Below, one piece after another: positions 1 through 64,000 of a DNA stretch of 64,000 nucleotides (position 1 is its first letter; each line of letters starts with the position of its first letter). A model generated the notes under the pieces. It was given only the letters and a program-made list of their open reading frames with translations, was not told where the DNA came from and ran no database searches. The translations under genes and the position numbers were made by a program. Source of the DNA: an uncultured virus (IMG/VR IMGVR_UViG_3300006484_000009) (taxonomy: Duplodnaviria > Heunggongvirae > Uroviricota > Caudoviricetes). The stretch lies in the IMG/VR virus record IMGVR_UViG_3300006484_000009; one strand, 5' to 3'.

Positions 1-1187
1 CCTATTGCATTATCAAATACATCTAAATTTTTATCTAATTCTAATAAAATTTCACTATCACCACTATATGAACATACAGTTTCTCTACCATAAGTATCAC
101 TATCTCTAGGCTCACCACAAGAACCACATCTAGTACTACTAGTTCTAGCTCTACCGTAAATTAAGAATTGGTTTCTATCATCAGTCTTTTTTCTAACAAA
201 TTCAGCAGTTGTTATACTAGTACCAGTAAAGCTACATGTGGTTTCTCTACCGTATTCATCACTATCTCTAGGTGCACCACATGAACCACATCTAGTGCTA
301 CTAGTTCTAGCTCTACCGTAAATTAAGAATTGATTTGTTATTACTTTAATATCTAATCTAGGTGGGTCCAAATATATATTATAACCCGTATCATAATCAA
401 ATATTTGAATATCACTTTCTTTTGGTTCTGTACAAAATGTAGTTACCACATCTGAACATCCAGATAAACTTTCACAATCCAAAGTACACCCAGTATTATT
501 ACCATAGAAGATGTTCCAATACTTATTTTCAGCTCTAGTTCCCATATAAAAGAAAAATCCTTTATTTTCTGGGTAAACATCATTCAATGTTGTTCCAGTA
601 TAATTAGAACAATCTTCAGTCTTCTTTAACCAAAAATCAGCAACCCAAGCTTTAGGTACTCTAGTTGGTAATACTTCATATGTTGAACCATCTAACTTAT
701 AATAACCTTGATAAAAACCACCACATAATTTAATATTTTGTCCAGCAGTTGGGTCACCATATAACTCAATTGGGTATATAAATTGTTGTGTTGAACCAGT
801 AACCATATTAAGTATTAACCTATTATCATTTGCTGGTATCGTTAATGTTGTACCAGTTAGTATATCAACTAACCCAACATTCTTATTATCACCTGGTGCT
901 TTATTATAAATTAATTGACCATTATCTAATCCAGTTAAACCAAATGTATCAAATGTATAACCAGTATTTGTAGCACCAGTCCAGGTAGTTAATGAATAAA
1001 TTTTATCTAAATTCGAAGAATTATTAAATGTTAATGGGTCATTAAAATCATACCAAACAACAAAGCATTCAGCTGATTCATTATTAGCACAACATTCGTA
1101 TCCTACTTCATCGTTAGACAAATAGAAATCGTAATACTCACTATCAGTAAGTTTTAAATCTATTTTTTTATTTACAAAATTACCCAT
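1..1187 (-). CDS. Virion structural/tail-associated protein, partial (runs off window start), with a 54-aa CxxC tandem repeat
   Basis: Not in ORF track. ATG at 1187 gives MGNFVNKKIDLKLTDSEYYDFYLS..., in frame with the repeat region near the window edge. Follows the tail fibre gene. Confidence 0.75.
   Translation of the reverse strand, partial: MGNFVNKKIDLKLTDSEYYDFYLSNDEVGYECCANNESAECFVVWYDFNDPLTFNNSSNLDKIYSLTTWTGATNTGYTFDTFGLTGLDNGQLIYNKAPGDNKNVGLVDILTGTTLTIPANDNRLILNMVTGSTQQFIYPIELYGDPTAGQNIKLCGGFYQGYYKLDGSTYEVLPTRVPKAWVADFWLKKTEDCSNYTGTTLNDVYPENKGFFFYMGTRAENKYWNIFYGNNTGCTLDCESLSGCSDVVTTFCTEPKESDIQIFDYDTGYNIYLDPPRLDIKVITNQFLIYGRARTSSTRCGSCGAPRDSDEYGRETTCSFTGTSITTAEFVRKKTDDRNQFLIYGRARTSSTRCGSCGEPRDSDTYGRETVCSYSGDSEILLELDKNLDVFDNAI
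79..335 (-). repeat. Two ~95-nt direct repeats, 162 nt apart, encoding NQFLIYGRARTSSTRCGSCGxPRDSDxYGRET
   Basis: Copies at 241-335 and 79-173 are near-identical. Confidence 0.9.
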
Positions 1188-1199
1188 TAATATTTTTTA

Positions 1200-3989
1200 T
1201 TAAAATAATTCAAGTGATGACCTTTTCCAACCATCACTACCTTTAATATATAAATAGTTATCATCTCTAGTTATGTCACCAATTTTACCATAATTATCCA
1301 AACTTGAACTTGGACTATATTCAGGAATTATTAAACTTAGTGGTGATATTGAATTATTTGTAACCCAACTACCCTCTGAATTTAATTTGAATTCAGCATT
1401 AATACCAGAACTAACACCATTTATTAATGATATACCACCACCTATTGCTGTTGCAGTTGTACCATTGTAATTTAATTCAATATTATTATCTTCAGCCGCA
1501 ATAGTTTGTGATTCTAAAATTAAACCATCAGGTGCTGTCATCTCTTTTATTGCTTCAACAATCCATGGGATTATTTCACTATAATTAAGATTTAACATAC
1601 CATCACTTTTAGCTCTATTTCTAACTAATTCAGGTACAATTTCCTGAACCTCTTGTGCTATGAAACCAAATCTAATACCAGAACCCATATTCGATTCTTC
1701 AGTATATTCAAAAGAAACACCTCTTAAATTTTTAATAACATCTAAAGCTGTTGGTAATGTGTTAATATTTCTTTTTAATCTAATATCTGAAACACCAGCA
1801 ACAATTCTACCACTTGCATCAGTAGCTATTGGGTCAGTAGATGTTAAACCGTCTATTACTAAATCTGGAACATAAACTGTGTCAGCTGTCGAACCAGTTA
1901 TATTCTGACCACCAATAACAGCACTACGAGCACCAGTAACTCTTGAATTAGTTGAATGTATAAATGATGTATCACTAATAGCTATTGTTGAACTACCACC
2001 AGCGTGTGAATAGTTACCACTAGCTGTTGTTGAATTACCTTCTGCGTGAGATGAAATACCACCAGCTATCGTTGACTGACCTTCTGCGTGAGATGTTAAA
2101 CCACTAGCTGTTGTATTACTACCCTCAGCATGAGAATAATTACCAATGGTTGTGGTTAATCTACCTTCAGCATGTGATGACCAACCACTAGCGATAGATT
2201 GTTCACCTTCAGCATGTGAAGCAAAATTAGCATATGTATTATACCCCCCAGCATGTGAATAATCACCACCCGCTACACTTAGATAACCTTCAGCGTGTGA
2301 ACCAATACCACTAGCTATTGTGCCACCACCTTCAGCATGTGAATAAGTACCACTAGCTGTTGATAAATAACCTTCAACATGTGAAGCAAACCCAATAGCG
2401 GTAGTTAAAAGACCTTCAGCATGTGAACTAATACCAGAAGCTGTACCACCACTAACAATAATAACACCATTAAAGTAACCACCCTCAGCATGCGAACCAG
2501 CACCAATTGATTGTGAATAATAACCCTCAGCATGTGAAGTATAACCACTAGCTTTTGTACCTTCACCTTCAGCATGTGATATAAGACCACTAGCTATTGT
2601 ATAACTACCTTCAGCATGTGATGCATCACCACTAGCTGTTGTAGCATAACCTTCAGCATGTGAATAACCACCAATAGCTCTTGTTAGACCACCCTCAGCA
2701 TGTGAACCTATACCACTAGCAGTTGAAAATTGACCTTCTGCATGTGAATATTGATTAGTTGTTGATGTTTGATAACCTTGAGCATGTGAATAGTTACCGC
2801 TAGCTATTGTTGCTCTACCTTCAGCGTGTGAATATAAACCACTAGCTGTTGTATTATACCCTTCAGCATGTGAATAATCACTTTCAGCAGTTGTTTGGAA
2901 TCCTTCAGCATGTGAAGTTACACCACTAGCTATTGTACCCGAACCTTCAGCATGTGAGTAATTACCACTTGCGGTTGTTTGATTACCCTCAGCGTGTGAC
3001 GTAATACCACTAGCTACTGTAAACGAACCTTCAGCGTGAGACTTTAAACCACTAGCTGTTGTATTAGAACCCTCAGCGTGTGAACCTTGACTACTGGCTG
3101 TTGTACTCTCACCTTCTGAATGCGAATATTCACCCAATGCTTTTGTTAATGTACCCTCAGCGTGTGCGCTATCGTCACCAGCTACTGTAAACGAACCTTC
3201 AGCATGTGAACTATTACCACTAGCTATTGTACCAATACCTTCAGCATGTGAATACAACCCGATAGCCGTTGTACCATTACCTTCAGCCAAAGCATAGTCA
3301 CCAGAAGCCAAATTACCAGCACTTTCAGTTACAATAGCAAAATTACCAGTTGAAGCTGACCAAAATGTTGTACCAGATGTAACAGCAGATACTGATTGCC
3401 AAGTTGCCATACCTTCAGAATTTGAAGTTAAAACATATCCAATTTGTGGGTTATCACTAACTATTAATTTTTTAGTTCTTAATATTTCAGTATTATCAAC
3501 CCAAATAGTCCTACCTGTAAAATCTAAGGTTTCTGCACTATAAATAAAAAAGTCTGTCGAAACAGTACCACTATAGTTGCCTGGGGTTGGTTCTGACATC
3601 GTTATTGGGTATAAATTAGAAGCACTAACACCAGAGTATGTTAAATTAACTAAATTACCATCTATTATGGTTGTAGAACTACTACCAAATATAGCTGATA
3701 TGTTTTGAGATACACCACTATTACTTGGTGTTAATGCTGATATAGATGAATCAACAGCTGAAACACCTGGGATACCCCATGTGAACACTGTTGTTGCACT
3801 ATTACCCGAATACGAACTAATAACACCAAAATACTGTGATGTTTGTGCCGTGGCCGTTAAATCAGGTCCAGATGTTAATGCACTAAATGGCATACCAAAA
3901 ACTGTAGTACCTGATAAAGTTGTTTCAGTTCTCTCTCTTTGTTTTATTTGTCGATTGTCAGAATAATCTAATTTTGTTCTAAAAGCCAT
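1200..3989 (-). CDS. Tail fibre/spike with YadA-head-like 14-aa repeats and a peptidase S74 intramolecular chaperone domain
   Basis: About 30 SHAEGxxTxASGxx repeats; SDIRLKRNI...GFIAQEV...LNYSEII S74 motif. Confidence 0.85.
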   Translation of the reverse strand: MAFRTKLDYSDNRQIKQRERTETTLSGTTVFGMPFSALTSGPDLTATAQTSQYFGVISSYSGNSATTVFTWGIPGVSAVDSSISALTPSNSGVSQNISAIFGSSSTTIIDGNLVNLTYSGVSASNLYPITMSEPTPGNYSGTVSTDFFIYSAETLDFTGRTIWVDNTEILRTKKLIVSDNPQIGYVLTSNSEGMATWQSVSAVTSGTTFWSASTGNFAIVTESAGNLASGDYALAEGNGTTAIGLYSHAEGIGTIASGNSSHAEGSFTVAGDDSAHAEGTLTKALGEYSHSEGESTTASSQGSHAEGSNTTASGLKSHAEGSFTVASGITSHAEGNQTTASGNYSHAEGSGTIASGVTSHAEGFQTTAESDYSHAEGYNTTASGLYSHAEGRATIASGNYSHAQGYQTSTTNQYSHAEGQFSTASGIGSHAEGGLTRAIGGYSHAEGYATTASGDASHAEGSYTIASGLISHAEGEGTKASGYTSHAEGYYSQSIGAGSHAEGGYFNGVIIVSGGTASGISSHAEGLLTTAIGFASHVEGYLSTASGTYSHAEGGGTIASGIGSHAEGYLSVAGGDYSHAGGYNTYANFASHAEGEQSIASGWSSHAEGRLTTTIGNYSHAEGSNTTASGLTSHAEGQSTIAGGISSHAEGNSTTASGNYSHAGGSSTIAISDTSFIHSTNSRVTGARSAVIGGQNITGSTADTVYVPDLVIDGLTSTDPIATDASGRIVAGVSDIRLKRNINTLPTALDVIKNLRGVSFEYTEESNMGSGIRFGFIAQEVQEIVPELVRNRAKSDGMLNLNYSEIIPWIVEAIKEMTAPDGLILESQTIAAEDNNIELNYNGTTATAIGGGISLINGVSSGINAEFKLNSEGSWVTNNSISPLSLIIPEYSPSSSLDNYGKIGDITRDDNYLYIKGSDGWKRSSLELF
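1985..3300 (-). repeat. 42-nt period coding repeat array (SHAEG repeats)
   Basis: Recurring ccttcagcatgtga...ccactagc units. Confidence 0.9.
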
Positions 3990-4005
3990 ATATTTATGTT
4001 TTATT

Positions 4006-4035
4006 ATAAATATTAAGATATTTGAATATATTTAT
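4006..4035. promoter_or_regulatory. Divergent pair of putative late promoters (ATATTTAT on each coding strand)
   Basis: ataaatat at 4006-4013 for the minus gene; atatttat at 4028-4035 for the plus gene. Confidence 0.65.
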
Positions 4036-4050
4036 TATTAAAATATATTT

Positions 4051-4521
4051 ATGAGATTCACTAAAGAATATTTTGAAAAAAATAAGCCTCTTACCAATGA
4101 AATTAAATTGGATGAGTTAATTGATATGGATGGAACACCTATTGAAGGTGACTTCAAACCTGGTTATAGTGATATACAAACAGGTCCAGTAGCTAAATCA
4201 TTTAATGATAATTCTGATTATGAAAAAGGATTACCAACTACAACGGATAAAATGGCTACATATGCACAACCAAGAAGTTGGTGGGCACTTTACTATGGTT
4301 ATGGTGGAACACCTTATAGTCATGGTAATAAACCTATTTCTGAAGCTGAAATGTTAGAATCTTTAGTTGATAAAAAGGAAGATAAAGATATTGTTGAAAA
4401 AACAAAAGATTTGGACTTAGAAGAAAAATTAAAACAAATTGAGGATATCGTTAATAAATCAGATTTATCTGATAAAGATAAAAAAGAGATGTTAAATGTA
4501 ATTAATGATTCTAAACAATAA
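4051..4521 (+). CDS. Hypothetical phage protein
   Basis: ORF track; first gene of a plus-strand operon. Confidence 0.8.
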   Translation: MRFTKEYFEKNKPLTNEIKLDELIDMDGTPIEGDFKPGYSDIQTGPVAKSFNDNSDYEKGLPTTTDKMATYAQPRSWWALYYGYGGTPYSHGNKPISEAEMLESLVDKKEDKDIVEKTKDLDLEEKLKQIEDIVNKSDLSDKDKKEMLNVINDSKQ

Positions 4522-4524
4522 CTT

Positions 4525-4950
4525 ATGAATATTAACGAAGAAAATAAAGATTTAGATAAGAAAGGTGATTTTGTTATTATACCAGGTGAATTTAAACATC
4601 ATTTTAAAAGTGATAAAATAAGTTATAGTAATTTAACAACAAAAAAGAATCGTCTTGAAAAAAATCCAAATCCTAACCCAGAAGAAAAAAAACTATTGAA
4701 TTGGATTAATAAAAAGTTAAAAACTGAAATTCAAAAAGATAGAGGACCAAAAGCAGCCAGAATGCATATTGATGCTGAAGGGACAAAGCAAGGTAAAGAT
4801 GGTGGGAACAATTTTAAGAATAGAAAAGCGACTGATGTAGATAGAGTTGGTGAAGTTCTTAAAATTAGAGAATCAGAAATGGAGCAAGAAATGCATTCTA
4901 TTAGATATTTAATAGAATACATGGATAACAATAAAAAAAATAAAATTTAA
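4525..4950 (+). CDS. Hypothetical phage protein
   Basis: ORF track; tight operon spacing. Confidence 0.8.
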   Translation: MNINEENKDLDKKGDFVIIPGEFKHHFKSDKISYSNLTTKKNRLEKNPNPNPEEKKLLNWINKKLKTEIQKDRGPKAARMHIDAEGTKQGKDGGNNFKNRKATDVDRVGEVLKIRESEMEQEMHSIRYLIEYMDNNKKNKI

Positions 4951-4955
4951 AAGTC

Positions 4956-5294
4956 ATGTCAAGTAATAAATTAGAACAAGCCGCAATTGCAACTAGAAAC
5001 ACTTTAATTGCGATTAACAATTATGACAATGTTGATGATGCAAATAACTATACATCAACACACACTAGAGCATTAAGTGACCAACAAACACCAATTAATG
5101 GTAAAGGTACTGGTGTATTTTTGGATACTTACAATGGTGGTGGTAGTTTAGATATTTACGGTAATGCAGCATCTGCTGGTTCAGGTAGATTGGCAGCATT
5201 TGCCAATAACACATCAACTTGGGGATTTGGACCAACTGCGTATTATCAACACCCAGACACATCTGGAAATGTTGGACAAGTAACATTTGGTTAA
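4956..5294 (+). CDS. Hypothetical protein, possibly structural
   Basis: Gly/Asn/Thr-rich ORF. Confidence 0.75.
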   Translation: MSSNKLEQAAIATRNTLIAINNYDNVDDANNYTSTHTRALSDQQTPINGKGTGVFLDTYNGGGSLDIYGNAASAGSGRLAAFANNTSTWGFGPTAYYQHPDTSGNVGQVTFG

Positions 5295-5304
5295 AAATTA
5301 ATAA

Positions 5305-5730
5305 ATGAAACTTTACAATATTTTTCAAGATATTATATTAGAAGAAATATCCAAAGACCAAGAGTTAATTAACGAAGGTACTCTTGAGGATATCAAATCC
5401 GCTATGGAAAATACTGTATATGTTTGGTTTAAATATAAAACAGCTGATGGAGTAATAACAGATAGATATGTTATGCTAGATAAATTAGGAACATCTTTAG
5501 CGAACAATGGTGTTGTTAGATTATGGCAAACTGGTGGTCAAACAACTAAAACTAAAACAAATGGTGGTGTTAATGGTTGGAAATTATTTAGAATAGATAG
5601 AATAATTCCTGGTTCAATTAAACCAACTAACATGAAATACCGTGAACCAGTTCGTTCTGGGGAACCATATAACACAAATGGTGATAGAAAGATGAAAGGT
5701 GCTGTTACTGTTGCAAATTATACAAAATAA
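5305..5730 (+). CDS. WYL-like domain protein
   Basis: VWFKY...DRYV...GWKLFRIDRI resembles the WYL FRxDRI signature. Confidence 0.6.
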   Translation: MKLYNIFQDIILEEISKDQELINEGTLEDIKSAMENTVYVWFKYKTADGVITDRYVMLDKLGTSLANNGVVRLWQTGGQTTKTKTNGGVNGWKLFRIDRIIPGSIKPTNMKYREPVRSGEPYNTNGDRKMKGAVTVANYTK

Positions 5731-5740
5731 AAATTAAATT

Positions 5741-6304
5741 ATGAATATACCACAACCAATAGACGTAAGTAGACTTAAAGGTATTTTAGGTAACGCAAAA
5801 ACATTAATGGCCAAAGTGGAAACTGGTAATTATGAAACTGGACATGTTGATGGTAGAGCATTAACTGAAGAAGGAGTTAAACAATTACAAGCTGAAGGTG
5901 TAAGAAGACCAAGTACTCAAAGTCAACCTCAAATTAATGAATCAAATATTAAAAATTCAAGATTACCAGAATCGATTAAAAAAGCAATGTTGGAAAATCC
6001 AATAGCACAACCAAATGGTATGACACATACATTTACACTTGATGATGTTTATGATATAGCCGATGAAAAACCAATGCCATTACCACAAGCTAGAAAACAA
6101 TCAGTTCATGAAAATGTAAATTATCAACAACCACAACAAAATGTTGTTGGGTATAATGATAATGAATTAAGAGCAATGATGAAAGATGTTTTAATTGAAT
6201 ACTTATCAAATGAATACTCAAAAAATTTAACTGAGTCAGTAATTAAACAAACCATTTCAACATTAATTAACGAAGGTAAGATTACAACTAAGAAAAAAAT
6301 ATAA
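5741..6304 (+). CDS. Hypothetical phage protein
   Basis: ORF track. Confidence 0.8.
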   Translation: MNIPQPIDVSRLKGILGNAKTLMAKVETGNYETGHVDGRALTEEGVKQLQAEGVRRPSTQSQPQINESNIKNSRLPESIKKAMLENPIAQPNGMTHTFTLDDVYDIADEKPMPLPQARKQSVHENVNYQQPQQNVVGYNDNELRAMMKDVLIEYLSNEYSKNLTESVIKQTISTLINEGKITTKKKI

Positions 6305-6323
6305 TAAAAAATAAAATTTTAAA

Positions 6324-6352
6324 AAAAAAGGGGAGGTAACTTCCCTTTTTTC
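6324..6352 (+). terminator. Intrinsic terminator (possibly bidirectional)
   Basis: AAAAAGGGGAG-GTAA-CTTCCCTTTTTT. Confidence 0.8.
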
Positions 6353-6437
6353 ATTTACATTATGTACCATATGATATAATTGGTGTATAGTATTTAGATT
6401 TTTTCAATTATATAAATATTTATAATAAAAAAACTAT

Positions 6438-7334
6438 ATGGATAAATTAATTGAAAATAAAATAATAGAACTTTATTTAAGCGGAATTGGGTCAACAACA
6501 ATAGTTAAATTAACTAATATACCCAAACGTAAAATTTTAAATTTACTAAAAAATAAAAATATACTAAGAAATAGACATCATAGTAATGATTTTTATAATC
6601 AATTTTGGAATGAAGATGATATGTGGTGTGGTAATTGGGTTTGTGAAATGTGTAATGAAACAATTAAATTTTGTGTAAATAATAAAGTTTATTTAAATAG
6701 GAATTTAAATAAAAAGAAAATATGTAAAAGTTGTGCAAACAAAAATCAAATGGGTGAAAACAACTCATTTTATAGTAAAAAACATACTGAAAATAGTAAA
6801 AAATTAATATCGGAAAAAAAAATAGGTATTAAGACTAGTGACCACATGAGCACCGATAAATATAGAAAAATAGTTAGTGATTTAGCCAAAGAAAGGTGGC
6901 AAAGTGGTAAAATGGAAAAAACTAGATTAAAATTAAGTCAAATGATGAAAGACAAACACGCTAACGGTGAATTAAAATCAATAAATAGGTCAAAACCTGA
7001 ATTTGAAATAATTGAATATTTAGAAAGTATTAATATAAAATGTGAACCAAGTTATAATGTGGAATCAAAAATATTTGACATATATATACCTAAATATAAT
7101 TTATTAATAGAATATAATGGTGATTATTGGCATTGTAACCCTAAAAAATATGAGGCTGATTATTATAATAAGAAAAAAAATAAAACTGCTAAAGAAATAT
7201 GGGAATATGATAAAAATAAACTTTACTTAGCAAAAAAATATGATTATAATTGTATTGTAATTTGGGAAACAGATTACAAAAAAAATAAAAATATAATAAA
7301 AGAAATTTTTAATAATTATGAACAAATTAAATAA
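6438..7334 (+). mobile_element. Free-standing putative homing endonuclease (Zn-binding CxxC pairs, NUMOD3, Vsr/DUF559-like PD-(D/E)XK domain)
   Basis: CEMC/CKSC; GENNSFYSKKHTENSKKLIS (NUMOD3); FDIYIPKYNLLIEYNGDYWH...IVIWE; own ATATTTAT motif at 6416-6423. Confidence 0.75.
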
Positions 7335-8617
7335 TATGACCCCAGACAGTCGAAAAAAAACTAAGGTATTAGTAGTACCTAGCGACAGGTCTGGGGTCGG
7401 CTGAAGGTTATTTCAGAAGTGTTGCCCCACATGTTGGGTTAGAAAGATTCTACCCAGAAGAATTCCATGTTGATATTAATGAAACCCCAGATTTAAATAA
7501 TGATGAATTTTTAAAACAATATGATATTGTACATTATCATAGAAATTTAGGTCAATATGAACAAATGCCTAGTTTATTAGAAAAATTAAAATCAATGGGT
7601 ATTGTAACGATTATGGATTTAGATGACTATTGGGCACCAGGTCAACACCACCCAGCGTATTTGATTATTAAAAATTCTAAAATGTCTGAAAAAATTCTAG
7701 CAAATATTAAAATTGCTGAAAACATTACAACAACTACAGATGTTTTTGCAAGTGAAATTGGGAAATATAATAAAAAAGTTTTTGTATTGCCAAACGCAAT
7801 TGACCCAACTGAAAAACAATACACACCAAATCCAGAAAAATCTGATAGAATTAGAATTGGGTGGTTAGGTGGTAGCTCACACTTAGAAGATTTAAAACTT
7901 TTAAGTGGGTTAGTTAATAAACTTAAATCAGATGGTTTGATGGATAAAATACAATTTGTATTATGTGGTTTTGATTTAAGAGGTAATGTCACAATGATTG
8001 ACCCTAAAACTGGTGAACAAACGCAAAGACCAATTAAGCCTATGGAAAGTGTATGGTATGAATATGAAAAAATCTTTACGGATAACTATTCAAGCGTTAG
8101 TGAAGGTTATAAAAAACATTTATTATCATTCACAAAAGATGAATATCATGATATAGCTAATGAACCATACAGAAGAGTCTGGACTAAACCAGTTAGCACA
8201 TATGCTACTAATTATAACCTATTTGATATTTCATTAGCACCATTGGCTGATAATCTTTTTAACAAAGTTAAATCACAATTAAAAGTGATTGAATCTGCTT
8301 TCCATAAAAAAGCATTGATTGCTCAAGACTTTGGACCATATCAAATTGATTTGGTTAACGCTAGAGTTAAATCTTTAGATAAAAATAACCCAGTAACATT
8401 TGATGGGACGGGTAACGCTTATTTAGTTAATAATAATGCTAAAGAATGGCATCAGTTTGTTAAAAGATTAATAAATAATCCAGAACAAATTGAAATACTA
8501 TCAAATAATTTATATAATACTATAAAAGATAAATATTCTATTGAAGCTGTTTCTAAACAACGTAGAGAATTATATTTATCACTATTAAAAGAAAAGCAAA
8601 ATGGTAATATTCAGTGA
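7318..8617 (+). CDS. GT-B (GT4-like) glycosyltransferase whose true N-terminus lies in another frame (7318/7336-7401), joined by putative recoding at 7399-7408
   Basis: Frame 1: ...KTKVLVVPSDRSGVG*. Frame 2 from 7406: GYFRSVAPHVGLE..., continuing without a stop into ORF 7565-8617 (MDLDDYW, IGWLGGSSH, KSQLKVIES). Confidence 0.75.
7338..7416 (+). promoter_or_regulatory. Two RNA hairpins around the recoding site
   Basis: GACCCCAGAC (7338-7347) pairs perfectly with GTCTGGGGTC (7389-7398), with inner GTCG/CGAC and AGGTAT/GTACCT stems. CTGAAG-GTTA-TTTCAG (7401-7416) contains the TGA. Confidence 0.75.
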
Positions 8618-8726
8618 GTTCTACAACCTGATTCAGTGTGCATATGATGAAGAAGGAATTATCGGATTTTGTTATTTCGATAAGATAATGATAACCAGAT
8701 ATGGTTTTGAAATATTAAAAAAATAA
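8601..8726 (+). CDS. Small hypothetical protein (41 aa)
   Basis: MVIFSEFYNLIQCAYDEEGIIGFCYFDK...; fills the gap between adjacent genes. Confidence 0.5.
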   Translation: MVIFSEFYNLIQCAYDEEGIIGFCYFDKIMITRYGFEILKK

Positions 8727-8730
8727 AGTT

Positions 8731-9357
8731 ATGGAAAAAATACCTAAAGAAATACTTGATGCTATGAAAATAAATACTCAAGATGCAATAGCGTTTAATG
8801 GTTATTATAAATCTACTGATTTTACACCTAAACGAAAAAAGAAATTAACAATTAAGAATAAATTTAAAAATTTACTTAAGAAGTTTACTAACAAAGTGAA
8901 AAAATCAAAACTATTAATTACAATTAAGAATTGGTATCGTAAAACATTTACTGAACCTATTAGAGTTAAAAAAGCTAAAATAGAAGAAGAAAAATATATT
9001 AAAGAATTAAAAGCCAATTTTTCGAAAAAATTTAATGTTAATATTGAAAAAACAATTTCAATAATGAATAGTCCAGGATATAGTCCACCAAACATTGATA
9101 ATAATCAATTATTAATTGAAAATCGTTTAGATATTAATAAAAGAAAATCAATGTATAAATTTGCACCATTTATTTATGATGTTGATATTGTTGATATACA
9201 TAATGAAAATATTAACCCTGAATACCCATCCATCAATGAGTTAACAACCAGTGGGGATACTGAATCTTTAAATTTACTGGATAAACAACTTGAGTTTTTC
9301 AATAAACGACCACACTTAACAGTTGGTGGTAGAAAAAGAAGTGGTAAATTGTATTAA
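8731..9357 (+). CDS. Lys-rich hypothetical protein
   Basis: ORF track. Confidence 0.75.
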   Translation: MEKIPKEILDAMKINTQDAIAFNGYYKSTDFTPKRKKKLTIKNKFKNLLKKFTNKVKKSKLLITIKNWYRKTFTEPIRVKKAKIEEEKYIKELKANFSKKFNVNIEKTISIMNSPGYSPPNIDNNQLLIENRLDINKRKSMYKFAPFIYDVDIVDIHNENINPEYPSINELTTSGDTESLNLLDKQLEFFNKRPHLTVGGRKRSGKLY

Positions 9358-9385
9358 AATAGTGGTTTTTAATTAAAATATATTA

Positions 9386-9393
9386 TATATTTG
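9386..9393 (+). promoter_or_regulatory. Bacteroidota-type -7 promoter element TATATTTG
   Basis: Matches TAnnTTTG, upstream of 9426. Confidence 0.6.
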
Positions 9394-9425
9394 CACCATA
9401 ACAATTATATTAAAATATTTTATTT

Positions 9426-9983
9426 ATGTCTTTGACTAAAGAAAGAATCCTTAAAAACGCAAAGAAATTTAATGAAACTGGTATTAAACACGGTTTTATT
9501 AATGATGAATTAATGAACCTATTAGGTCCAGAATTTATCGGAGCACCAGCTTGTAGCACAACTAACTTATACAACGCATTTGAAGGTGGATTAATACTTC
9601 ACATTTTAAATACCACTAAATACGCTGTGTCTATTAATGAAATGTTATCAGCTGAAAAGCAAGTACCAGCAGCATCACTAATTAAAGTTTGCTTTTTGCA
9701 CCAAATTGGTAAAGCAAAAATGTTTGTAGAACAAAAATCACAATGGCACCGAGATAATAAAGGTGAAATGTTTATCTTTAATGATGAATTATTAAGTATG
9801 ACAGTTAGTGAACGTTCAGTTTATTACGCAATGTCATCTGGTATTACATTGACTGAAGATGAAGTATTCGCTATGTACAATTATAATGATGATTTTTCAG
9901 GTAGACCCATGACAACTATTGGTGAGAAATTAGCTGCAATTGTTAGAATTGCAAATCAACTATCAGTTATTGAGGAAAAATAA
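9426..9983 (+). CDS. HD-domain-like hydrolase (HD changed to HQ)
   Basis: APA...AFEGGLILH...LHQIGK pattern of phage HD proteins. Confidence 0.6.
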
Positions 9984-9984
9984 T

Positions 9985-10557
9985 ATGGACAATAGAGTAA
10001 ACGAATTATCAGACAAGTTATTTAAAGCTATTGACCCAAATAACCCATACTCCTATGATGAATTCATTCACGAATATGGTAATGGGTATCAAGAATCAAA
10101 TGACTCACCAACTTTTCTAATAAATTTAAATTTTGTTAATAACTCTGAAAATGCAGACCCAGAATATGCAACCGAAGGTTCATCTGGGTTTGATTTAAGA
10201 GCATCAGCTTCTGTAAAAATTTTACCTGGTTGTTATGAAACAGTACCAACTGGTTTATTTTTTGAAATACCACCTAATTTTGAAATTCAAGTCAGACCAA
10301 GAAGTGGTTTAGCTGCAAAGAATGGTGTAACAGTTTTAAATACACCAGGAACTATTGATTCAGATTATAGAGGTGAAATCAAAGTGATATTAATTAATCA
10401 TGGTAAAAAAGTATTCCAAATAGAAATGGGTGATAGAATTGCACAAGGTGTAATCGCACAAACATCAACATCATATATCAAGTTAAACAAAGTTTCAAAA
10501 ATATCTGACGATACAGAAAGAAGTTCAGGTGGTTTTGGTAGTACAGGTATTAAATAA
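9985..10557 (+). CDS. dut: dUTPase (trimeric)
   Basis: [33 protein letters not shown] motifs; start placed at ATG 9985. Confidence 0.95.
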
Positions 10558-10572
10558 AAAAATAAAATAATT

Positions 10573-11634
10573 ATGAGTCAATTTATTGGGGATAAAGACA
10601 TTAAAGTAGATTTTAATGATATATTAATTACACCAGCAATTATAACTGATATTAGTAGTAGAAGTGAAATAAACCCATTCCATTCGAATGGGCTTTTACC
10701 ACTATTTACAGCACCAATGGATACTGTAGTTGATGAAAGTAATGCCGACTTGTTTATGAGTCACAAACTAAATATTTGCTTACCTAGAGGTGAAAATCGA
10801 ACACAACATAGTATGTTCCAAGCATACTCACTTAAACAATTTACAGAAAAGTTTATACTTGATGATTTAGCTGACGTTCTTATTGAACCAATTTATGTTT
10901 TAATAGATACAGCAAATGGTCATATTCTCGAATTAGTTGAAACGACTAGAATAGCAAAAGAGAGATACGGAAATATGATGATACTAATGGTTGGTAATAT
11001 TGCAAATCCAGATACATACAAAGTATTATCTAATGCTGGTGCTGACTATATTCGAGTTGGTATTGGAAATGGAAACGGGTGCTTAACCACACAACAGTTA
11101 GGTATCGGATACCCAATGGCTTCATTAGTTAGAGAATGTTATTATGCTTCATTATCACTAGAAAAACCAGCTAAAATTGTTGCAGATGGTGGTATGAAAG
11201 ATTATTCAGACATTATCAAAGCATTGGCTTTAGGTGCTAACTATGTAATGCTTGGTAGTATCTTAAACAAGTGTGCTGAGTCATGCGGACAAAGCTTTTT
11301 GAAGGATAATGGTCGCCCAGTACCCATTAGTAATTTAGAAGCGGTAAATCACTTTAAAAGAGGTGATTTAGGTGAAGCTACCATTATTAAAGAATTTCGT
11401 GGTATGTCAACCAAAGAAGTACAAAGAAAATGGGGTAATGAAACATTAAAAACATCTGAAGGTGTTGTTAGACATAGACCAGTTGAATACACTCTTGAAC
11501 AATGGGTTGATAATTTCGAATCTTATTTACGTTCAGCAATGAGTTATGTTGGCGCAAGAACACTTGAGGAGTTTGTAGCAAATTCAGAATTTATAAATAT
11601 AACAAATAATTCATATAATCGATTTAAAAAATGA
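10573..11634 (+). CDS. IMP dehydrogenase/GMP reductase family protein
   Basis: TAPMDTV, IDTANGH, RVGIGNGNGCLT, VADGG, FRGMS, LRSAMSYVGA. Confidence 0.9.
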   Translation: MSQFIGDKDIKVDFNDILITPAIITDISSRSEINPFHSNGLLPLFTAPMDTVVDESNADLFMSHKLNICLPRGENRTQHSMFQAYSLKQFTEKFILDDLADVLIEPIYVLIDTANGHILELVETTRIAKERYGNMMILMVGNIANPDTYKVLSNAGADYIRVGIGNGNGCLTTQQLGIGYPMASLVRECYYASLSLEKPAKIVADGGMKDYSDIIKALALGANYVMLGSILNKCAESCGQSFLKDNGRPVPISNLEAVNHFKRGDLGEATIIKEFRGMSTKEVQRKWGNETLKTSEGVVRHRPVEYTLEQWVDNFESYLRSAMSYVGARTLEEFVANSEFINITNNSYNRFKK

Positions 11635-12746
11635 TAAGTATAGTATATTGTACCAGAGAAGGTAATAAAAAACACTACGAACACCTAACAAAAGTTGCTG
11701 GTAACCCAAAAGTTGAGGTAATTGAGTATATAAATAATGGTGAAAGTTTAACTAAGTTTTATAATAAAGCTTTAAAAGAAACTAAAAATGATATAGTCGT
11801 GTTTGTACATGATGATGTTATTATTGAGACTAAACAATTGGTCAATAAAATTAATAGAATATTTGACAAAAATCCTGAGTATGGTATTGTTGGTATTGCT
11901 GGTACGAAATATTTATCAGAATCTGGCAGATGGTGGGATAACCCAAAAAATATGTATGGTAGAGTAGCACATACTCACGAAGGTAAAACTTGGTTGTCAG
12001 AATATAGTGCAGACCAAGACAGAAGACTAGAGGAAACAATTATTGTTGACGGAGTATTTTTTGCGGTTCATAAAGGTAGAATTAAAAAACAATTTGATGA
12101 ATCAGTTGAAGGTTTCCATTTCTACGATGTTGATTTTTGTTTTCAGAATCATTTAGAAGGTATTAAGATTGGTGTTACAACTGAGATTAGAGTGAATCAT
12201 ATGTCTATCGGAATGACAAATGAAAAATGGGAAGCTAATAGGGTTATATTTTCTGAAAAATATAAAGATAATTTACCAGTTAGAATTGATGAAACTTTTG
12301 AAAATAGAAAAATGAAAATCATGATTACATCAACTAATGAGGGTGATGACTTAATCAATAAAGCTAAATTAATTAAATCATTAATTGATTTAAATTGTGA
12401 TGTAACATTAGTTGCCAATCTAGAACCAAAAGATTTTATTATTGCAAAACAAAGTGGTGCTAAATTAGCCTCATTATCTGAACCACCTGGATTCAGGTCT
12501 GGTGATGGTCAGTTCTCAATAAATACTGAGAATGGTCCAATGTTATCTGAGGTTGGTAAAATGTATAAATTGGGTATGGTACCATACGATATAATATATG
12601 TTGATAATGAACAAATCTTTAAAGCATATGGTAAAATGTATGACGAATGTAAAATTGTTGACATAGAATCTAAAGAATATTATTTGTGTGATAAAACACC
12701 AGAAGGGTATAAAGAATTTTTTGTTAAAATGTTTAATCATGAATAA
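11631..12746 (+). CDS. GT-A glycosyltransferase (family 2-like)
   Basis: VFVHDDV, VDGVFFA, FDE...FHFYDVDFC. Confidence 0.85.
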   Translation: MISIVYCTREGNKKHYEHLTKVAGNPKVEVIEYINNGESLTKFYNKALKETKNDIVVFVHDDVIIETKQLVNKINRIFDKNPEYGIVGIAGTKYLSESGRWWDNPKNMYGRVAHTHEGKTWLSEYSADQDRRLEETIIVDGVFFAVHKGRIKKQFDESVEGFHFYDVDFCFQNHLEGIKIGVTTEIRVNHMSIGMTNEKWEANRVIFSEKYKDNLPVRIDETFENRKMKIMITSTNEGDDLINKAKLIKSLIDLNCDVTLVANLEPKDFIIAKQSGAKLASLSEPPGFRSGDGQFSINTENGPMLSEVGKMYKLGMVPYDIIYVDNEQIFKAYGKMYDECKIVDIESKEYYLCDKTPEGYKEFFVKMFNHE

Positions 12747-13380
12747 CCCATTAATTAATATTTTAACTAGAACATCTAATAGACCTAATGCTTTTTATTT
12801 AAATAAAAGCACAGTTAGAAGTCAGAGTTATAAAAATATAAGACATATAGTTTCAGTAGATGATGAGTTTACTGAAGCTTATGTTAAAACCTATTCGGAT
12901 GTAGATTATATTACTATCAATAAAAATAGTATAATTAACGATGATAATTCAATCAACCCTAATACTGGAAAATACTCACCACATAATCTATATTTTAACC
13001 CATTAATGCGTGAGGTAAAAGAGGGTTGGATTATGATTCTTGATGATGATGATAGATTTTCAAACGGAAACTCATTAGAAACTATTGTAAACTCAATTAA
13101 AGATGAGGATACTATGGTAATCTGGCAGATGAGATTTCCAAATGGTATGGCACTACCACCAACAAATTTAATTAATGAACCACCAAAATTAGGAACAATC
13201 GGTTCTCCATGCATATTATTTCACTCAAAGTATCTTGGTGATACTAAATGGGATGGGTGGAAATGTGGTGATTTTAGGTTTATTAATTCCATTTATAATA
13301 AAGTACCGAATAAAGTAACTATTCCAGAAATGTTAGTTACTATCGGTCAAATCGGTGACGGAAATAGAAGTGATTTATGA
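12739..13380 (+). CDS. Glycosyltransferase family 2
   Basis: INILTRTSNRP...QSY...WIMILDDDD; start at ATG 12739. Confidence 0.85.
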   Translation: MNNPLINILTRTSNRPNAFYLNKSTVRSQSYKNIRHIVSVDDEFTEAYVKTYSDVDYITINKNSIINDDNSINPNTGKYSPHNLYFNPLMREVKEGWIMILDDDDRFSNGNSLETIVNSIKDEDTMVIWQMRFPNGMALPPTNLINEPPKLGTIGSPCILFHSKYLGDTKWDGWKCGDFRFINSIYNKVPNKVTIPEMLVTIGQIGDGNRSDL

Positions 13381-14111
13381 TATCAGTTATTTTAAATGTT
13401 TATAAAAGACCATATAGTCTTGAAGAACAGATTAGGTCCATATTAAATCAATCAATAAAAATTGAACCAGAAAATATACATGTTTGGTATAATACACCAG
13501 AAGATAAAACTATAATTCAAAATTTACCAAGTGATTTAAAAATAAAAACATACCAATGTAACCATAATACTAAATTTTTTGGTAGATTTACATTACCATT
13601 ATTATGTAAAACAAAATACGTTGCAATGTTTGATGATGACATAATCTGCGGTAAAGATTGGTTCAAAAACTGTTTAGAAACTATAGAAAAAGAAGATGCT
13701 ATTTTAGGTGGTAGTGGTGTACTTTTACACGGTAATCAATATCAACCGAATAGTAAAGTTGGTTGGAATGGTGTAAAAAGTTCTGAATCAATAGAAGTAG
13801 ATTTAGTAGGGCACGCCTGGTTCTTTAAACAAGAATATGCAAAATTTATGTGGTTGGAACAACCACCATCATGGGATAATGGTGAAGATATGTTTTTCTC
13901 ATATGTTGCACAAAAGTACAATATAAAAACTATTGTACCACCACATCCAGAAAATAATCAAGAACTATGGTCAAATGTACCAGGTCGTGATAGAAATATG
14001 GGAAATGATGCGGCAGCTTCTTGGATACATAATAAAGACCACATGACACTTAGAAATAGTATTGCAACTACATTAATAAATAAAGGTTGGAAAATTGTAA
14101 AAATTAAGTAA
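13377..14111 (+). CDS. Glycosyltransferase family 2 (paralog A)
   Basis: ISVILNVYKRP, MFDDD, GEDM. Confidence 0.85.
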   Translation: MISVILNVYKRPYSLEEQIRSILNQSIKIEPENIHVWYNTPEDKTIIQNLPSDLKIKTYQCNHNTKFFGRFTLPLLCKTKYVAMFDDDIICGKDWFKNCLETIEKEDAILGGSGVLLHGNQYQPNSKVGWNGVKSSESIEVDLVGHAWFFKQEYAKFMWLEQPPSWDNGEDMFFSYVAQKYNIKTIVPPHPENNQELWSNVPGRDRNMGNDAAASWIHNKDHMTLRNSIATTLINKGWKIVKIK

Positions 14112-14148
14112 TAGTGTTAGATATTTATATAAAAAATTAAAACTTATT

Positions 14149-14895
14149 ATGAACACCAAAATTAAATTATGTTTATTTACAGTAACATATAAACGGCCAG
14201 AATTAACTGAATATGTTTTAAACTACTATAAAAACATAAAAGTTGAAATAGAAGACCTATGCGATTTAAAAATGATTTGTATTGGTTCTGATGGTGAGAT
14301 TGGTAAAACAATAGCAGAAAAACATGGGTTTGAATATATTGAATATAAAAATAACCCAGTATCTCAAAAACACAATTTTGGTGCTCAATCATGTAAAAAA
14401 TATAACCCAGATGGTGTAATATATGTTGGTTCAGATGACATAATGAGCATTGAATTTTTTAAACATTATATAGGTTTAATAAAAAATGGTTTTGATTTTT
14501 GTGGTGTAACTGATATCTATTTTTTAACAAAAGACAGGTTGGGTTACTGGAATGGATACCCAAAAAATAGTACCCGTTTTGGTGAACCAATAGGCCCTGG
14601 AAAATTATATAGTAAATCATTAATGGAAAAATTAAATTGGAGACCATGGGGTGATGAAAATTGGGATAGAAAGTTAGATACATTAGTTACAAAAAATTTA
14701 TCAAAATTAACATATAAAGGTTCAACCGTAACATGTGAAAAATTAAAGGGTTATTTTATTGACATCAAAACAAATATAAATATCAGTGATATTAATGATT
14801 TTATTTATGATAAAGAATTTGGTATTGATTATATTAATCAATTAAATATTGATTATTATAAAATAAAAGATATATTAATAACAAAAAAGAAGTAA
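14149..14895 (+). CDS. Glycosyltransferase family 2-like
   Basis: TVTYKRPE, VGSDD; preceded by ATATTTAT at 14121. Confidence 0.75.
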   Translation: MNTKIKLCLFTVTYKRPELTEYVLNYYKNIKVEIEDLCDLKMICIGSDGEIGKTIAEKHGFEYIEYKNNPVSQKHNFGAQSCKKYNPDGVIYVGSDDIMSIEFFKHYIGLIKNGFDFCGVTDIYFLTKDRLGYWNGYPKNSTRFGEPIGPGKLYSKSLMEKLNWRPWGDENWDRKLDTLVTKNLSKLTYKGSTVTCEKLKGYFIDIKTNINISDINDFIYDKEFGIDYINQLNIDYYKIKDILITKKK

Positions 14896-14896
14896 T

Positions 14897-15637
14897 ATGG
14901 GTGAAGTTTCAGTAATATTAAATGTATATAAAAGACCTTATAGTTTAGAAAAACAAATTGAGGCGATAAAAAAACAAACAGTAAAAGTAGATAGTTTAGA
15001 TATCCACATATGGTTTAATAACCCAGAAGACGCTAAAGTCATACAAAAACTACCAATAGATAAAAATATTAAAACTTATGTGTGTAATTATAATACTAAA
15101 TTTTTCGGTAGATTTACATTACCATTATTATGTAAAACAAAATATGTTGCAATGTTTGATGATGATATTATACCAGGTGAAAAATGGTTAGAGAATTGTA
15201 TTAATTCAATTCGAATTCAAGATGGTATATATGGTGGTAGTGGAATATTATTACATAGTGATGCTTATCTACCTCACACAAAGATTGGGTGGAACCAAGT
15301 AAATAATGATAAAATAACTGAAGTAGATTTAGTGGGACATGCCTGGTTCTTTAAACAAGAATATGCAAAATTTATGTGGTTGGAACAACCACCATCATGG
15401 GATAATGGTGAAGATATGTTTTTCTCATATGTTGCAAAAAAAAATAATATAAAAACATTCGTCCCACCACACCCAAAAAACAATGTGAGCTTGTGGAGTA
15501 ATAATCCAAAATTAGATAATAATATGGGTAGAGATGCAAATGCACATTCATTAGCCAACCCTAACCATGTACAACAAAGGAATAATATAGTTAAAGCATT
15601 AATAAATAGAGGATGGAAACGAGTAGAATCAAAATAG
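14897..15637 (+). CDS. Glycosyltransferase family 2 (paralog B of 13377-14111)
   Basis: High identity to paralog A, including identical DNA tracts. Confidence 0.85.
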   Translation: MGEVSVILNVYKRPYSLEKQIEAIKKQTVKVDSLDIHIWFNNPEDAKVIQKLPIDKNIKTYVCNYNTKFFGRFTLPLLCKTKYVAMFDDDIIPGEKWLENCINSIRIQDGIYGGSGILLHSDAYLPHTKIGWNQVNNDKITEVDLVGHAWFFKQEYAKFMWLEQPPSWDNGEDMFFSYVAKKNNIKTFVPPHPKNNVSLWSNNPKLDNNMGRDANAHSLANPNHVQQRNNIVKALINRGWKRVESK

Positions 15638-16359
15638 AAGATTTAAAAATCATGATACCAACTTGTGATAATTATATACATTTACTAGAAGGGTTGATGT
15701 ATACTACCAGAAAATTTTGGTTATTAAAAAATCAATTTATAATTCTTGGGTATAAAGAACCTAAATTTAAATTAGATGATAATTGGTCCTTTGTTAGTCT
15801 AGGTGTTGATAAAGGACCTTCAGAATGGTCAAACGATTTATTAACGTTTTTTAATGACTTTAAAGATGAGTATTTCATTAATATGATTGATGATACGTTA
15901 ATGACCAGGTTAAGTGATATAAAAAAAATTGAACTTGTTTTTAACTATATGCAATCTAACAAATTAGTTAAAAAAGTTTTTTTACATGGTTCATTAACAT
16001 CTGGCAATAAAAGCTTATACGGACCTATAGTATTAACACCAGTACTAAATTTAAATTCAGAATTTTACGATGTGAATCAAGTATCAAATTATAGGAGTAG
16101 TTTACAATCTGCAATTTGGTATAAAGATTATTTTTTAAAACTATTAAAACCAAATATGACACCATGGAGTTTCGAATTACAACATGCTAAAAATGACGGT
16201 GCTAGGATTTTAACAACTAAAGAAAATCACCCAACAATGTATTCACATTTATATAGAAAGGGAAATCAATTAATTGGACAGTGGTATAAATCTGTTTTCG
16301 AGGAAAGTCAATTAAGTGATAATGATATAACAATATTAAAAGAAATGTTAAAATTATAA
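15613..16359 (+). CDS. Putative GT-A glycosyltransferase
   Basis: TCDNY, WSNDL, MIDD, SLQSAIW...TPWSFE pattern. Confidence 0.55.
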   Translation: METSRIKIEDLKIMIPTCDNYIHLLEGLMYTTRKFWLLKNQFIILGYKEPKFKLDDNWSFVSLGVDKGPSEWSNDLLTFFNDFKDEYFINMIDDTLMTRLSDIKKIELVFNYMQSNKLVKKVFLHGSLTSGNKSLYGPIVLTPVLNLNSEFYDVNQVSNYRSSLQSAIWYKDYFLKLLKPNMTPWSFELQHAKNDGARILTTKENHPTMYSHLYRKGNQLIGQWYKSVFEESQLSDNDITILKEMLKL

Positions 16360-16361
16360 TT

Positions 16362-16778
16362 ATGGAATTTATATATTCTAAAATAGAACCTGAAAAATTA
16401 TTACATATAATTAATAGGTTTGATGAAATATCTGGTAGACAAGAGGTAGTCCCAGAAAATAATTTCATACAATGTGCAACTCTAAAAATGGAAAAGGGTA
16501 AGACATTTAAACCACATAAACATATTGAGAAATCTAGGACTTATGATAAACAAATTGCACAAGAAAGTTGGGTGATTATTAAAGGTTCTGTTAAATGTAA
16601 GTTTTACGATATTGATGACCAGTTAATTGCTGAACCAATATTATATCCTGGTGATGCTAGTTACACATTGTACGGTGGTCACACATATGAAATATTAGAA
16701 GAAGATACTGTAGTTTATGAATATAAAACTGGACCATATGAAGGTCAAGCGTTAGATAAAACATTTTTACATGATTGA
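16362..16778 (+). CDS. Cupin-fold protein (WbuC-like, sugar pathway associated)
   Basis: PHKH...QE...GGHTY...EYKTGPY. Confidence 0.7.
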   Translation: MEFIYSKIEPEKLLHIINRFDEISGRQEVVPENNFIQCATLKMEKGKTFKPHKHIEKSRTYDKQIAQESWVIIKGSVKCKFYDIDDQLIAEPILYPGDASYTLYGGHTYEILEEDTVVYEYKTGPYEGQALDKTFLHD

Positions 16779-17280
16779 TGTCTTTATACATAAAGATGTT
16801 GAATTTAAAATAGAACCACTATTTGGGAATCATATTGCCATCGATAAAGGTGTTTATATAACAGTTCAAGCTAAAATAGGTGATTACACACATATAAGCC
16901 CATACGTCACAATAATTGGTGGTAAAGAAGGGTATTTCGAATGCCATGGCTTTAATAACATAATGTCTGGAGCTAGGATAATTTGTGGTTCCGATAGGTT
17001 TGATGATAGTGGGTTATTCGGGGCACTAATACCTAAAGAATATAAAGGTAAACAAATAATAGAACCTATAATTATGGAAGAATTCTCAAATATTGGTTCT
17101 AACGCAATAGTACTACCAGGGTCAAGGCTCAGGAAGGGGGTATTACTAAGTGCTGGTAGTTTATTAATTGGTGACACCGAAGAATGGGGGGTTTATAAGG
17201 GTAACCCAGCTGTTTTAGTTAAAAAAATAGATGGTAATAAAATAATGACTTTATCTAAAAAATTAAAAAATGAATATTAG
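16771..17280 (+). CDS. Hexapeptide-repeat sugar acetyltransferase
   Basis: IGDYTHISPYVTIIGG...IGSNAIVLPG...YKGNPA. Confidence 0.85.
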   Translation: MIDVFIHKDVEFKIEPLFGNHIAIDKGVYITVQAKIGDYTHISPYVTIIGGKEGYFECHGFNNIMSGARIICGSDRFDDSGLFGALIPKEYKGKQIIEPIIMEEFSNIGSNAIVLPGSRLRKGVLLSAGSLLIGDTEEWGVYKGNPAVLVKKIDGNKIMTLSKKLKNEY

Positions 17281-18151
17281 TGAATTTAGAAAAAATATAA
17301 TTAATAAGGGTAGATGTACAAAACACGGTATAAGTGGTAATGTTAATATAAAAGTACATGGTTTTGGTGTTGGTGGTTGTTTTACTATTTTGTTTAACTG
17401 GTTAGCTTTATTTGGTGACGATGTTGATAATATATATGTCGAAGTGTCTGATGAATGGAAACAAACACTTGGAGTTAATAAAAATATTTTTGATTTAATC
17501 TTAGACCAAAAAAAATTACATAATGCAAATGAAATAACGATATTTGGTCATCATTTAATTAATTTTAATGATGAAATATTAAACGATATAAGAAGTATAA
17601 TAAATAAAAAAATAAAAATAAAACCAGAAATATTAAAAAAATTAGACGATTATTTATTATCTAATGATATTAAGGATATAAATTCCTTATGTGGTGTACA
17701 TGTTAGGTTAACAGACATGGCAGAATATCATAAAGGTGTTTATGGTAATATAAACTTCAGTACATATCTTAATGAAATGGAAAAATTAAATAATAATGTT
17801 AAATTTTTTATAGCATCTGATAATGCTGAAAGTATTGGTAAATTAAAAAATAAATTTAAAAATAGAATACATTATATAGAAGGTATAGGTAGAGTCAATA
17901 AAGAAACTGAACATGGTGAAGTTGTCGTGTTAACCAATAATAAAAAAAAGTTCGAATTAGGTATAACTAGACTTAATAATGATGAAAAAATAATAAATGA
18001 TTTTATCGATTTATTAGCATTATCTAAATGTAATAAAATTATAGGTATGAAATATAGTATATATAAAATAGCTGCCCTATTATTATCAAATACAATAACA
18101 CAAAATAATAATATAGAATTACCATTAAACTTTAAATTAAAAAATGAATAA
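17270..18151 (+). CDS. Fucosyltransferase-like (NodZ/GT11/GT23 type) glycosyltransferase
   Basis: GVHVRLTD, FFIASD, DLLALSKC motifs. Confidence 0.7.
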   Translation: MNISEFRKNIINKGRCTKHGISGNVNIKVHGFGVGGCFTILFNWLALFGDDVDNIYVEVSDEWKQTLGVNKNIFDLILDQKKLHNANEITIFGHHLINFNDEILNDIRSIINKKIKIKPEILKKLDDYLLSNDIKDINSLCGVHVRLTDMAEYHKGVYGNINFSTYLNEMEKLNNNVKFFIASDNAESIGKLKNKFKNRIHYIEGIGRVNKETEHGEVVVLTNNKKKFELGITRLNNDEKIINDFIDLLALSKCNKIIGMKYSIYKIAALLLSNTITQNNNIELPLNFKLKNE

Positions 18152-18902
18152 TAAATATAAATACAATAGTTGGCCTTTAGGTAAGGTACCTAAAGAATTA
18201 CAAAGACCAGAACTTGATGAATTAAAAAATATTGGATACGAATTCTCAGACCCAAGAGATGTAGTTGATATATTTGAAGAAAAAGTTGCAAAATTTGCTG
18301 GAAGTAAATATGCAGTATCAGTTGATTGCTGTTCACATGGTTTATTCTTATCATTAAAATATTTAGAATCAATTGGGGAAACAATTCAAAATATTGATTC
18401 ACTAAAATATAAATTTGGTGAAATAACAATACCAAGCAGAACATATGTTTCAGCACCAATGCAAATAAATCAAGCTGGATATACTGTTAAATTTGAAGAT
18501 GTGGAATGGAGTGGGTTATATCAATTGCAACCAACTAGGATTTGGGATGGTGCAGTTAGATGGACTAAAGATATGTATGTTGGTGATAACGCATTACAAA
18601 TAGTGTCATTCCAGATTAAAAAACGAATACCTATAGGTAAGGGTGGTATAATTTTAACAGATGATGAAAAAGCATACGAATGGTTGAAATTAGCTAGATA
18701 TGACGGTAGAGATATGTCTGTACCATATACTGATGATAAACATATTTTGATGATGGGTTATCATATGTATATGACACCAGAAGATGCTGCTAGAGGTATT
18801 ATACTAATAGATGCTGTAAATAAGTATACTGAAGAACATGAAGATTCTGGTGGTTATTTAAATTATACAAATATATCTGAATTAAAAGTTTTTAATAAAT
18901 AA
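18144..18902 (+). CDS. DegT/DnrJ/EryC1/StrS sugar aminotransferase (short form)
   Basis: FEEKVAKFAG.KYAV, WDGA, SFQIKK...GKGG. Confidence 0.85.
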   Translation: MNNKYKYNSWPLGKVPKELQRPELDELKNIGYEFSDPRDVVDIFEEKVAKFAGSKYAVSVDCCSHGLFLSLKYLESIGETIQNIDSLKYKFGEITIPSRTYVSAPMQINQAGYTVKFEDVEWSGLYQLQPTRIWDGAVRWTKDMYVGDNALQIVSFQIKKRIPIGKGGIILTDDEKAYEWLKLARYDGRDMSVPYTDDKHILMMGYHMYMTPEDAARGIILIDAVNKYTEEHEDSGGYLNYTNISELKVFNK

Positions 18903-18949
18903 TTAACCTTTACTTTTAATTAATAATTTTTAAATTAAATGAAAAAAAT

Positions 18950-19924
18950 ATGAATAAAAAAGCATTTATAACGGGTATTGCTGGACAAGATGGTAGTTAC
19001 CTTGCTGAATATCTATTGTCATTAGGTTATGAAATACATGGTATAATTAGAAGGAATTCATTTGTTGAAGGTCAACAAGCTAGATTAACCGAAATTAATA
19101 CTAAAATAAATTTACATTATGGTGATTTACTAGACCAATCATCACTTGAAAGATTATTATATGATATACAACCAGATGAGATTTATAATTTAGGGGCCCA
19201 AAGTCATGTTAGAATTAGTTTTGATATTCCACAATTTACTGTTCAAACAAATGCATTAGGTGTATTAAATATACTTGAGGCTTATAAACGAGCATGCCCT
19301 AACGCTAGATTTTACCAAGCTAGTTCGAGTGAAATGTTTGGTAATAGTGTTGATTTAGACGGATTCCAAAGAGAAACAACACCAATGCACCCTGTTAGCC
19401 CATATGGTTGCTCAAAATTATTTGGGTATTCGATTGTTAGAAATTATAGAAATGCATATAAATTACATGCTACTAATGGTATATTATTTAATCATGAATC
19501 ACCCAGAAGAGGTTCTAATTTTGTGACAAATAAAGTTGTAAAAACAGCAGTTGAAATTAAATTAGGGTTAAACGATAAATTAGTTTTGGGTAATATGGAT
19601 AGTTATCGAGACTGGGGTCACTCAAAAGATTATGTTAGAGCTATGCATTTAATTAATAACCATCACACACCAGATGATTTTGTTGTGTCAACAATGGAAA
19701 CGCATTCAGTTAGAGAAATGGTTGAATACGTATTTAAAAAAATAGATATGGATTATGAACAATATGTTAGCCAAGACTCTAAATTTATAAGACCAGAAGA
19801 GTTAAAATATTTAAAAGGTGACTCAACAAAAATTAGAACAATGCTTGGTTGGGAACCAGAATATACATTTGAAACATTAATGGATGATATGATTGATGGT
19901 TGGTTTACTTTATTAAAAAAATAA
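18950..19924 (+). CDS. gmd: GDP-mannose 4,6-dehydratase
   Basis: ITGIAGQDGSYL, AQSHV, QASSSE, SPYGCSK, NHESPRRG, RDWG. Confidence 0.95.
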   Translation: MNKKAFITGIAGQDGSYLAEYLLSLGYEIHGIIRRNSFVEGQQARLTEINTKINLHYGDLLDQSSLERLLYDIQPDEIYNLGAQSHVRISFDIPQFTVQTNALGVLNILEAYKRACPNARFYQASSSEMFGNSVDLDGFQRETTPMHPVSPYGCSKLFGYSIVRNYRNAYKLHATNGILFNHESPRRGSNFVTNKVVKTAVEIKLGLNDKLVLGNMDSYRDWGHSKDYVRAMHLINNHHTPDDFVVSTMETHSVREMVEYVFKKIDMDYEQYVSQDSKFIRPEELKYLKGDSTKIRTMLGWEPEYTFETLMDDMIDGWFTLLKK

Positions 19925-19926
19925 TT

Positions 19927-20637
19927 ATGGAGTTTACAAGCGGGGTAAATAAAGATTTTACTGAAGACATTAAAATAATGTTTAATGCTTTGAAAAATGG
20001 TGAAAAATTTTCATTCAGCAAATACGCTGATGGTGAATATGCAATCTTAATTAATAGAAAAATAACTAACTGCGATAACTGGACATACAACCCAGAATTA
20101 CACCAATTATATAGAGATGAATTAATGGAGTCATATCAATATAGTGTAGACGGTTATTATGTTGGTATATCGTGTCCTTGTTGTGTTGGTGATATTGACA
20201 CCAAATGGATGCGTGATAATGTTATGGTTGGTGACAAAAACTTAACATGGGCGAATATTCTAGTAAATGGTAATTATAATTTTTTTAAAGAAAATTTTAT
20301 ACCAGAATTTAAGAACCATAATATAATTTTAGTTGCGAATGAAAATGCTAATATTAAAAATTTACCATTTGATGTTGAAGAACACATAAAGGTAACTGGT
20401 ACAGCATGGAAAGATAATTTTAGTTTATTAGAGTCATTACCTAATAAAGATTATACTGATAAATTATTTTTATTTTGTGCTGGACCACTAGGGAATATGT
20501 TAGCATATAATATGTGGAAAAAAAATAAAAAAAATACCTATATGGATATAGGGTCAACACTAAACACTTGGTTAGTTGGTAATAACAGAGGATATCTTAT
20601 GGGTAGTCCTACAATAAATAAAATATGTAATTGGTAA
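19927..20637 (+). CDS. GT-D fold (DUF1792-like) glycosyltransferase
   Basis: SKYADGE, CAGP, YMDIGS motifs. Confidence 0.6.
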   Translation: MEFTSGVNKDFTEDIKIMFNALKNGEKFSFSKYADGEYAILINRKITNCDNWTYNPELHQLYRDELMESYQYSVDGYYVGISCPCCVGDIDTKWMRDNVMVGDKNLTWANILVNGNYNFFKENFIPEFKNHNIILVANENANIKNLPFDVEEHIKVTGTAWKDNFSLLESLPNKDYTDKLFLFCAGPLGNMLAYNMWKKNKKNTYMDIGSTLNTWLVGNNRGYLMGSPTINKICNW

Positions 20638-20640
20638 ATT

Positions 20641-21249
20641 ATGGGAGCAGATAGTAAATATTGCAAAGAAGCGTATCCGATACCAGAAGGTATCAATAAA
20701 AAAATAGCTATAGATATAGGTGCAAATATAGGTGGTTTCTCAACTGCTTATCATAAAGATTTTGAAAAAATAATATTTTTTGAGGCAAATCCAAATGCAT
20801 TCGAAATTGCTAAAAATAACACAAATAATTTTAAAAATGTTGAAGGTTATAATTTAGCGGTATCTGATGAAAGTGGCAAGGTGTTAAAACTGATGAATCA
20901 CTTTAGTAAAGATTTAGGTAGTGTAAGTTGCTCACCAAGTATAACGGGTGTAAATAAAGATTGGGTCGAATCTATTGGGGAGATACAAACAACCTCATTA
21001 GAAGATATATTTAAAATGATTGGGAACCAAAGAATTAATTACTTAAAATTAGATTGTGAAAATTCTGAATATGAAATATTAATGAATAAAGATTTATCAA
21101 ACATTGATTATATAGCTATGGAATTACATTGGCAAATGGGTGAAGAAAAATATAAAGAATTATTGGATTATGTATCTAAATTTTTCAAAGTAAGTGGTAA
21201 TACAAATTTTATTGTTGATAGAAACACGTTAATTTATTTATCAAAATGA
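20641..21249 (+). CDS. FkbM-family methyltransferase
   Basis: IDIGANIG, FEANP, LKLDCE. Confidence 0.9.
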   Translation: MGADSKYCKEAYPIPEGINKKIAIDIGANIGGFSTAYHKDFEKIIFFEANPNAFEIAKNNTNNFKNVEGYNLAVSDESGKVLKLMNHFSKDLGSVSCSPSITGVNKDWVESIGEIQTTSLEDIFKMIGNQRINYLKLDCENSEYEILMNKDLSNIDYIAMELHWQMGEEKYKELLDYVSKFFKVSGNTNFIVDRNTLIYLSK

Positions 21250-22244
21250 TATTATTAACTTATGGTACTAGACCAGAATGGATTAAAATCAAACCATTGG
21301 TAAATAAAATGACTGAAGAAAATATTCAGTTTAAAACATTATTTACTGGTCAACATAAGGATTTGGTGTCAAATGATGCTGATTATAATATCAACATGTC
21401 TGATATTTCTGAAAATAGATTAGATAATATAATAAATAATTGTACCAACTTACCAAATAATATATTTGATGGTATAACACATGTTTTAGTTCAAGGTGAT
21501 ACTAGCTCAGCCCTCGGCTTGGCAATTACAGCATTTCATAGACAAATAAAGATTATACATTTAGAAGCTGGTTTAAGGACTTACAATTATTCAAACCCAT
21601 ACCCAGAAGAAATGAATAGACAGTTAATAGGTAGGGTATCAGACATCAACTTATGTCCAACACTTTATAATATGGATAATTTGAAAAATGAAAATGTTAT
21701 GGGTGAATCATATGTTGTTGGAAATACAGGTTTGGATAATTTACTTCAGCATAAGCATATGGTGACGTATGAAGATATCGTTTTAATCACATTACATAGA
21801 CGTGAAAATCATGAAAAAATTGAATCATGGTTTAATGAAATTAATAAATTGGCCTTAGAGTTTCCGAATATTAAATTCATATTACCCATACACCCAAACC
21901 CAAATGTTAGAAAATATAAAGATATATTAACTAATATTGAAGTGGTTGAACCATTATCACATAGTGAATTACTGGAAATTTTGATTAAATGTAAATTAGT
22001 TATAACTGATAGTGGTGGGTTACAAGAAGAGTGTTCGTTTTTGAATAAAAAATGTTTGGTTTGTAGAGAAATAACTGAACGACCTGAATCAATAGGATTC
22101 ACTACTTTTATGGTGAAAAAACCAAAAGATTTAAATTTAATATTTAATGTACATATTTATGAGTATGATGTAAATTATACGTCACCTTTTGGTGATGGTC
22201 ATGCATCTGAAAAAATAATAAAAATATTTAAAGATGTTTTATAA
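21246..22244 (+). CDS. wecB: UDP-N-acetylglucosamine 2-epimerase (non-hydrolysing)
   Basis: GTRPE, TGQH, QGDT, HLEAGLR, PEEMNR, TDSGG.QEE. Confidence 0.95.
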   Translation: MILLTYGTRPEWIKIKPLVNKMTEENIQFKTLFTGQHKDLVSNDADYNINMSDISENRLDNIINNCTNLPNNIFDGITHVLVQGDTSSALGLAITAFHRQIKIIHLEAGLRTYNYSNPYPEEMNRQLIGRVSDINLCPTLYNMDNLKNENVMGESYVVGNTGLDNLLQHKHMVTYEDIVLITLHRRENHEKIESWFNEINKLALEFPNIKFILPIHPNPNVRKYKDILTNIEVVEPLSHSELLEILIKCKLVITDSGGLQEECSFLNKKCLVCREITERPESIGFTTFMVKKPKDLNLIFNVHIYEYDVNYTSPFGDGHASEKIIKIFKDVL

Positions 22245-23209
22245 TGGAAAATATAGAAAATTCCGATATCTGCTTTTTAATACCATCATTTAATAGATAC
22301 GAAAAGTTATGTAATCTATTGACTCAAATAAGTGGGTACACTGGGGTTAACACAATAATATATAATGATGCATCAACAATTGGTAATTATGCTAATATTG
22401 AAACCTTATATACAAATACTAAAGTAATTAAGGGTGAAAACAACAATGGTAGAGCAAAATTTGATTTGACGATAAAAACGTTATTTAAAGAAGGTATGAA
22501 AACCGATTTTAAATATTTCATTTTAATTGCTGACGATATGGGATTATGTGATGATTTTGTACATCACCTTAAACCACTATTGGATGAAAAAACAATAGTT
22601 AACTTGTTTTCATTAAGTGATGGAGGATGGGCCTGTACAGCATATATAGACGGTGTGTTCTCAATAAGTAAAATGGGGTTGGAAATTGTATACAATTTGT
22701 TACCAAATAAATCTAGAGATGAAAATCAGAAATCAACTGGTGTTTGGTCATCAGTTACTACTAAATTTTGTAGACAAAAAACTTATGGATATAGATTAGC
22801 ATGTTTGAACTACACATTAGTTCAACACTATGGTAATGAGGATTCTAAATTACATTTTAAGTTTAGAAAATTAAGACCAATTGTGGCTCATAATTTTTAC
22901 AATGATTTTTATGGTAATGAAATAAAAATTGTTAGTTATTCGGGATTGTCGACTAAGGTAAAAAAAAAAGACATATCAAATGGTAAAAATAGTAAAAATA
23001 ATAGCGTTGTTGAACCATATGTTGAACCAAATGTTGAACCAAAACCAACACAACCAATCATTAACTCACCAATAGAATATGATAAAAGTAAGTTAAATAA
23101 TATTAGGGAAGGTTTAAATAAACAAAAACAAAGTAGAATAACTAAAATTAATGATGATGTTTTTTTGGCTAAAGTTAGAAAACGGAATTTAAAGTTAGGT
23201 GGTAGGTAA
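22244..23209 (+). CDS. Glycosyltransferase family 2 with basic C-terminal tail
   Basis: LIPSFNR, YNDAS, IADD. Confidence 0.75.
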   Translation: MENIENSDICFLIPSFNRYEKLCNLLTQISGYTGVNTIIYNDASTIGNYANIETLYTNTKVIKGENNNGRAKFDLTIKTLFKEGMKTDFKYFILIADDMGLCDDFVHHLKPLLDEKTIVNLFSLSDGGWACTAYIDGVFSISKMGLEIVYNLLPNKSRDENQKSTGVWSSVTTKFCRQKTYGYRLACLNYTLVQHYGNEDSKLHFKFRKLRPIVAHNFYNDFYGNEIKIVSYSGLSTKVKKKDISNGKNSKNNSVVEPYVEPNVEPKPTQPIINSPIEYDKSKLNNIREGLNKQKQSRITKINDDVFLAKVRKRNLKLGGR

Positions 23210-23257
23210 TTATGTTTACATTTTTTAAGATATTAATTATATTAGTTTAAAAAATAT

Positions 23258-24253
23258 ATGAGTAATTGGATTAAGAAGCAAATAACAAATATAGCAATCG
23301 CTATGGGTAATACTGAAAAAAATGCATTCGGTCAAGAGGGTATTGAGATTAGTGCTGACACTGCAAAACACCAAAGATTAAATCAAAACTCAGTAATGGA
23401 CGCTCTACTTCGTGGTGAAATAACTGAAGAAGTTGAAAAATTAAGATGGAGAATGTATAAAACTACAGCTTCACTTAAAAATTATGGTAGTAAAGTTATT
23501 GGTTACGATGATGACGGATACCCAATAATGGAAACAAGTTATTATGGTGATGAAGATAGATTATTAAAAATAAAAACAGAACCAACCGATACTTATCCAT
23601 TAATTATGGTTATAGATAATACAAATATAAGTTCTGGTGTTGGTGCATCATTAAATCGAGATATTCAAATTTATAAAGAATCTGAAGAATCAACAACTGA
23701 AAATATTATAGATGAAAGTATTTTGAATATTGATGATTCAGTTAATGCTGAAACTAATATATCTTTAAATATTGGCGATAGTAAAACTATTGGTGAAACT
23801 AAAGACAATACTACCCAATTAAATCTACCAATATCAATCACTAGGGAACATAGACCTAAATTTGAATTGGAAAACCACACAAAAAAATTACATGTTAAAA
23901 AAATATCACATAAAGAATTTTTATTAGAATTCTTTATATCAAAATATCCTGAACAATTTGATAAAAATCACCATTTCTTCTTATCAGATATTAAAAAAAT
24001 AATAGCAACCCCAACTAAATATAATTCAACTGTTGATATTAAACAAGTATCATTCATAACAAATAACGCAGTTGGTGTACCTGATTTCTTAGAATTTGAA
24101 TATTCAATAAACAAATTTGATAAAATTGTAGAATTCAATGAATTTTATGTAGTTAAATTCATTGCTACTGTTACAGTTGAAGCAAAAAGTATTATTGAAA
24201 AATACAAAAATGAAGAATTAGAACAAAAATATAACAATAAAGAAAAACGTTAA
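23258..24253 (+). CDS. Hypothetical phage protein
   Basis: ORF track. Confidence 0.8.
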   Translation: MSNWIKKQITNIAIAMGNTEKNAFGQEGIEISADTAKHQRLNQNSVMDALLRGEITEEVEKLRWRMYKTTASLKNYGSKVIGYDDDGYPIMETSYYGDEDRLLKIKTEPTDTYPLIMVIDNTNISSGVGASLNRDIQIYKESEESTTENIIDESILNIDDSVNAETNISLNIGDSKTIGETKDNTTQLNLPISITREHRPKFELENHTKKLHVKKISHKEFLLEFFISKYPEQFDKNHHFFLSDIKKIIATPTKYNSTVDIKQVSFITNNAVGVPDFLEFEYSINKFDKIVEFNEFYVVKFIATVTVEAKSIIEKYKNEELEQKYNNKEKR

Positions 24254-24254
24254 T

Positions 24255-25139
24255 ATGGCCAGACCTAAAAAAGTAACACCCGAATTTGAATCAACAGCTA
24301 GACCAGTCGTCAGAACCGCTAAAAAAGTATTAAGTAAAGAAGAACTATTAACCAGTATTAGGTTATCTATAAAATGTAAAAACGAAACACAAAAGAAATT
24401 AATAAACACTATTAAAGATAATGATGTCACCATCTGTACTGGCGTAGCTGGTACTGGTAAAACATTAATTAGTGTATATGAGGCATTAACATTATTTAAA
24501 GCACACCCAACTATCTATAAAGAGATTAAATTGGTTAAATCAATCACACAATTGAAAAATGAAGAGTTAGGTACATTACCTGGTGATGAGAAAGATAAAC
24601 TTAAATTCCATATGATGTCTTTCTTAGATGCATTTCATAAGTTAATAGGTGAAGACTTAACAAATAAGTTAATTGAATATGGGTTAATTAAAATGGAAGT
24701 GTTTGGGGCGATTAGAGGTAGGTCTTTTACTAATTCCATAATCATCATAGATGAGTTCCAAAATATATCAAAGGACAACGCTAAAACGTTCCTAACTCGA
24801 TTCTCAGAAGATACTAAAGTAATTGTATTAGGAGATTCTGGTCAAATTGATTTGAAGAACAAAAAGGATAGTGCACTGGAACCATTAGTTAACAAAGTTA
24901 AAAATAAACCAGTTGAAGGTGTTGATATTGTTGTATTTGACAAATCTGATGTTGTAAGACATAGATTAACATCATACTTTATCGATGTATTTGAAGAAAT
25001 TATTGCAGATGACGAACCTAAGAAAAATATTAATACTGTTAAACCACCAAATCCACCAAAGTCAAAAATGGTAAGAGAAGGAGGTAAATTAGTCTGGTTG
25101 AGAAAACTTAAAATATTTTTTAAAAGAAAATTCAAGTAA
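24255..25139 (+). CDS. phoH: PhoH-family ATPase
   Basis: GVAGTGKT, IRGRSF, IDEFQN, GDSGQID. Confidence 0.92.
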   Translation: MARPKKVTPEFESTARPVVRTAKKVLSKEELLTSIRLSIKCKNETQKKLINTIKDNDVTICTGVAGTGKTLISVYEALTLFKAHPTIYKEIKLVKSITQLKNEELGTLPGDEKDKLKFHMMSFLDAFHKLIGEDLTNKLIEYGLIKMEVFGAIRGRSFTNSIIIIDEFQNISKDNAKTFLTRFSEDTKVIVLGDSGQIDLKNKKDSALEPLVNKVKNKPVEGVDIVVFDKSDVVRHRLTSYFIDVFEEIIADDEPKKNINTVKPPNPPKSKMVREGGKLVWLRKLKIFFKRKFK

Positions 25140-25176
25140 ACTTTACTTTAATATCTAATTCCAGTATCATTGTTAT

Positions 25177-25785
25177 ATGAAAATTGGGATTAGTATTAAC
25201 GAAGTTTTAAGGGACACATTGTCTCAGATGGATTATACTTATAGTAAGTATATCACAGGTAAAGATACAACTATAACTAGAGATGAAATTACATCATTTA
25301 ATCTAGAAAAACATTTTGTATTTGACTCTAAAAAAGATTTAAATCGTTTTTTATATGATGAAGCGAGTTTAGAGATTTTTGGACATGCAGACCAGATGGT
25401 TGAAAATTTGATGACTAAATTCAACATGTTTTTAGTTGATATTGAAGAAGAAGAAGAACACACTATTGAAATAGTTAGTAGAGAATTCTTAAGAAGTATC
25501 CCATCAACATTATTTTTCCTATCTAAATTAGGGTGTAGAGCATCAAATATACGATTCGTAAAACAACATGATGAAGAGTGGGGTGATTTAGATGTACTTA
25601 TTACAGCAAACCCTGAAGCCTTAAAAAACAAACCAAAAGATAAAATTTCAGTAAAAATCAAAGCACCTTACAATAGCGATGTTGTAGGTGATTTTGAATT
25701 GGATTCAATCTTAGATTTTATTATGGATGGTGCATTAAGAGATAAAATTTTAAACACAAAAATAACAACGCAAGAACAATTATAA
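25177..25785 (+). CDS. HAD/5'(3')-nucleotidase-fold protein with degenerate motif I
   Basis: MKIGISINEVL (vs IGIDIDGVL), APYN near the C-terminus. Confidence 0.55.
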   Translation: MKIGISINEVLRDTLSQMDYTYSKYITGKDTTITRDEITSFNLEKHFVFDSKKDLNRFLYDEASLEIFGHADQMVENLMTKFNMFLVDIEEEEEHTIEIVSREFLRSIPSTLFFLSKLGCRASNIRFVKQHDEEWGDLDVLITANPEALKNKPKDKISVKIKAPYNSDVVGDFELDSILDFIMDGALRDKILNTKITTQEQL

Positions 25786-25786
25786 G

Positions 25787-26149
25787 ATGGAAGATATTAT
25801 TCTAGAATTTGGAGGAATTGCCTACTACCTTGATTTTGATGGGCTCGAAAATATATTAAAACCTGATGCTGATTTAGAATCTGGTGAGATTGAAGAGAGT
25901 GAAACTAAAACAACATATATCCAAGGTGGTATTGAGAAAACAGAAGTAATAATTAAAAAATACCATAAAGGTAAAGAAATTGATATTTCGAAATATGAAA
26001 CATATAGAACTTTAATAGAAATACTATTATCGTATAATGAAGAGAGTGATGATACTTTAGGTCCTGAAAGAGGTTTAAATAGCACACCACTTCCATTTAA
26101 AATAGCATTTAATACCTTAGTAAAATACAAAGTACTAAAGGAATTATAA
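25787..26149 (+). CDS. Hypothetical phage protein
   Basis: ORF track. Confidence 0.8.
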   Translation: MEDIILEFGGIAYYLDFDGLENILKPDADLESGEIEESETKTTYIQGGIEKTEVIIKKYHKGKEIDISKYETYRTLIEILLSYNEESDDTLGPERGLNSTPLPFKIAFNTLVKYKVLKEL

Positions 26150-26171
26150 TAACAAACAAATAAAATTAGTT

Positions 26172-27308
26172 ATGTCAGAAAACGTAAACAAAGTAAATGA
26201 AGAACAAGTAAACGCTGTTATTGAGAAACTAGAATCAAAAGATTTCGGTATTTATTTCTTCACATTAGACACTAAAGGTAACCCAGTAGCTGGTGTTGCA
26301 AACATTTATGAACATGTAAAAGTTCTAAACGAATTGGGTTATAAAGCCACAATTCTACATGAAAAAAATGATTACAAAAAATTCGGTGATGAAGATGAAA
26401 ATGGATTGGCTGATTGGTTAGGTGAAGAGTATGCAAATCTACCTCACGTATCAATTGAAGATGGTGCATTAAATGTTGGACCACAAGATTTTTTAATCAT
26501 CCCAGAGGTATTCTCAACTATAATGCAACAAAAAGAAGTTAGGTCACTACCTTGTAAAAAAATTGTATTTTCACAAAGTCATGAATACATTTTTGAATTG
26601 CTACCATTAGGTAGAAGATGGACTGACTTTGGATTTAATGATGTAATCACAACGTCAACAAAACAAGGTGATTATTTAAAATCATTATTCCCAAGTATTC
26701 AATCACATGTGGTTCCAGTTGCAATATCTAGCAAATTTAAACCATCAGATAAACCAAAATTACCAATCGTTACTATACACGCTAGAAATCAAAGTGATGT
26801 AGCTAAAATCACAAAAGCATTCTATTTACAATACCCAATTTATAAATGGTTAACATTTAAAGAATTAAGAGGATTATCAAAAGCACAATTTGCTGATGAG
26901 TTATCAAAATCTTGTTTAGCTATTTGGGTTGATGATGTTGCTGGATTTGGGACATTCCCATTAGAAGCGATTGAATGTAATACACCAGTAATTGCAAAAA
27001 TACCAAATATGGTTCCAGAATGGATGGAAGAAATCGATTCAGATGGTCAAGCACTTTTAAAATATAACGGTCTATGGACTAATACAACATTAAACATTCC
27101 TGAATTAATCTCAACATATATGAAAGTTTGGTTGGAAGATTCAGTACCACAAGAATTAATGGATGGTATGGATGAAGTTAAAGGTGTATATAGTGAAGAA
27201 AACCAAAAAGTTAAAATTGAAGAAGTTTACGGTTCCCTAGTTCAAAATAGAATTGGTGAATTCAAAAACATAATTGATTCTATTAATGTAGAATCAGCAA
27301 CTAAATAA
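26172..27308 (+). CDS. GT-B (GT4-like) glycosyltransferase
   Basis: GVANIYEH, IIPE, GFGTFPLEAIECNTPVI. Confidence 0.8.
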   Translation: MSENVNKVNEEQVNAVIEKLESKDFGIYFFTLDTKGNPVAGVANIYEHVKVLNELGYKATILHEKNDYKKFGDEDENGLADWLGEEYANLPHVSIEDGALNVGPQDFLIIPEVFSTIMQQKEVRSLPCKKIVFSQSHEYIFELLPLGRRWTDFGFNDVITTSTKQGDYLKSLFPSIQSHVVPVAISSKFKPSDKPKLPIVTIHARNQSDVAKITKAFYLQYPIYKWLTFKELRGLSKAQFADELSKSCLAIWVDDVAGFGTFPLEAIECNTPVIAKIPNMVPEWMEEIDSDGQALLKYNGLWTNTTLNIPELISTYMKVWLEDSVPQELMDGMDEVKGVYSEENQKVKIEEVYGSLVQNRIGEFKNIIDSINVESATK

Positions 27309-27317
27309 TATTTTATT

Positions 27318-28100
27318 ATGAATAATATAACAGTAATTATCCCATTACATGAGGTTTCAGAAGATACTGAAAAATTATATGAAAACGCCATTAAAAGCGT
27401 TGAAGAACAAACGGTAAAACCAACACAGGTTTTAATCGTTACACCTAAAGGTAGTGAAGCTAATTCATTTGCTAATAAATTTGACTATAAAACAATTAAA
27501 GACTTAGTTAAGGTTATTGAGAATGATGGTAAAACAGACTTCGCATCACAAATTAATTTTGGTGTTGCTAATTGTGAAACTGAATGGTTTTCTATCTTAG
27601 AATACGATGATGAGTATTCAAAAATTTGGTTCAAAAATGTTCAAACATATGTTGATGCATATCCAGAAGTTGATATCTTTATGCCAATAATCGTTGACGT
27701 TGATGAATTCGGTCAATTTATCGGATTTACAAATGAAGCGGTTTGGGCTAATAGTTTTTCAGAAGAACTTGGTATCCTAGACAAAGATGCATTATTAGCA
27801 TACCAAAATTTCAATATTGATGGTATTGTTATGAAAAAAGAATCTTATGAAATGTATGGTGGTTTTAAATCAAATATGAAATTAACATTTATTTATGAAT
27901 TCTTATTAAGAATGACATATAAATCATGTAAAGTAATGACAATACCTAGATTTGGGTACAAACATGTTAACCAAAGAGTTGGGTCATTATTCCATAGCTA
28001 TAAACTTAGTATGAATCCAGTTGAAGCCAACTGGTGGTTAAATAAAGCTAAATCTGAGTTTTATCACGAACAAGATAGAGAGATAAGCTATACCGAATAA
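27318..28100 (+). CDS. Glycosyltransferase family 2
   Basis: ITVIIPLH, SVEEQT, ILEYDD. Confidence 0.85.
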   Translation: MNNITVIIPLHEVSEDTEKLYENAIKSVEEQTVKPTQVLIVTPKGSEANSFANKFDYKTIKDLVKVIENDGKTDFASQINFGVANCETEWFSILEYDDEYSKIWFKNVQTYVDAYPEVDIFMPIIVDVDEFGQFIGFTNEAVWANSFSEELGILDKDALLAYQNFNIDGIVMKKESYEMYGGFKSNMKLTFIYEFLLRMTYKSCKVMTIPRFGYKHVNQRVGSLFHSYKLSMNPVEANWWLNKAKSEFYHEQDREISYTE

Positions 28101-28110
28101 AATAAGTATA

Positions 28111-28860
28111 ATGGCTAAGCAAAGAGGACGAAAAAGGACGAATGACTTATATTTTGGCCCAGAAGAAGAAGCAGCTGTTATAAGATTTTTAGGATGTAAT
28201 GATGAAATAGAAAGGAATGCAATCTACAATGAATGGTTAAGAGCACCATTTAATAAAATGATTGAATCGATAATCAGAAGGTATAAATTATATAGAAAAG
28301 GGGTGTCATTTGAAGATTTACATTCTGACACCCTATCCTTCCTGATAACAAAAGCAGATAAATTTGATATAAATTCTGGTAAAAAAGCCTATTCTTACTA
28401 TGGGACAATTTGTAAACACTATATACTAGGTTTACTAATAAAAGACGATGGTAATACTAAACAATTATATTCATATGAAGACTTAAGTCAATCATATTTA
28501 GATGATAGAGTAGATTTACAATATGAGATTGATGATAAAGATTTTACTTTAGATAAATTCATAATAAAACTAACTGATGGGATTAAAGTTGAAATTGATA
28601 ATAATGAAAACTTACCACCCAAGAAAAAATTAAATGAAAATGAAGTAAAAGTGGGTTATGCACTTATTGATATTTTAGAAAATTGGGAACAAACATTAGA
28701 TGTTATGAATGGTGGTTCAAAGTTTAATAAAAATTCAGTACTTGAAACCATGCGAAATTATACAAATTTGTCGACAAAAGACATTAGGTCGTCAATGAAA
28801 AGATATAAAGATATATACGCTATATTAAAAATAGATGGATTAGAAAACGGATTTGAATAA
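28111..28860 (+). CDS. Phage sigma-like late transcription factor (T4 gp55-like)
   Basis: Sigma region-2-like FEDLHSD...KFD...KAYSYYGTICKHY; precedes structural genes. Confidence 0.6.
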   Translation: MAKQRGRKRTNDLYFGPEEEAAVIRFLGCNDEIERNAIYNEWLRAPFNKMIESIIRRYKLYRKGVSFEDLHSDTLSFLITKADKFDINSGKKAYSYYGTICKHYILGLLIKDDGNTKQLYSYEDLSQSYLDDRVDLQYEIDDKDFTLDKFIIKLTDGIKVEIDNNENLPPKKKLNENEVKVGYALIDILENWEQTLDVMNGGSKFNKNSVLETMRNYTNLSTKDIRSSMKRYKDIYAILKIDGLENGFE

Positions 28861-28915
28861 AAAAATCCGTTTTTTATGTATTTATAGTATATAACAATAA
28901 TCAATTTGATTTATT

Positions 28916-29299
28916 ATGCCTAGAAAGAAAAAACAAGAAGTTAGAATAAATAGTACTGATAGCCTTGAGGGGTTATGTCAGGAAGCATATAATGATTCAT
29001 GTGCTCAAATAAATGATGCACAAAGAACCATAAATGAAATGGCAAGTTCAGCAAACCCAGTTGATGTCGATGATTTGACTAAACTAGCTAAAGCTAAAGT
29101 TGATGCTTTAAAAATTAAAGATTCAGCTATAAAGATAAAGCTTGAAATTGCTAAACTACAAAATGATATCCTTAAGCACAATGGTGATGCGGATTCTGCG
29201 ATTAAAGATAGAAGTAATGGCACAGTATCTTTAGATGATTTCTCTAAAGTTAGGGAAATGATTAAAAATGGACCAAATAACAATATTGAAAACGAATAA
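28916..29299 (+). CDS. Hypothetical coiled-coil protein
   Basis: ORF track; GTATTTAT at 28878. Confidence 0.8.
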   Translation: MPRKKKQEVRINSTDSLEGLCQEAYNDSCAQINDAQRTINEMASSANPVDVDDLTKLAKAKVDALKIKDSAIKIKLEIAKLQNDILKHNGDADSAIKDRSNGTVSLDDFSKVREMIKNGPNNNIENE

Positions 29300-29301
29300 A
29301 T

Positions 29302-30804
29302 ATGTCTATCATCGACCAAAAGACTAAAGTGATGAGTAGCATTTCATCTTTGAATGTTATCACTGAAGGTTTACCGAAATTTAAATTAACCAATTCATTC
29401 GCAAGTATGAATAATGGTACGAATGTTACTGATTTTTTAATTGATTTGGTACAATCGTTAATCGGTTATGATGAACTTAAGTTAAATGTTGTTGATATAT
29501 TTAGTAAAAAATTACCTGAAATAGAGTCTGAAATTAAAAAAGTATTAAAGTTACAACTTAAAGGGTATGTTAGTTGTGGTGTAAATCCATCGATACCAGC
29601 CTGGTTACAAAGTACTGGTGCTGGTGTAACCTCAAAATTAACTAATATTGATTTTTTTGAAATAACTAAATCAGACCCTAAATCACCATTTGGTTTTTTA
29701 ATTTATAGTGATTTTGAATCAGGGTTAAATAGTACTGATTTTAACACATTCCTATACTCAAATATAGAACAAAATAAAGGTGATTTTGCTGTCGATGGTG
29801 GTACAGCAAGTCCTTGGGGCTCATCAACTGGTGCGGGTGATATTATTGACTTAAAATTCAGTCCAGTTGGGACTACTAATAATAACATTGTTAAAATAAC
29901 GGCAAATGCTAGTTACGATAATAAAACATTAACAGAGTTTAATAATGATTTTATAGATAGTATTACACTATTCGGTGACCCAAATAATATTGATGGTAGC
30001 AAAATACTAAATGCAATTATTGATAATTTATTTGGAACAATTGCTGTTACAGTTGGTAAAACTAAAAAACAATTAAAAAAAGAAGCTGAGATTAATGAAT
30101 GTTTAGAGTGTATATTAAATTCTGATGAAAATGATGTTATTGATGATAGTTATTTTACATTTGATAATGCACAGTTAACAAAAATCGAAATCCAAGCATC
30201 AAATAGAAAATTGGGTATTAGAGTTTTAGAAACATGTGGTAACTTACCAGCTGAGATACCAATTGCAACTTTAATGGATATTAATATGTCACTAAGTGCA
30301 GCAACAAATAATACAACTGGTACTACTAGTTTAGAGGTGGCTAAATCTCAAGCTATGGCAAAAGCAATTGACGCACTGGCTGAGGCTCAAGCATCAAACG
30401 CAGCAACAATTAACGTACCAACAGTTAAACTAGATTTTATTTTAGAATTGATTAAAAATTTCATGAAATCAATTATAAACATAGTAATATCACCAAAATT
30501 AGTGACATTATTTATAGTTAATTTTAAAATTTTATATGGTCAACTATCTGAATATGATGGGCCGATTGATTTTATGAAAAAAAATAAAAATTTAATAGTT
30601 GACATTTCTAAAACTGTTTTAGAACAAGTAATTAAAATGTTATTAGCTTTAGTTTTAAAACATATTACTATTAAATTAGCTAAAAAATATGCTGATGATA
30701 CTATTGAAAAAGCTAAAAACTATATTGCACAAATACTTACATTGATAGGTATATCACCAGATATAATAAGACAAATCCAAGGGTTGGATTATGTTGGAGG
30801 TTAA
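29302..30804 (+). CDS. Putative virion structural protein
   Basis: 500-aa ORF in a late operon. Confidence 0.65.
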   Translation: MSIIDQKTKVMSSISSLNVITEGLPKFKLTNSFASMNNGTNVTDFLIDLVQSLIGYDELKLNVVDIFSKKLPEIESEIKKVLKLQLKGYVSCGVNPSIPAWLQSTGAGVTSKLTNIDFFEITKSDPKSPFGFLIYSDFESGLNSTDFNTFLYSNIEQNKGDFAVDGGTASPWGSSTGAGDIIDLKFSPVGTTNNNIVKITANASYDNKTLTEFNNDFIDSITLFGDPNNIDGSKILNAIIDNLFGTIAVTVGKTKKQLKKEAEINECLECILNSDENDVIDDSYFTFDNAQLTKIEIQASNRKLGIRVLETCGNLPAEIPIATLMDINMSLSAATNNTTGTTSLEVAKSQAMAKAIDALAEAQASNAATINVPTVKLDFILELIKNFMKSIINIVISPKLVTLFIVNFKILYGQLSEYDGPIDFMKKNKNLIVDISKTVLEQVIKMLLALVLKHITIKLAKKYADDTIEKAKNYIAQILTLIGISPDIIRQIQGLDYVGG

Positions 30805-30816
30805 AATTAAATAATT

Positions 30817-31266
30817 ATGGCAGATTGTAAACCAACGAAAAAAAGTGGACCAGTAACGAAAACTGGGTTAAGCTCAATATCACAAGTACTTAAATTATTA
30901 TTAGGTGCATTTAACTTAATGCAAAAACCAGCACAAACAATACCACCGTTTTTATTATTAGCGGGTGCTGAACTTAGACCTGGTATGAGTGGTCGAGATT
31001 TAGCGGCAAACGTAATATCTAGGATGGAATCTGATGCTGGAATACCAATGGGTGATATATTTGGTGATGGACCAAATGCAATATCCTCAGCAATGCTAAT
31101 ACAAGCACAGGAACAAATTTCACATATACAAACTAAAGCTAAAGTTACAACTGTAATTAAACCTGGCGCAGTTCAAATAACAGCTGTTGGTGGTAACGCT
31201 GGTGGACCAATCGTAGTTCAAGGTTCAAACGTATCATTAACACAAAATTCAGGAATACTACAATAA
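30817..31266 (+). CDS. Hypothetical virion protein
   Basis: ORF track. Confidence 0.7.
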   Translation: MADCKPTKKSGPVTKTGLSSISQVLKLLLGAFNLMQKPAQTIPPFLLLAGAELRPGMSGRDLAANVISRMESDAGIPMGDIFGDGPNAISSAMLIQAQEQISHIQTKAKVTTVIKPGAVQITAVGGNAGGPIVVQGSNVSLTQNSGILQ

Positions 31267-31267
31267 T

Positions 31268-31450
31268 ATGAAAACAGATTGGGAAGACAAAGGTAATAAT
31301 GAGATATTATTAGAAATTAAACAATTACAATTAGACCACGAAGCTCTAAAAATGAAAATAGCTAGAGAATTTGATAAATTAGTTGAAATTGAAAATAAAT
31401 TTTATGATGCTAGTAAAATAATAAAAGAAAGATTAAGTGGTAAAAAATAA
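31268..31450 (+). CDS. Small coiled-coil hypothetical protein
   Basis: ORF track; translationally coupled. Confidence 0.7.
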   Translation: MKTDWEDKGNNEILLEIKQLQLDHEALKMKIAREFDKLVEIENKFYDASKIIKERLSGKK

Positions 31451-32526
31451 TGAATACATCTAATTATAATACTGGCCGTCCTAGTTCATTTGATTTAGGA
31501 ACAAAAACATTTAAAACTATGCAACTTGGTGAAGTTGTGTTAGTTGACCCTATAAGTGTAAATCAAACAGACGCTAATCAAAAAAATCAGGATTTAGTTT
31601 ATAATTCAGACCCTTATATCATTAGATGTAGAATAGCTGGTGGTGAGTATGATAATAATAACGGAACCAATTCAACATTACCAAACTGTTTTCCACTTAT
31701 GCCAAAAATGTTATCACCAATACCAAAATTAGGTGAAACTGTTTTAATATTCATGTATGGTGAAGAAGATAGATATAGTGATAGGTTTTATATCGGACCA
31801 ATAACCTCTAATCTAAATTTAATAAACAAACAAACATTAACTGCTGGTTCAACCGCAAATTTATCTACTGGATTTTATTTACCACAAAAAGACTTATCAA
31901 AAGTTGAATCAGTAAAAGGCGTATATGCAGAATATGATAGTAATAACACATTCACTTTAAATGGTAGAGATAATGCTGATATTGTATTTAAACCAAGTGA
32001 AGTGTTAATAAGAGGTGGTAAATTTATTCAAAATAACCCACTAGAATTTAATCAATTAAACCCAGCGTATATACAAGTTAAAAATGGTTTTAATTATACT
32101 GATAATATTAACAACGCAATAACTACTATAACATCTTACTATGGTGTTGGTGGGCCAATATACGCACCAGCAACTAAAAAAATAAGTGTTAATAATATTG
32201 TGGCTGATAAAATTAATTTATTGACTTATAATGGCAGTCCTAATTTTAATTTAACAGAAAGGGATTTATTAAATAGTACAACACCATATATTACAGACGA
32301 TGAGCTTAATACAATACTATCAACTGCACACCCATTAGTATTTGGTGATGTATTAATAGAATATTTAAAAGCGCTGAGAGCAGCATTTGATACACATGTT
32401 CATAACCGCTTTGGCGCTGCACCACCAACTGATAATAAAACAATAGGTAATGCTGTAAGTGATTTTAAAATTTTAGCACCTAAATTAGAGTCAGTAATGT
32501 TATCTAAAAATGTGAGAACTAATTAA
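31450..32526 (+). CDS. Baseplate hub/spike (gp5/gpV-like OB-fold) protein
   Basis: IRCRI...PKLGETVLIF...RFYIG and a C-terminal THVH motif. Confidence 0.6.
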   Translation: MNTSNYNTGRPSSFDLGTKTFKTMQLGEVVLVDPISVNQTDANQKNQDLVYNSDPYIIRCRIAGGEYDNNNGTNSTLPNCFPLMPKMLSPIPKLGETVLIFMYGEEDRYSDRFYIGPITSNLNLINKQTLTAGSTANLSTGFYLPQKDLSKVESVKGVYAEYDSNNTFTLNGRDNADIVFKPSEVLIRGGKFIQNNPLEFNQLNPAYIQVKNGFNYTDNINNAITTITSYYGVGGPIYAPATKKISVNNIVADKINLLTYNGSPNFNLTERDLLNSTTPYITDDELNTILSTAHPLVFGDVLIEYLKALRAAFDTHVHNRFGAAPPTDNKTIGNAVSDFKILAPKLESVMLSKNVRTN

Positions 32527-32556
32527 TATTTCTAGATATTTATTAATAAAAGGAAA

Positions 32557-33999
32557 ATGGTAATTAGAACATATTTCGATAGAAATAACACAATTATATT
32601 AGATGGTTACGCTAATACAGGTAGAAACCCTGTTTCTGAATTATACTATGGTGGTGGTTCAACAAACAAATCTTATAGTAGATTTTTATTTCATTTTGAT
32701 GAAACTAGATTAAAAAATCTACACAATGGTGGTACTTTTCCTAATTTAGGGTTATTAAAACATACATTAATAATGACAAATACTGGCGCATTTGATTTAA
32801 ACTTATTAGGTCGTGATACACCATATGGTAAACAAAGAGCATCATCATTTGATTTAGTTGTTTTTAAATTACCACAAAATTGGGATGAAGGTGTTGGTTA
32901 TGATTATAATATCGATGTACCATTACAAGAACCTAGTTATCAAAATACAAATGGGGCTGGAATCACAGTATACTCAACAAATCCATCAAACTGGACTTAC
33001 GCACAAACAAATTTACCATGGAATAATGGACCTGGAACCTATACTGGGTCACCAACACCTATAATGGTCGGTACGCAACACTTTGAACAAGGTAATGAAA
33101 ATCTTGAAATTGATATTACTGACATTGTAAATACATATTTAACTGGTGCAACAAATTATGGTTTAGGTATAGCATTCCCATATAGTTACGAACAAACAGT
33201 AACAACTGATTACCAAGCTGTCGGATTCTTTACCAGACATACACAAACATTTTATGAACCATATGTTGAAACAACATATTCTTGTCATATAAAAGATGAT
33301 AGAACTGATTTTTATCTGGATAAACCAAATAGAATATATCTATATGTTAACATAAATGGTACACCAACAAATTTAGATGAATTACCAACTGTTAATGTTT
33401 ATGATAATTGTGGTACTATAATATCAAGTTATACTCAAAATGATATAGCACATTGCACAAAAGGTGTTTACTATATTGATTTGCTTGTCCAAACAGGTGG
33501 AAATAACGAGCCTGGGGTGATTATAAATGATGTTTGGGGGAATATTATGATTAATGGTATAAACAGACCTGATATCGAATTATCTGTTGAATTAAAAGAT
33601 TCATTAGATTATTATAATATTGGTGACGCTGATGACTTACCTAAAAAAGTTGGATTTAATATTTCTGGTATAAATCATAATGAAAAAATAAAGAGAGGTG
33701 ATATTAGAAAAGTATTGGTTAGTACAAGAATACCATATACAGTAAATCAAACTCAAAAAATTGATAGATTGGATTATCGATTATATGTCAAAGAAGGTAA
33801 AAATGAATTCACAGTGATTGATTACCAACCATTAGAAATGACACCAAATACTAATTATTTTTTATTGGATACTGCTAGTTTAATACCTAACACTTATTAT
33901 TTAGATGTGAAATATGAATCTAATTTAGAGGTATCAACAAATAGAGAAGTTTTAAAATTTGATATTATATCTCAAGTTGAATTAAGAATTAGTCAGTAA
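32557..33999 (+). CDS. Putative virion structural protein
   Basis: Beta-rich, NWDEGVG; late motif at 32536. Confidence 0.65.
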   Translation: MVIRTYFDRNNTIILDGYANTGRNPVSELYYGGGSTNKSYSRFLFHFDETRLKNLHNGGTFPNLGLLKHTLIMTNTGAFDLNLLGRDTPYGKQRASSFDLVVFKLPQNWDEGVGYDYNIDVPLQEPSYQNTNGAGITVYSTNPSNWTYAQTNLPWNNGPGTYTGSPTPIMVGTQHFEQGNENLEIDITDIVNTYLTGATNYGLGIAFPYSYEQTVTTDYQAVGFFTRHTQTFYEPYVETTYSCHIKDDRTDFYLDKPNRIYLYVNINGTPTNLDELPTVNVYDNCGTIISSYTQNDIAHCTKGVYYIDLLVQTGGNNEPGVIINDVWGNIMINGINRPDIELSVELKDSLDYYNIGDADDLPKKVGFNISGINHNEKIKRGDIRKVLVSTRIPYTVNQTQKIDRLDYRLYVKEGKNEFTVIDYQPLEMTPNTNYFLLDTASLIPNTYYLDVKYESNLEVSTNREVLKFDIISQVELRISQ

Positions 34000-34283
34000 T
34001 GAAAGAATTTATAAAAAATAGATTAAGAGAAAGTATATCAAACCCAATATGTAATATAATGACAGTAAATACCTATGAAGAAGGTATTGAACACTTAAGA
34101 AAACATATTGGGACACCAGAAGAAAATCCAGAAGCTTGGGCTCAAATAACAAAACCACTTAAAATGTGGAAAGATATTACAATCCAAATTAGAAAAGAAT
34201 TAGCTAGTGGTGCCACTGGTGATTCAGAAGTTGATGAATCAGATACCTGGTGGTCAGCAATTATTAGTAGGTTTTGTAGATAA
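33999..34283 (+). CDS. Hypothetical protein
   Basis: ORF track. Confidence 0.7.
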   Translation: MKEFIKNRLRESISNPICNIMTVNTYEEGIEHLRKHIGTPEENPEAWAQITKPLKMWKDITIQIRKELASGATGDSEVDESDTWWSAIISRFCR

Positions 34284-34431
34284 TATAAAATACCTATTTA
34301 CAATTTTTTATTTTACCGTATATTTATTAACAGTTAAACTCCGTATTAGTTTTGAGTCAAATTTGACTTTAGAGTTGTTTAGGCAACAAAGAAATTAGTA
34401 CATTAATAACAAAAATTAAAAAGTTAAAAAA

Positions 34432-35253
34432 ATGAAAATTAGTGTAAACAGAGAGGTTTCTACCCCTCAAGCATTTATTGCTGTAAACAAAAGTAGAATT
34501 AAACAATATAATAAGTTAAATGAGACCCCAACTTATTATCTTCAAAAGGGGCAAGAATTCCAATTAGAATTATTTAATCCAACAACTGGGACTATTTTAG
34601 CTAAAATATTCTTAAATGGTAATGCTATATCACAAGGTGGACTTGTTTTAAAGCCAGGACAGCGTATTTTCCTTGATAGATACATCGATGTAGCCAAAAA
34701 GTTTTTATTTGATACCTACGAGGTCTCAAATACAAATGAAGTTAAAAAAGCTATTGAAGATAATGGTGATTTTAAAGTTGAATTCTATAAAGAATTTGTA
34801 TTACAAGTTAAACCTAACTATTTTAGTGGTAATATTGGGACTACAACTATTACTTACGTAAATAATAATCTAACAGATGGTACTTATAATCTTCCAGTTA
34901 ATAATAATACTTTAGGGTTTTATGATACCCAATCACTATACTCAAATACAAAATTAAATGCAAATATAAATTTAAATTCTTTTAAGGGACCAAATATTAG
35001 AAGTAAAAAAAGTTTAACTAGGTCAATTGAAACTGGTAGAGTTGAACAAGGTTCACAATCAAGTCAAAAACTAACAACTGTTAATATGAATTGGGAAATT
35101 TATCCTTTCCATACCTTGGAGTATAAAATGCTACCATTATCTCAAAAAATAAACACATCTGAAGATATCAATATAAAACGATATTGTACAAACTGTGGTG
35201 CTAAACTAAGTAAGGGACATAAATTTTGTTCTAGTTGTGGCACAAAAGCTTAA
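34432..35253 (+). CDS. Protein with C-terminal zinc ribbon
   Basis: YCTNCG...KFCSSCG. Confidence 0.8.
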   Translation: MKISVNREVSTPQAFIAVNKSRIKQYNKLNETPTYYLQKGQEFQLELFNPTTGTILAKIFLNGNAISQGGLVLKPGQRIFLDRYIDVAKKFLFDTYEVSNTNEVKKAIEDNGDFKVEFYKEFVLQVKPNYFSGNIGTTTITYVNNNLTDGTYNLPVNNNTLGFYDTQSLYSNTKLNANINLNSFKGPNIRSKKSLTRSIETGRVEQGSQSSQKLTTVNMNWEIYPFHTLEYKMLPLSQKINTSEDINIKRYCTNCGAKLSKGHKFCSSCGTKA

Positions 35254-35281
35254 ATAAATAAAAAGGAGTTAACTACAAAAC

Positions 35282-35312
35282 AAAAAAGGCCACCGTTAGG
35301 TAGCCTTTTTTT
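35282..35312. terminator. Bidirectional intrinsic terminator between convergent genes
   Basis: AAAAAAGGCCACC-GTTA-GGTAGCCTTTTTT. Confidence 0.8.
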
Positions 35313-35329
35313 ATGAATTAGATTTTTAT

Positions 35330-35863
35330 TTAACTATTTTGTATTTGATTGATTCGCTCTTTTTTTCTAACTATCTCTTCTTTATTCTGTGCTATAACAC
35401 CAAAACGGTCCGCATATGTCCCATTTTTAAACTCTACTTCCAGAGAAGCAGTTTCTTTTTCTAATTGTTTAATTTGACGCTGTAATGATTTAATAGTCTT
35501 AATATCTTCTGGACGTAGGATACCTACCTCTTTACGTTCCCAATATAATTCTGGTGGATTACCTACTTCAACTTTTGTAATACCTTTATCATCATAATAC
35601 GCAAAATAAGGCCTACCATGTTCTGTATGACCTATTAACCCTTCACTTCGGTTGATTATAGATTTTAAAAAAGAAGCTTGTTTTTCACTTTTAAACATAC
35701 CATTATTATTTTTAGCCAACCCTAATACAGACATTTTTAAATCAGTAAAATTTTCGGATAAAACATCTTTACTATTTTGAACCAACCCTTTTGATTCTAA
35801 ATATCTTTGTTCAGCTAATAAATTTACTTTTTCTATATTAGTTGTTTTATCAAATCTTCTCAT
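35330..35863 (-). CDS. Hypothetical late protein
   Basis: ORF track; ATATTTAT at 35877-35884. Confidence 0.8.
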   Translation of the reverse strand: MRRFDKTTNIEKVNLLAEQRYLESKGLVQNSKDVLSENFTDLKMSVLGLAKNNNGMFKSEKQASFLKSIINRSEGLIGHTEHGRPYFAYYDDKGITKVEVGNPPELYWERKEVGILRPEDIKTIKSLQRQIKQLEKETASLEVEFKNGTYADRFGVIAQNKEEIVRKKERINQIQNS

Positions 35864-35892
35864 ATTCTTTTTAATTATAAATATCTAAAAAT

Positions 35893-36576
35893 TTATAAAA
35901 GTTTTGTCCCCTTGCTCAAATTATCTGACTCCCACAATGGTTGAAGATTATCCAAACACCAACATAATTTAAACTCTCTATCATCTGTAGTTTCAAAATT
36001 AAAACTAGTCATCGGTATCTTATGGTCAACGTGCCACTCACCGTAATTATCCCATGTCATCCCCTCTGTAAATTGTTTTTCTAAATGAGACATCAATTCC
36101 TCTAACGTGTAACCTAACAATTCAAATGTGGAACGATACTTAGCAACATTACGTTCTTTTAAACATGTCCACACAGCTGTTCGTGTCCTTACACCTAAAC
36201 GATATTTTGGGTCAACACGTCTACGATTACGCTCATAATCACGTTTGTATTTATCAACATGTACCTTATTCAACTCTCGCCAATTACTATGTGTTTTACG
36301 CAGATGTTCTCTATTTTCTTTAGACCACTCTTTATGGTATTCACTGAGTTTATCTTTATTCTTAGTTATATATCGTTTATCAGCTGCTGATTTACCGCCA
36401 ATATTTCTTCGACCAGATTGACCCATTACAATACCATTCTCCTTTAGTGTTCTATTGATAACAGCTTTATGTACTTTAAATGCTTCACCAATTGATGGTG
36501 TACCCATTTTTTCCTCTACATACATTCTGATTATCTCTTTTGTATCTTCTTCGTTAAATACTATTTTCTTACTCAT
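35893..36576 (-). mobile_element. Free-standing HNH homing endonuclease
   Basis: MTWDNYGEWHVDHKIP...NLQPLWESDNLSK; N-terminal HTH-like segment. Confidence 0.85.
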
Positions 36577-36672
36577 ACCTTATATTTTATACAAATATAC
36601 TAATAATATTTTAAATAGTCAATACAAAATAACCATAAAATCTATTATTTATATAAAAAAGTTTATAACAAC

Positions 36673-36701
36673 AAAAAAGGCTAGAAGTTAATCTAGCCTT
36701 T
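36673..36701 (-). terminator. Terminator after major capsid gene
   Basis: AAAAAAGGCTAGA-AGTTAA-TCTAGCCTTTT. Confidence 0.8.
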
Positions 36702-36723
36702 TATGTTATTGATTTATAAGATA

Positions 36724-38505
36724 TTATCTTAATTCATTGATGTTAAATGTTGGTACACCATCAACTCTTACATGTCCGTAAAAACGGTTGTTCACAACTT
36801 TTTTTGCATATCTCGTCATAATTCCCTTTACTGGTGCAAAGTTGAACGGGTTATACATTGTAGGTGTAAGTTGCATTGGCACGTATGGTGCGTAGATGTA
36901 ACCTGTATCTAACAATGATTTTCCTTTATGACCGATAATCATTGAGTAGAAAGGTGCATATGGGTCACGGTACACTTGGTAACGACCTGACAATGAACCT
37001 ACTCTTTCAATACCCATGTTGTATTGGTCTTGCTCTGGGTTAGCATCACTTACGTGGAAGTACTCTAAATCATCCATGATTGCAGATATTTCAGAAGAAA
37101 TTACGATAAAGTTAGCACCACCTCTAAGGGTTGATTTGTGAATTTGTGCTGAAATTTGGTTAACTTTAGTAATTAAAGTTTGATTCCAGTCTTTTTGCGT
37201 GTATGGACTAGCAGCTGAAGAAGCTTTTCTCCATCCGTTATAATCCCAACGTAATTGCCATGCAGCAGCTTTTCTTAAGTCTCTTAAGATTTCACGGTCA
37301 ATTTCAGCAGCAACTTGCTCAGAAAGCATAGCTGTTAATTCTGCCTCAGCATCGATGTTGTGGAATGCACTAACATCTTGAGCTAATTCTGGAGACCATG
37401 TAGCTCTTAGTTTTCTTTCTTCTACAGAAACAACAACTTCATCCAATTTGAATGATACTTCACCCATTTCAGTTTCTAATTCTAATGAATCATAACGTCC
37501 CCAAGCGATTGAGAAATCAAGAGCCGTTGTAGTTGTACCAGTAACACCAACATAACCATCGTAAGTTGGAGTAGTAACAGCTGGGTGAGTTAAATCTAAT
37601 TCAACATACATAACACCAACAGCGTCACAGATATCACCATAAGAAACGATACCTTTACCATATTTTTGTGTTACTAATCTGAATGGAACTGAACCATTAG
37701 CAGCAACAACTGCAAAACCATCTTGGTCAAGTAATGTATTGTCAGAAACAATGATTAATGATGCTAAGAAAGCTTCAGTATCCATTTCGTTTCCGTCTGG
37801 ACCTGTTAATCTACCAGCTCTAACGTCAGAGAAACCAGAGATTGCAATAATTGCATTTCTAATTGAACCATCAGTTGCAGTAGGTAGGAAAGAAAAATCA
37901 GCAACTGTATTAAAGTTACCATTAGTACCTAAAGTTTTCAATACACCATCACCAACTGCGATAGTCAATGTACCTTTAGAGTTATCAAACATACCATCGT
38001 TGTAGAAAATATCGTACAAGTTTTTAGCTTGGTATGGAGTTACTGTACAACCGTCAACTGGTTGAACACAACTTGGTAATTGGTCACCCATACCTGTGTG
38101 TGCAGAGTAAGTAGTACCGTAAGGTGTTGTAGCGTAATTATCACCAGCGTTTCCGTTAGCATCAACTCTTGAAGAAGTTTGAGGTACGAAGAAAAACAAT
38201 TTACCGATTGGCATGTTCATAGCTTGTACAGATACTACATCATTAGCTAATAATTTAGAGAAAACTCTTCTTACGATTGGGAAAACTACAGTTTCGAAAG
38301 AACCTGAAGACGTAGAGTCTGTAGCTTCAGTTAAAATTGAAGAAGCTTGGTTCTCATATAACTGAGCAACGTTTTCCTTAATGTGGCCCTTAAGACCTTC
38401 CAAGAATCCTAAAGATTCCCATTTAGATTGTGTTTGTCTACGGATTTCCTTCATGTGGTTTAATCCGATGTTTCCAACTTGTCCTGAGTTTAAAAATTGT
38501 GACAT
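36724..38505 (-). CDS. Major capsid protein (T4 gp23-like)
   Basis: VSVQAM, RKLRATWSPELAQD...HNIDAEAEL...EIDREI, YAPYVP, GIMTRY. Confidence 0.95.
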   Translation of the reverse strand: MSQFLNSGQVGNIGLNHMKEIRRQTQSKWESLGFLEGLKGHIKENVAQLYENQASSILTEATDSTSSGSFETVVFPIVRRVFSKLLANDVVSVQAMNMPIGKLFFFVPQTSSRVDANGNAGDNYATTPYGTTYSAHTGMGDQLPSCVQPVDGCTVTPYQAKNLYDIFYNDGMFDNSKGTLTIAVGDGVLKTLGTNGNFNTVADFSFLPTATDGSIRNAIIAISGFSDVRAGRLTGPDGNEMDTEAFLASLIIVSDNTLLDQDGFAVVAANGSVPFRLVTQKYGKGIVSYGDICDAVGVMYVELDLTHPAVTTPTYDGYVGVTGTTTTALDFSIAWGRYDSLELETEMGEVSFKLDEVVVSVEERKLRATWSPELAQDVSAFHNIDAEAELTAMLSEQVAAEIDREILRDLRKAAAWQLRWDYNGWRKASSAASPYTQKDWNQTLITKVNQISAQIHKSTLRGGANFIVISSEISAIMDDLEYFHVSDANPEQDQYNMGIERVGSLSGRYQVYRDPYAPFYSMIIGHKGKSLLDTGYIYAPYVPMQLTPTMYNPFNFAPVKGIMTRYAKKVVNNRFYGHVRVDGVPTFNINELR

Positions 38506-38538
38506 AATTTTATTTTTTTTTTGTTTTTTTTATTATTA

Positions 38539-39888
38539 TTATCTTTTTTCGACTCTATTCATCAAATCTTTGATTCTTTGAGTTTCTTTGTCGATATAAG
38601 CGGTAGACTCATTTAATTGTTTTGATACACCACTTGTAACATCTTTATTTAATTTTCTATCGATTGATTCGGTCATTGGTTTTCTAGAAGACAATTCACT
38701 AACAATCGTTTTGTATAACCTTTTTGATTCTTTAAGAGTTGAAACTTCTTCATCAAATCTTTTTAAGATTACTTGTTTCTCATCTTTAGTTGTAGTTTGT
38801 TCCATAAACAACTTAGTTACGTAAGTTAAATTAGAATTGAATACAACTGTTTCTGCTAACATAGTTCTGAATTGTTTAAGAGCTTCTTTGTATTCTTCAT
38901 TTTTACCTCTTAAATCTTTAGTTTCAGCTAACAGATTATTATATTTGTTCGCAACTTCATTAATAGACATTGTTGATTTCTTAGACTCTTTTAAGTTATC
39001 AGCACCAGCACCTTTAGGTTGACCAATATTAGCTTTACCTGGTAATCTGTGTGCTTGACCAGAACCAACTGGAATTGATTCTTCCAAAGTTTCTTCTTCT
39101 TCAGTTTCTTCTTCTTCTTCAGATTCTGACATAACCATATCACCTTCAGCTTTCGCATGAGCCATATCGTCATCAAATCCACCTTCTAAATTATCACCAG
39201 CCCAGTTATCGTCATTTTCATTACCCAACGGAGCTTTAATACCATCAATGTTTTCCATCTCATCAAGTGCGATTTCATACATAACTTCGTCAACTTCTTC
39301 AGTTTCTTCTTCACCACCACCAAATGCATCAGCAGAAAATTCATCAGTATCAACATCAGCTGTAAAATCATCAGCATCACCTTCAGGTTCTACTCCAGAT
39401 TCTTCAGCGCCAGTTTTGATAATAAATTTCCCTGGTTCATTTACAGATAGTTTAATGTCTCCTGTTTCATCGTCAACAACAACTTCAATTTCACTATCAC
39501 CAGTAAGTTCTTTATAAACTCTGATAACAGCATCGTCAGACGCTCCTGTCATATCAACCGTGTCTCCACCAAGCGGCTCAGCGCTCATACTCATTTCGTC
39601 ATTACCTTCTAGGTCATCACCTTCTATTGAGTCATCAGTTGTAACTACATCATCAGTATCCGTTTCTTCTTCAGTATCTTCTACTTCAGCTCCCACTTCA
39701 ACGTCATCTGTCGTTTCATCAGCATCTTCTTCATCATAATCTTTTTCAAAAGATTCTTTCACTAATCCATCAATTTCTTCGATAGCTACACTTCGAAGTA
39801 TTTCTTTTGTGTTGGCGTTAAGTGCCTCTTGGATTCTTTTCGCATCCAATAGAGCGCTTTCAATAATAGATTTATTTTTTTCTGCCAT
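38539..39888 (-). CDS. Prohead scaffold/core protein (gp22-like)
   Basis: Highly acidic with C-terminal coiled coil; lies between protease and capsid genes. Confidence 0.75.
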   Translation of the reverse strand: MAEKNKSIIESALLDAKRIQEALNANTKEILRSVAIEEIDGLVKESFEKDYDEEDADETTDDVEVGAEVEDTEEETDTDDVVTTDDSIEGDDLEGNDEMSMSAEPLGGDTVDMTGASDDAVIRVYKELTGDSEIEVVVDDETGDIKLSVNEPGKFIIKTGAEESGVEPEGDADDFTADVDTDEFSADAFGGGEEETEEVDEVMYEIALDEMENIDGIKAPLGNENDDNWAGDNLEGGFDDDMAHAKAEGDMVMSESEEEEETEEEETLEESIPVGSGQAHRLPGKANIGQPKGAGADNLKESKKSTMSINEVANKYNNLLAETKDLRGKNEEYKEALKQFRTMLAETVVFNSNLTYVTKLFMEQTTTKDEKQVILKRFDEEVSTLKESKRLYKTIVSELSSRKPMTESIDRKLNKDVTSGVSKQLNESTAYIDKETQRIKDLMNRVEKR

Positions 39889-39992
39889 TTTTAAATGTTT
39901 TTTTAAATATTATTAAAGGGATTTACCCCTCACTTCTTTATAAATATGTTTATTTTATCAAAAAGTTAATTTTTGAAAAAATTATTTATTAT

Positions 39993-40691
39993 TTAATCTA
40001 ATAAAAATTTATTTAATCCATCGATTAATAAATTCTTTTCTATTTTAACTGATTCAACGAATGGTTTAGATTCAGCCCTATCTTTAAACATCCAAGAGCC
40101 AGGTGTGCTAGGTGCTGTTACAATATCCCAACAAATTATTTCAAAATCTTCTTGAACAATGTGGTCACCATTAACTTCTCTTAATGAACCAACACCTCTA
40201 GATGATACACCAATCATAATATTATTTCTTAAAAGATTTGCAACTTCATCACCTTTAGTTGATACAATACCAAGGTTAATATAACCTGGAGTCATTAAGA
40301 TTTCCATTTTACCCATTAAGGTTTTACCTTCCCACCACGTTTCAATAATATTATGTGATACTCTATCACCAGCTATAATTGAAGACTCTGGGTGGTCTAA
40401 TTCACCTATTGCTCTTCTTTCTCTAATTAATTGTTGGTACCTATCATTTTCTCTTTTAAGAATTGGTTCTGGATATATCCTACCATTTCTATTTTTAACA
40501 CTATGTTTTTGTAAGACAACATAAACAACTAGTGGTTCATTGATAGTAGGGTGTGAGTCAGAATTCAAACTTTTCATTTCAGTTATAAAAGGTTTGTTTC
40601 TAATATCACTAGGCGAAATATAGCCAGCATCAGATTCAACCATGAATCCAAAACCAGTCTCACCAGCTTTTAATATTTTAATGTCTGACAT
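39993..40691 (-). CDS. Prohead protease (T4 gp21-like)
   Basis: NRNGRIYP, GELDHP, VSH, GVSSRGVGS, DIVTAPS; start placed at 40691. Confidence 0.93.
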   Translation of the reverse strand: MSDIKILKAGETGFGFMVESDAGYISPSDIRNKPFITEMKSLNSDSHPTINEPLVVYVVLQKHSVKNRNGRIYPEPILKRENDRYQQLIRERRAIGELDHPESSIIAGDRVSHNIIETWWEGKTLMGKMEILMTPGYINLGIVSTKGDEVANLLRNNIMIGVSSRGVGSLREVNGDHIVQEDFEIICWDIVTAPSTPGSWMFKDRAESKPFVESVKIEKNLLIDGLNKFLLD

Positions 40692-40725
40692 ATTACTTTT
40701 TATTAATAAATATGCCATATAAAAC

Positions 40726-40754
40726 AAAAAACCCCGAACTTAATTCGGGGCTTT
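40726..40754 (-). terminator. Intrinsic terminator
   Basis: CCCCGAA-CTTAA-TTCGGGG with a T-tract on the minus strand. Confidence 0.8.
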
Positions 40755-40755
40755 A

Positions 40756-41193
40756 TTATTTTTTAGTTTTATGGAATTCAAAGTATTCCGATTCATCAAA
40801 AACACTTTCAATTATATTAGTGATAATTTCACTTATATGTTCTTTTATTTTTTTATCTTGTATTTTGAAGTTATTTAATTTAAACAATGTAATTTCACAA
40901 TTCATATAACTTTTCTTGTCAAAGGATATTCCAGAATTTCGCATATCTAAATCTACAATTGACCTACCTGATTCAAATAACCCTTTATCCAGATTATCAA
41001 ATAGTTTTGATTTTATTTGTTTGTTTATTTTTCTGATTACATCAGAATAATTGATTTCACCATCAACCTTTGGTTTACCCCAAGCAGAAATAGTAATATA
41101 CATTGCCTTTGGGTTTTTATTATCTATAGTTCCTGTGGTTATTTTATAATTTTTAAATAATTCTAGTTTCATTTGTTTTCCTGTTTTAAGCAT
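40756..41193 (-). CDS. Hypothetical phage protein
   Basis: ORF track. Confidence 0.8.
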   Translation of the reverse strand: MLKTGKQMKLELFKNYKITTGTIDNKNPKAMYITISAWGKPKVDGEINYSDVIRKINKQIKSKLFDNLDKGLFESGRSIVDLDMRNSGISFDKKSYMNCEITLFKLNNFKIQDKKIKEHISEIITNIIESVFDESEYFEFHKTKK

Positions 41194-41210
41194 ATTTTAA
41201 ATTTTTAATA

Positions 41211-41239
41211 ATTATACTTAAAATAATCCAATAAGTCAA
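41211..41239 (-). promoter_or_regulatory. Sigma70-like promoter TTGACT-N17-TATAAT
   Basis: Near-consensus boxes with 17-nt spacer upstream of 41193. Confidence 0.5.
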
Positions 41240-41631
41240 CCCCTAGTAACCCTACCAATAAATACTAAACCATTAATTTCTGGGAAATATTTACCCTTCC
41301 AAGATACGGATATTAGATTACCATCTTTTTTGTATAAAGTTGATTTAAACCCATCAAAATATTGACCACCTTTTTTAATAGTATCTATATGATTCATAAC
41401 TGATGTTAATTCGTGTTTTGGTACTATATTCTCCCATCCTTTATCAACGCAACTATATTCCATAATACCTGTTAGAAGCTCCCAATCACCATTTACAGCA
41501 ATAAACTTATCCGTAGTGGATGATTGGATTAATCTAATAACATAATCATTATGTCTTTCTGATAGTTTCTCAACTAATTCTAGTTGTTTTAATTCTAGTT
41601 TTGCAACTGTAATCTGTAACTGATTATTCAT
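41236..41631 (-). CDS. Stand-alone PAS-domain protein
   Basis: FIAVNGDWELLTG...WENIVP...KKDGNLISVSWKG; start at 41631. Confidence 0.7.
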   Translation of the reverse strand: MNNQLQITVAKLELKQLELVEKLSERHNDYVIRLIQSSTTDKFIAVNGDWELLTGIMEYSCVDKGWENIVPKHELTSVMNHIDTIKKGGQYFDGFKSTLYKKDGNLISVSWKGKYFPEINGLVFIGRVTRG

Positions 41632-41641
41632 AACTATAATA

Positions 41642-41950
41642 TTATTTAATATCTTTATTATTACATTTAGATGATAGCATTGAAATGCTATCATCAATAT
41701 GTTTTATTATGGTTTCAATTACTTCTTGATTTTTATTATCATTTGTTTTAATGACATCTTGTAAACCTTTTGATGCATCATTTAGTAACGGTAACATCTC
41801 TTTCAATTCTTTTATTCTATTCTCTTGCTCAAGTTCTAACTTATTAATTATTCCCTTTTTCTCAAGTTGAATACTTTGAAGCCAAAGCCACATAACATAA
41901 AATGTGACACCAGCGCTACCAAATATTTGTACTAGTGAATTAATTTCCAT
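41642..41950 (-). CDS. Small membrane protein with coiled coil (holin-like?)
   Basis: Single N-terminal hydrophobic helix followed by a heptad region. Confidence 0.55.
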   Translation of the reverse strand: MEINSLVQIFGSAGVTFYVMWLWLQSIQLEKKGIINKLELEQENRIKELKEMLPLLNDASKGLQDVIKTNDNKNQEVIETIIKHIDDSISMLSSKCNNKDIK

Positions 41951-41952
41951 TT

Positions 41953-42729
41953 TTAATTTTGGGTTAGATTGTTTTTTAATTCTATAATTTTTGAAACATC
42001 TGAAATAAAAGTTTCTTTATTATAGTTTCTATTTAAAAGATTTTCTTTAGTTGCTAATAACTTTTCTTTAATATCACCAGATGACTCTGTTAATTTGTTA
42101 TTAATAATTTCTAAACACTCTTTTATTGATGATTTATATAACACTTCTTTTTCAGATTCATTAACACCCATAATAACTGAAACCACCTTCATTTCCGATT
42201 CAGTTAAATCAGAATATTGTTCATTAAATTTCTCAACCGCAATTTCTGAAATAATACTATTAGGCAAACCATTCCATTCGTTAACTTCTGCTTTTTTATT
42301 GTTTAGTATATAATCAACGATTCCACTTTTTGCATTAACAATTTTATCGATATTCGTTGATGATTTCTTAGTGAAAATTAATGTATTAATATCTTCATAT
42401 AATTTTGACTTAGCATCATCCAGCGTAATTTTAATAGTACCAAAGATTTTGTTTTCAGTTAATTTTAAATTAACGTCTTTAATTTCTTTTTTTGAAAAAC
42501 CATCCAATAATGAAATACATTCATTAACGAATTCTGAAGCTTTAAATTTATCAGACTCAATTTTGTTCTCAATAGAATAATAAACATCGAATTGAGTTTT
42601 CAATGCTTTGTTTTCTTTTATTGTTCTAATATAATTCTTAAATGCTACTTTACCATCACTAGTTTTTTTAGCAATACCTTCAGCTAATAGAATATTGTAT
42701 GTTGATTTTATCGTACCAAAATTATTCAT
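41953..42729 (-). CDS. Hypothetical head-module protein
   Basis: ORF downstream of portal; late motif at 42744. Confidence 0.8.
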   Translation of the reverse strand: MNNFGTIKSTYNILLAEGIAKKTSDGKVAFKNYIRTIKENKALKTQFDVYYSIENKIESDKFKASEFVNECISLLDGFSKKEIKDVNLKLTENKIFGTIKITLDDAKSKLYEDINTLIFTKKSSTNIDKIVNAKSGIVDYILNNKKAEVNEWNGLPNSIISEIAVEKFNEQYSDLTESEMKVVSVIMGVNESEKEVLYKSSIKECLEIINNKLTESSGDIKEKLLATKENLLNRNYNKETFISDVSKIIELKNNLTQN

Positions 42730-42772
42730 AATTCTTTTTTATTATAAATATGGTAAAATAGTTTAAAAAATT

Positions 42773-44800
42773 CTATTCTTCCAACATTCTATCAATGTCT
42801 TTAATCACATTATTTATATCTTCGTTTATTCTTAAGCTTTTATCATAAACTTTAACCCTCTCATTTAATATAACATCATCTTCCACTTTACTTATTGAAT
42901 TGACTAGATTATTAAAAAGTTTAGTATTTTGTTTTTTATTTTTAGGTTTAATTTTACCATTATCATCATGCTCGATGATTAAATTACCTTTATTTTTAAT
43001 AGATTCGGCTGCTGGTTCTGGTGCTTCAACTGCATCTTCAGCTGGCACTTCTTCCGCTGGCGCTTCTTCACCACCTTCAGCTGGCGCTTCTTCACCTTCA
43101 GCTGGCACTTCTTCATCACCAAAATCTAATGCACCGCCACCGAAGCCGCCGCCACCGCCTCCACCACCAGTAGGTCCACCTTCAGATTCTTCACCACCTT
43201 CACCACCTTCACCACCAGATAATGCAGCATCCATATCACCATATATAGAATCAACCTTATCAAACATACCTGTATGCTTAATAACTTGACCAGTATTCTC
43301 AAGTTCAGCAGCAGCCGCTTTTTCTATTCTTTGCTCAAGTAAATCTTGTTTGATTTCATCATCACTCCAACCTAATATTTCTCTATGAGCTCTTGTCATA
43401 GACATTGGGGCAAATCCATTACCAGCATCAGACACTGCATCCTTATATAATGTCATCTTCAACTGTAATTGTTCAATCTTAAGTATTTCAGCTTGAGTTG
43501 ATGGGTTATTAAGTGTAAGTGTAAAATTATCTAAATCATCCTCAAAACCTAAAAGGTATAAATGTATTATTGCAATTTTATTTAATTCAGCTAACATCGC
43601 TTGTTGGATTCTATTTATTGTTCTAGAAAATCTAACGTCTTGTAATGATAAATTTTTACCTTCACCTTGAGCTTCATCAAAGTTTAAGAATTGTTTAGGA
43701 ACTCTTAACGCTGTAAATAATTTTCTTTGTAAATATTGAATATCTGCAATTTGGTCTAAGTTTGCCGCACCAGCTAATGTATCAATTGGATTTGGGGCAT
43801 TCTCATCTCTAACAGGAATAAAGTAATCCTGGTCATTTGCTAATGTATTGTATCTTAAATCCACTTGACCTGTTTGTGGGTCAACAATTGGAGTTCTTTT
43901 AAATCTATTAGCAATTTCATCAACGTATGCTGGTACATCTTCTTCATCAATATTACCAACAAATATTTTATATACTCTTCTTTCTGGTGCTCTCGTTACA
44001 CGATAAACAAGCATCGCATCTTCAGATAATTGTAATTGTTTCCAGATTCTTCTCGCTTTTTCTAGCATTGAAGTACCATATGGTAATCGTCTATCATCAC
44101 CTAATAATCTAAAGTGAGCAATTTGCCATGAATTAAATTCAATATCTCTACCTCTCCAGAAGAATTTAATCTTACCAGAAGTATCCTTTGTATCCTCAAC
44201 ATTGATTCTGTTTCTACCACTAATCATTGCTTCGATAATATCACCTTCTCTTCTTTCAAGCTCAAAATTAGGTAATTGTCTAGCACTAGTGATACCATAG
44301 TTATCATCTATATTTAATAATACAAAATTATCACCGTATTTACATGTATTTCTAGTCCACATCGGTAATGATACGTGAATATCTAATCTATTGAAAAATA
44401 AATCTTCTAATACACCTTTAATTCTATCACTATCTGAATAAACATTTAATATCTTACCCTTATCATTTACGGTTGTTGATTCTTCCATAAAAATATCTAA
44501 AGATGCAGCTATTTCTGGGTAAAATTCCATACTTTCAAAGTCAGTATATGAACCAATTCTTGTTGTTTCATAATGGATTGATTGTTGAAATAATTCACCA
44601 TCAACTTTTCTCCAAACATTTCTTAAATATTTGTTTTGTTGACCCTGTAATTTAACAGCATCAAAATCTTCCTTTGATTGAGTCTTAATTAAAACATCAT
44701 TATTAATTGAATATTTATTAGATTGTGTTTGAGCCTGTGGTCTAACACCCTCTGGTCCAAATATCGCATTCAATCTTTGAAATACAGTCCTTTTTGCCAT
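42773..44800 (-). CDS. Portal protein (T4 gp20-like) with acidic/Gly-rich tail
   Basis: QLQLSEDAMLVYRVTRAPERRVY, DYFIP, LFTALRVP. Confidence 0.93.
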   Translation of the reverse strand: MAKRTVFQRLNAIFGPEGVRPQAQTQSNKYSINNDVLIKTQSKEDFDAVKLQGQQNKYLRNVWRKVDGELFQQSIHYETTRIGSYTDFESMEFYPEIAASLDIFMEESTTVNDKGKILNVYSDSDRIKGVLEDLFFNRLDIHVSLPMWTRNTCKYGDNFVLLNIDDNYGITSARQLPNFELERREGDIIEAMISGRNRINVEDTKDTSGKIKFFWRGRDIEFNSWQIAHFRLLGDDRRLPYGTSMLEKARRIWKQLQLSEDAMLVYRVTRAPERRVYKIFVGNIDEEDVPAYVDEIANRFKRTPIVDPQTGQVDLRYNTLANDQDYFIPVRDENAPNPIDTLAGAANLDQIADIQYLQRKLFTALRVPKQFLNFDEAQGEGKNLSLQDVRFSRTINRIQQAMLAELNKIAIIHLYLLGFEDDLDNFTLTLNNPSTQAEILKIEQLQLKMTLYKDAVSDAGNGFAPMSMTRAHREILGWSDDEIKQDLLEQRIEKAAAAELENTGQVIKHTGMFDKVDSIYGDMDAALSGGEGGEGGEESEGGPTGGGGGGGGFGGGALDFGDEEVPAEGEEAPAEGGEEAPAEEVPAEDAVEAPEPAAESIKNKGNLIIEHDDNGKIKPKNKKQNTKLFNNLVNSISKVEDDVILNERVKVYDKSLRINEDINNVIKDIDRMLEE

Positions 44801-44850
44801 AATTTTTTTTATTTACTTAATTATAATGAAATAAGATTTAAATTAAATAC

Positions 44851-45117
44851 TTATTGCACATAATTACACTCTACATAAGCTAGATGTTGTAATATACCAT
44901 TTACAACAATCATCTCATATACATATCCTGTTATATTATCAATCCCTTGCGAACCCTTTTTAGCATCACAAAAGACTTTAGGTCCAATACCTTTACCTAG
45001 ATTCATTGAAGATTGTTTATCGATACTATCATCAACACACCAAGTATATAATTGGGTCACATTCTTACCAACATTGGTATTTCTAGTAAAACACTTTCTA
45101 TCTCTAACTCTAGCCAT
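44851..45117 (-). CDS. Small Cys-containing hypothetical protein
   Basis: ORF track. Confidence 0.65.
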   Translation of the reverse strand: MARVRDRKCFTRNTNVGKNVTQLYTWCVDDSIDKQSSMNLGKGIGPKVFCDAKKGSQGIDNITGYVYEMIVVNGILQHLAYVECNYVQ

Positions 45118-45129
45118 TTTTTTATATTT

Positions 45130-46884
45130 TTATTTTAATCCACTGAATAACCATAAATATTCACCCTTTGGGTCTTGCATATTTTTTGCAACCTGGGTGT
45201 TAAAATTTGGTTTACCAGTATTTGTTTTATTTCTTTGATTTTTAGGAACAAACCCTGTATTATATGTATCATCAGTAGCTTTATTAGAACCACCAACTTG
45301 CCAAGCTGATAATATCGCTTTAGTTTGTTTCTCAAGCTTCTTTAATTTCTTAAATGATGATTCCAATATCCATAAAGCCATACCTAATGATAGTAAACAA
45401 TCATCATGATACCCTTCCATGTGGTCAGGTCTACCATTTTTATAGATAAATGTCTTCATTTCATTTATAACACGCTTAGATTTAATCTTTATAGTGTTAG
45501 TTCTAACTGCAATCTCCAAATGTGATATTAATTGAAGTCTAACACCATTGATATTAAATCCAGCTACCTTTTTACCATTTTCTGTTTTAATTGAATCGTA
45601 ATGTAAGTTAGGATATTTTAATTCCACAAGTTTTGATGTAGTAGTATTACCAACACCAACATTATCAACAACCAAATAAGCACTATACTTAGTACCATAT
45701 ACATTAAGTATTTCAGCAAATGTATCTGGTGGTACTTTACCCTGGAATTCAGCAACCTGTTCCATTGTCGTAAAATCAATGATTTGGAAACATGAAAAGT
45801 CAGCCCCATCACCACGAGCAACATCGGCTGCTAATATGTATTGATGTTCAGCCTCAGGTTCATTCCAAATCCAAACTAAACCACTATTACCATCATAATA
45901 CGTATCATCAATATATTTAGGTTTTTCAACATTCTGAGTATCATGCATATTGATATACTCATCATCTATTACGTTACCCCCAGAACCTAGGAATGATACG
46001 TCAAGCTCTTGTGCAATTTTCTTCTTATCATTGTTCATCCCCTTACACATATCACGATACCAAGTGGAAGTAGGTTTATAACCTTTCTTAACCATTTCTT
46101 CAAATGAATCTAAAGTGAATTCAACTTCAGTAATAATTTCATCAGCTTTTAACCACTGTAAATCTTTATTATATCTAGGGTCTTGATACCATTTTAATTC
46201 AATAACATTGTAGTCATTATCACCCTTCTCAGATTGTTCGTATGTTTTATAATACAATGGGTCATAACCATTAGGTGTTGAAATTAATATTGCACCACCC
46301 CCAGTACCTAATGATGTAATTGCCGCAGAATATAATTCAGCACCATTTACAATAAAGGCTGCCTCATCAAAAATAAGTAATGTTGGGGTATATCCACGAA
46401 GTGCATCTGTTGATGTTGCTACCGCAATGATTTTACTACCATTAGGTAACTCAATCTCAATTTGGGAATCTTTTATAAATATAGATTTCTTTTCTTTCTC
46501 ATCAGTACCATAGTAGTCTGGACCCCAAACCCATCTAGGTAATTGTGAACAATAATCTTTAATACCTTTAGTAAATTTTTTAGCTAAATTTAATTTATTG
46601 GCAATTACAATTATAGTTTCTGGATTTTTAGAATCAGCAAATGCACATTTAATTGCACTATATGCTTGTGTTGTCGTTGAGATACCAGCCTGTCTAGGTT
46701 TTGTTACGATATTAAAACGATATTTTTGATAACAATCTACTATATATTGTTGTCTAATGAATAAGTTGAATGGAACAAACCCTTCTTGAGTTTTATCAAA
46801 TGTTGATAAATACGTTCCTATTGCGTATTTTGGGTCAATCACACATTTTGCATATTCATTTAATATTTCACCGCTTGTTAGCAT
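45130..46884 (-). CDS. Terminase large subunit (T4 gp17-like)
   Basis: KPRQAGIST, LIFDEAAF, ISTPNG, ADVARGDGADFS, HDD. Confidence 0.93.
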   Translation of the reverse strand: MLTSGEILNEYAKCVIDPKYAIGTYLSTFDKTQEGFVPFNLFIRQQYIVDCYQKYRFNIVTKPRQAGISTTTQAYSAIKCAFADSKNPETIIVIANKLNLAKKFTKGIKDYCSQLPRWVWGPDYYGTDEKEKKSIFIKDSQIEIELPNGSKIIAVATSTDALRGYTPTLLIFDEAAFIVNGAELYSAAITSLGTGGGAILISTPNGYDPLYYKTYEQSEKGDNDYNVIELKWYQDPRYNKDLQWLKADEIITEVEFTLDSFEEMVKKGYKPTSTWYRDMCKGMNNDKKKIAQELDVSFLGSGGNVIDDEYINMHDTQNVEKPKYIDDTYYDGNSGLVWIWNEPEAEHQYILAADVARGDGADFSCFQIIDFTTMEQVAEFQGKVPPDTFAEILNVYGTKYSAYLVVDNVGVGNTTTSKLVELKYPNLHYDSIKTENGKKVAGFNINGVRLQLISHLEIAVRTNTIKIKSKRVINEMKTFIYKNGRPDHMEGYHDDCLLSLGMALWILESSFKKLKKLEKQTKAILSAWQVGGSNKATDDTYNTGFVPKNQRNKTNTGKPNFNTQVAKNMQDPKGEYLWLFSGLK

Positions 46885-46922
46885 AGGTTTTTATTAATAA
46901 ATATGTGAAAACACGCAAAAAC

Positions 46923-46951
46923 AAAAAAGGATGACTTTCGCCACCCTTTTA
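46923..46951 (-). terminator. Intrinsic terminator
   Basis: Minus strand AAAAGGGTGG-CGAAA-GTCATCCTTTTTT. Confidence 0.7.
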
Positions 46952-46955
46952 TAAA

Positions 46956-48095
46956 TTAGAATAAATCCTCTATCTCAAATAAATCATCACCCATTGATTC
47001 ATTATATTCATCTTCTTTTATTTCTCGTTTTATTTCATTTAATAATTCTGAAATAATTTCTTTACCTCTTTTAGTACCCCCTAGTATCTCTCTCATCGTA
47101 TGAGCATATTCCTTAGGTTCCAATTGTGAAATATCAGCATATACATGATGCTTTAAATTAAAATCACCAGCTGGTATCATAGCACAGAATTTACCCCATA
47201 AACCAGGACCAATTCTCATATCCCATGGTTCAGCTTGTACAAAATCTGATTTGTTAATAACATACTCAGCTATATTTTTTTTATTTGGTAAACCAGGTGC
47301 TGATAGAATTTCCATACAACCTTTAACCAATTCATGTATTAATACTGGGAAAACCATTGCTTTAGCATTTAATGTTGTTGGTTTGTTTTTTTCTTTTGAA
47401 CCAAACTCAACTTCACATTTACCAGCATTTGTTGAACTCTCTAAAGTTGGCTGCAAATAATACATGTAATCAGCGGCAGTCATCATTTTTTTATAATTGT
47501 TAATCAATTTAGGATTCATATTAGTTAATTCAGCATCAGCTAAATGATACATATGATTAACTTTTTTTGCAGCACCTTGATTCATTGCATTTACAAATCT
47601 TCTTTTATATACACTATCATTTGCATACTCCATTTCATCGTGGTCATCAAATTCAGTGATGGTTTCTTGGTCAGGTACTAAATTTGTACCATTTAAATCA
47701 ATATAAGGTGTTAATTCAGCATTTATAATAACTTCTTCTGGTATATCGAATTCTTCTCTAACCATTTTAACAGCTAATTCTACTAATTCTTTTTTGTGTT
47801 TTTCTTCTAAAGACATTGTATCATTAACTAAAGGCATCATTTCCATCATTAAAGACATATTATCTATCTCCTCAACATTAAATGCTTTTTTAACTTCATT
47901 AACAACATCTTTAAATCTTTCACCAACAATTGCTGTTGCAAAATTTCGTTCATTACCAACTGGAAAACAAGGACTTTCACCTAAAGAAGTTTTATTACTT
48001 AATAAATCTTCCTCAAGTTTTGGGTGCATTCTTTCTTTTAAATCTTTTGGGTAAATAAGACTTTCAGCTAATATGTTTTTAGTTCTTCTACTCAT
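46956..48095 (-). CDS. Hypothetical phage protein (head region)
   Basis: ORF track; contains LIHELVKG. Confidence 0.8.
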   Translation of the reverse strand: MSRRTKNILAESLIYPKDLKERMHPKLEEDLLSNKTSLGESPCFPVGNERNFATAIVGERFKDVVNEVKKAFNVEEIDNMSLMMEMMPLVNDTMSLEEKHKKELVELAVKMVREEFDIPEEVIINAELTPYIDLNGTNLVPDQETITEFDDHDEMEYANDSVYKRRFVNAMNQGAAKKVNHMYHLADAELTNMNPKLINNYKKMMTAADYMYYLQPTLESSTNAGKCEVEFGSKEKNKPTTLNAKAMVFPVLIHELVKGCMEILSAPGLPNKKNIAEYVINKSDFVQAEPWDMRIGPGLWGKFCAMIPAGDFNLKHHVYADISQLEPKEYAHTMREILGGTKRGKEIISELLNEIKREIKEDEYNESMGDDLFEIEDLF

Positions 48096-48541
48096 TATTT
48101 TAAATCTTTAACTTTTATTGTTTTTATAACTTTTCTTTTATTTTTTACAGATTCATCTATAGAACCTAATTTAGACATATAATCTTGACCTTCAGGTGAA
48201 TTTAACCAGTCATTATAGTCTTCTCTATTTCTATCATCTCTATCCGCAAGATTCTCAATATCTGAAGGACCTAAATCACCAAAATCTTCACCAGTTCCAG
48301 GATGATTATTTTCACTCACACCATCACCCTTTATAAATGTACCCATTGGTCCGTCTATAATATCTTTATTTGTTTTAGCCACTTTCTTATCCAAATCCTC
48401 AAGTGCTTTTTTAGATTTTTCAATATCTTCAGGCTTTATTAATTTTGATTTATCATTTTGTTGGTTAACATCAGTTGTATTGCTAGTATTTACAACAGCA
48501 TTTGCAGCTGCTTCAAGTATACTTATTTTTTTAATTCTCAT
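48095..48541 (-). CDS. Hypothetical protein
   Basis: ORF track. Confidence 0.75.
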   Translation of the reverse strand: MRIKKISILEAAANAVVNTSNTTDVNQQNDKSKLIKPEDIEKSKKALEDLDKKVAKTNKDIIDGPMGTFIKGDGVSENNHPGTGEDFGDLGPSDIENLADRDDRNREDYNDWLNSPEGQDYMSKLGSIDESVKNKRKVIKTIKVKDLK

Positions 48542-48542
48542 A

Positions 48543-48941
48543 TTACTTAACTTTTTTTTCTTTGTTATATTCTAAAACTAAATCACGTTCATAAAGTTTA
48601 TCATTAACTTCAGCTATGTCTAAACCAAATGAGAACCAAAGTCTAGATTCTGGATATTCTTCATAACCATCAATATCTTCCCAAGCCAATGCAACAATTT
48701 TATCAACCGCATCCCAAACAGCAAACGTATCACTATCTTGAACTAAATTGAATTTTATATCGGTACTTAATTTACCAACTGATTTAACAAATTCAGAATG
48801 TGGTGGCTCTGGTCTACCAGAAGCTGGAACCGCATCCCAATTATCACCATCAACATTATCAATATCAGATGAGAAGAGAAATTCATAAATGAAATCACCT
48901 TCCCAACCTTTACCAACTTTATTTATGTAAATTAATTTCAT
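48543..48941 (-). CDS. Hypothetical protein
   Basis: ORF track. Confidence 0.8.
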   Translation of the reverse strand: MKLIYINKVGKGWEGDFIYEFLFSSDIDNVDGDNWDAVPASGRPEPPHSEFVKSVGKLSTDIKFNLVQDSDTFAVWDAVDKIVALAWEDIDGYEEYPESRLWFSFGLDIAEVNDKLYERDLVLEYNKEKKVK

Positions 48942-50749
48942 TAATAGTCCATTTTAGGTTTTGGTGCATGTGCTGGCTCAGCTTCCCAAATTCTTTTTCT
49001 TCTTGGTGAAGGTTGTGCTGGTTTTGTTTCTGGAATTACCACAGGTTCTTTAACTGGGTTATTCAATGTAATAGAATCTAACATATCTTGCATTTCGTTT
49101 AATTTTTCAATTATAACATCGTTATTTGCAAATATACTATTTTTTTTCAAATTATCCAAAGATTCACTTATTTTAACACATTTATCTTTACCATTTTCAG
49201 TACCAGCGTACTTATAACCTTTCCAACATGCTTTACCATCAACACCTTTTATTTTATCTTCACCAACTATTTTAGATACTGGTGTTCTAGACCACATTTT
49301 ACATGACCAATATTTAGGTGTAGTTCTATCTTTTGCTTGAGCACATTTGTGTCTAGCTCTGAATGATTTTCTTCTTTTTGGGTCATCTCTTTTAATTTCC
49401 ATATTTGGGTCACCAAAATTAACTTTAACCACATTACCTTTTTTATTTTTAACGTAAACTTTAAATTTCTTAACATCACCCTTTGTCGGTTTACCTAATG
49501 TAACTTTTCTACCTTGGTATTCAGCTTCATTAATCCCATTCCCAACAAATAATTGCGCAATATCACTTTCTGGCGATTCAACTGAACCATGATTATCTTC
49601 ATATCCAGCTTCAGTATCACCGTCATAACCAAGTTGACCAGTTAAAAAATGATAAACTTCTTCAATATCATCTTTTGAAGTTGCTGCTAGATTTGAAATC
49701 CATTCACCATGGTTTAAAATCTCATTATCAACCATAAACACATCCATATTTAATATTTCATGTGTTGCATGTTTTATCGTTTTCAAATTTTGAAATAACA
49801 TATAATTATTAGATTCAGACTCTTCAGTCATTCTTTCTTGACCTTCTAAATAATGGTAAATGTGCTCAATATCATGAGTTGCTGTTGCAACATGGTCTAA
49901 AGCCCAACCATGACCATTATCTAATAAAGCACTAACTTCATTCATATCCATACTCAATAATTCACAAGCATCTTCATATATTGAATAGATATCATTAAAA
50001 AACATTCCATTTTTTAATTCTTCACCACCTTGATTATCGTTATTTTCATGTACTTCAAAATCATCACCAAATGCGACAACATTATCACTTAATAAATCAT
50101 CAGACTCCCACATTTGATTTTCAGCACCTGGTGCAAATCTAGCATCATTTGCAAAATATGATTTGTCAGCATTACCAGGTTGAAAACCTAAATCACCAGC
50201 TTCATCTAAAGGCTCTTCAGTTTCAGAATCAACATCTACTTCATCATCACCCATATTTGCTTCTTCATCATCACCAGTATCAACATTAACATCAACATTA
50301 ACATCTTTACCTTCATCACCAGAAGATTTAATTTTTTTGATTATATCTTTTTGGTCTTCTTCATCCATTTCAGCAGTATGAGTCGCTGAAATTACAGAAT
50401 TAATTGCAAATTTTTCTAAATCAAAATCAGGTTGACCTTTATCTTCACTATATTTTCTAAGTGTAGTACCTAATTTACCAGCAAGTTGCTGTATATATTT
50501 TTCTGGGTCCTCAGTTTCATCAGCTTCAATACCAGCATCGAAAGGTGTATCATCAAATGGTTTATCATCACCAGGTGCAGCTTCAGGTACCTCAGCATCC
50601 AAACCCATATCAGCTTCCTCACCACCAGTTACAGGAGGTGTAGAAACGTCCAAAGCTGGCGTACTAGGTGCAGCCAGCTTTAGTTTATATTTTACTTCTT
50701 CTTCTAGATTATACCCTTCCTCTTCATCAGCGAAAAGACCAGTAGACAT
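48941..50749 (-). CDS. Acidic multidomain head-region protein; probably the -1 frameshift extension of 50770-51555
   Basis: Frame stays open upstream of the ATG through the A10 run; duplicated His-rich helical domain; AEYQGRKV...FRARHKC...YWSC domain seen in T4-like phages. Confidence 0.75.
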   Translation of the reverse strand: MSTGLFADEEEGYNLEEEVKYKLKLAAPSTPALDVSTPPVTGGEEADMGLDAEVPEAAPGDDKPFDDTPFDAGIEADETEDPEKYIQQLAGKLGTTLRKYSEDKGQPDFDLEKFAINSVISATHTAEMDEEDQKDIIKKIKSSGDEGKDVNVDVNVDTGDDEEANMGDDEVDVDSETEEPLDEAGDLGFQPGNADKSYFANDARFAPGAENQMWESDDLLSDNVVAFGDDFEVHENNDNQGGEELKNGMFFNDIYSIYEDACELLSMDMNEVSALLDNGHGWALDHVATATHDIEHIYHYLEGQERMTEESESNNYMLFQNLKTIKHATHEILNMDVFMVDNEILNHGEWISNLAATSKDDIEEVYHFLTGQLGYDGDTEAGYEDNHGSVESPESDIAQLFVGNGINEAEYQGRKVTLGKPTKGDVKKFKVYVKNKKGNVVKVNFGDPNMEIKRDDPKRRKSFRARHKCAQAKDRTTPKYWSCKMWSRTPVSKIVGEDKIKGVDGKACWKGYKYAGTENGKDKCVKISESLDNLKKNSIFANNDVIIEKLNEMQDMLDSITLNNPVKEPVVIPETKPAQPSPRRKRIWEAEPAHAPKPKMDY

Positions 50750-50769
50750 CCCATCTACTTTAGTTTCAA

Positions 50770-51555
50770 TTAAGCTTTTTTTTTTAAAGTATTTAACAAT
50801 GCTTCTTTTTCAGATTCAGTTAATGAATTTAAAATACCACTTACTTTATCAGAAGTATCTTCACCAATAATTGAATCCATTCTAGCCATTGCAGTTTCAA
50901 TACTAAAACCTTTTTTAGATTCAGGTATATTTATTTCTTTTGGTGGGTTAGGTAGTTGATTAGGGTCATCTTCATTTCCCATAGTGTAATCAACATCATC
51001 TAACATTTCATCGATAGCCATTTCATTTTCAGATAATTTAACAGCTTCAAATTCATCATCAGCATCTTTGTTAGCAAGATTATCACCAAATTGACCTTCT
51101 TCCTTACCTTCTTTAGAATCGTAAGATAATTTTTCACCAGATTTATCTAAAATATCTTTAGATGCATCATTTTCAGCTAACAAATTGTCATCTACAAATG
51201 CATTGTAGCTACTAATTTTACCATGAGCTTCATTTAAACTCATTAATTTTAAATTCAAATGTTTAATAGCTTTTGCGTATGATGGGTATACTTCAGATGT
51301 CTTATTCATCAAACCACCAATGTAATTGAAATCTTCAGTTACTAAATTTGATTGTTTGTCAGTTATTTTAATAAAATAATTGTGACCTTCTCTAACCACA
51401 CCATAAACCTTACCATCAGGTCCTAATTTAGTCAATTCAACAACAGAATTTTTAACGTCTTCATTTAATTGGGATTGACCCATTAATTCTCGCATTCTGT
51501 TAAGCTTATCATTACCTTTTAACCCTGTAGGTTTAACTATAAATGGATTCTTCAT
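50770..51555 (-). CDS. Acidic head-region protein ending at a slippery sequence
   Basis: Ends TTA AAA AAA AAA GCT TAA. Confidence 0.8.
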   Translation of the reverse strand: MKNPFIVKPTGLKGNDKLNRMRELMGQSQLNEDVKNSVVELTKLGPDGKVYGVVREGHNYFIKITDKQSNLVTEDFNYIGGLMNKTSEVYPSYAKAIKHLNLKLMSLNEAHGKISSYNAFVDDNLLAENDASKDILDKSGEKLSYDSKEGKEEGQFGDNLANKDADDEFEAVKLSENEMAIDEMLDDVDYTMGNEDDPNQLPNPPKEINIPESKKGFSIETAMARMDSIIGEDTSDKVSGILNSLTESEKEALLNTLKKKA

Positions 51556-51581
51556 TTTATATTGTTTTTTTAATTTTTTAT

Positions 51582-51839
51582 TTATAAGCTAATTGACCCC
51601 AAATATGGGCTACCATTAGTGACATCTTTATTAACACCAAGTACATAACAACCAACACCACCAGATAGTGTATTAATACCTATGAATATACTAGAACTAC
51701 TACCCATATCAATGCTATACCCATTAACAGTAATGGTGCAACCTGTTGGTCCACCATATATTTCATTATAAGTGTATGCTGTTAAGTTAGCATCAGCAAT
51801 TGTATGACATACTGCACTTACTTCATTTATTTTTGCCAT
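51582..51839 (-). CDS. Small hypothetical late protein
   Basis: ORF track; tandem ATATTTAT at 51855-51868. Confidence 0.7.
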   Translation of the reverse strand: MAKINEVSAVCHTIADANLTAYTYNEIYGGPTGCTITVNGYSIDMGSSSSIFIGINTLSGGVGCYVLGVNKDVTNGSPYLGSISL

Positions 51840-51901
51840 AATATATTATAGTTTATAAATATAAATATGCGAAAAGTCTAAAAAAGATATTTTTATAAAA
51901 T

Positions 51902-51930
51902 AAAAATGGGATACTTTCATACCCCATTTA
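51902..51930 (-). terminator. Intrinsic terminator
   Basis: Minus strand AAATGGGGTAT-GAAA-GTATCCCATTTTT. Confidence 0.7.
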
Positions 51931-51934
51931 TTTT

Positions 51935-52345
51935 TTATTTTGATTGACTGTCGGCAATTAACTTATTAATTCTATTTCTACCTTTCTCTCCGATTGGTAT
52001 TGGATTACCTTCTTCATCAATTTGTACAAATTTTATATGTGTTTTTAAAACTAAAACTTGTTTCCCAGTATAAACATTATGGGCCCTGGCTTCCATGTAT
52101 AACGTTACAGATGAATTACCAACTTGCGTTGGGTAACCATAGATTTTAAGTAACTGACTTTCTCTAGCTGGCTTCTCAAAGATACATTTATCAATTGATA
52201 CAGTCACCATTCTAGGTGTATCACACAATTGCATTGAATATGCAGCAGCTGCCGCATCAATCCAAGCCAATAGTTTACCACCGAACAAATTACCATGGAA
52301 ACCTAAGTCTGATTTTTTAATTGGGTGTTGGTTTAATTGTTCCAT
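51935..52345 (-). CDS. Acyl-CoA thioesterase (YciA-like hotdog fold)
   Basis: DLGFHGNLFGGKLLAWID, VGNSS, FVQIDEEGNP. Confidence 0.9.
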   Translation of the reverse strand: MEQLNQHPIKKSDLGFHGNLFGGKLLAWIDAAAAAYSMQLCDTPRMVTVSIDKCIFEKPARESQLLKIYGYPTQVGNSSVTLYMEARAHNVYTGKQVLVLKTHIKFVQIDEEGNPIPIGEKGRNRINKLIADSQSK

Positions 52346-52848
52346 TATTTTAACACTTGTTTTATTTTATTAACATACCCCTCTAGTAATACAATCTTTC
52401 TTCTAATACTAATCTTATCCATATCCGCCAACATTCTTAAGTAATCGTTTAATTCATCTAATTGGTTAAATTCTTCTTTTAAAAGTTTAGATGCTTCACT
52501 TTCCATTAATTCTGCCATATTGAGTTTATCTGAAATGTTTAATTTTTTATCCCATTTTTCAACAACTTCAGGAAATGTGTTTTTAATTGCGTTCTGTTGT
52601 CTGATTGGTATATCACTTTCCATTAATCCTGATAAATTTACCTTTTGTGTTTTGAAAGTCATATCTTTATCTAACCCATCTAATAACCCAGTAGCTTCCC
52701 ATTTTTTTATGGTTTTCTCTCGTTCCCATATTTTTATAAATGACTCAATTGTGGGTGTATATATTCTTCTCTCCCACTCTTCAAAACTTATATGTGGTTC
52801 TTGATTTACAAATAAGTAATTTTCATATTGTGTTCTTAATGTTGCCAT
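52345..52848 (-). CDS. Hypothetical protein containing segments resembling the capsid N-terminus
   Basis: KKWEATGLLDGL and NMAELMESEASKLLKE vs gp23 SKWESLGFLEGL and NVAQLYENQASSILTE. Confidence 0.75.
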   Translation of the reverse strand: MATLRTQYENYLFVNQEPHISFEEWERRIYTPTIESFIKIWEREKTIKKWEATGLLDGLDKDMTFKTQKVNLSGLMESDIPIRQQNAIKNTFPEVVEKWDKKLNISDKLNMAELMESEASKLLKEEFNQLDELNDYLRMLADMDKISIRRKIVLLEGYVNKIKQVLK

Positions 52849-52851
52849 AAT

Positions 52852-53049
52852 TTATTTTTTATTTTGATTGACTGTCAATTGTTGGGGTCTTTCCACCCAT
52901 TCTTTATATGAATAATCATATATAGAACCGTCACTAGATTCTAGTATAAATCTAGTACTAGATTTAAATCTTTCAATATCTGTCCAATCAGATATTTCAA
53001 TATCTTTAAGGATATCACCTACTGGGTTTAATAATTTTAATTTAATCAT
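52852..53049 (-). CDS. Small hypothetical protein
   Basis: ORF track. Confidence 0.65.
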   Translation of the reverse strand: MIKLKLLNPVGDILKDIEISDWTDIERFKSSTRFILESSDGSIYDYSYKEWVERPQQLTVNQNKK

Positions 53050-53052
53050 AAT

Positions 53053-54306
53053 TTAATTGCTTAGTGGTGCTTTAATTGTTGGGTGTGATTGGTAGTCTTT
53101 TAAGATAAATCCATCTAACTCGTAATTATCAATATATGTTTCTTTTTCATATTTGAAAAATAATTTTGGTAGTGTATATGGTTCTCTTGTTCGTGTTGGT
53201 ATATTCCATTGGTCAATTTCAGAATGCGATAATGTACTACTGTCTCCACCGTTATAAATTTGATTAAACATTTCTTGATTAACCATCGCTCTTCGTTCAT
53301 CTAAAGTTAACTCTCTACCAATCTGTTCCTTTGCTTGTTCAACATGATTCAAATACAAATGTGTATCACCCAAGTTACCAATCAATTCATCAGGAACCAT
53401 ATTGACTTCCTTAGCAATGATTTCTAATAACAAACCATAAGATGCAATATTGAATGGTAAACCTAAGAATGTATCTACTGAACGTTGATTCCACATTAAA
53501 GAGATTGCTCGTTTAGGAATGTTAAATGAGTTTAGTTTTTTATGACCTTCATAACTTTCTACATAATCAATCTCCCACATTCCTCGTTTGCCTGTTTCAT
53601 TTTGATTTTGTTGATACCATAGTTCAATACGTTCTTCCAAACTCAACACTCTTGTAAAAAACTGAAAATCTGTATGACAAGGGGGTAATACCATTTCATT
53701 TAATTCACCAACATTCCAAGCAGAAACTCTATTGCGTCTGGAGTCTGGGTCTGTTTTAAGTAAATTGATTGCGTTTTGTATTTGGTCTGTTCCTTTAATA
53801 CCGTAACCTCTTTCTTCAGTTTGAGGCTCATAACCCCAATTTCTCCATTGTTTACCATACACTGGACCTAATTCACCCCACTTGTTAGCAAACTCATCAT
53901 TAGTTTTTATTTTATTAATAAATTCTTCTTGTGTTAATAATCTTGAAGTTGCATTATAAATAGGTCCTTCTACAATAACTATATCTTTATTAATTTCTAA
54001 ATTAAGATTTATGTTTTGATTTTTGTTAATAAAATTTTTATACGCATCACCATCCCAAATGTGACAATTATTATCAATAAGATATTTAATGTTTGTATCA
54101 CCACGTAAAAACCACAACAATTCTGTTACAATTCCTTTGAAATACATCTTTTTTGATGTAATCAGTGGAAAACCATCTGACATCTTGTGTCTGATTTGCC
54201 TTCCGAATACAGATATCGTACCTGTTCCAGTACGGTCTTGCTTGGTTACTCCGTTATCTAGGATATCTTGGAGTAGGTCTGTGTATTGTTTATCTAGTTT
54301 GTTCAT
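53053..54306 (-). CDS. thyA: Thymidylate synthase with insertions
   Basis: DRTGTGT, ELLWFLRG, LGPVYG.QWR, LPPCH, QRSVDTFLGLPFNIASY, DTHLY.NH. Confidence 0.95.
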   Translation of the reverse strand: MNKLDKQYTDLLQDILDNGVTKQDRTGTGTISVFGRQIRHKMSDGFPLITSKKMYFKGIVTELLWFLRGDTNIKYLIDNNCHIWDGDAYKNFINKNQNINLNLEINKDIVIVEGPIYNATSRLLTQEEFINKIKTNDEFANKWGELGPVYGKQWRNWGYEPQTEERGYGIKGTDQIQNAINLLKTDPDSRRNRVSAWNVGELNEMVLPPCHTDFQFFTRVLSLEERIELWYQQNQNETGKRGMWEIDYVESYEGHKKLNSFNIPKRAISLMWNQRSVDTFLGLPFNIASYGLLLEIIAKEVNMVPDELIGNLGDTHLYLNHVEQAKEQIGRELTLDERRAMVNQEMFNQIYNGGDSSTLSHSEIDQWNIPTRTREPYTLPKLFFKYEKETYIDNYELDGFILKDYQSHPTIKAPLSN

Positions 54307-54320
54307 TTTAAATATTTTGT

Positions 54321-54449
54321 TTTATAGTCTAGCACTATTAATATTGCTTCTCTTATTTTTTCATCATGTGTTGATTCATGTAGTAATTTTAACGTCTTAT
54401 CAAAATCATCTATAAGATATGTATCGTATTGTTTATCTAGGCTGTTCAT
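54321..54449 (-). CDS. Small ORF (42 aa) starting with a copy of the thyA 5' end
   Basis: MNSLDKQYDTYLIDDF...; not in ORF track. Confidence 0.55.
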
Positions 54450-54666
54450 TGTATTTTTTTATAAACCATTTAATTCCTGTTATTTTATGAAGGTAGTATA
54501 AAACAATCTTTTTCTTATTTTTAGTCCATATTTTTCTTGTTCCATTCTTATCTGAAAATATCATATATGGTGTTTCAATTAGGATATAAGGTGTATAGAC
54601 TATTTTAGATTCGACAATCCTTTCCTCCATCGTAATATTAATAGTCGGTATTTCTTCTTTATTCAT
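54433..54666 (-). CDS. Hypothetical protein
   Basis: ORF track. Confidence 0.65.
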   Translation of the reverse strand: MNKEEIPTINITMEERIVESKIVYTPYILIETPYMIFSDKNGTRKIWTKNKKKIVLYYLHKITGIKWFIKKYNEQPR

Positions 54667-55090
54667 TAGTTGGGTTAAAATATTTTTCTATTTTATTAAC
54701 TAAATTCATTAGTTTTGTTTCTTTGAATTCAGAATTGGTGTCAAAATCAGTAATGATTAATTCCATATCATCGATTATGGATTGTTGTTTTAATCTAAGT
54801 TCTTCTTGTTTAAGTTTATCAATTTCTTCTTCAATAACTTTAGCATCAACAACATCACCTTTTTCAACTGAGTGTAATTTTATATGTGAATTTAGAATAA
54901 TACCCTGACTTTCTGCGGTTTCAAATCGTAAATAATCAGATGGTGAAACATCCATGTAGGTATATTGTGCACCACGCTTGAATGTAATTGTTAATCTTTT
55001 AGATTCTTTATCATACTTTGATGATAAAATATTTGATGAGTCATAAGTTGCCTCAATCAAATTTTCAGTTTGTTTTCTTTTTAATAGCAT
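54659..55090 (-). CDS. KTSC-domain protein
   Basis: SSNI...YD...LTITFKRGAQYTY.DV...AESQG. Confidence 0.8.
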   Translation of the reverse strand: MLLKRKQTENLIEATYDSSNILSSKYDKESKRLTITFKRGAQYTYMDVSPSDYLRFETAESQGIILNSHIKLHSVEKGDVVDAKVIEEEIDKLKQEELRLKQQSIIDDMELIITDFDTNSEFKETKLMNLVNKIEKYFNPTNE

Positions 55091-55296
55091 AATTTATTAC
55101 TTGTTTTATAAGCTTTTATTTCTGATAAATTAAATACGTTATGGACATTATCTCCGTCAGCAGTAATAATTACAATTAAAAATCCATTACTTAAAAATAT
55201 TCTAGCATCATAATATTTGATATTCGTTATCGATACCCTCTGACTATCATTATATTTTAAAATTTCAACTGATTTGTAATACACTCCATTTTCCAT
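55081..55296 (-). CDS. Small hypothetical protein
   Basis: ORF track; TATATTTG promoter element at 55324-55331. Confidence 0.65.
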   Translation of the reverse strand: MENGVYYKSVEILKYNDSQRVSITNIKYYDARIFLSNGFLIVIITADGDNVHNVFNLSEIKAYKTSNKLCY

Positions 55297-55403
55297 AATT
55301 ATCATTTAAACTTTACTTACGTGCAAATATACTGATATTTATTTAAAAAAACAATAGTTGATTTTTACAAAAAAAATAAGTACTTTTAACAAAATTTTTT
55401 AAT

Positions 55404-57923
55404 ATGAATAGAGAGATTATACCAAAATTAAAAATCATTATCGGTGAAGCTGTTAAAGAAGCTCGATTGATGGATGATACACTAGTAAAGCCAGAACACA
55501 TACTAATTTCAATAATTAATGACAATGATAATGCGTGTTCAGATACATTAAAAAGTCTAGGACTTAATTTAGTATTACTTAATGATTGTTTAATTCTTGA
55601 AGTTAGAAATTCAAATCTAACACCTAGAATTGATAATAGCACTAAAGTAACCGTACCTTTTAGTAAAGAAAGTAAATTATTATTTAAAGCTGTTGATTTT
55701 GAATCTAAAAGTTTAGGTGATAACCACATAGACACAACACACATCATGATGGCTATGTTAAATACAAATAACAAATTAAATATTAGAAAATTATTAAATA
55801 GTACTGGGATTTATTATGATAAATTTATAAGCGCAGTTAAACAAATACGAGATATGTTGAATGAAGAAAATAATTCATCAGATGATGAAAGTGAATTTGA
55901 TTATTCTAATAGTGAGAATGATAGAAAAGATAAAAAACCAAAAAGAAGTGCACCTAGTAAAACACCAGTTCTAGATAATTTCTGTACCGATATTACAAAA
56001 TTAGTTGATGAAAATAAAATTGACCCAGTTGTTGGTAGAAATAAAGAAATTAAAAGAGTTACTCAGATTTTATCAAGGAGAAAGAAAAATAATCCAGTAT
56101 TAATCGGTGAAGCTGGTGTTGGTAAAAGTAGTATTGTTGAGGGTATCGCATTATTAATTAAAAGTGGGTCAGTACCCAGAACATTAATGGGTAAAAAAAT
56201 CTATTCATTAGATTTGGCATCAGTTGTTGCTGGTACTAAATACCGAGGTCAATTTGAAGAGCGAATTATAGCTATTTTAGATGAACTAAAAGTTAATACT
56301 GATATAATCTTATTCATTGACGAATTACACACCTTTATAGGTGCTGGAAATGCATCAGGTTCGCTAGATGCATCAAACATATTCAAACCAGCATTGGCTA
56401 GAGGTGAAATTCAAGTAATTGGTGCAACAACATTAGATGAATTTAGAGAGCACATCGAAAAAGATAGTGCATTAACTAGAAGATTCCAACAAGTATTGGT
56501 CGAAGCAACTACCGTAGAAGAAACTAAAATTATCTTAAATAATATTAAAGATAAATATGAAAAATACCATAAAGTAACTTATACACCTGAAGCTATTGAC
56601 GAATGTGTTAAAATGGCTGATAGATATATTACCGATAGAGCTATGCCAGATAAAGCAATTGATGTTTTAGATGAAGCTGGTGCAAGTACAAATATTGCAC
56701 ATGAACTTCCAGAAAATATTAAAAAACTAGAACTTAAAAAAGATGACATATTAAAAAAGAAATTAGAGGTTGTCCAAAAACAAAAATACGAAGAAGCTGC
56801 TGAACTTAGAGATGAGGAAAGAAAGGTGAATGAAGATTTAGACAAAGCTAAAAAGAATTGGATAGAATCTTTAGATAAAAAAAGAACAATAATTGATGTT
56901 AATTTAATTGCTGAAACAGTATCAACAATGACTGGAATTCCATTAAGTAAAATCTCCTCACAAGAGAATAAAAAACTTATGTCAATGGATAAGGATTTGA
57001 TGGGTAAAGTAATTGGTCAAGATGATGCAGTACTTAAAGTGATTAAAGCTATCAAAAGAAATCGTTTAGGTATTAGAAATAGAAATAAACCAATCGGTTC
57101 ATTTATTTTCTTAGGACCAACTGGTGTTGGTAAAACACATTTAAGTAAATTATTAACTGAAGAGATATTTGGTGATTCAGATGCATTAATTCGTATTGAT
57201 ATGAGTGAATACATGGAAAAACATTCAGTATCTAAATTAATTGGTTCACCTCCAGGATATGTTGGGTTTGAACAAGGTGGTCAATTAACTGAAAAAGTTA
57301 GAAGAAAACCATATTCAGTTATTTTATTTGATGAAATTGAAAAGGCACATGATGATGTATTCAATATCTTACTACAATTACTAGATGAAGGTCAATTAAC
57401 TGATAGTTTTGGTAGAAAAATAAACTTCAAAAATTGTCTAATAATACTTACATCAAATGTTGGTGCTAAAGAATTGACTAGCTTTGGTAAATCTATGGGG
57501 TTCCAAACTGATTCTGTTATTTCTAATGAAGAAGAAAGAACTCGTTCAATTATTGAAAAAGCACTTAAAAAGAAATTCAAACCAGAATTCTTAAATAGAC
57601 TTGATGAAATTATAGTCTTTAATAGCTTAAAAGAGGAAGATATTCATAAAATAATCTATAACGAACTTGATAAATTAAAAGAACGTGTATTAGAAATGGG
57701 TTATAATATTAAAATAAATAAATCAGCTATAGAATTTGTTGCTAAAAATGGGTATGATGAAGCTTATGGTGCCAGACCATTAAATAGAGCAATCCAAAGA
57801 TACATTGAGGACCCAATTGCTGATGAAATTTTAAGTGGTAATTTCAAGGAAGGTGAAACTATAAACATAACCTTAGATAAAACCAAAAACGAAATAGTAA
57901 TCAAAGGAGATAAAACTAAATAA
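55404..57923 (+). CDS. clpC: ClpC/ClpB-family AAA+ chaperone
   Basis: Clp-N repeats, GEAGVGKS and GPTGVGKT Walker A motifs, UVR-like QKYEEAAELRD, IDMSEYMEKH. Confidence 0.92.
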   Translation: MNREIIPKLKIIIGEAVKEARLMDDTLVKPEHILISIINDNDNACSDTLKSLGLNLVLLNDCLILEVRNSNLTPRIDNSTKVTVPFSKESKLLFKAVDFESKSLGDNHIDTTHIMMAMLNTNNKLNIRKLLNSTGIYYDKFISAVKQIRDMLNEENNSSDDESEFDYSNSENDRKDKKPKRSAPSKTPVLDNFCTDITKLVDENKIDPVVGRNKEIKRVTQILSRRKKNNPVLIGEAGVGKSSIVEGIALLIKSGSVPRTLMGKKIYSLDLASVVAGTKYRGQFEERIIAILDELKVNTDIILFIDELHTFIGAGNASGSLDASNIFKPALARGEIQVIGATTLDEFREHIEKDSALTRRFQQVLVEATTVEETKIILNNIKDKYEKYHKVTYTPEAIDECVKMADRYITDRAMPDKAIDVLDEAGASTNIAHELPENIKKLELKKDDILKKKLEVVQKQKYEEAAELRDEERKVNEDLDKAKKNWIESLDKKRTIIDVNLIAETVSTMTGIPLSKISSQENKKLMSMDKDLMGKVIGQDDAVLKVIKAIKRNRLGIRNRNKPIGSFIFLGPTGVGKTHLSKLLTEEIFGDSDALIRIDMSEYMEKHSVSKLIGSPPGYVGFEQGGQLTEKVRRKPYSVILFDEIEKAHDDVFNILLQLLDEGQLTDSFGRKINFKNCLIILTSNVGAKELTSFGKSMGFQTDSVISNEEERTRSIIEKALKKKFKPEFLNRLDEIIVFNSLKEEDIHKIIYNELDKLKERVLEMGYNIKINKSAIEFVAKNGYDEAYGARPLNRAIQRYIEDPIADEILSGNFKEGETINITLDKTKNEIVIKGDKTK

Positions 57924-57924
57924 T

Positions 57925-57951
57925 TAAAAACCCACAATTGTGGGTTTTTTT
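57925..57951 (+). terminator. Intrinsic terminator
   Basis: AAAAACCCAC-AATT-GTGGGTTTTTT. Confidence 0.8.
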
Positions 57952-57965
57952 ATATATTTATAATT

Positions 57966-58355
57966 ATGATTGAAGAAATTCTAAATAATAAGTTTTCAGA
58001 CTATTTAACAGGTCTAGATATATACGAAGATGGTAAGAGTATAAAACTAGCTAGAATCGTAATTAAAGATGAATTTAGAGGTAGTGGTGTTGGGTCAGAT
58101 ATAATGAGTGACTTAATAAATTACGCTGATAATAATAAAAAGATTATAACCTTAACACCATCATCTGATTTTGGTGGTAATAAAAATCGACTTATTCAAT
58201 TTTATAAAAGATTCGGATTTAAACCGAATAAAGGTGTTCATAAAAGTTATGAATATATGGATGTGATGATTAGGTGGCCTAAAATAAACGAAGGGTCCCC
58301 AACGAAGACCCTTATCAAAGATTTACTTAGAGAAAGTTTAATTAATTTTAGATAA
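57966..58355 (+). CDS. GNAT acetyltransferase
   Basis: FRGSGVGS, LIQFYKRFGF; late motif at 57954. Confidence 0.85.
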   Translation: MIEEILNNKFSDYLTGLDIYEDGKSIKLARIVIKDEFRGSGVGSDIMSDLINYADNNKKIITLTPSSDFGGNKNRLIQFYKRFGFKPNKGVHKSYEYMDVMIRWPKINEGSPTKTLIKDLLRESLINFR

Positions 58356-59033
58356 TTTATTTTTAATACCCACTATATAATGGTGATTACTAATTTTATG
58401 ACCAGAATTGATGTAACTTTGATACCCACCTGGCCCAGCATTATATTTAACTAGTGCATTTTCAGGTAAACCAGATTTCATATTTCTATTCATCATATAA
58501 CCCCAAAACACTAAATTATTATTTTTATTTGATAACCATTTAACTGATTGTGAATATGTAGTAGGTTTAACTAAGGTTGAATCACCACTCAAATATCTAA
58601 ATACTTTGATATCATTATCAGTAACTAATTTAGTCATTATTGCTAGACCAGATTTAGGTGATATTTGAGCAATACCAATATGACCACCACTACCAACATT
58701 TACCACACCATTTTTATAATGCTTTGAACCAGACTCAATGATTATTTGACCGACAAATAATTTAAATCCTATCTGAGTGGTATCCAGATTATAAAATTCA
58801 CAAACCTTTATAAATTGTGTTACAGTTTGCGAATCAATTTCTGGATTGTAATGACTAAATGCTTTATATGCAAAAGTATAATTAGGGTCAATTGTGATAA
58901 TACTATCTTTTGATTCTTTAGTACTATCAAAATCATAACTTTTATTAGTTAAAATTGTTGGCTTACCATTAGGTATAATTAAACTTGTTGATACAAAAAT
59001 CGCTAAAAATAATAGTTTATTTAAATTTTTCAT
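58338..59033 (-). CDS. Secreted/membrane-anchored lytic transglycosylase (SLT-like)
   Basis: N-terminal signal, IIIESG, GIAQI, ALVKYNAGPG. Confidence 0.75.
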   Translation of the reverse strand: MKNLNKLLFLAIFVSTSLIIPNGKPTILTNKSYDFDSTKESKDSIITIDPNYTFAYKAFSHYNPEIDSQTVTQFIKVCEFYNLDTTQIGFKLFVGQIIIESGSKHYKNGVVNVGSGGHIGIAQISPKSGLAIMTKLVTDNDIKVFRYLSGDSTLVKPTTYSQSVKWLSNKNNNLVFWGYMMNRNMKSGLPENALVKYNAGPGGYQSYINSGHKISNHHYIVGIKNKLSKIN

Positions 59034-59046
59034 ATATTTTTTTTTA

Positions 59047-59078
59047 CAAATATACTAATTAATTATCATATTTGCAAA
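59047..59078 (-). promoter_or_regulatory. Bacteroidota-type promoter TTTG-N20-TATATTTG
   Basis: -33 and -7 elements with canonical spacing. Confidence 0.7.
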
Positions 59079-59161
59079 TATATCAGATACTTGAGGTATA
59101 TACAATAAAATAGCCGTGGATATAAATACCCACAGCTATAGTTTTAATTTAAAATTAAATA

Positions 59162-59362
59162 TTACTTATTACCTTTAGCGATTTCTGAAATCGTTTTTTC
59201 TAATTTAGCGATTTTAGATTCTAACAAACTAGCTTTTTTAGCTTCTTGCTCAGCAATCCATTCACCTTTCTTTTTCTCAACCGCTTCTTTTACGATGTTA
59301 TCGATTAAATCAACTAACGCTGATTCTTTGATTTGTACTGTTTTGTTTGTGTTTTTTGACAT
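59162..59362 (-). CDS. Small coiled-coil late protein
   Basis: ORF track; late motif at 59403. Confidence 0.75.
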   Translation of the reverse strand: MSKNTNKTVQIKESALVDLIDNIVKEAVEKKKGEWIAEQEAKKASLLESKIAKLEKTISEIAKGNK

Positions 59363-59446
59363 GTCTTAAAGTTTATAAAAATTTTTATTACTCTTGTATA
59401 TTATAAATATAACATTTTTAACAAAAAGACAAAATAAAAATAAAAA

Positions 59447-59971
59447 TTAGCACAATTTATCAGCACCCTTGGTTGCAGCCCACGCATCAGGTTTAACTTT
59501 AAAATCATACCCCATACCTAACATATAACCAACCGCTTCACTTAACGCTTTATTAGAATCAAATCTAACATCTGGATTTATATCAGCATGTATCTCAAGT
59601 TTAATATCATATAAATCTAATAACGGTGAAATTTCACAAGCAATCTCAATTGTTTTAGCAACTTCCTTCATCATTCGTTCCTTAACACCTTCTTTACCTT
59701 TCTTTTGTGTTGCATCAAAATATGCACCACCGATTACCATACCACCTTTACCTTGGTGAATATCTCTACCAAATTTATCTTTACCAATATTTTCAGTTAA
59801 TGCAACAACTATAGCTGTCGCAAATTGGTATCCAACACCTCTTCTTTTTGAGTCAGTACCAATACATACTTTTATCCCATAACCTTTTGCCATTTCTTCT
59901 TCAAATATTTTTTCTAAATATTCAACTATTGGTTCATTAATAAACCCTTTTGAAACTCTCTTCCATTTCAT
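59447..59971 (-). CDS. RNase H-like YkuK-family protein
   Basis: IGTDS, RMMKE, EIHADIN, KPDAWAA..AD. Confidence 0.85.
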   Translation of the reverse strand: MKWKRVSKGFINEPIVEYLEKIFEEEMAKGYGIKVCIGTDSKRRGVGYQFATAIVVALTENIGKDKFGRDIHQGKGGMVIGGAYFDATQKKGKEGVKERMMKEVAKTIEIACEISPLLDLYDIKLEIHADINPDVRFDSNKALSEAVGYMLGMGYDFKVKPDAWAATKGADKLC

Positions 59972-60015
59972 AACTTTTAATTTTTAATTTTTTTATCAAT
60001 AAAAAACCCCCAGTG

Positions 60016-61416
60016 TTATTGGGGGTTCGTTATAATTGTATTCGGTAGTAACCGCCTCAATTTATTATAATTCTCATCCCCTATATCTTTTATGCTAACC
60101 GCAACTCTATGTAACTTCCCACCATTCGACTTATCTAAATATTTAATCGTATCTGGAATATCAATAATTCTATTACCCAAAATATTTAAAAATATTAAAT
60201 TTTTAAGATTACCAATCTCTCTGGGTATCGTGGTTAGTTTATTATCTCTAACCACCATGACCTCAAGATTTGGTAATGAACACACCGATGGGTGTATAGA
60301 TACCAAATTGGTATTATGCATCTCCAGTGTCTCCAAATTTTTAAATCTACTTAAATCTCCCATTTTAGGTACTTCTCTATCTCTAAATATTATTATAGGT
60401 GTAGTATCTTCGATTACCTCAAATAAACTATCACTAAATCCAAATTTAATTAAATGGTTTAAATATGTATTATTACCGATAGACCTAACCATCTTTGACA
60501 AGTTAATTAACTCATCATGGAAATAATTACTTAAACCATCACTATGCATCAAAACAGAATCAAATATTCCACTATTTTGAATTGTGTTTTTTCTATTCTT
60601 AACCTGGTTACTTTCAAAATGTATCTGATACAATGTATCATCATTTAATTCACCATTAAAAAACTCATTGTTAATAATTATGTAGATTTTCGATTTTTTA
60701 CCATTTGGTGTCTTATAATTTGTTGTATAATTCTGAAACATACCATTCCCAGATTTACACGTACACCAATTGGCAAATGAATCAAATACTACACTAGCAT
60801 CCCTAGTTAAAGGGATATAAACTGTGTATTTCCTATCTCTAACACCTATTTCAGCTTGACCAGAGTCAACAAATTTATATAATAATCGTTCAATACCAGA
60901 AGCATCCCTAACAATAAATGGGTCAACAGCATCAAATAATTGACTTAATGATTTATACTGATTTATATCAGTTGGGTCACTTAAATCTTTTAATATATAA
61001 CTACCACTACATAAATTTTTAAATTTTTGTTTTCTTTTATTCCCTTCAAATATTTCTAAATATTCTTTAGCCAATGGCAAATCTTCAACAACAAATCTAA
61101 TAGCCTCAATTATTTTATCTGATTTTAATAACCTATTAAAAGTTGTTAACATCCATTGAGTATACATCTTGTTTAGTGTTGGGTCTGAATCAATCATAAC
61201 ATCAAAAATGTGTTTTGATATGCTAAAATTCTTCTTTACCTTATCACCAACCTCAATAGAAGATATCAATGCTAAACAGATTTCATCATCAGACTTAACT
61301 TTAGTAACATCATAACCATTACCATTAAGTTTCACAATCTTTGTCTCTAAAATTTTAGTGTCAAAAATGTCAAACTTATCTGATAAAAATTGTAACCTAT
61401 CTGTTATTGATGTCAT
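60016..61416 (-). CDS. Protein with C-terminal leucine-rich repeats
   Basis: NLETLEMHNTNL, LPNLEVMVVRDNKLTTIPREIGNLKNL..LNILGNRI; promoter element at 61434-61441. Confidence 0.8.
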   Translation of the reverse strand: MTSITDRLQFLSDKFDIFDTKILETKIVKLNGNGYDVTKVKSDDEICLALISSIEVGDKVKKNFSISKHIFDVMIDSDPTLNKMYTQWMLTTFNRLLKSDKIIEAIRFVVEDLPLAKEYLEIFEGNKRKQKFKNLCSGSYILKDLSDPTDINQYKSLSQLFDAVDPFIVRDASGIERLLYKFVDSGQAEIGVRDRKYTVYIPLTRDASVVFDSFANWCTCKSGNGMFQNYTTNYKTPNGKKSKIYIIINNEFFNGELNDDTLYQIHFESNQVKNRKNTIQNSGIFDSVLMHSDGLSNYFHDELINLSKMVRSIGNNTYLNHLIKFGFSDSLFEVIEDTTPIIIFRDREVPKMGDLSRFKNLETLEMHNTNLVSIHPSVCSLPNLEVMVVRDNKLTTIPREIGNLKNLIFLNILGNRIIDIPDTIKYLDKSNGGKLHRVAVSIKDIGDENYNKLRRLLPNTIITNPQ

Positions 61417-61468
61417 TTATTTAAATTTAAAAACAAATATACTAAATCTAAAGTAAAATATCAAGTAA

Positions 61469-61804
61469 TTATATAAATCTATTTATTAAATCTTCCTCCA
61501 GAAAAGTTTCAATCTGTGGTTTAATTACCCAAAATAGGTGATTATCTGTACAAAACTTATCGATTATATCAAGCATAACTAAATTAGGATTTTCACCATC
61601 AGTAATTCTATATTTAACTTCCTCAAAAGAATTATATTTTCCAATACTAACCAAACCATTCATAATTATATTGTATATTTCCCATCTATCCATATCTTTC
61701 TCATTCGAGTCCCACATGGAGTTTATTGCAAAATTTCTATATAGCTTGTCAAGCCTACTAAATTTGCCAGAACTAGTTTTAATTGTTAAATTAAATTCTT
61801 TCAT
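61469..61804 (-). CDS. Hypothetical protein (paralog of 61886-62206)
   Basis: EVKYRITDGENPN vs ELQYKLTDNIPPN. Confidence 0.75.
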   Translation of the reverse strand: MKEFNLTIKTSSGKFSRLDKLYRNFAINSMWDSNEKDMDRWEIYNIIMNGLVSIGKYNSFEEVKYRITDGENPNLVMLDIIDKFCTDNHLFWVIKPQIETFLEEDLINRFI

Positions 61805-61885
61805 CTGTCTACTATTTTAGTGTTTGTTATTAATGATAAATATCAACACACACTAGCTAAATCTATAAAATTGATTATATTTTCT

Positions 61886-62206
61886 TTAGAAATTGTTAAT
61901 TTTATTATACAATCTATAAAGTTCTGGACTTAAGTTTTTTAACTCATTTAAAACCTGGATACATGCCTCATTTGGTGGGATATTATCGGTTAATTTATAT
62001 TGCAATTCCTTAACCTTAAGGGCATCTTTTATATTATATTTTAATTCTAAAATAACTTGATTGTAAGTGGCCCATTCATTTTTGGTTTTTAAATCACCAT
62101 TGAATAAATTTTCAGTTATTTTATCTTCATATGCATGCTCTAAATAAGTATCAAATGGGCCATATACTTCCCTTAATTTTTCCCTTATTTTGGCGTTAAT
62201 GTTCAC
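61886..62206 (-). CDS. Hypothetical protein
   Basis: ORF track (GTG start). Confidence 0.7.
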   Translation of the reverse strand: MNINAKIREKLREVYGPFDTYLEHAYEDKITENLFNGDLKTKNEWATYNQVILELKYNIKDALKVKELQYKLTDNIPPNEACIQVLNELKNLSPELYRLYNKINNF

Positions 62207-62216
62207 AACATCTATC

Positions 62217-62561
62217 TTACTTTAGTGTTATATTTTTAGATAACATACCATCTTTAATTTCATCACGGTACCAATCATCAATTACTTGCTTAAGAAATTC
62301 TTCACCACAAATTCCATGGTAGGTATACTTAAAATAATCTAAAAGGTCTTTAGCGTTAATTATGCTATCATCAGCTTTGACTTTAAATCTAGGTTGTTCA
62401 TTATAGTCATGATAATCTTTCACTATAGCAGTTACCTTTTCGTAGTTGTTATTTAAGTTATCTAAAACTTCATCCAATACAATATGATAATCCCCTTCCT
62501 TAATCAAGGGTTTTATAATTTTATTATACTGCGATTCCGTTATTATAATTTTCTTTATCAT
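62217..62561 (-). CDS. Hypothetical late protein
   Basis: Start placed at MIKKIIITESQ, just after the ATATTTAT at 62568-62575. Confidence 0.75.
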   Translation of the reverse strand: MIKKIIITESQYNKIIKPLIKEGDYHIVLDEVLDNLNNNYEKVTAIVKDYHDYNEQPRFKVKADDSIINAKDLLDYFKYTYHGICGEEFLKQVIDDWYRDEIKDGMLSKNITLK

Positions 62562-62585
62562 TATAATATAAATATCAGTATAAAA

Positions 62586-62610
62586 CAAAAAAAGCGGGAA
62601 AACCCGCTTT
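62586..62610 (-). terminator. Intrinsic terminator
   Basis: AAAGCGGG-AAAA-CCCGCTTT with a T-tract on the minus strand. Confidence 0.8.
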
Positions 62611-62613
62611 AAA

Positions 62614-62922
62614 TTATTCTATAAAAATCCTTAAACCCTCAAGGGTTTGTGAACCAGATATTCGTCTATCAACATTACCACCCTTAAATAATACTAATGT
62701 TGGGATACTCCTAATTTGATACTGTAATGCTAATGAGTTATTATCATCAACGTTAAGCTTTACGACCACAACTGAGTCAGTTTCATTTGCTAGGTCTTCT
62801 AATAATGGACCAATCGTTTTACAAGGTCCACACCATGGGGCCCAAAAATCTACTAAAACTGGTTTAGCTGATTTCAACACTAATTCTTCAAAATTAGTTA
62901 AATTTACTTCTTGTACTTTCAT
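62614..62922 (-). CDS. trxA: Thioredoxin
   Basis: VDFWAPWCGPC, IRSIPT. Confidence 0.95.
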   Translation of the reverse strand: MKVQEVNLTNFEELVLKSAKPVLVDFWAPWCGPCKTIGPLLEDLANETDSVVVVKLNVDDNNSLALQYQIRSIPTLVLFKGGNVDRRISGSQTLEGLRIFIE

Positions 62923-62935
62923 AACTTTTTATTTA

Positions 62936-63283
62936 TTAAATATTTTTAGATGCACTAAAAACTGTATTTACTAAAGATATTGATTCATAAGATTTTTCCC
63001 AAACCTTATCATTTAAAAAATCATACATATAATTTGCTGATTCTTCATTTGTCAAACCAAAAAAAATTGATAACCTACCCAAAACCTTATTTAATATTAA
63101 ATTATCAGTTTTACTAAATGGTAAACTAAATATCATTTTATCAGATAATGATTTACACATATTTCTAAATGTTTGGTAACCCAAAGCACGAGTAGACCTG
63201 TTAATCGATGTTGAACTAAATCTAAACTCATCGTATAAAAAATCACAAATATGGTATAAAACAATCTTGTCAAACTTATTCAT
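62936..63283 (-). CDS. Hypothetical protein
   Basis: ORF track. Confidence 0.7.
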   Translation of the reverse strand: MNKFDKIVLYHICDFLYDEFRFSSTSINRSTRALGYQTFRNMCKSLSDKMIFSLPFSKTDNLILNKVLGRLSIFFGLTNEESANYMYDFLNDKVWEKSYESISLVNTVFSASKNI

Positions 63284-63369
63284 TAGGTTGATATTTTTAT
63301 TTTTTTAAAATTACTATTTAAAATTTAAAAAAACATATTTATTTAAGTAAAATGTTATAATTAAAATGG

Positions 63370-63681
63370 ATGAGGAAGTTAAGACCACAGAAAAAGACGA
63401 ATGGGAAGAGTTTGGTGACCATACCATCACTAGTTTCTGATAATATAATAAATAATCTGGTATTTAAATACCTGAAAAATGTTTATCCAATATTACGAAT
63501 AAAAATAGATGGAAAGTTTAAAAGAGCTATAATGGTTAACAGTATTTGTTATTCAGTATCCCAACATAAAAATAGTTTTATCCCAACGATAGTTAACGAC
63601 ATATCTAGAACATTCGATTTAGAACATATCGATTCCAAATCAGTTGTATTCGATTACTTCAAATTTAAAACTTACCTGTAG
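63370..63681 (+). CDS. Hypothetical protein
   Basis: ORF track. Confidence 0.65.
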   Translation: MRKLRPQKKTNGKSLVTIPSLVSDNIINNLVFKYLKNVYPILRIKIDGKFKRAIMVNSICYSVSQHKNSFIPTIVNDISRTFDLEHIDSKSVVFDYFKFKTYL

Positions 63682-63814
63682 TGTTATAAAGGTATAAAGA
63701 CCTTAAATAATATAGGAAGAATAAAATTCCAGCCATAAAGGAAAACGTTGTTTTAGCTGAATAGATAACATATAATGATATTATTATCATCGTGTGGTAA
63801 AATAATTTGTTCAT
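63665..63814 (-). CDS. Small two-helix membrane protein (49 aa)
   Basis: MNKLFYHTMIIISLYVIYSAKTTFSFMAGILFFLYYL...; not in ORF track. Confidence 0.5.
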   Translation of the reverse strand: MNKLFYHTMIIISLYVIYSAKTTFSFMAGILFFLYYLRSLYLYNTTGKF

Positions 63815-63816
63815 AA

Positions 63817-63999
63817 TCACCAAGATTCTATTTTTTTAAATTTTAACTCTGAAATGTATGTGTAATTTTGGTTGTCTATTGACGTATAACCCTCTTGAAT
63901 ATAGAAATACACAGTCGAATCAGAATAGTCGCATATAGTGGCTGTAATTGGCCTAGAAGAACCACCCATTTGCATATTAGCAGATGTTGATTGTGGATT
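63817..63999 (-). CDS. C-terminal part of a gene starting beyond the window
   Basis: Open frame ...NPQSTSANMQMGG...KKIESW* ending at TGA 63817. Confidence 0.55.
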   Translation of the reverse strand, partial: NPQSTSANMQMGGSSRPITATICDYSDSTVYFYIQEGYTSIDNQNYTYISELKFKKIESW

Positions 64000-64000
64000 T

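Follow-up and report, generated by a model that had tools for sequence, protein, structure and literature searches.

A free-standing homing endonuclease gene beside a seven-nucleotide coding gap near the 5' end of a phage glycosyltransferase gene: a probable mobile cassette with a putative ribosomal hop

Introduction

The free-standing homing endonucleases of the T4 seg/mob type spread by intron-less homing, in which a neighbouring conserved gene is cut and the flank is co-converted, and immunity stems from differences in the target sequence. The T4 mobA/gene 60 bypass element is reportedly the subject of Bonocora et al. 2011. According to a more recent preprint, T4 gene 60 with its MobA element is the one phage system for which programmed translational bypassing is known; its homologues all reside in topoisomerase genes, and the bypass has been retained after loss of the nuclease (10.1101/2022.08.31.505936). 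The literature on bypassing that we covered consisted of gene 60 work and included no case with a glycosyltransferase; the supplement of the preprint, which may list non-topoisomerase cases, was outside this scope. A second related system is I-Bth0305I (PDB 3r3p), the prototype of the EDxHD homing endonuclease family. In this family, specificity is greatest over the central bases spanning the cleavage/insertion site, and single substitutions matter little (PMC3239194).

Here, we describe a locus in the DNA of an uncultured virus (IMG/VR IMGVR_UViG_3300006484_000009), in which a free-standing endonuclease gene is followed by a glycosyltransferase (GT) gene with seven extra bases near its start. 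The whole stretch of 64,000 nucleotides that was analyzed is called the window. We report the anatomy, boundaries and sequence signatures of the cassette, its association with the gap, and its patchy distribution among relatives. On the whole, we consider it probable that the locus is a mobile homing-endonuclease cassette, that the gap splits the target site of the enzyme, and that the GT is maintained by translational bypassing.

Results

Layout of the locus

The features of the locus, all on the + strand, are as follows.

6324..6351, + strand: intrinsic terminator of the upstream gene (5741-6304), a 12-bp stem plus a T run
6362..6396, + strand: what is left of the original GT start, a decayed stub, placed by alignment with intact stubs and naive starts
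6397..6437, + strand: cassette-specific leader of the endonuclease gene, common to L081 and L109 and absent from naive alleles
6416-6425, + strand: recurrent motif ATATTTATAA, 13 nt before the endonuclease ATG
6438..7334, + strand: free-standing, homing-type endonuclease ORF, 298 aa, intact, stop TAA 7332-7334
7194..7422, + strand: block common to the window and L006, 227/229 identical (99%)
7318..7362, + strand: cassette-borne N-terminal extension of the GT, MNKLNNMTPDSRKKT, absent from the uninterrupted close relatives L008/L009
7338..7398, + strand: 5' stem-loop, immediately followed by the take-off codon
7363..7401, + strand: replacement copy of the first conserved GT codons, KVLVVPSDRSGVG, ending with the take-off codon GGC 7399-7401
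7402..7408, + strand: 7-nt coding gap TGAAGGT, made up of the stop TGA 7402-7404, an A, and the landing triplet GGT 7406-7408
7409..8617, + strand: GT body, 402 codons, resuming with TAT TTC AGA (YFR), stop TGA 8615-8617

The preliminary description, made from the letters of the window, had recorded a terminator upstream of the endonuclease gene, an ORF of the NUMOD3 plus Vsr-like type, an overlap of this ORF with the GT start, a 7-nt disruption of the GT, and a large hairpin at the GT start, and had proposed a nuclease family other than that of MobA and a target at the GVG/YFR codons. The results below bear out the recorded features and support the two proposals. The GT start ATG (7318-7320) falls within the last codons of the endonuclease ORF and is followed by a second in-frame ATG at 7336; the extension overlaps the endonuclease ORF by 17 nt, out of frame, and the 5' arm of the hairpin is encoded within it. 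The replacement copy corresponds to the first 13 conserved GT codons, spelled differently. The GT then reads ...GGG GTC GGC TGA, and the frame, broken after GGC, resumes at TAT 7409, beyond the 7 extra bases; by the standard code, the pre-gap ORF of 28 codons stops at the TGA. The GT body matched the PHROG 7162 glycosyltransferase (E 6e-41), was intact, and was 83-84% identical to the bodies of close relatives among the best 80 of 220 IMG/VR GT matches. In a phage GenBank collection the GT relatives were distant (best 32% identity), and a close relative of the locus was not found there.

The present locus has several features in common with the MobA element. In both, the endonuclease gene leads into an N-terminal extension of the target, which shares bases with the nuclease ORF in another frame; the target codons recur in a replacement copy, and the element ends at or just past the landing codon. 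In both, the first codon of the gap is a stop, the take-off codon is matched by the landing codon, and a 5' stem-loop is present. Both occur patchily among close relatives, in which the nuclease is progressively lost and the bypass kept. Several differences from the MobA element are evident as well. The present nuclease is Vsr/EDxHD-like instead of HNH, and its target is a glycosyltransferase instead of a topoisomerase. The GT is not split in two; its start has been replaced, and the old start has been left as a stub. The present gaps are 5-13 nt as compared with about 50 nt, and the 5' hairpin, at about 60 nt and -25 to -34 kcal/mol, is far larger and reaches right up to the take-off codon. 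The conserved take-off stem-loop and the internal Shine-Dalgarno sequence of the gene 60 bypass were not seen in the present alleles, and related lineages of the present endonuclease exist without a gap.

The locus also resembles the T4 seg/mob genes, in that the nuclease gene borders on conserved genes or lies between them. Unlike in those genes, the difference proposed to confer immunity is a frame-breaking insertion that would need recoding, and a copy of the gene start is part of the cassette itself.

The endonuclease

The domain order of the endonuclease is an N-terminal HTH, a Zn finger (C69, C72, C96, C99), a NUMOD3 region, and a C-terminal nuclease domain of the Vsr/I-Bth0305I-like (EDxHD) type. 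The NUMOD3 match of residues 104-125 exceeded the Pfam cut-off (E 1.3e-4; 22.3 bits vs 20.4), and the match to REase_MTES_1575 of Pfam remained under it (18.8 bits vs 38.2). PHROG 559 and PHROG 3339 (HNH/homing endonuclease) matched at E 8e-15 and 2e-11, respectively, the DNA-binding domain of I-TevI (1i3j) matched at E 2e-5, and the HTH of gamma-delta resolvase gave a weak match (E 0.044). The AF2 model had a mean pLDDT of 82.8, with values of 88-95 across residues 191-290. The top PDB match of the model was the catalytic domain of I-Bth0305I, 3r3p_A (TM on target 0.77, prob 1.00, E 3.8e-3, 21% identity), and the Vsr structures 1vsr and 1cw0 ranked next. A sequence-level match between the endonuclease and 3r3p was not found. 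Residues D214, E225, D229, H232, and D258 were invariant across 23 relatives and are candidates for the catalytic E, D, H, and D residues of the EDxHD family.

The model thus predicts a Vsr-like fold for the C-terminal domain that fits the EDxHD (I-Bth0305I-like) family and not HNH, and the sequence matches place NUMOD-type DNA-binding modules N-terminal of the catalytic domain, as in that family. I-Bth0305I likewise has NUMOD-type modules N-terminally and a Vsr-like nuclease domain C-terminally, and is phage-borne. It is intron-encoded in recA and has NUMOD2 repeats, whereas the present enzyme is free-standing and has a Zn finger plus NUMOD3, similarly to I-TevI.

Left flank and boundaries of the cassette

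One intrinsic terminator was found in the scan as compared with 0.2 expected in shuffles. It belongs to the left flank that is common to cassette-free relatives, and it aligns with the terminators of L006/L009. The interval between terminator and endonuclease is more than a spacer; it holds at 6362-6396 a decayed copy of the first GT codons. This stub reads ATG .. GTA CCA TAT GAT ATA ATT GGT GTA TAG TAT TTA (compare V P S D R T G V G Y F), and the frame translates as VPYDIIGV*YLDFF, that is, with an internal stop; its alignment included the stubs of L081 and L109, both intact, and the naive GT starts of L009 and L028. From these alignments, the stub is taken to mark the left junction of the cassette, after TAY-TT. 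The motif ATATTTATAA of the leader that follows occurs 17 times in the window as compared with 6.3 expected, and 0/100 shuffles reach 17. The endonuclease had been described as having its own promoter motif; a recurrent motif is indeed present, but sigma-70-type promoter matches were at chance in the window (12 found vs 11.4 expected). Also at chance there was the T4 late-promoter word TATAAATA (26 matches vs 23 expected).

The stubs end in GVS-YF (L081), GVS-FL (L084), GVG-Y (L103), GVS-YL (L109), and GV*-YL (window), that is, in the form GVx-Y-F. On the other side, the 3' break was at the landing codon in the pair L026/L025, 14 nt past the landing triplet in the pair window/L006, and about 15-20 nt past the landing codon in the pair L125/L148, giving 0 to about 20 nt past the landing codon in three independent pairs. 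Since a stub survives upstream of the endonuclease, both ends of the cassette can be mapped to the GVG/YF codons. The flanks of the block shared with L006 are 82-86% identical between the two loci (GT body 971/1175, p 8e-15 against the 227/229 of the block), and 7422, its right end, is read as the 3' recombination boundary of the cassette. By these comparisons, the cassette extends from about 6397 to 7408/7422 and appears inserted at the GVG/YF codons near the GT start. The distance from the end of the endonuclease ORF to the end of the take-off codon was 37-91 nt across cassettes. In a quick GT tree, cassette-bearing GTs were scattered among cassette-free sisters, and the well-supported branches forced at least 9 changes. 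L004 and L005 are likely hit-and-run relics, a further resemblance to the MobA element.

Proposed course of events

The sequence comparisons support the view that a selfish nuclease gene has been inserted at the GT start and brought with it a replacement gene start ending in seven extra bases. Three parts would make up the cassette: the gene of an EDxHD/Vsr-type endonuclease, whose DNA-binding modules are I-TevI-like; a new GT start; and a 7-nt gap at the right end. The enzyme would cut cassette-free alleles at or beside the GVG/YF codons and, in a mixed infection, repair off a cassette-bearing genome would copy the cassette in by intron-less homing. Within the rebuilt gene, the gap would lie approximately 5 nt from the insertion point, and because of this position it would split a site that is otherwise re-created.

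Ribosomes most likely hop over the seven extra bases. The peptidyl-tRNA-Gly would be on GGC and the A site occupied by TGA, which is decoded slowly; the tRNA would un-pair, the mRNA would slip by 7 nt, and the tRNA would re-pair on GGT, after which decoding would restart at TAT to give ...GVGYFR.... The hairpin, the 3' arm of which ends at the take-off codon, would re-zip behind the ribosome, probably driving the forward slip. It is from sequence that we infer the cleavage site and activity of the enzyme, the immunity, and the hop with its efficiency.

Association of the gap with the endonuclease

Among the matches listed, 16 of 21 gap contigs had an endonuclease or its remnant upstream, as compared with 1 of the 72 loci that are gap-free (Fisher p 9e-13), and each of the 54 endonuclease relatives with E <= 1e-28 had a GT homologue immediately downstream. 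When mapped on the endonuclease tree, the gap state requires 3 changes as compared with a shuffled mean of 8.1 (0/500 shuffles as low). The preliminary description had proposed a co-inherited mobile cassette and asked whether insert and endonuclease co-occur strictly. The association was strong but not strict, with exceptions both ways: 5/21 gap contigs had no trace of an endonuclease, and 21/54 GT loci adjoining an endonuclease had neither gap nor hairpin. In L026, L063, and L086 the endonuclease has been deleted and gap and hairpin kept, and in L006, L010, L088, L092, and L096 only remnants of the endonuclease accompany the gap and hairpin; several discordant loci are decay products that carry remnants of the endonuclease 3' end. 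The 21 gap-free loci belong to three groups of related endonucleases located at the same place.

Gap-free loci adjacent to an endonuclease: L134-138, 141-143, 145-148, 154, 155, 139, 140, 144, 150-153

In some of these gap-free loci, the rebuilt site differs from naive alleles at wobble positions alone. As gap-free rebuilt sites exist, the gap is not the sole means of coexisting with the enzyme and may be a dispensable one, and the self-immunity role that we postulate for the 7 nt from sequence is weakened by them. In two nested gap-less lineages, internal deletions shorten the DNA-binding linker of the endonuclease by 48 aa and 20 aa; in the gap-less outgroup L139/L144 the linker is full-length.

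The possibility exists that the cassette is real and mobile while gap and hairpin serve an end other than immunity, being either a translational throttle on the GT or a scar of cut-site repair, which would be tolerated because ribosomes can hop over it and would travel with the endonuclease by tight linkage. The 21 gap-free rebuilt sites and the persistence of gap and hairpin after deletion or decay of the nuclease are in agreement with this, and the MobA authors also suspect roles beyond immunity (10.1101/2022.08.31.505936). However, the gap is within about 5 nt of the insertion point, where the enzyme family is most sequence-specific, and both nested lineages that lost the gap have altered endonucleases. 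That gap and hairpin outlast the nuclease is to be expected anyway, since nothing short of a precise deletion restores the frame. Thus, we regard a role other than immunity as rather unlikely.

Gap alleles and hairpin

Loci were gathered in three ways, by GT similarity (the best 80 of 220 IMG/VR GT matches), by similarity to the endonuclease, and with a DNA pattern modelled on the gap alleles, and the pooled counts are biased by this mixed sampling. The matches listed contained 29 distinct gap alleles, which are related by descent and are not independent events, all at the codon junction GVG/YFR; since the junction finder demanded the motif [PA]SD..G[VI][GSA], part of the conservation seen is conditioned by it. 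The gaps were 5, 6, 7, 8, 9, 10, or 13 nt long. A stop (TGA or TAA) immediately followed the take-off codon in 29/29 gap alleles, and in 28/29 the landing triplet began with the same two bases as the take-off codon: all 19 GGY take-offs landed on GGN and 9 of the 10 AGY take-offs on AGN, the exception being L113 with take-off AGT and landing GGC. The landing triplet of L086 is AGA. Joining the take-off codon to the post-landing codon gives the uninterrupted GVG/S-(Y/K/F)FR motif with no residue added.

The hairpin of the window had an RNA MFE of -35.4 kcal/mol for 7330-7425 (z -5.2; 0/200 shuffles as good). Over the 66 nt up to and including the take-off codon, 28 distinct alleles with a gap folded at -25 to -34 kcal/mol (mean -29.8), as compared with a mean of -7.0 and a best value of -21.2 kcal/mol for 56 distinct gap-free alleles, and the two sets did not overlap (U = 0, p 1e-13). 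The arm sequences vary among gap alleles yet remain paired. RNAalifold on a MAFFT alignment of the 29 alleles returned just 8 pairs, 3 of them with double changes; because indels bring the 5' arms of different groups out of alignment, each allele was folded singly. A stem-loop at the take-off site was weak and inconsistent across the gap alleles (mean -3.4 kcal/mol, some 0). Downstream of 26 weaker endonuclease relatives located away from GT (L156-L181), the signature of hairpin, stop, gap and landing was not found; ordinary gene boundaries were seen there, with no hairpin stronger than -15 kcal/mol.

Recoding could also take place without a hop, that is, by stop readthrough plus frameshifting, by a changed genetic code, or by removal of the gap at the RNA level. 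Readthrough alone could pass the in-frame 6-nt gap (GGC TGA GGT) present in many alleles, but gaps of 5, 7, 8, 10, and 13 nt demand differing frame changes, the 13-nt gaps contain two stops, and a slippery run is absent. A changed code is at odds with the TGA that ends the GT ORF itself. As to removal from RNA, contigs from the RNA-Seq library X18 and the run X17 (RNA status guessed) span the gap with 0 indels; these contigs are short and come from related variants, and they are a weak hint, because DNA can be present (X2 and X5 contigs gave no coverage of the gap). Taken together, we find recoding of these kinds very unlikely.

Translation of the interrupted gene

Among 27 distinct copies of the pre-gap codons, pairwise differences were 1758 synonymous vs 1100 non-synonymous, and the Leu, Ser, Asp, Gly, and Val columns were invariant, each spelled by 2-5 codons. 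Because the codons differ mostly synonymously while the displaced stub decays, the GT part before the gap is, on the evidence of its codons, translated.

This bears on the suggestion that the GT is a pseudogene killed by insertion of the endonuclease and the 7 nt a mere disabling lesion. By the standard code the frame is indeed broken at the TGA, yet both parts are open in 29 distinct alleles, the body of 402 codons is uninterrupted, changes in the pre-gap codons are mostly synonymous whereas the truly dead stub decays, and matched codons and hairpin are conserved; hence, a pseudogene is highly improbable. An assembly or sequencing artefact, which might be suspected in a single metagenome-derived window, is refuted in practice by the identical gap allele in the independent contig L006, by 29 alleles across many samples, and by contigs of two further runs that cover the gap with no indels.

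Discussion

Whether a large family of jumbo and T4-like phages from aquatic habitats carries a second, independent ribosome-hopping system, evolved as a patch that protects the cassette from itself, is a question on which we are evenly balanced. Such a system would have another nuclease family, another target gene, and gaps ten times shorter. If this is true, splitting of the enzyme's own site with repair of the message by the ribosome has arisen more than once among homing endonucleases, and micro-gaps beside selfish nucleases may be general and overlooked, with phage genes functioning while they appear frameshifted. In practical terms, gene callers will mis-annotate such gap genes as broken.

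A minimal portable hop signal might consist of a hairpin of roughly 60 nt extending to the take-off codon, a stop, and a cognate landing 5-13 nt downstream, with the forward pull supplied by refolding of the mRNA behind the ribosome. The dozens of natural variants would form a ready-made mutational series that could reveal what a hop needs among the stop, the cognate landing, and the 5' mRNA refolding.

Organization of the locus

The comparative evidence (association, boundaries, mobility and gap signature) supported the proposal that this locus is a putative homing-endonuclease-plus-recoding cassette analogous to mobA/gene 60. Its parts are as follows.

Features of the locus
5741-6304, upstream gene, ending in a clear terminator
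6324-6351, terminator of the upstream gene
6362-6396, decayed stub of the glycosyltransferase (GT) start, reading ...VPYDIIGV*YL and then the cassette-specific DFF...
6438-7334, endonuclease ORF, 298 aa
7338-7398, hairpin ending immediately before the take-off codon GGC
7402-7408, coding gap TGAAGGT, seven bases from TGA 7402 up to TAT 7409
7409-8617, GT body, starting YFRSVAPH..., +1 frame (PHROG 7162 glycosyltransferase, E 6e-41)

The GT start ATG 7318 lies 17 nt within the endonuclease ORF and is followed by a second in-frame ATG at 7336. The frame from ATG 7318 reads MNKLNNMTPDSRKKTKVLVVPSDRSGVG and ends at TGA 7402-7404. The overlap with the GT start, the 7-nt disruption of the GT and the position of the endonuclease between a terminator and the GT were thus as given in the preliminary description. 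Its claim of an own promoter motif stood only in part: sigma-70-type matches in the window were no more frequent than expected by chance, but an enriched motif, ATATTTATAA, precedes the endonuclease ATG. ATATTTATWA occurs 17 times in the window (6.3 expected), in many cases 2-15 nt ahead of an ORF start and oriented with the gene, which makes it a possible phage promoter or initiation signal.

Some of the 17 ATATTTATWA sites
4004-4013 (-)
4028-4037 (+)
6416-6425 (+), before the endonuclease
32536-32545 (+)
35875-35884 (-)
42742-42751 (-)
46895-46904 (-)
57954-57963 (+)

Judging by its context genes (major head, portal, terminase, protease, tail fibre, PhoH, dUTPase and thymidylate synthase), the window comes from a large tailed phage. 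The thymidylate synthase ORF (53056-54306, -, 417 aa) matches a 335-position profile over positions 29-307 and a second family in two stretches; an insertion within it is possible.

The gap in related GT genes

In a GT-based scan of IMG/VR, the junction was readable in 79 of the best 80 of 220 matches. It was uninterrupted (...PSDRTGVG-YFRS...) in 72 of these loci and interrupted at exactly the same codon boundary in seven, comprising five distinct alleles. A DNA pattern built from these alleles recovered 21 contigs, every one a GT junction with a gap, and a scan with the endonuclease protein supplied further alleles, which raised the number of distinct gap alleles to 29 (gap lengths 5, 6, 7, 8, 9, 10 or 13 nt). 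These alleles show the GT break to be a conserved feature among relatives.

TGA or TAA immediately followed the take-off codon (GGC, GGT, AGC or AGT; GGC 7399-7401 in the window) in 29/29 alleles. The landing triplet, i.e. the last three bases of the gap (GGT 7406-7408 in the window), matched the take-off codon in its first two bases in 28 of the 29: GGY take-offs landed on GGN in 19/19 cases and AGY take-offs on AGN in 9/10, the sole mismatch being L113 (take-off AGT, landing GGC). The landing triplet of L086 was AGA. Skipping the gap regained the uninterrupted motif without an extra residue in every allele. Since the varied gap lengths need different frame changes and the 13-nt gaps contain two stops, no single mechanism other than the predicted hop between cognate codons accounts for every allele.

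Over the 13 pre-gap codons of 27 distinct copies, pairwise codon differences were synonymous in 1758 cases and non-synonymous in 1100; Leu, Ser, Asp, Gly and Val positions were invariant in amino acid and each spelled by 2 to 5 codons, a conservation that is partly conditioned, as the junction finder required part of the pre-gap motif. The pre-gap part appears to be under protein-level selection; the displaced dead copy of the GT start (the stub), a natural control, decays.

The hairpin before the take-off codon

The big hairpin claimed at the GT start was found at 7338-7398, with a minimum free energy of -35.4 kcal/mol (z -5.2). When the 66 nt ending with the take-off codon were folded for each allele, the energies of 28 distinct gap alleles (-25 to -34 kcal/mol, mean -29.8) did not overlap those of 56 distinct gap-free alleles (mean -7.0 kcal/mol; U = 0, p 1e-13), the strongest fold among the latter being that of L004. 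The arms vary by allele yet stay complementary (CCCCAGAC/GTCTGGGG, CCCCAGTT/AACTGGGG, ACTCCAG/CTGGAGT), and the 5' arm lies within the N-terminal extension, which the gap-free alleles do not have. We infer that the hairpin belongs to the recoding signal. Folding a consensus from a MAFFT alignment of the alleles gave no useful information, as the 5' arm is displaced by indels.

A further small stem-loop of the window (7401-7416, CUGAAG/UUUCAG) surrounds both the stop codon and the landing triplet; in many alleles its counterpart is weak or missing. Several alleles pair GCUGA with UCAG(U) further downstream, but the GGT-TAA alleles do not.

An N-terminal extension of the cassette type (APVGRK...) and a hairpin of reduced stability (L004, -21.2 kcal/mol) remain in two uninterrupted loci, L004 (3935-4000) and L005, which have neither gap nor endonuclease. 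Because the extension is kept while gap and endonuclease are absent, they probably represent a hit-and-run relic after precise gap loss.

Public sequencing runs

Sixteen DNA runs from marine and lake metagenomes each contained half or more of the words sampled from window 7100-7900. A 374-nt contig from run X17, guessed to be RNA, spans 7100-7463 and differs by 28 substitutions, without indels. From X18, a poly-A RNA-Seq library made from a sample of another organism, a 157-nt contig covers 7294-7432, including the hairpin, gap and landing site; it has no indel and eight substitutions, which cluster between 7353 and 7377, in the inner loop region, and beyond 7422. These contigs hint that the gap is present, and not removed, in the nucleic acid of other samples, which does not by itself prove transcription.

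The endonuclease

The intact ORF encodes a 298-aa protein with a NUMOD3 match above Pfam's cut-off, a sub-threshold PD-(D/E)xK-type match, and matches to PHROG homing/HNH endonuclease families (E 8e-15 and 2e-11). An alignment of 23 relatives showed a helix-turn-helix-like region at the N-terminus, four invariant cysteines (C69, C72, C96 and C99) and the NUMOD3 region; in a block near the C-terminus, D214, E225, D229, H232 and D258 did not vary. The Zn-finger/NUMOD3 part resembled the I-TevI DNA-binding domain in sequence (E 4e-4 with the single protein, 2e-5 with the profile). The top solved-structure match of the AlphaFold2 model (mean pLDDT 82.8) was the I-Bth0305I catalytic domain 3r3p_A (TM on target 0.77, prob 1.00, E 3.8e-3), followed by Vsr. 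Thus, since the NUMOD3 match, the I-TevI-like DNA-binding part and the I-Bth0305I/Vsr fold match agree, the earlier assignment as a NUMOD3 plus Vsr-like endonuclease was correct. The model suggests EDxHD as the nearest described family, whose members, according to the paper describing it (PMC3239194), have DNA-binding modules N-terminal to the nuclease domain, as the window's endonuclease does.

Immediately after the major head gene (36727-38505, -) comes a 227-aa ORF (35896-36576, -) with a match to PHROG endonuclease VII (E 1.6e-16), possibly a second free-standing homing endonuclease.

Association of the gap with the endonuclease

Each of the 54 endonuclease relatives with E <= 1e-28 was followed immediately by a GT homologue, whose start overlapped or abutted the 3' end of the endonuclease gene; the 26 weaker relatives matched by the C-terminal domain only, and none adjoined a GT. 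Endonuclease-like sequence was found upstream in 16 of the 21 pattern-sampled gap contigs (10 long, with at least 230 aa covered, and six remnants) compared with 1 of the 72 gap-free loci among the best 80 of 220 GT matches (L061; Fisher p 9e-13). The expected co-occurrence was therefore strong but not strict, as five of the 21 had none. Each remnant consists of the final endonuclease codons. That of locus L006 (46 codons) is 98% identical to the window's, and its deletion corresponds to window positions about 6357-7193. In L026, the endonuclease is undetectable, yet the cassette's short leader, N-terminal extension, hairpin and gap are all retained.

An immunity role for the gap is plausible, yet it is unproven and not shared by the whole family; a strict role is disfavoured because both gap and hairpin are missing from 21 of the 54 GT loci that adjoin an endonuclease. 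On the endonuclease tree, the enzymes beside gap-free GTs fall into an outgroup (L139, L144) and two clades that nest within gap-bearing lineages; three changes of gap state suffice, and 0/500 shuffles were as low. The linker is full length in the outgroup, whereas the nested clades carry deletions that fit either altered DNA contact or a disabled enzyme. In some gap-free cassettes, the rebuilt site differs from the naive (cassette-free) site only at wobble positions.

Endonucleases with NUMOD linker deletions
L134:762-1520, L146, L147:3001-3756, 48 aa deleted
L141:2971-3837, L142, 20 aa deleted

Ends of the cassette

An intact stub of the original GT start stands upstream of the endonuclease in L081 (MKKLKVLVVPSDRTGVSYF, then cassette sequence) and in L084, L103 and L109; that of the window is decayed and contains a stop, and the KFRS-type clade has a more decayed, PFDRTG-like stub. 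The cassette-specific sequence, common to the window, L081 and L109, starts right after TAY-TT. The 3' break lies at the landing codon in L026/L025, near-identical sisters (flanks about 95% identity) differing only in a block of ~145 nt that ends there, 14 nt past it in window/L006, and ~15-20 nt past it in L125/L148. The stub at the left and the 3' breaks near the landing codon indicate that the element replaces the GT start up to this site. Both ends map to the GVG/YF codons, and a cut site there is strongly suggested. A replaced GT start is what intron-less homing would leave behind if the cut fell on or close to these codons.

Mobility of the cassette

The window and L006 are identical at 227 of 229 positions over 7194-7422, compared with 971 of 1175 in the GT body (82-85% per segment; p 8e-15) and 86.5% in two upstream genes. 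On a quick tree of 90 distinct GT-body sequences, cassette-bearing GTs were scattered among cassette-free sisters (window and L006 with L008; L026 with L025; L081 with L028/L030), and well-supported branches forced at least nine changes of cassette state. The endonucleases of the window, L084, L081, L102, L103, L109, L091 and L111 formed one clade on their own tree (support 98/98). The GT bodies of L125 (gap) and L148 (no gap, endonuclease of another lineage) are almost identical; therefore, two kinds of cassette replace each other at the same site.

In-frame insertions of ~370-380 aa were seen in GT homologues of many relatives. One resembles a LAGLIDADG-type intein at WLGGS|C...N|SH and a second lies near residue 289, making the GT gene a hotspot for several selfish elements.

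GT homologues with in-frame insertions
L081:4031-6340
L084/87/97, L102-L110, L112
L063/L064/L082/L090
L074

Comparison with MobA/gene 60

Within the literature searched, no paper was found that combined bypassing, a take-off codon and a glycosyltransferase, and other searches on bypassing returned gene 60 work only. According to one preprint (10.1101/2022.08.31.505936), the MobA element consists of an HNH endonuclease, an out-of-frame overlapping N-terminal extension, a replacement homologous region and a bypass cassette, with its 3' end on the landing codon or immediately past it. The bypass breaks up the MobA site and outlasts the nuclease, which is lost step by step; the reported cases are all in topoisomerase genes. 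Compared with the element as portrayed there, the GT cassette has the same logic and layout. The nuclease family is different, as had been claimed (an I-Bth0305I/Vsr-like fold instead of HNH), and the target is a glycosyltransferase instead of a topoisomerase gene. Furthermore, the gaps differ in length (5-13 nt here), the 5' hairpin is much larger, and the GT cassette replaces the start of its gene and does not split it.

What the first reader, a model, noticed from the sequence alone, without database searches (positions are those of the whole stretch)
7318..7420. Candidate minimal programmed ribosomal bypass (7-nt stop-hop) in a glycosyltransferase gene
Seen: from ATG 7318 or 7336 the frame reads ...KTKVLVVPSDRSGVG, a plausible GT-B first beta-strand plus Gly loop. 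The sequence then reads GGC(7399-7401) TGA A GGT(7406-7408) TAT TTC AGA.... The GGT frame runs open into the annotated 350-aa ORF, has no ATG until 7565, and is closed upstream by TAG at 7373. Take-off at GGC and landing at GGT skips 7 nt and gives ...SDRSGVG-YFRSVAPH..., about 424-430 aa in total. The stop lies inside a hairpin (CTGAAG-GTTA-TTTCAG). A much stronger GC-rich hairpin (10-bp perfect GACCCCAGAC/GTCTGGGGTC plus inner stems), unusual in this AT-rich genome, ends immediately before the take-off codon. Established: GGC and GGU are read by the same tRNA-Gly(GCC). T4 gene 60 bypassing uses matched Gly codons, a stop right after take-off, a take-off stem-loop and a 5' structure. Inference: this is an independent, very short bypass element. 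Alternatives are a +1 shift at GGG-G or a 7-nt RNA excision.
Basis: partly seen in the sequence, partly recalled or inferred. Interest (0 to 1): 0.92.

Follow-up and report, generated by a model that had tools for sequence, protein, structure and literature searches.

The report
Short ribosome hop in phage glycosyltransferase
A large phage's sugar-transferase gene is broken by a 7-base stop-containing insert carried by a selfish endonuclease cassette, and comparison with dozens of relatives indicates that ribosomes skip the insert to make the whole enzyme.

Summary
ORF1 (7318-7401) ends ...VLVVPSDRSGVG-TGA. The GT frame resumes at GGT 7406. Intact homologues read a contiguous SDRSGVGYFRS. Contigs from four other runs show the same 7-nt insert without indels.

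Sixty unique related alleles are interrupted at the same codon by 29 junction types. Each has take-off GGY or AGY, then a stop (TGA, TAA or TAG), then a landing codon 5 to 13 nt downstream. All three frames occur. The first two bases of the two codons match in 27 of 29 types. Only a hop restores the wild-type junction in every type.

Every interrupted allele, and no intact one, has a roughly -30 kcal/mol hairpin ending at the take-off codon. The hairpin has compensatory changes. The downstream frame is open in 58 of 58 alleles.

The insert is the right end of a 1043-nt cassette (6363-7405). The cassette carries a homing endonuclease and a recoded copy of codons 1-18. This parallels T4 gene 60/MobA but uses an unrelated endonuclease, another host gene and a much shorter gap.

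Best reading: programmed short translational bypass, about 0.78. No RNA, protein or reporter data were available. The small hairpin around the stop is not conserved.

The parts
6324..6351 (+). Terminator-like hairpin of the upstream gene. It is the last sequence shared with intact alleles before the cassette begins.
   Evidence: One search found the terminator-like site. In one search, the alignment of the window with intact allele L121 breaks after 6362.
6363..7405 (+). Mobile cassette of 1043 nt. It holds the endonuclease gene, a new 5' end for the GT gene and the stop-plus-spacer insert. It replaces the 5' UTR and codons 1-18 of the intact allele.
   Evidence: window vs L121. (L003 vs L124): the sequences are 100% identical upstream, and identity resumes exactly at the landing codon.
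6438..7334 (+). Homing-endonuclease-like ORF of 298 aa. It has CxxC pairs, NUMOD3 motifs and a C-terminal ...IEYNGDYWHCNP... nuclease-like domain.
   Evidence: ORF. Pfam NUMOD3 22.3 bits against a cut-off of 20.4; REase_MTES_1575 is below its cut-off; phrog_559 'HNH endonuclease' 8e-15 and phrog_3339 'homing endonuclease' 2e-11; family alignment; 80 of 80 homologues lie directly upstream of this GT.
7318..7401 (+). ORF1 of the GT, 28 codons. It comprises an N-terminal extension (MNKLNNMTPDSRKKT) and the cassette's recoded copy of the conserved KVLVVPSDRSGVG. It overlaps the endonuclease ORF's end by 17 nt.
   Evidence: in 6 of 7 interrupted/intact sister pairs the 13-residue peptide is identical despite 4-13 nt differences in 39 nt.
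7338..7352 (+). 5' arm of the long hairpin (GACCCCAGAC, A, GTCG).
   Evidence: fold. (covariation). (present in all 29 unique relatives folded).
7365..7379 (+). Apical hairpin inside the loop (GGTATT-AGT-AGTACC), which encodes VLVVP.
   Evidence: In one search, helix 2 has 89.5% of cells paired.
7383..7398 (+). 3' arm of the long hairpin (CGAC, AG, GTCTGGGGTC). It ends directly before the take-off codon.
7399..7401 (+). Take-off codon GGC (Gly18, the cassette's copy).
7402..7405 (+). Skipped bases: stop codon TGA plus the spacer A.
   Evidence: These bases are absent from intact alleles.
7406..7408 (+). Landing codon GGT (the resident Gly18 codon). Identity with intact alleles resumes here.
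7409..8617 (+). Resumed GT reading frame (YFRSVAPH... to the stop). With ORF1 it gives a 430-aa GT-B enzyme.
   Evidence: AlphaFold model of the intact 98%-identical homologue, pLDDT 96.1. Foldseek matches to GT4-type GT-B enzymes, E 1e-13 to 1e-10.
7401..7416 (+). Small hairpin CTGAAG/TTTCAG around the stop. It is seen in the window and its closest relatives only and is probably not a general signal.
   Evidence: -4.8 kcal/mol, z -0.6; over 36 relatives the mean z is -0.67 with no common structure.

Best explanation
**What it is.** The GT gene is decoded by a programmed short translational bypass, a 'stop-hop'.

**Proposed steps**
1. Ribosomes start at ATG 7318 and translate 28 codons.
2. They pause with peptidyl-tRNA-Gly on GGC (7399-7401) in the P site and TGA in the A site.
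3. The tRNA unpairs, the mRNA slides 7 nt, and the tRNA re-pairs on GGT (7406-7408).
4. Decoding resumes at TAT 7409. The product is the wild-type junction ...SDRSGVG-YFRS... and a 430-aa GT-B glycosyltransferase.

**Likely driver.** The strong hairpin has a 3' arm that ends at the take-off codon. That arm is held open inside the ribosome, and it can re-pair with its waiting 5' arm only if the mRNA moves forward. This is the role proposed for the 5' stem-loop of T4 gene 60.

**Origin of the insert.** The insert is the right end of a 1043-nt homing-endonuclease cassette (6363-7405). The cassette replaces the gene's 5' end with a recoded copy. The insert probably splits the endonuclease's target site, so the cassette is immune to its own enzyme while the host gene stays usable.

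**Shown and inferred.** The anatomy, its conservation, the covariation, the selection on both coding pieces and the cassette boundaries are shown. The hop itself, its efficiency, the hairpin's role and the immunity function are inferred.
For: **(1) The junction matches intact homologues.** They read a contiguous VLVVPSDRSGVGYFRS. G16 is at least 90% conserved and R21 is invariant in 79 diverse family members, so the break lies inside a conserved motif. In the AlphaFold model that motif is the beta1-loop-alpha1 of a GT-B fold.

**(2) Many junction types follow one rule.**
- There are 60 unique interrupted alleles and 29 junction types at this codon.
- Displacements are 5, 6, 7, 8, 9, 10, 11, 12 and 13 nt. 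The frame classes hold 11, 6 and 12 types.
- A stop (TGA, TAA or TAG) always follows the take-off codon.
- The landing codon matches the first two bases of the take-off codon in 27 of 29 types and is identical in 15.
- Only a hop gives the wild-type-length junction in all types.
- 24 of the 29 types were found by protein-anchored searches that forced no DNA feature.

**(3) The hairpin goes with the interruption.**
- Window: -35.4 kcal/mol, z -7.0.
- 29 unique interrupted alleles: mean -29.7 kcal/mol. 55 unique intact alleles: mean -7.1.
- Independent endonuclease-anchored set: -29.9 against -6.4.
- Covariation on 19 distinct sequences: 91.7% of cells paired against 31-48% when the partners are slid. 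26 doubly changed cells against 7.0 +/- 2.6 in shuffles (0 of 500 reach it). One pair shows CG, UA, GC and AU.

**(4) Both coding pieces are under selection.**
- The cassette's 13-codon copy encodes the same peptide as the intact sister allele in 6 of 7 pairs, despite 4-13 nt changes.
- The downstream frame is open for at least 330 codons in 58 of 58 interrupted alleles with enough sequence.
- In an all-interrupted clade of 11, pN/pS is 0.20 for the stretch upstream of the internal Met and 0.32 for the rest.
- In the window's own population, 16 of 17 variable places are third codon positions of the GT frame. This includes all 10 places between 7438 and 7564 (table, positions counted by hand).

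**(5) It is not an assembly artefact.** Contigs of 4 runs from 4 studies cross the site with 0 gaps.

**(6) The cassette ends at the landing codon.** Identity with intact sisters resumes exactly there. The element carries an endonuclease, and 80 of 80 homologues of it lie upstream of this GT.

**(7) Loss of the insert goes with loss of the hairpin.** L173 lacks both the 29-nt 5'-arm block and the 6-nt insert that its sister L170 has.
Against: - No RNA-seq, ribosome profiling, proteomics or reporter data exist. Translation across the gap is inferred, and its efficiency is unknown.
- The matched take-off and landing codons follow partly from how the element is built. The cassette's copy of codon 18 abuts the resident codon 18. 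The match is therefore not independent proof of tRNA re-pairing.
- Identical or near-identical cassettes sit in GT genes that differ by 20-30% (L097/L117 1.00 against 0.71; L086/L114 0.93 against 0.70). The cassette therefore moves, many invasions may be recent, and open frames and low dN/dS in GT bodies partly reflect history before invasion.
- 2 of 29 junction types pair AGT with GGC, which needs a first-position G.U. One type pairs AGC with AGA.
- 32 of 80 endonuclease homologues sit upstream of an uninterrupted GT without a hairpin. The endonuclease can therefore reside there without any bypass.
- Many take-off codons and the GGGG run were forced by the search pattern.
- The hairpin could have another role, such as mRNA stability or control of initiation.
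Confidence: 0.78

Rival explanations
1. Selfish cassette that simply kills the gene. The endonuclease cassette invades and inactivates a dispensable GT. The interrupted alleles are young pseudogenes, or give only a truncated product from Met 7565. The matched codons are a by-product of the junction.
For: - The cassette is mobile relative to the GT body.
- Interrupted alleles are scattered on the GT tree. At least 19 changes are needed, and 14 are forced by well-supported branches, among 146 rows.
- Gene callers start several relatives at the internal Met.
- The matched codons follow from the element's structure.
Against: - The cassette keeps a start codon and a recoded but peptide-identical copy of the conserved N-terminus (6 of 7 sister pairs). 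A dead gene would not need this.
- 58 of 58 interrupted alleles keep the frame open.
- Third-position-only variation extends upstream of Met 7565.
- pN/pS is 0.20 in that stretch.
- A covarying hairpin is tied to the insert and is lost together with it.
- A product from Met 7565 would lack beta1, alpha1 and two further strands of the N-terminal Rossmann domain.
Confidence: 0.08
2. Other recoding. Depending on the allele, the gap is passed by stop-codon readthrough (in-frame types) or by +1 or -1 frameshifting near the stop or at GGG-G. This would give products with 1-4 extra or changed residues rather than a hop.
For: - 11 of 29 types are in frame.
- GGG-G is present in all interrupted alleles.
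- Stops in the A site are known to promote shifts (established knowledge of prfB-type +1 frameshifting).
Against: - It needs three different mechanisms at one homologous site.
- Some spacers hold a second in-frame stop (GGC TGA ATT TAA A GGA).
- The extra residues would fall between G16 and R21 in the most conserved motif.
- GGGG is explained by its pairing with CCCC in the stem.
- A shift at GGG-G would ruin the in-frame types.
Confidence: 0.08
3. RNA- or DNA-level removal. The 5-13 nt are removed or absent in part of the molecules, by RNA processing or editing or by a mixed population. Standard translation then makes the enzyme.
For: - No RNA holder was available, and only contigs could be laid. 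Contigs drop rare variants.
Against: - No known mechanism excises 5-13 nt precisely at matched codons in bacteria or phages. This rests on my own knowledge.
- There is no homopolymer that would allow transcriptional slippage.
- Four independent assemblies carry the insert.
- This reading does not explain why a stop always follows the take-off codon.
Confidence: 0.03
4. Assembly or sequencing indel in the window.
For: None found.
Against: - Contigs of 4 other runs from 4 studies show 0 gaps across the site.
- 20 runs from 20 studies hold at least 60% of the sampled words.
- The same junction occurs in divergent loci L003, L137 and L146.
Confidence: 0.005

Closest known systems
T4 gene 60 bypass cassette within the MobA homing-endonuclease element. 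Sources: preprint 10.1101/2022.08.31.505936 (passages read) and the abstract of 10.1101/2024.12.09.627546.
   Same: - Take-off and landing codons are matched, often Gly.
- A stop follows directly after take-off.
- A 5' mRNA structure lies behind the ribosome.
- The insert sits at the right end of a roughly 1.0-1.1-kb endonuclease element, which ends at the landing codon.
- The element supplies an N-terminal extension and a recoded homologous copy ('HomR') of the host gene piece it replaces.
- The extension overlaps the endonuclease ORF out of frame.
- There are decayed endonucleases and 'hit-and-run' alleles.
   Different: - The gap is 5-13 nt, not 50 nt.
- There is no conserved take-off stem-loop.
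- The host gene is a GT, not topoisomerase II.
- The element sits at the gene's 5' end and does not split the gene into two ORFs.
- The endonuclease has NUMOD3 motifs and an ...IEYNGDYWHCNP... domain with a sub-cut-off Pfam match to REase_MTES_1575, rather than being the HNH MobA. No sequence homology to MobA was tested or seen.
- The role of the nascent peptide is unknown.
- Nothing is shown experimentally.
Synthetic 'stop-hops' in E. coli, with matched codons flanking a stop. Described in Atkins et al. 2016, PMC5009743 (passages read).
   Same: - Peptidyl-tRNA leaves a codon next to a stop and re-pairs on a matched codon a few bases on.
- The 6-nt class here (for example GGT TAA GGC) has exactly that layout.
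   Different: - The synthetic cases were low-efficiency events.
- The review states that no natural in-frame stop-hop was known.
- Here there is a natural, conserved family with a dedicated hairpin and with out-of-frame variants.
Mitochondrial 'byps' of Magnusiomyces capitatus. Mentioned in PMC5009743; the details are recalled.
   Same: - Short mobile inserts in coding sequence are neutralised by translational bypass with matched codons.
   Different: - The inserts are 27-55 nt (recalled).
- They are mitochondrial.
- No endonuclease cassette is involved.
- The structure lies within the gap rather than upstream.
Free-standing homing endonucleases of T4-like phages (seg and mob genes). Source: listing of PMC2988022; otherwise recalled.
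   Same: - An endonuclease gene is inserted between genes.
- It spreads together with flanking sequence of the neighbouring gene.
- It is patchily distributed among close relatives.
   Different: - Those elements normally gain immunity through substitutions in the target, not through an insert that must be bypassed.
- The 32 endonuclease-plus-intact-GT loci fit that ordinary pattern.

Membership tests
Programmed translational bypassing (hopping) | The coding sequence is discontinuous, and homologues read straight across the gap. | tested here: met
   Intact alleles read ...GV[GS][YFKAH][FY]RS contiguously. The window has 7 extra nt.
Programmed translational bypassing (hopping) | Take-off and landing codons are matched for re-pairing of one peptidyl-tRNA. 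| tested here: met
   27 of 29 junction types match in the first two bases, and 15 of 29 are identical. The window has GGC/GGT. Caveat: part of the match follows from the cassette's structure.
Programmed translational bypassing (hopping) | A slow-to-decode A-site codon (a stop) lies directly 3' of take-off. | tested here: met
   29 of 29 types have it (TGA, TAA or TAG). It was unforced in the 24 types from protein-anchored sets.
Programmed translational bypassing (hopping) | Stimulatory mRNA structure conserved by covariation. | tested here: met
   That the structure stimulates the hop is inferred.
Programmed translational bypassing (hopping) | A single polypeptide spanning the gap is detected. 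| not testable with these tools
   No RNA holder was listed. No proteomics or reporter data exist.
T4 gene 60 / MobA cassette (homologous family) | 50-nt coding gap with a take-off stem-loop that includes the take-off codon. | tested here: not met
   The gap is 5-13 nt. The small hairpin at the stop is not conserved.
T4 gene 60 / MobA cassette (homologous family) | HNH endonuclease MobA inserted in the topoisomerase II large-subunit gene. | tested here: not met
   The host gene is a GT-B glycosyltransferase. The endonuclease has NUMOD3 and a sub-cut-off Pfam match to REase_MTES_1575. One PHROG family it hits is labelled 'HNH endonuclease', but no HNH Pfam domain was found. The preprint states that MobA elements occur only in Topo2L.
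T4 gene 60 / MobA cassette (homologous family) | The element ends at the landing codon and carries a recoded homologous region plus an N-terminal extension. | tested here: met
   This is analogous architecture, not evidence of common descent.
Homing endonuclease mobile cassette | Endonuclease gene with patchy presence among near-identical host alleles and clean insertion boundaries. | tested here: met
Homing endonuclease mobile cassette | Cleavage of the insert-free allele, with protection of the insert-bearing allele. | not testable with these tools
   Needs enzyme assays or mixed infections.
GT-B (GT4-like) glycosyltransferase | Two Rossmann-like domains, with an N-terminal beta1 / Gly-rich loop / alpha1. 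| tested here: met
   pLDDT 96.1, strand E5-10 and helix H16-32. GlgM, MshA, PglA, BshA and PimA, E 1e-13 to 1e-10, TM 0.5-0.66. There was no Pfam hit and no PDB sequence hit.

The most novel reading that the evidence does not exclude
This is the first natural family of short-range 'stop-hops'. It is a compact, portable module of about 100 nt: an N-terminal extension encoding a 5' arm, a recoded 3' arm ending at a GGY or AGY take-off codon, a stop, a 0-7-nt spacer (or one-base overlap with the stop), and a matched landing codon. Refolding of a hairpin behind the ribosome pulls the mRNA forward by a tunable 5-13 nt. The module arose independently of T4 gene 60 as the self-immunity device of an unrelated homing endonuclease. 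On this reading, endonuclease-linked bypass is a recurrent evolutionary solution rather than a single oddity.
Probability: 0.7. Interest if true: 0.93.

Novelty: new variant of a known kind. Interest (0 to 1): 0.9.

Why it matters
- **Rarity.** Efficient programmed bypassing has rested for decades on one bacterial-virus example, T4 gene 60. A 2022 preprint still calls that cassette unique and restricted to topoisomerase genes.
- **A long-presumed gap.** The 2016 review by Atkins and colleagues says shorter natural counterparts had 'long been presumed' and that no natural in-frame stop-hop was known.
- **What this family adds.** It offers dozens of natural variants, with nine gap lengths, three stop codons and two tRNA species. 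All share one simple upstream hairpin.
- **A ready mutational series.** The variants could test whether mRNA refolding at the ribosome's exit drives forward sliding.
- **Annotation.** These genes are being annotated as truncated 350-360-aa proteins. Metagenomic pipelines therefore miss this class.
- **Selfish elements.** Selfish endonucleases appear to have evolved translational 'healing' of their insertion scars at least twice. In some lineages this sits alongside an intein in the same gene.

Tried and rejected
- **Near-identical DNA in the phage collection.** No match.
- **Pfam on the GT.** No family. The PDB sequence-profile search also gave no hit.
- **First AlphaFold job.** On a 14-sequence alignment the model was poor (pLDDT 53.7). 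It was replaced by a 79-sequence alignment.
- **Gapless pair counting anchored on CCCC/GGGG.** It failed because of bulges and register shifts. It was replaced by per-sequence folds and a register-consistent sub-alignment.
- **First pairwise-identity script.** It timed out and was redone from multiple alignments.
- **Small hairpin around the stop.** Not conserved.
- **Rfam.** Nothing reached a gathering score. The three weak matches lie on the upstream terminator.
- **tRNA genes in the window.** None, so no phage-borne suppressor or special tRNA is visible within these 64 kb.
- **Endonuclease paralogues in the window.** None.
- **Whole-genome searches of the window's own record.** Not possible.
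- **RNA evidence.** No RNA holder was listed. Only contigs, not raw reads, could be laid, so minority forms without the insert cannot be excluded.
- **All-interrupted clade argument.** The dN/dS of that clade was first taken as proof of long persistence of the interrupted state. It was then down-weighted, because cassettes are far more alike than the GT bodies they sit in.
- **Tree caveat.** The tree (FastTree) misplaces five intein-bearing rows on a long branch, so the count of 19 changes is approximate.
- **Earlier findings of this scan.** None for this genome.
- **Print search.** Searches found no paper describing a bypass in a phage glycosyltransferase or a natural stop-hop family. Subscription journals are not covered.
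Full report
**1. The observation**

- The window reads ATG 7318 ... GTC GGC TGA A GGT TAT TTC AGA.
- ORF 7318-7404 encodes MNKLNNMTPDSRKKTKVLVVPSDRSGVG followed by a stop.
- The next frame is open from 7376 to 8617. Its first ATG, GTG or TTG is at 7565.
- The stretch 7330-7420 folds at -35.4 kcal/mol, z -7.0, and 0 of 200 dinucleotide shuffles fold as well. The fold has three parts:
  - a 10-bp outer stem, 7338-7347 with 7389-7398, which ends directly before GGC;
  - an inner 4-bp stem and an apical hairpin;
  - a separate 6-bp hairpin, 7401-7416, around the stop.

**2. Homologues read across the gap**

- The protein search found 7814 relatives with E at or below 1e-5 among 8000 scored candidates.
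- The closest full-length ones (P0002 at 98% identity, and others at 82-91%) begin MNKK[VI]KVLVVPSDRSGVGYFRSVAPH. The window therefore carries 7 extra bases inside a conserved motif.
- Several relatives were called from the internal Met only. P0022 is 350 aa, 99% identical and has 11 member sequences. P0043, P0051, P0054-57 and P0074 behave the same way. This suggests the same break elsewhere.
- PHROGs calls the protein a glycosyltransferase (phrog_7162, 1e-40).
- An AlphaFold model of P0002 on a 79-sequence alignment (pLDDT 96.1) matches GT4-type GT-B enzymes: GlgM, MshA, PglA, BshA and PimA, with E 1e-13 to 1e-10.
- The break (G18|Y19) lies at the start of helix alpha1, after strand beta1 (E5-10, H16-32). 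It falls between G16 (at least 90% conserved) and the invariant R21.

**3. Not an assembly artefact**

- Twenty runs from 20 studies hold at least 60% of the sampled words. They come from marine and lake-water metagenomes.
- Contigs of X2, X3, X4 and X6 cross 7390-7410 with 0 gaps (table 8). No indel row was reported (table 4).
- The 18 variant rows fall at 17 places. By my count from the table, 16 of these are third codon positions of the GT frame. That includes all 10 places between 7438 and 7564, which lie upstream of the annotated start.

**4. The same codon is interrupted in many divergent relatives, by a rule**

How often it occurs:
- Among the 80 best viral-contig relatives, 6 of 79 informative loci are interrupted.
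- Among the 80 best metagenome loci, 10 are interrupted, 69 are intact and 1 is cut. One of the 10 is the window's own contig, L120.
- A DNA pattern scan gave 39 hits, of which 37 are this gene.
- A second scan that left the take-off codon free gave 39 hits, all with GGY or AGY take-off.
- An endonuclease-anchored search added 48 more interrupted loci with no DNA feature forced.
- In all there are 60 unique interrupted and 123 unique intact alleles.

The junction types:
- There are 29 types, for example AGT TG[A GC], GGT TA[G GT], GGT TAA GGC, GGC TGA A GGT (the window), AGC TGA AA AGT, AGC TGA CTA AGC, GGC TGA ATTA GGT, GGT TAA CTAAA GGT, GGT TAA CAAAAC GGT and GGC TGA ATTTAAA GGA.
- Displacements run from 5 to 13 nt. 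By displacement modulo 3 there are 11 types at 0, 6 at 1 and 12 at 2.
- A stop follows the take-off codon in 29 of 29 types.
- The landing codon shares the first two bases with the take-off codon in 27 of 29 types. The two exceptions are AGT to GGC.
- In every type, resuming after the landing codon gives the wild-type-length junction GV[GS]|x[FY]RS.
- No single frameshift or readthrough event can do this. One spacer even holds a second in-frame stop.

**5. The hairpin belongs to the interruption**

- The 72 nt ending at the take-off codon fold at a mean of -29.7 kcal/mol in 29 unique interrupted alleles. The range is -23.7 to -37.6 and the mean z is -5.4.
- In 55 unique intact alleles the mean is -7.1 and the best is -12.6.
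- In the endonuclease-anchored set the means are -29.9 (31 unique) and -6.4 (17 unique).
- Covariation was measured on a register-consistent alignment of 20 sequences, 19 of them distinct:
  - 91.7% of cells pair, against 31-48% when the partners are slid.
  - 26 cells changed on both sides, against 7.0 +/- 2.6 in shuffles (0 of 500 reach the observed value).
  - The covariation score is 0.221 against 0.107.
  - The pair next to the take-off codon shows CG 6, UA 6, GC 4 and AU 3 with none unpaired.
- The first base of the take-off codon is itself paired in 21 of 32 folds, C with G or T with A.
- The Gly16 codon is GGG in 32 of 32 interrupted alleles and in 11 of 103 intact ones. It pairs with CCCC in the extension.
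- The small hairpin around the stop is not conserved. The mean z is -0.67 over 36 sequences, and the window's z is -0.6.

**6. It is the right end of a homing-endonuclease cassette**

- The 298-aa ORF 6438-7334 has NUMOD3 motifs (Pfam, just above the cut-off). It matches PHROG families labelled 'homing endonuclease' and 'HNH endonuclease'. Its C-terminal ...IEYNGDYWHCNP... domain is conserved.
- Against the intact allele L121, the window shares sequence up to 6362, just after the upstream gene's terminator at 6324-6351. It shares sequence again from the GT 5' region onward.
- In the cleanest pair, L003 against L124, the sequences are 100% identical upstream. Then comes the cassette, and identity resumes exactly at the landing codon.
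- The cassette therefore brings four things:
  - the endonuclease gene;
  - a new start with an N-terminal extension that encodes the 5' arm;
  - a recoded copy of codons 1-18;
  - the stop and spacer.
- The take-off codon is the cassette's copy of codon 18, and the landing codon is the resident one.
- In 6 of 7 interrupted/intact sister pairs, the 13-residue peptide of the recoded copy is identical despite 4-13 nt differences in 39 nt.
- Distribution and mobility:
  - All 80 best endonuclease homologues lie directly upstream of this GT. Of these, 48 have the interruption. The other 32 come from a more distant subfamily and have an uninterrupted GT and no hairpin.
  - Among loci L001-L119, the window's endonuclease hit 25 of 43 interrupted locus entries, some only as remnants, and 0 of 73 intact ones.
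  - Cassettes can be identical where the GT bodies differ by about 30%.
  - Interrupted alleles are scattered over the GT tree. At least 19 changes are needed, 14 forced by well-supported branches, among 146 rows. This fits homing.
- Alleles that look like loss events exist. L048 keeps the 5' arm but has no insert. L173 lacks both the 5'-arm block and the 6-nt insert of its sister L170.

**7. Is the interrupted gene alive?**

- 58 of 58 interrupted alleles with enough sequence keep the frame open for at least 330 codons, as do 121 of 121 intact ones.
- In an all-interrupted clade of 11, synonymous sites are near saturation (pS 0.18-0.76 in the main region) while pN is 0.01-0.27. The pN/pS ratio is 0.20 upstream of the internal Met and 0.32 downstream.
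- Because cassettes move, this partly reflects history before invasion.
- The stronger arguments are the peptide-preserving recoded copy, the covarying hairpin, the third-position variation in the window's own population, and the rule-bound junctions.

**8. Mechanism (inferred)**

- With GGC in the P site and TGA in the A site, the 3' arm lies inside the ribosome. The 5' arm and the apical hairpin are already outside.
- Forward sliding by 5-13 nt lets the G+C-rich outer stem re-form.
- This is the role assigned to the 5' stem-loop and to pairing of exiting mRNA in T4 gene 60 (abstract of 10.1101/2024.12.09.627546).
- The stop supplies the pause, and the matched codon supplies the landing site.
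- Take-off codons are only GGY or AGY. Among intact alleles, 43 of 103 have GGY or AGY at codon 18. The two codon families would be read by G34 tRNAs, Gly-GCC and Ser-GCU (established knowledge). Whether this restriction is a mechanistic need or shared descent is open.
- The insert probably splits the endonuclease's target, as shown for MobA (passages of 10.1101/2022.08.31.505936). This is not tested here.

**9. Comparison and novelty**

- The architecture parallels the MobA/gene 60 element. Both have an N-terminal extension, a recoded homologous region, an element end at the landing codon, an out-of-frame overlap with the endonuclease ORF, decayed endonucleases and hit-and-run alleles.
- The gap length, the host gene, the position in the gene, the endonuclease type and the lack of a conserved take-off stem-loop all differ. 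It is not a member of that family.
- The 2016 review states that synthetic stop-hops exist, that shorter natural counterparts were long presumed, and that no natural in-frame stop-hop was known.
- The 2022 preprint calls the gene 60 cassette unique.
- Five literature searches found no description of this system.

**10. Verdict**

- Observation: confirmed.
- Interpretation: supported by comparative evidence, with confidence 0.78.
- Classification: a new variant of a known kind.
- Still awaited: direct proof that translation crosses the gap.

Noticed in passing
L081, L083, L087, L093 and L111 (GT gene, about 165 codons after the landing codon). The corresponding window site is ...RIGWLGGS|SHLEDL, about 7900-7920.: In five interrupted relatives the same GT also carries an intein-like insert right after GWLGGS. 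It begins C[MV]TPDTEILT and has a LAGLIDADG-like core. Many family members of 700-834 aa with two matched stretches fit this. The window's gene has no intein.
   Followed up: partly
L048 (about 2950-3030), L173 vs L170, and L049 upstream of its ATG.: These look like 'hit-and-run' alleles. L048 keeps the N-terminal extension with the 5' arm but has no stop insert and a mutated 3' arm. L173 lacks both the 29-nt 5'-arm block and the 6-nt insert of its near-identical sister L170. L049 has a 5'-arm-like fragment in its 5' UTR.
   Followed up: partly
L282, L287-L314 and L316-L318.: A more distant subfamily of the same endonuclease (31-51% identity) sits directly upstream of an uninterrupted GT. These loci have no extension and no hairpin. 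They may represent the ancestral free-standing state.
   Followed up: partly
window 7565-8617, and proteins P0022, P0043, P0051, P0054-57 and P0074.: Public gene calls start these genes at the internal Met, giving 346-361 aa. The N-terminal 70 residues are missed, so interrupted alleles are systematically mis-annotated as short proteins.
   Followed up: yes
window 7406-8617.: The GT has no Pfam-A hit and no PDB sequence hit, although its predicted fold is clearly GT-B/GT4-like. The family is large, with 4664 representatives at E of 1e-3 or better.
   Followed up: yes
window 4854-11114, which equals L120.: The window is identical over 6261 bases to a locus on a metagenome contig of 267,663 bases. 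It therefore most likely comes from a large (jumbo-size) phage genome. No tRNA gene lies within the 64-kb window.
   Followed up: no
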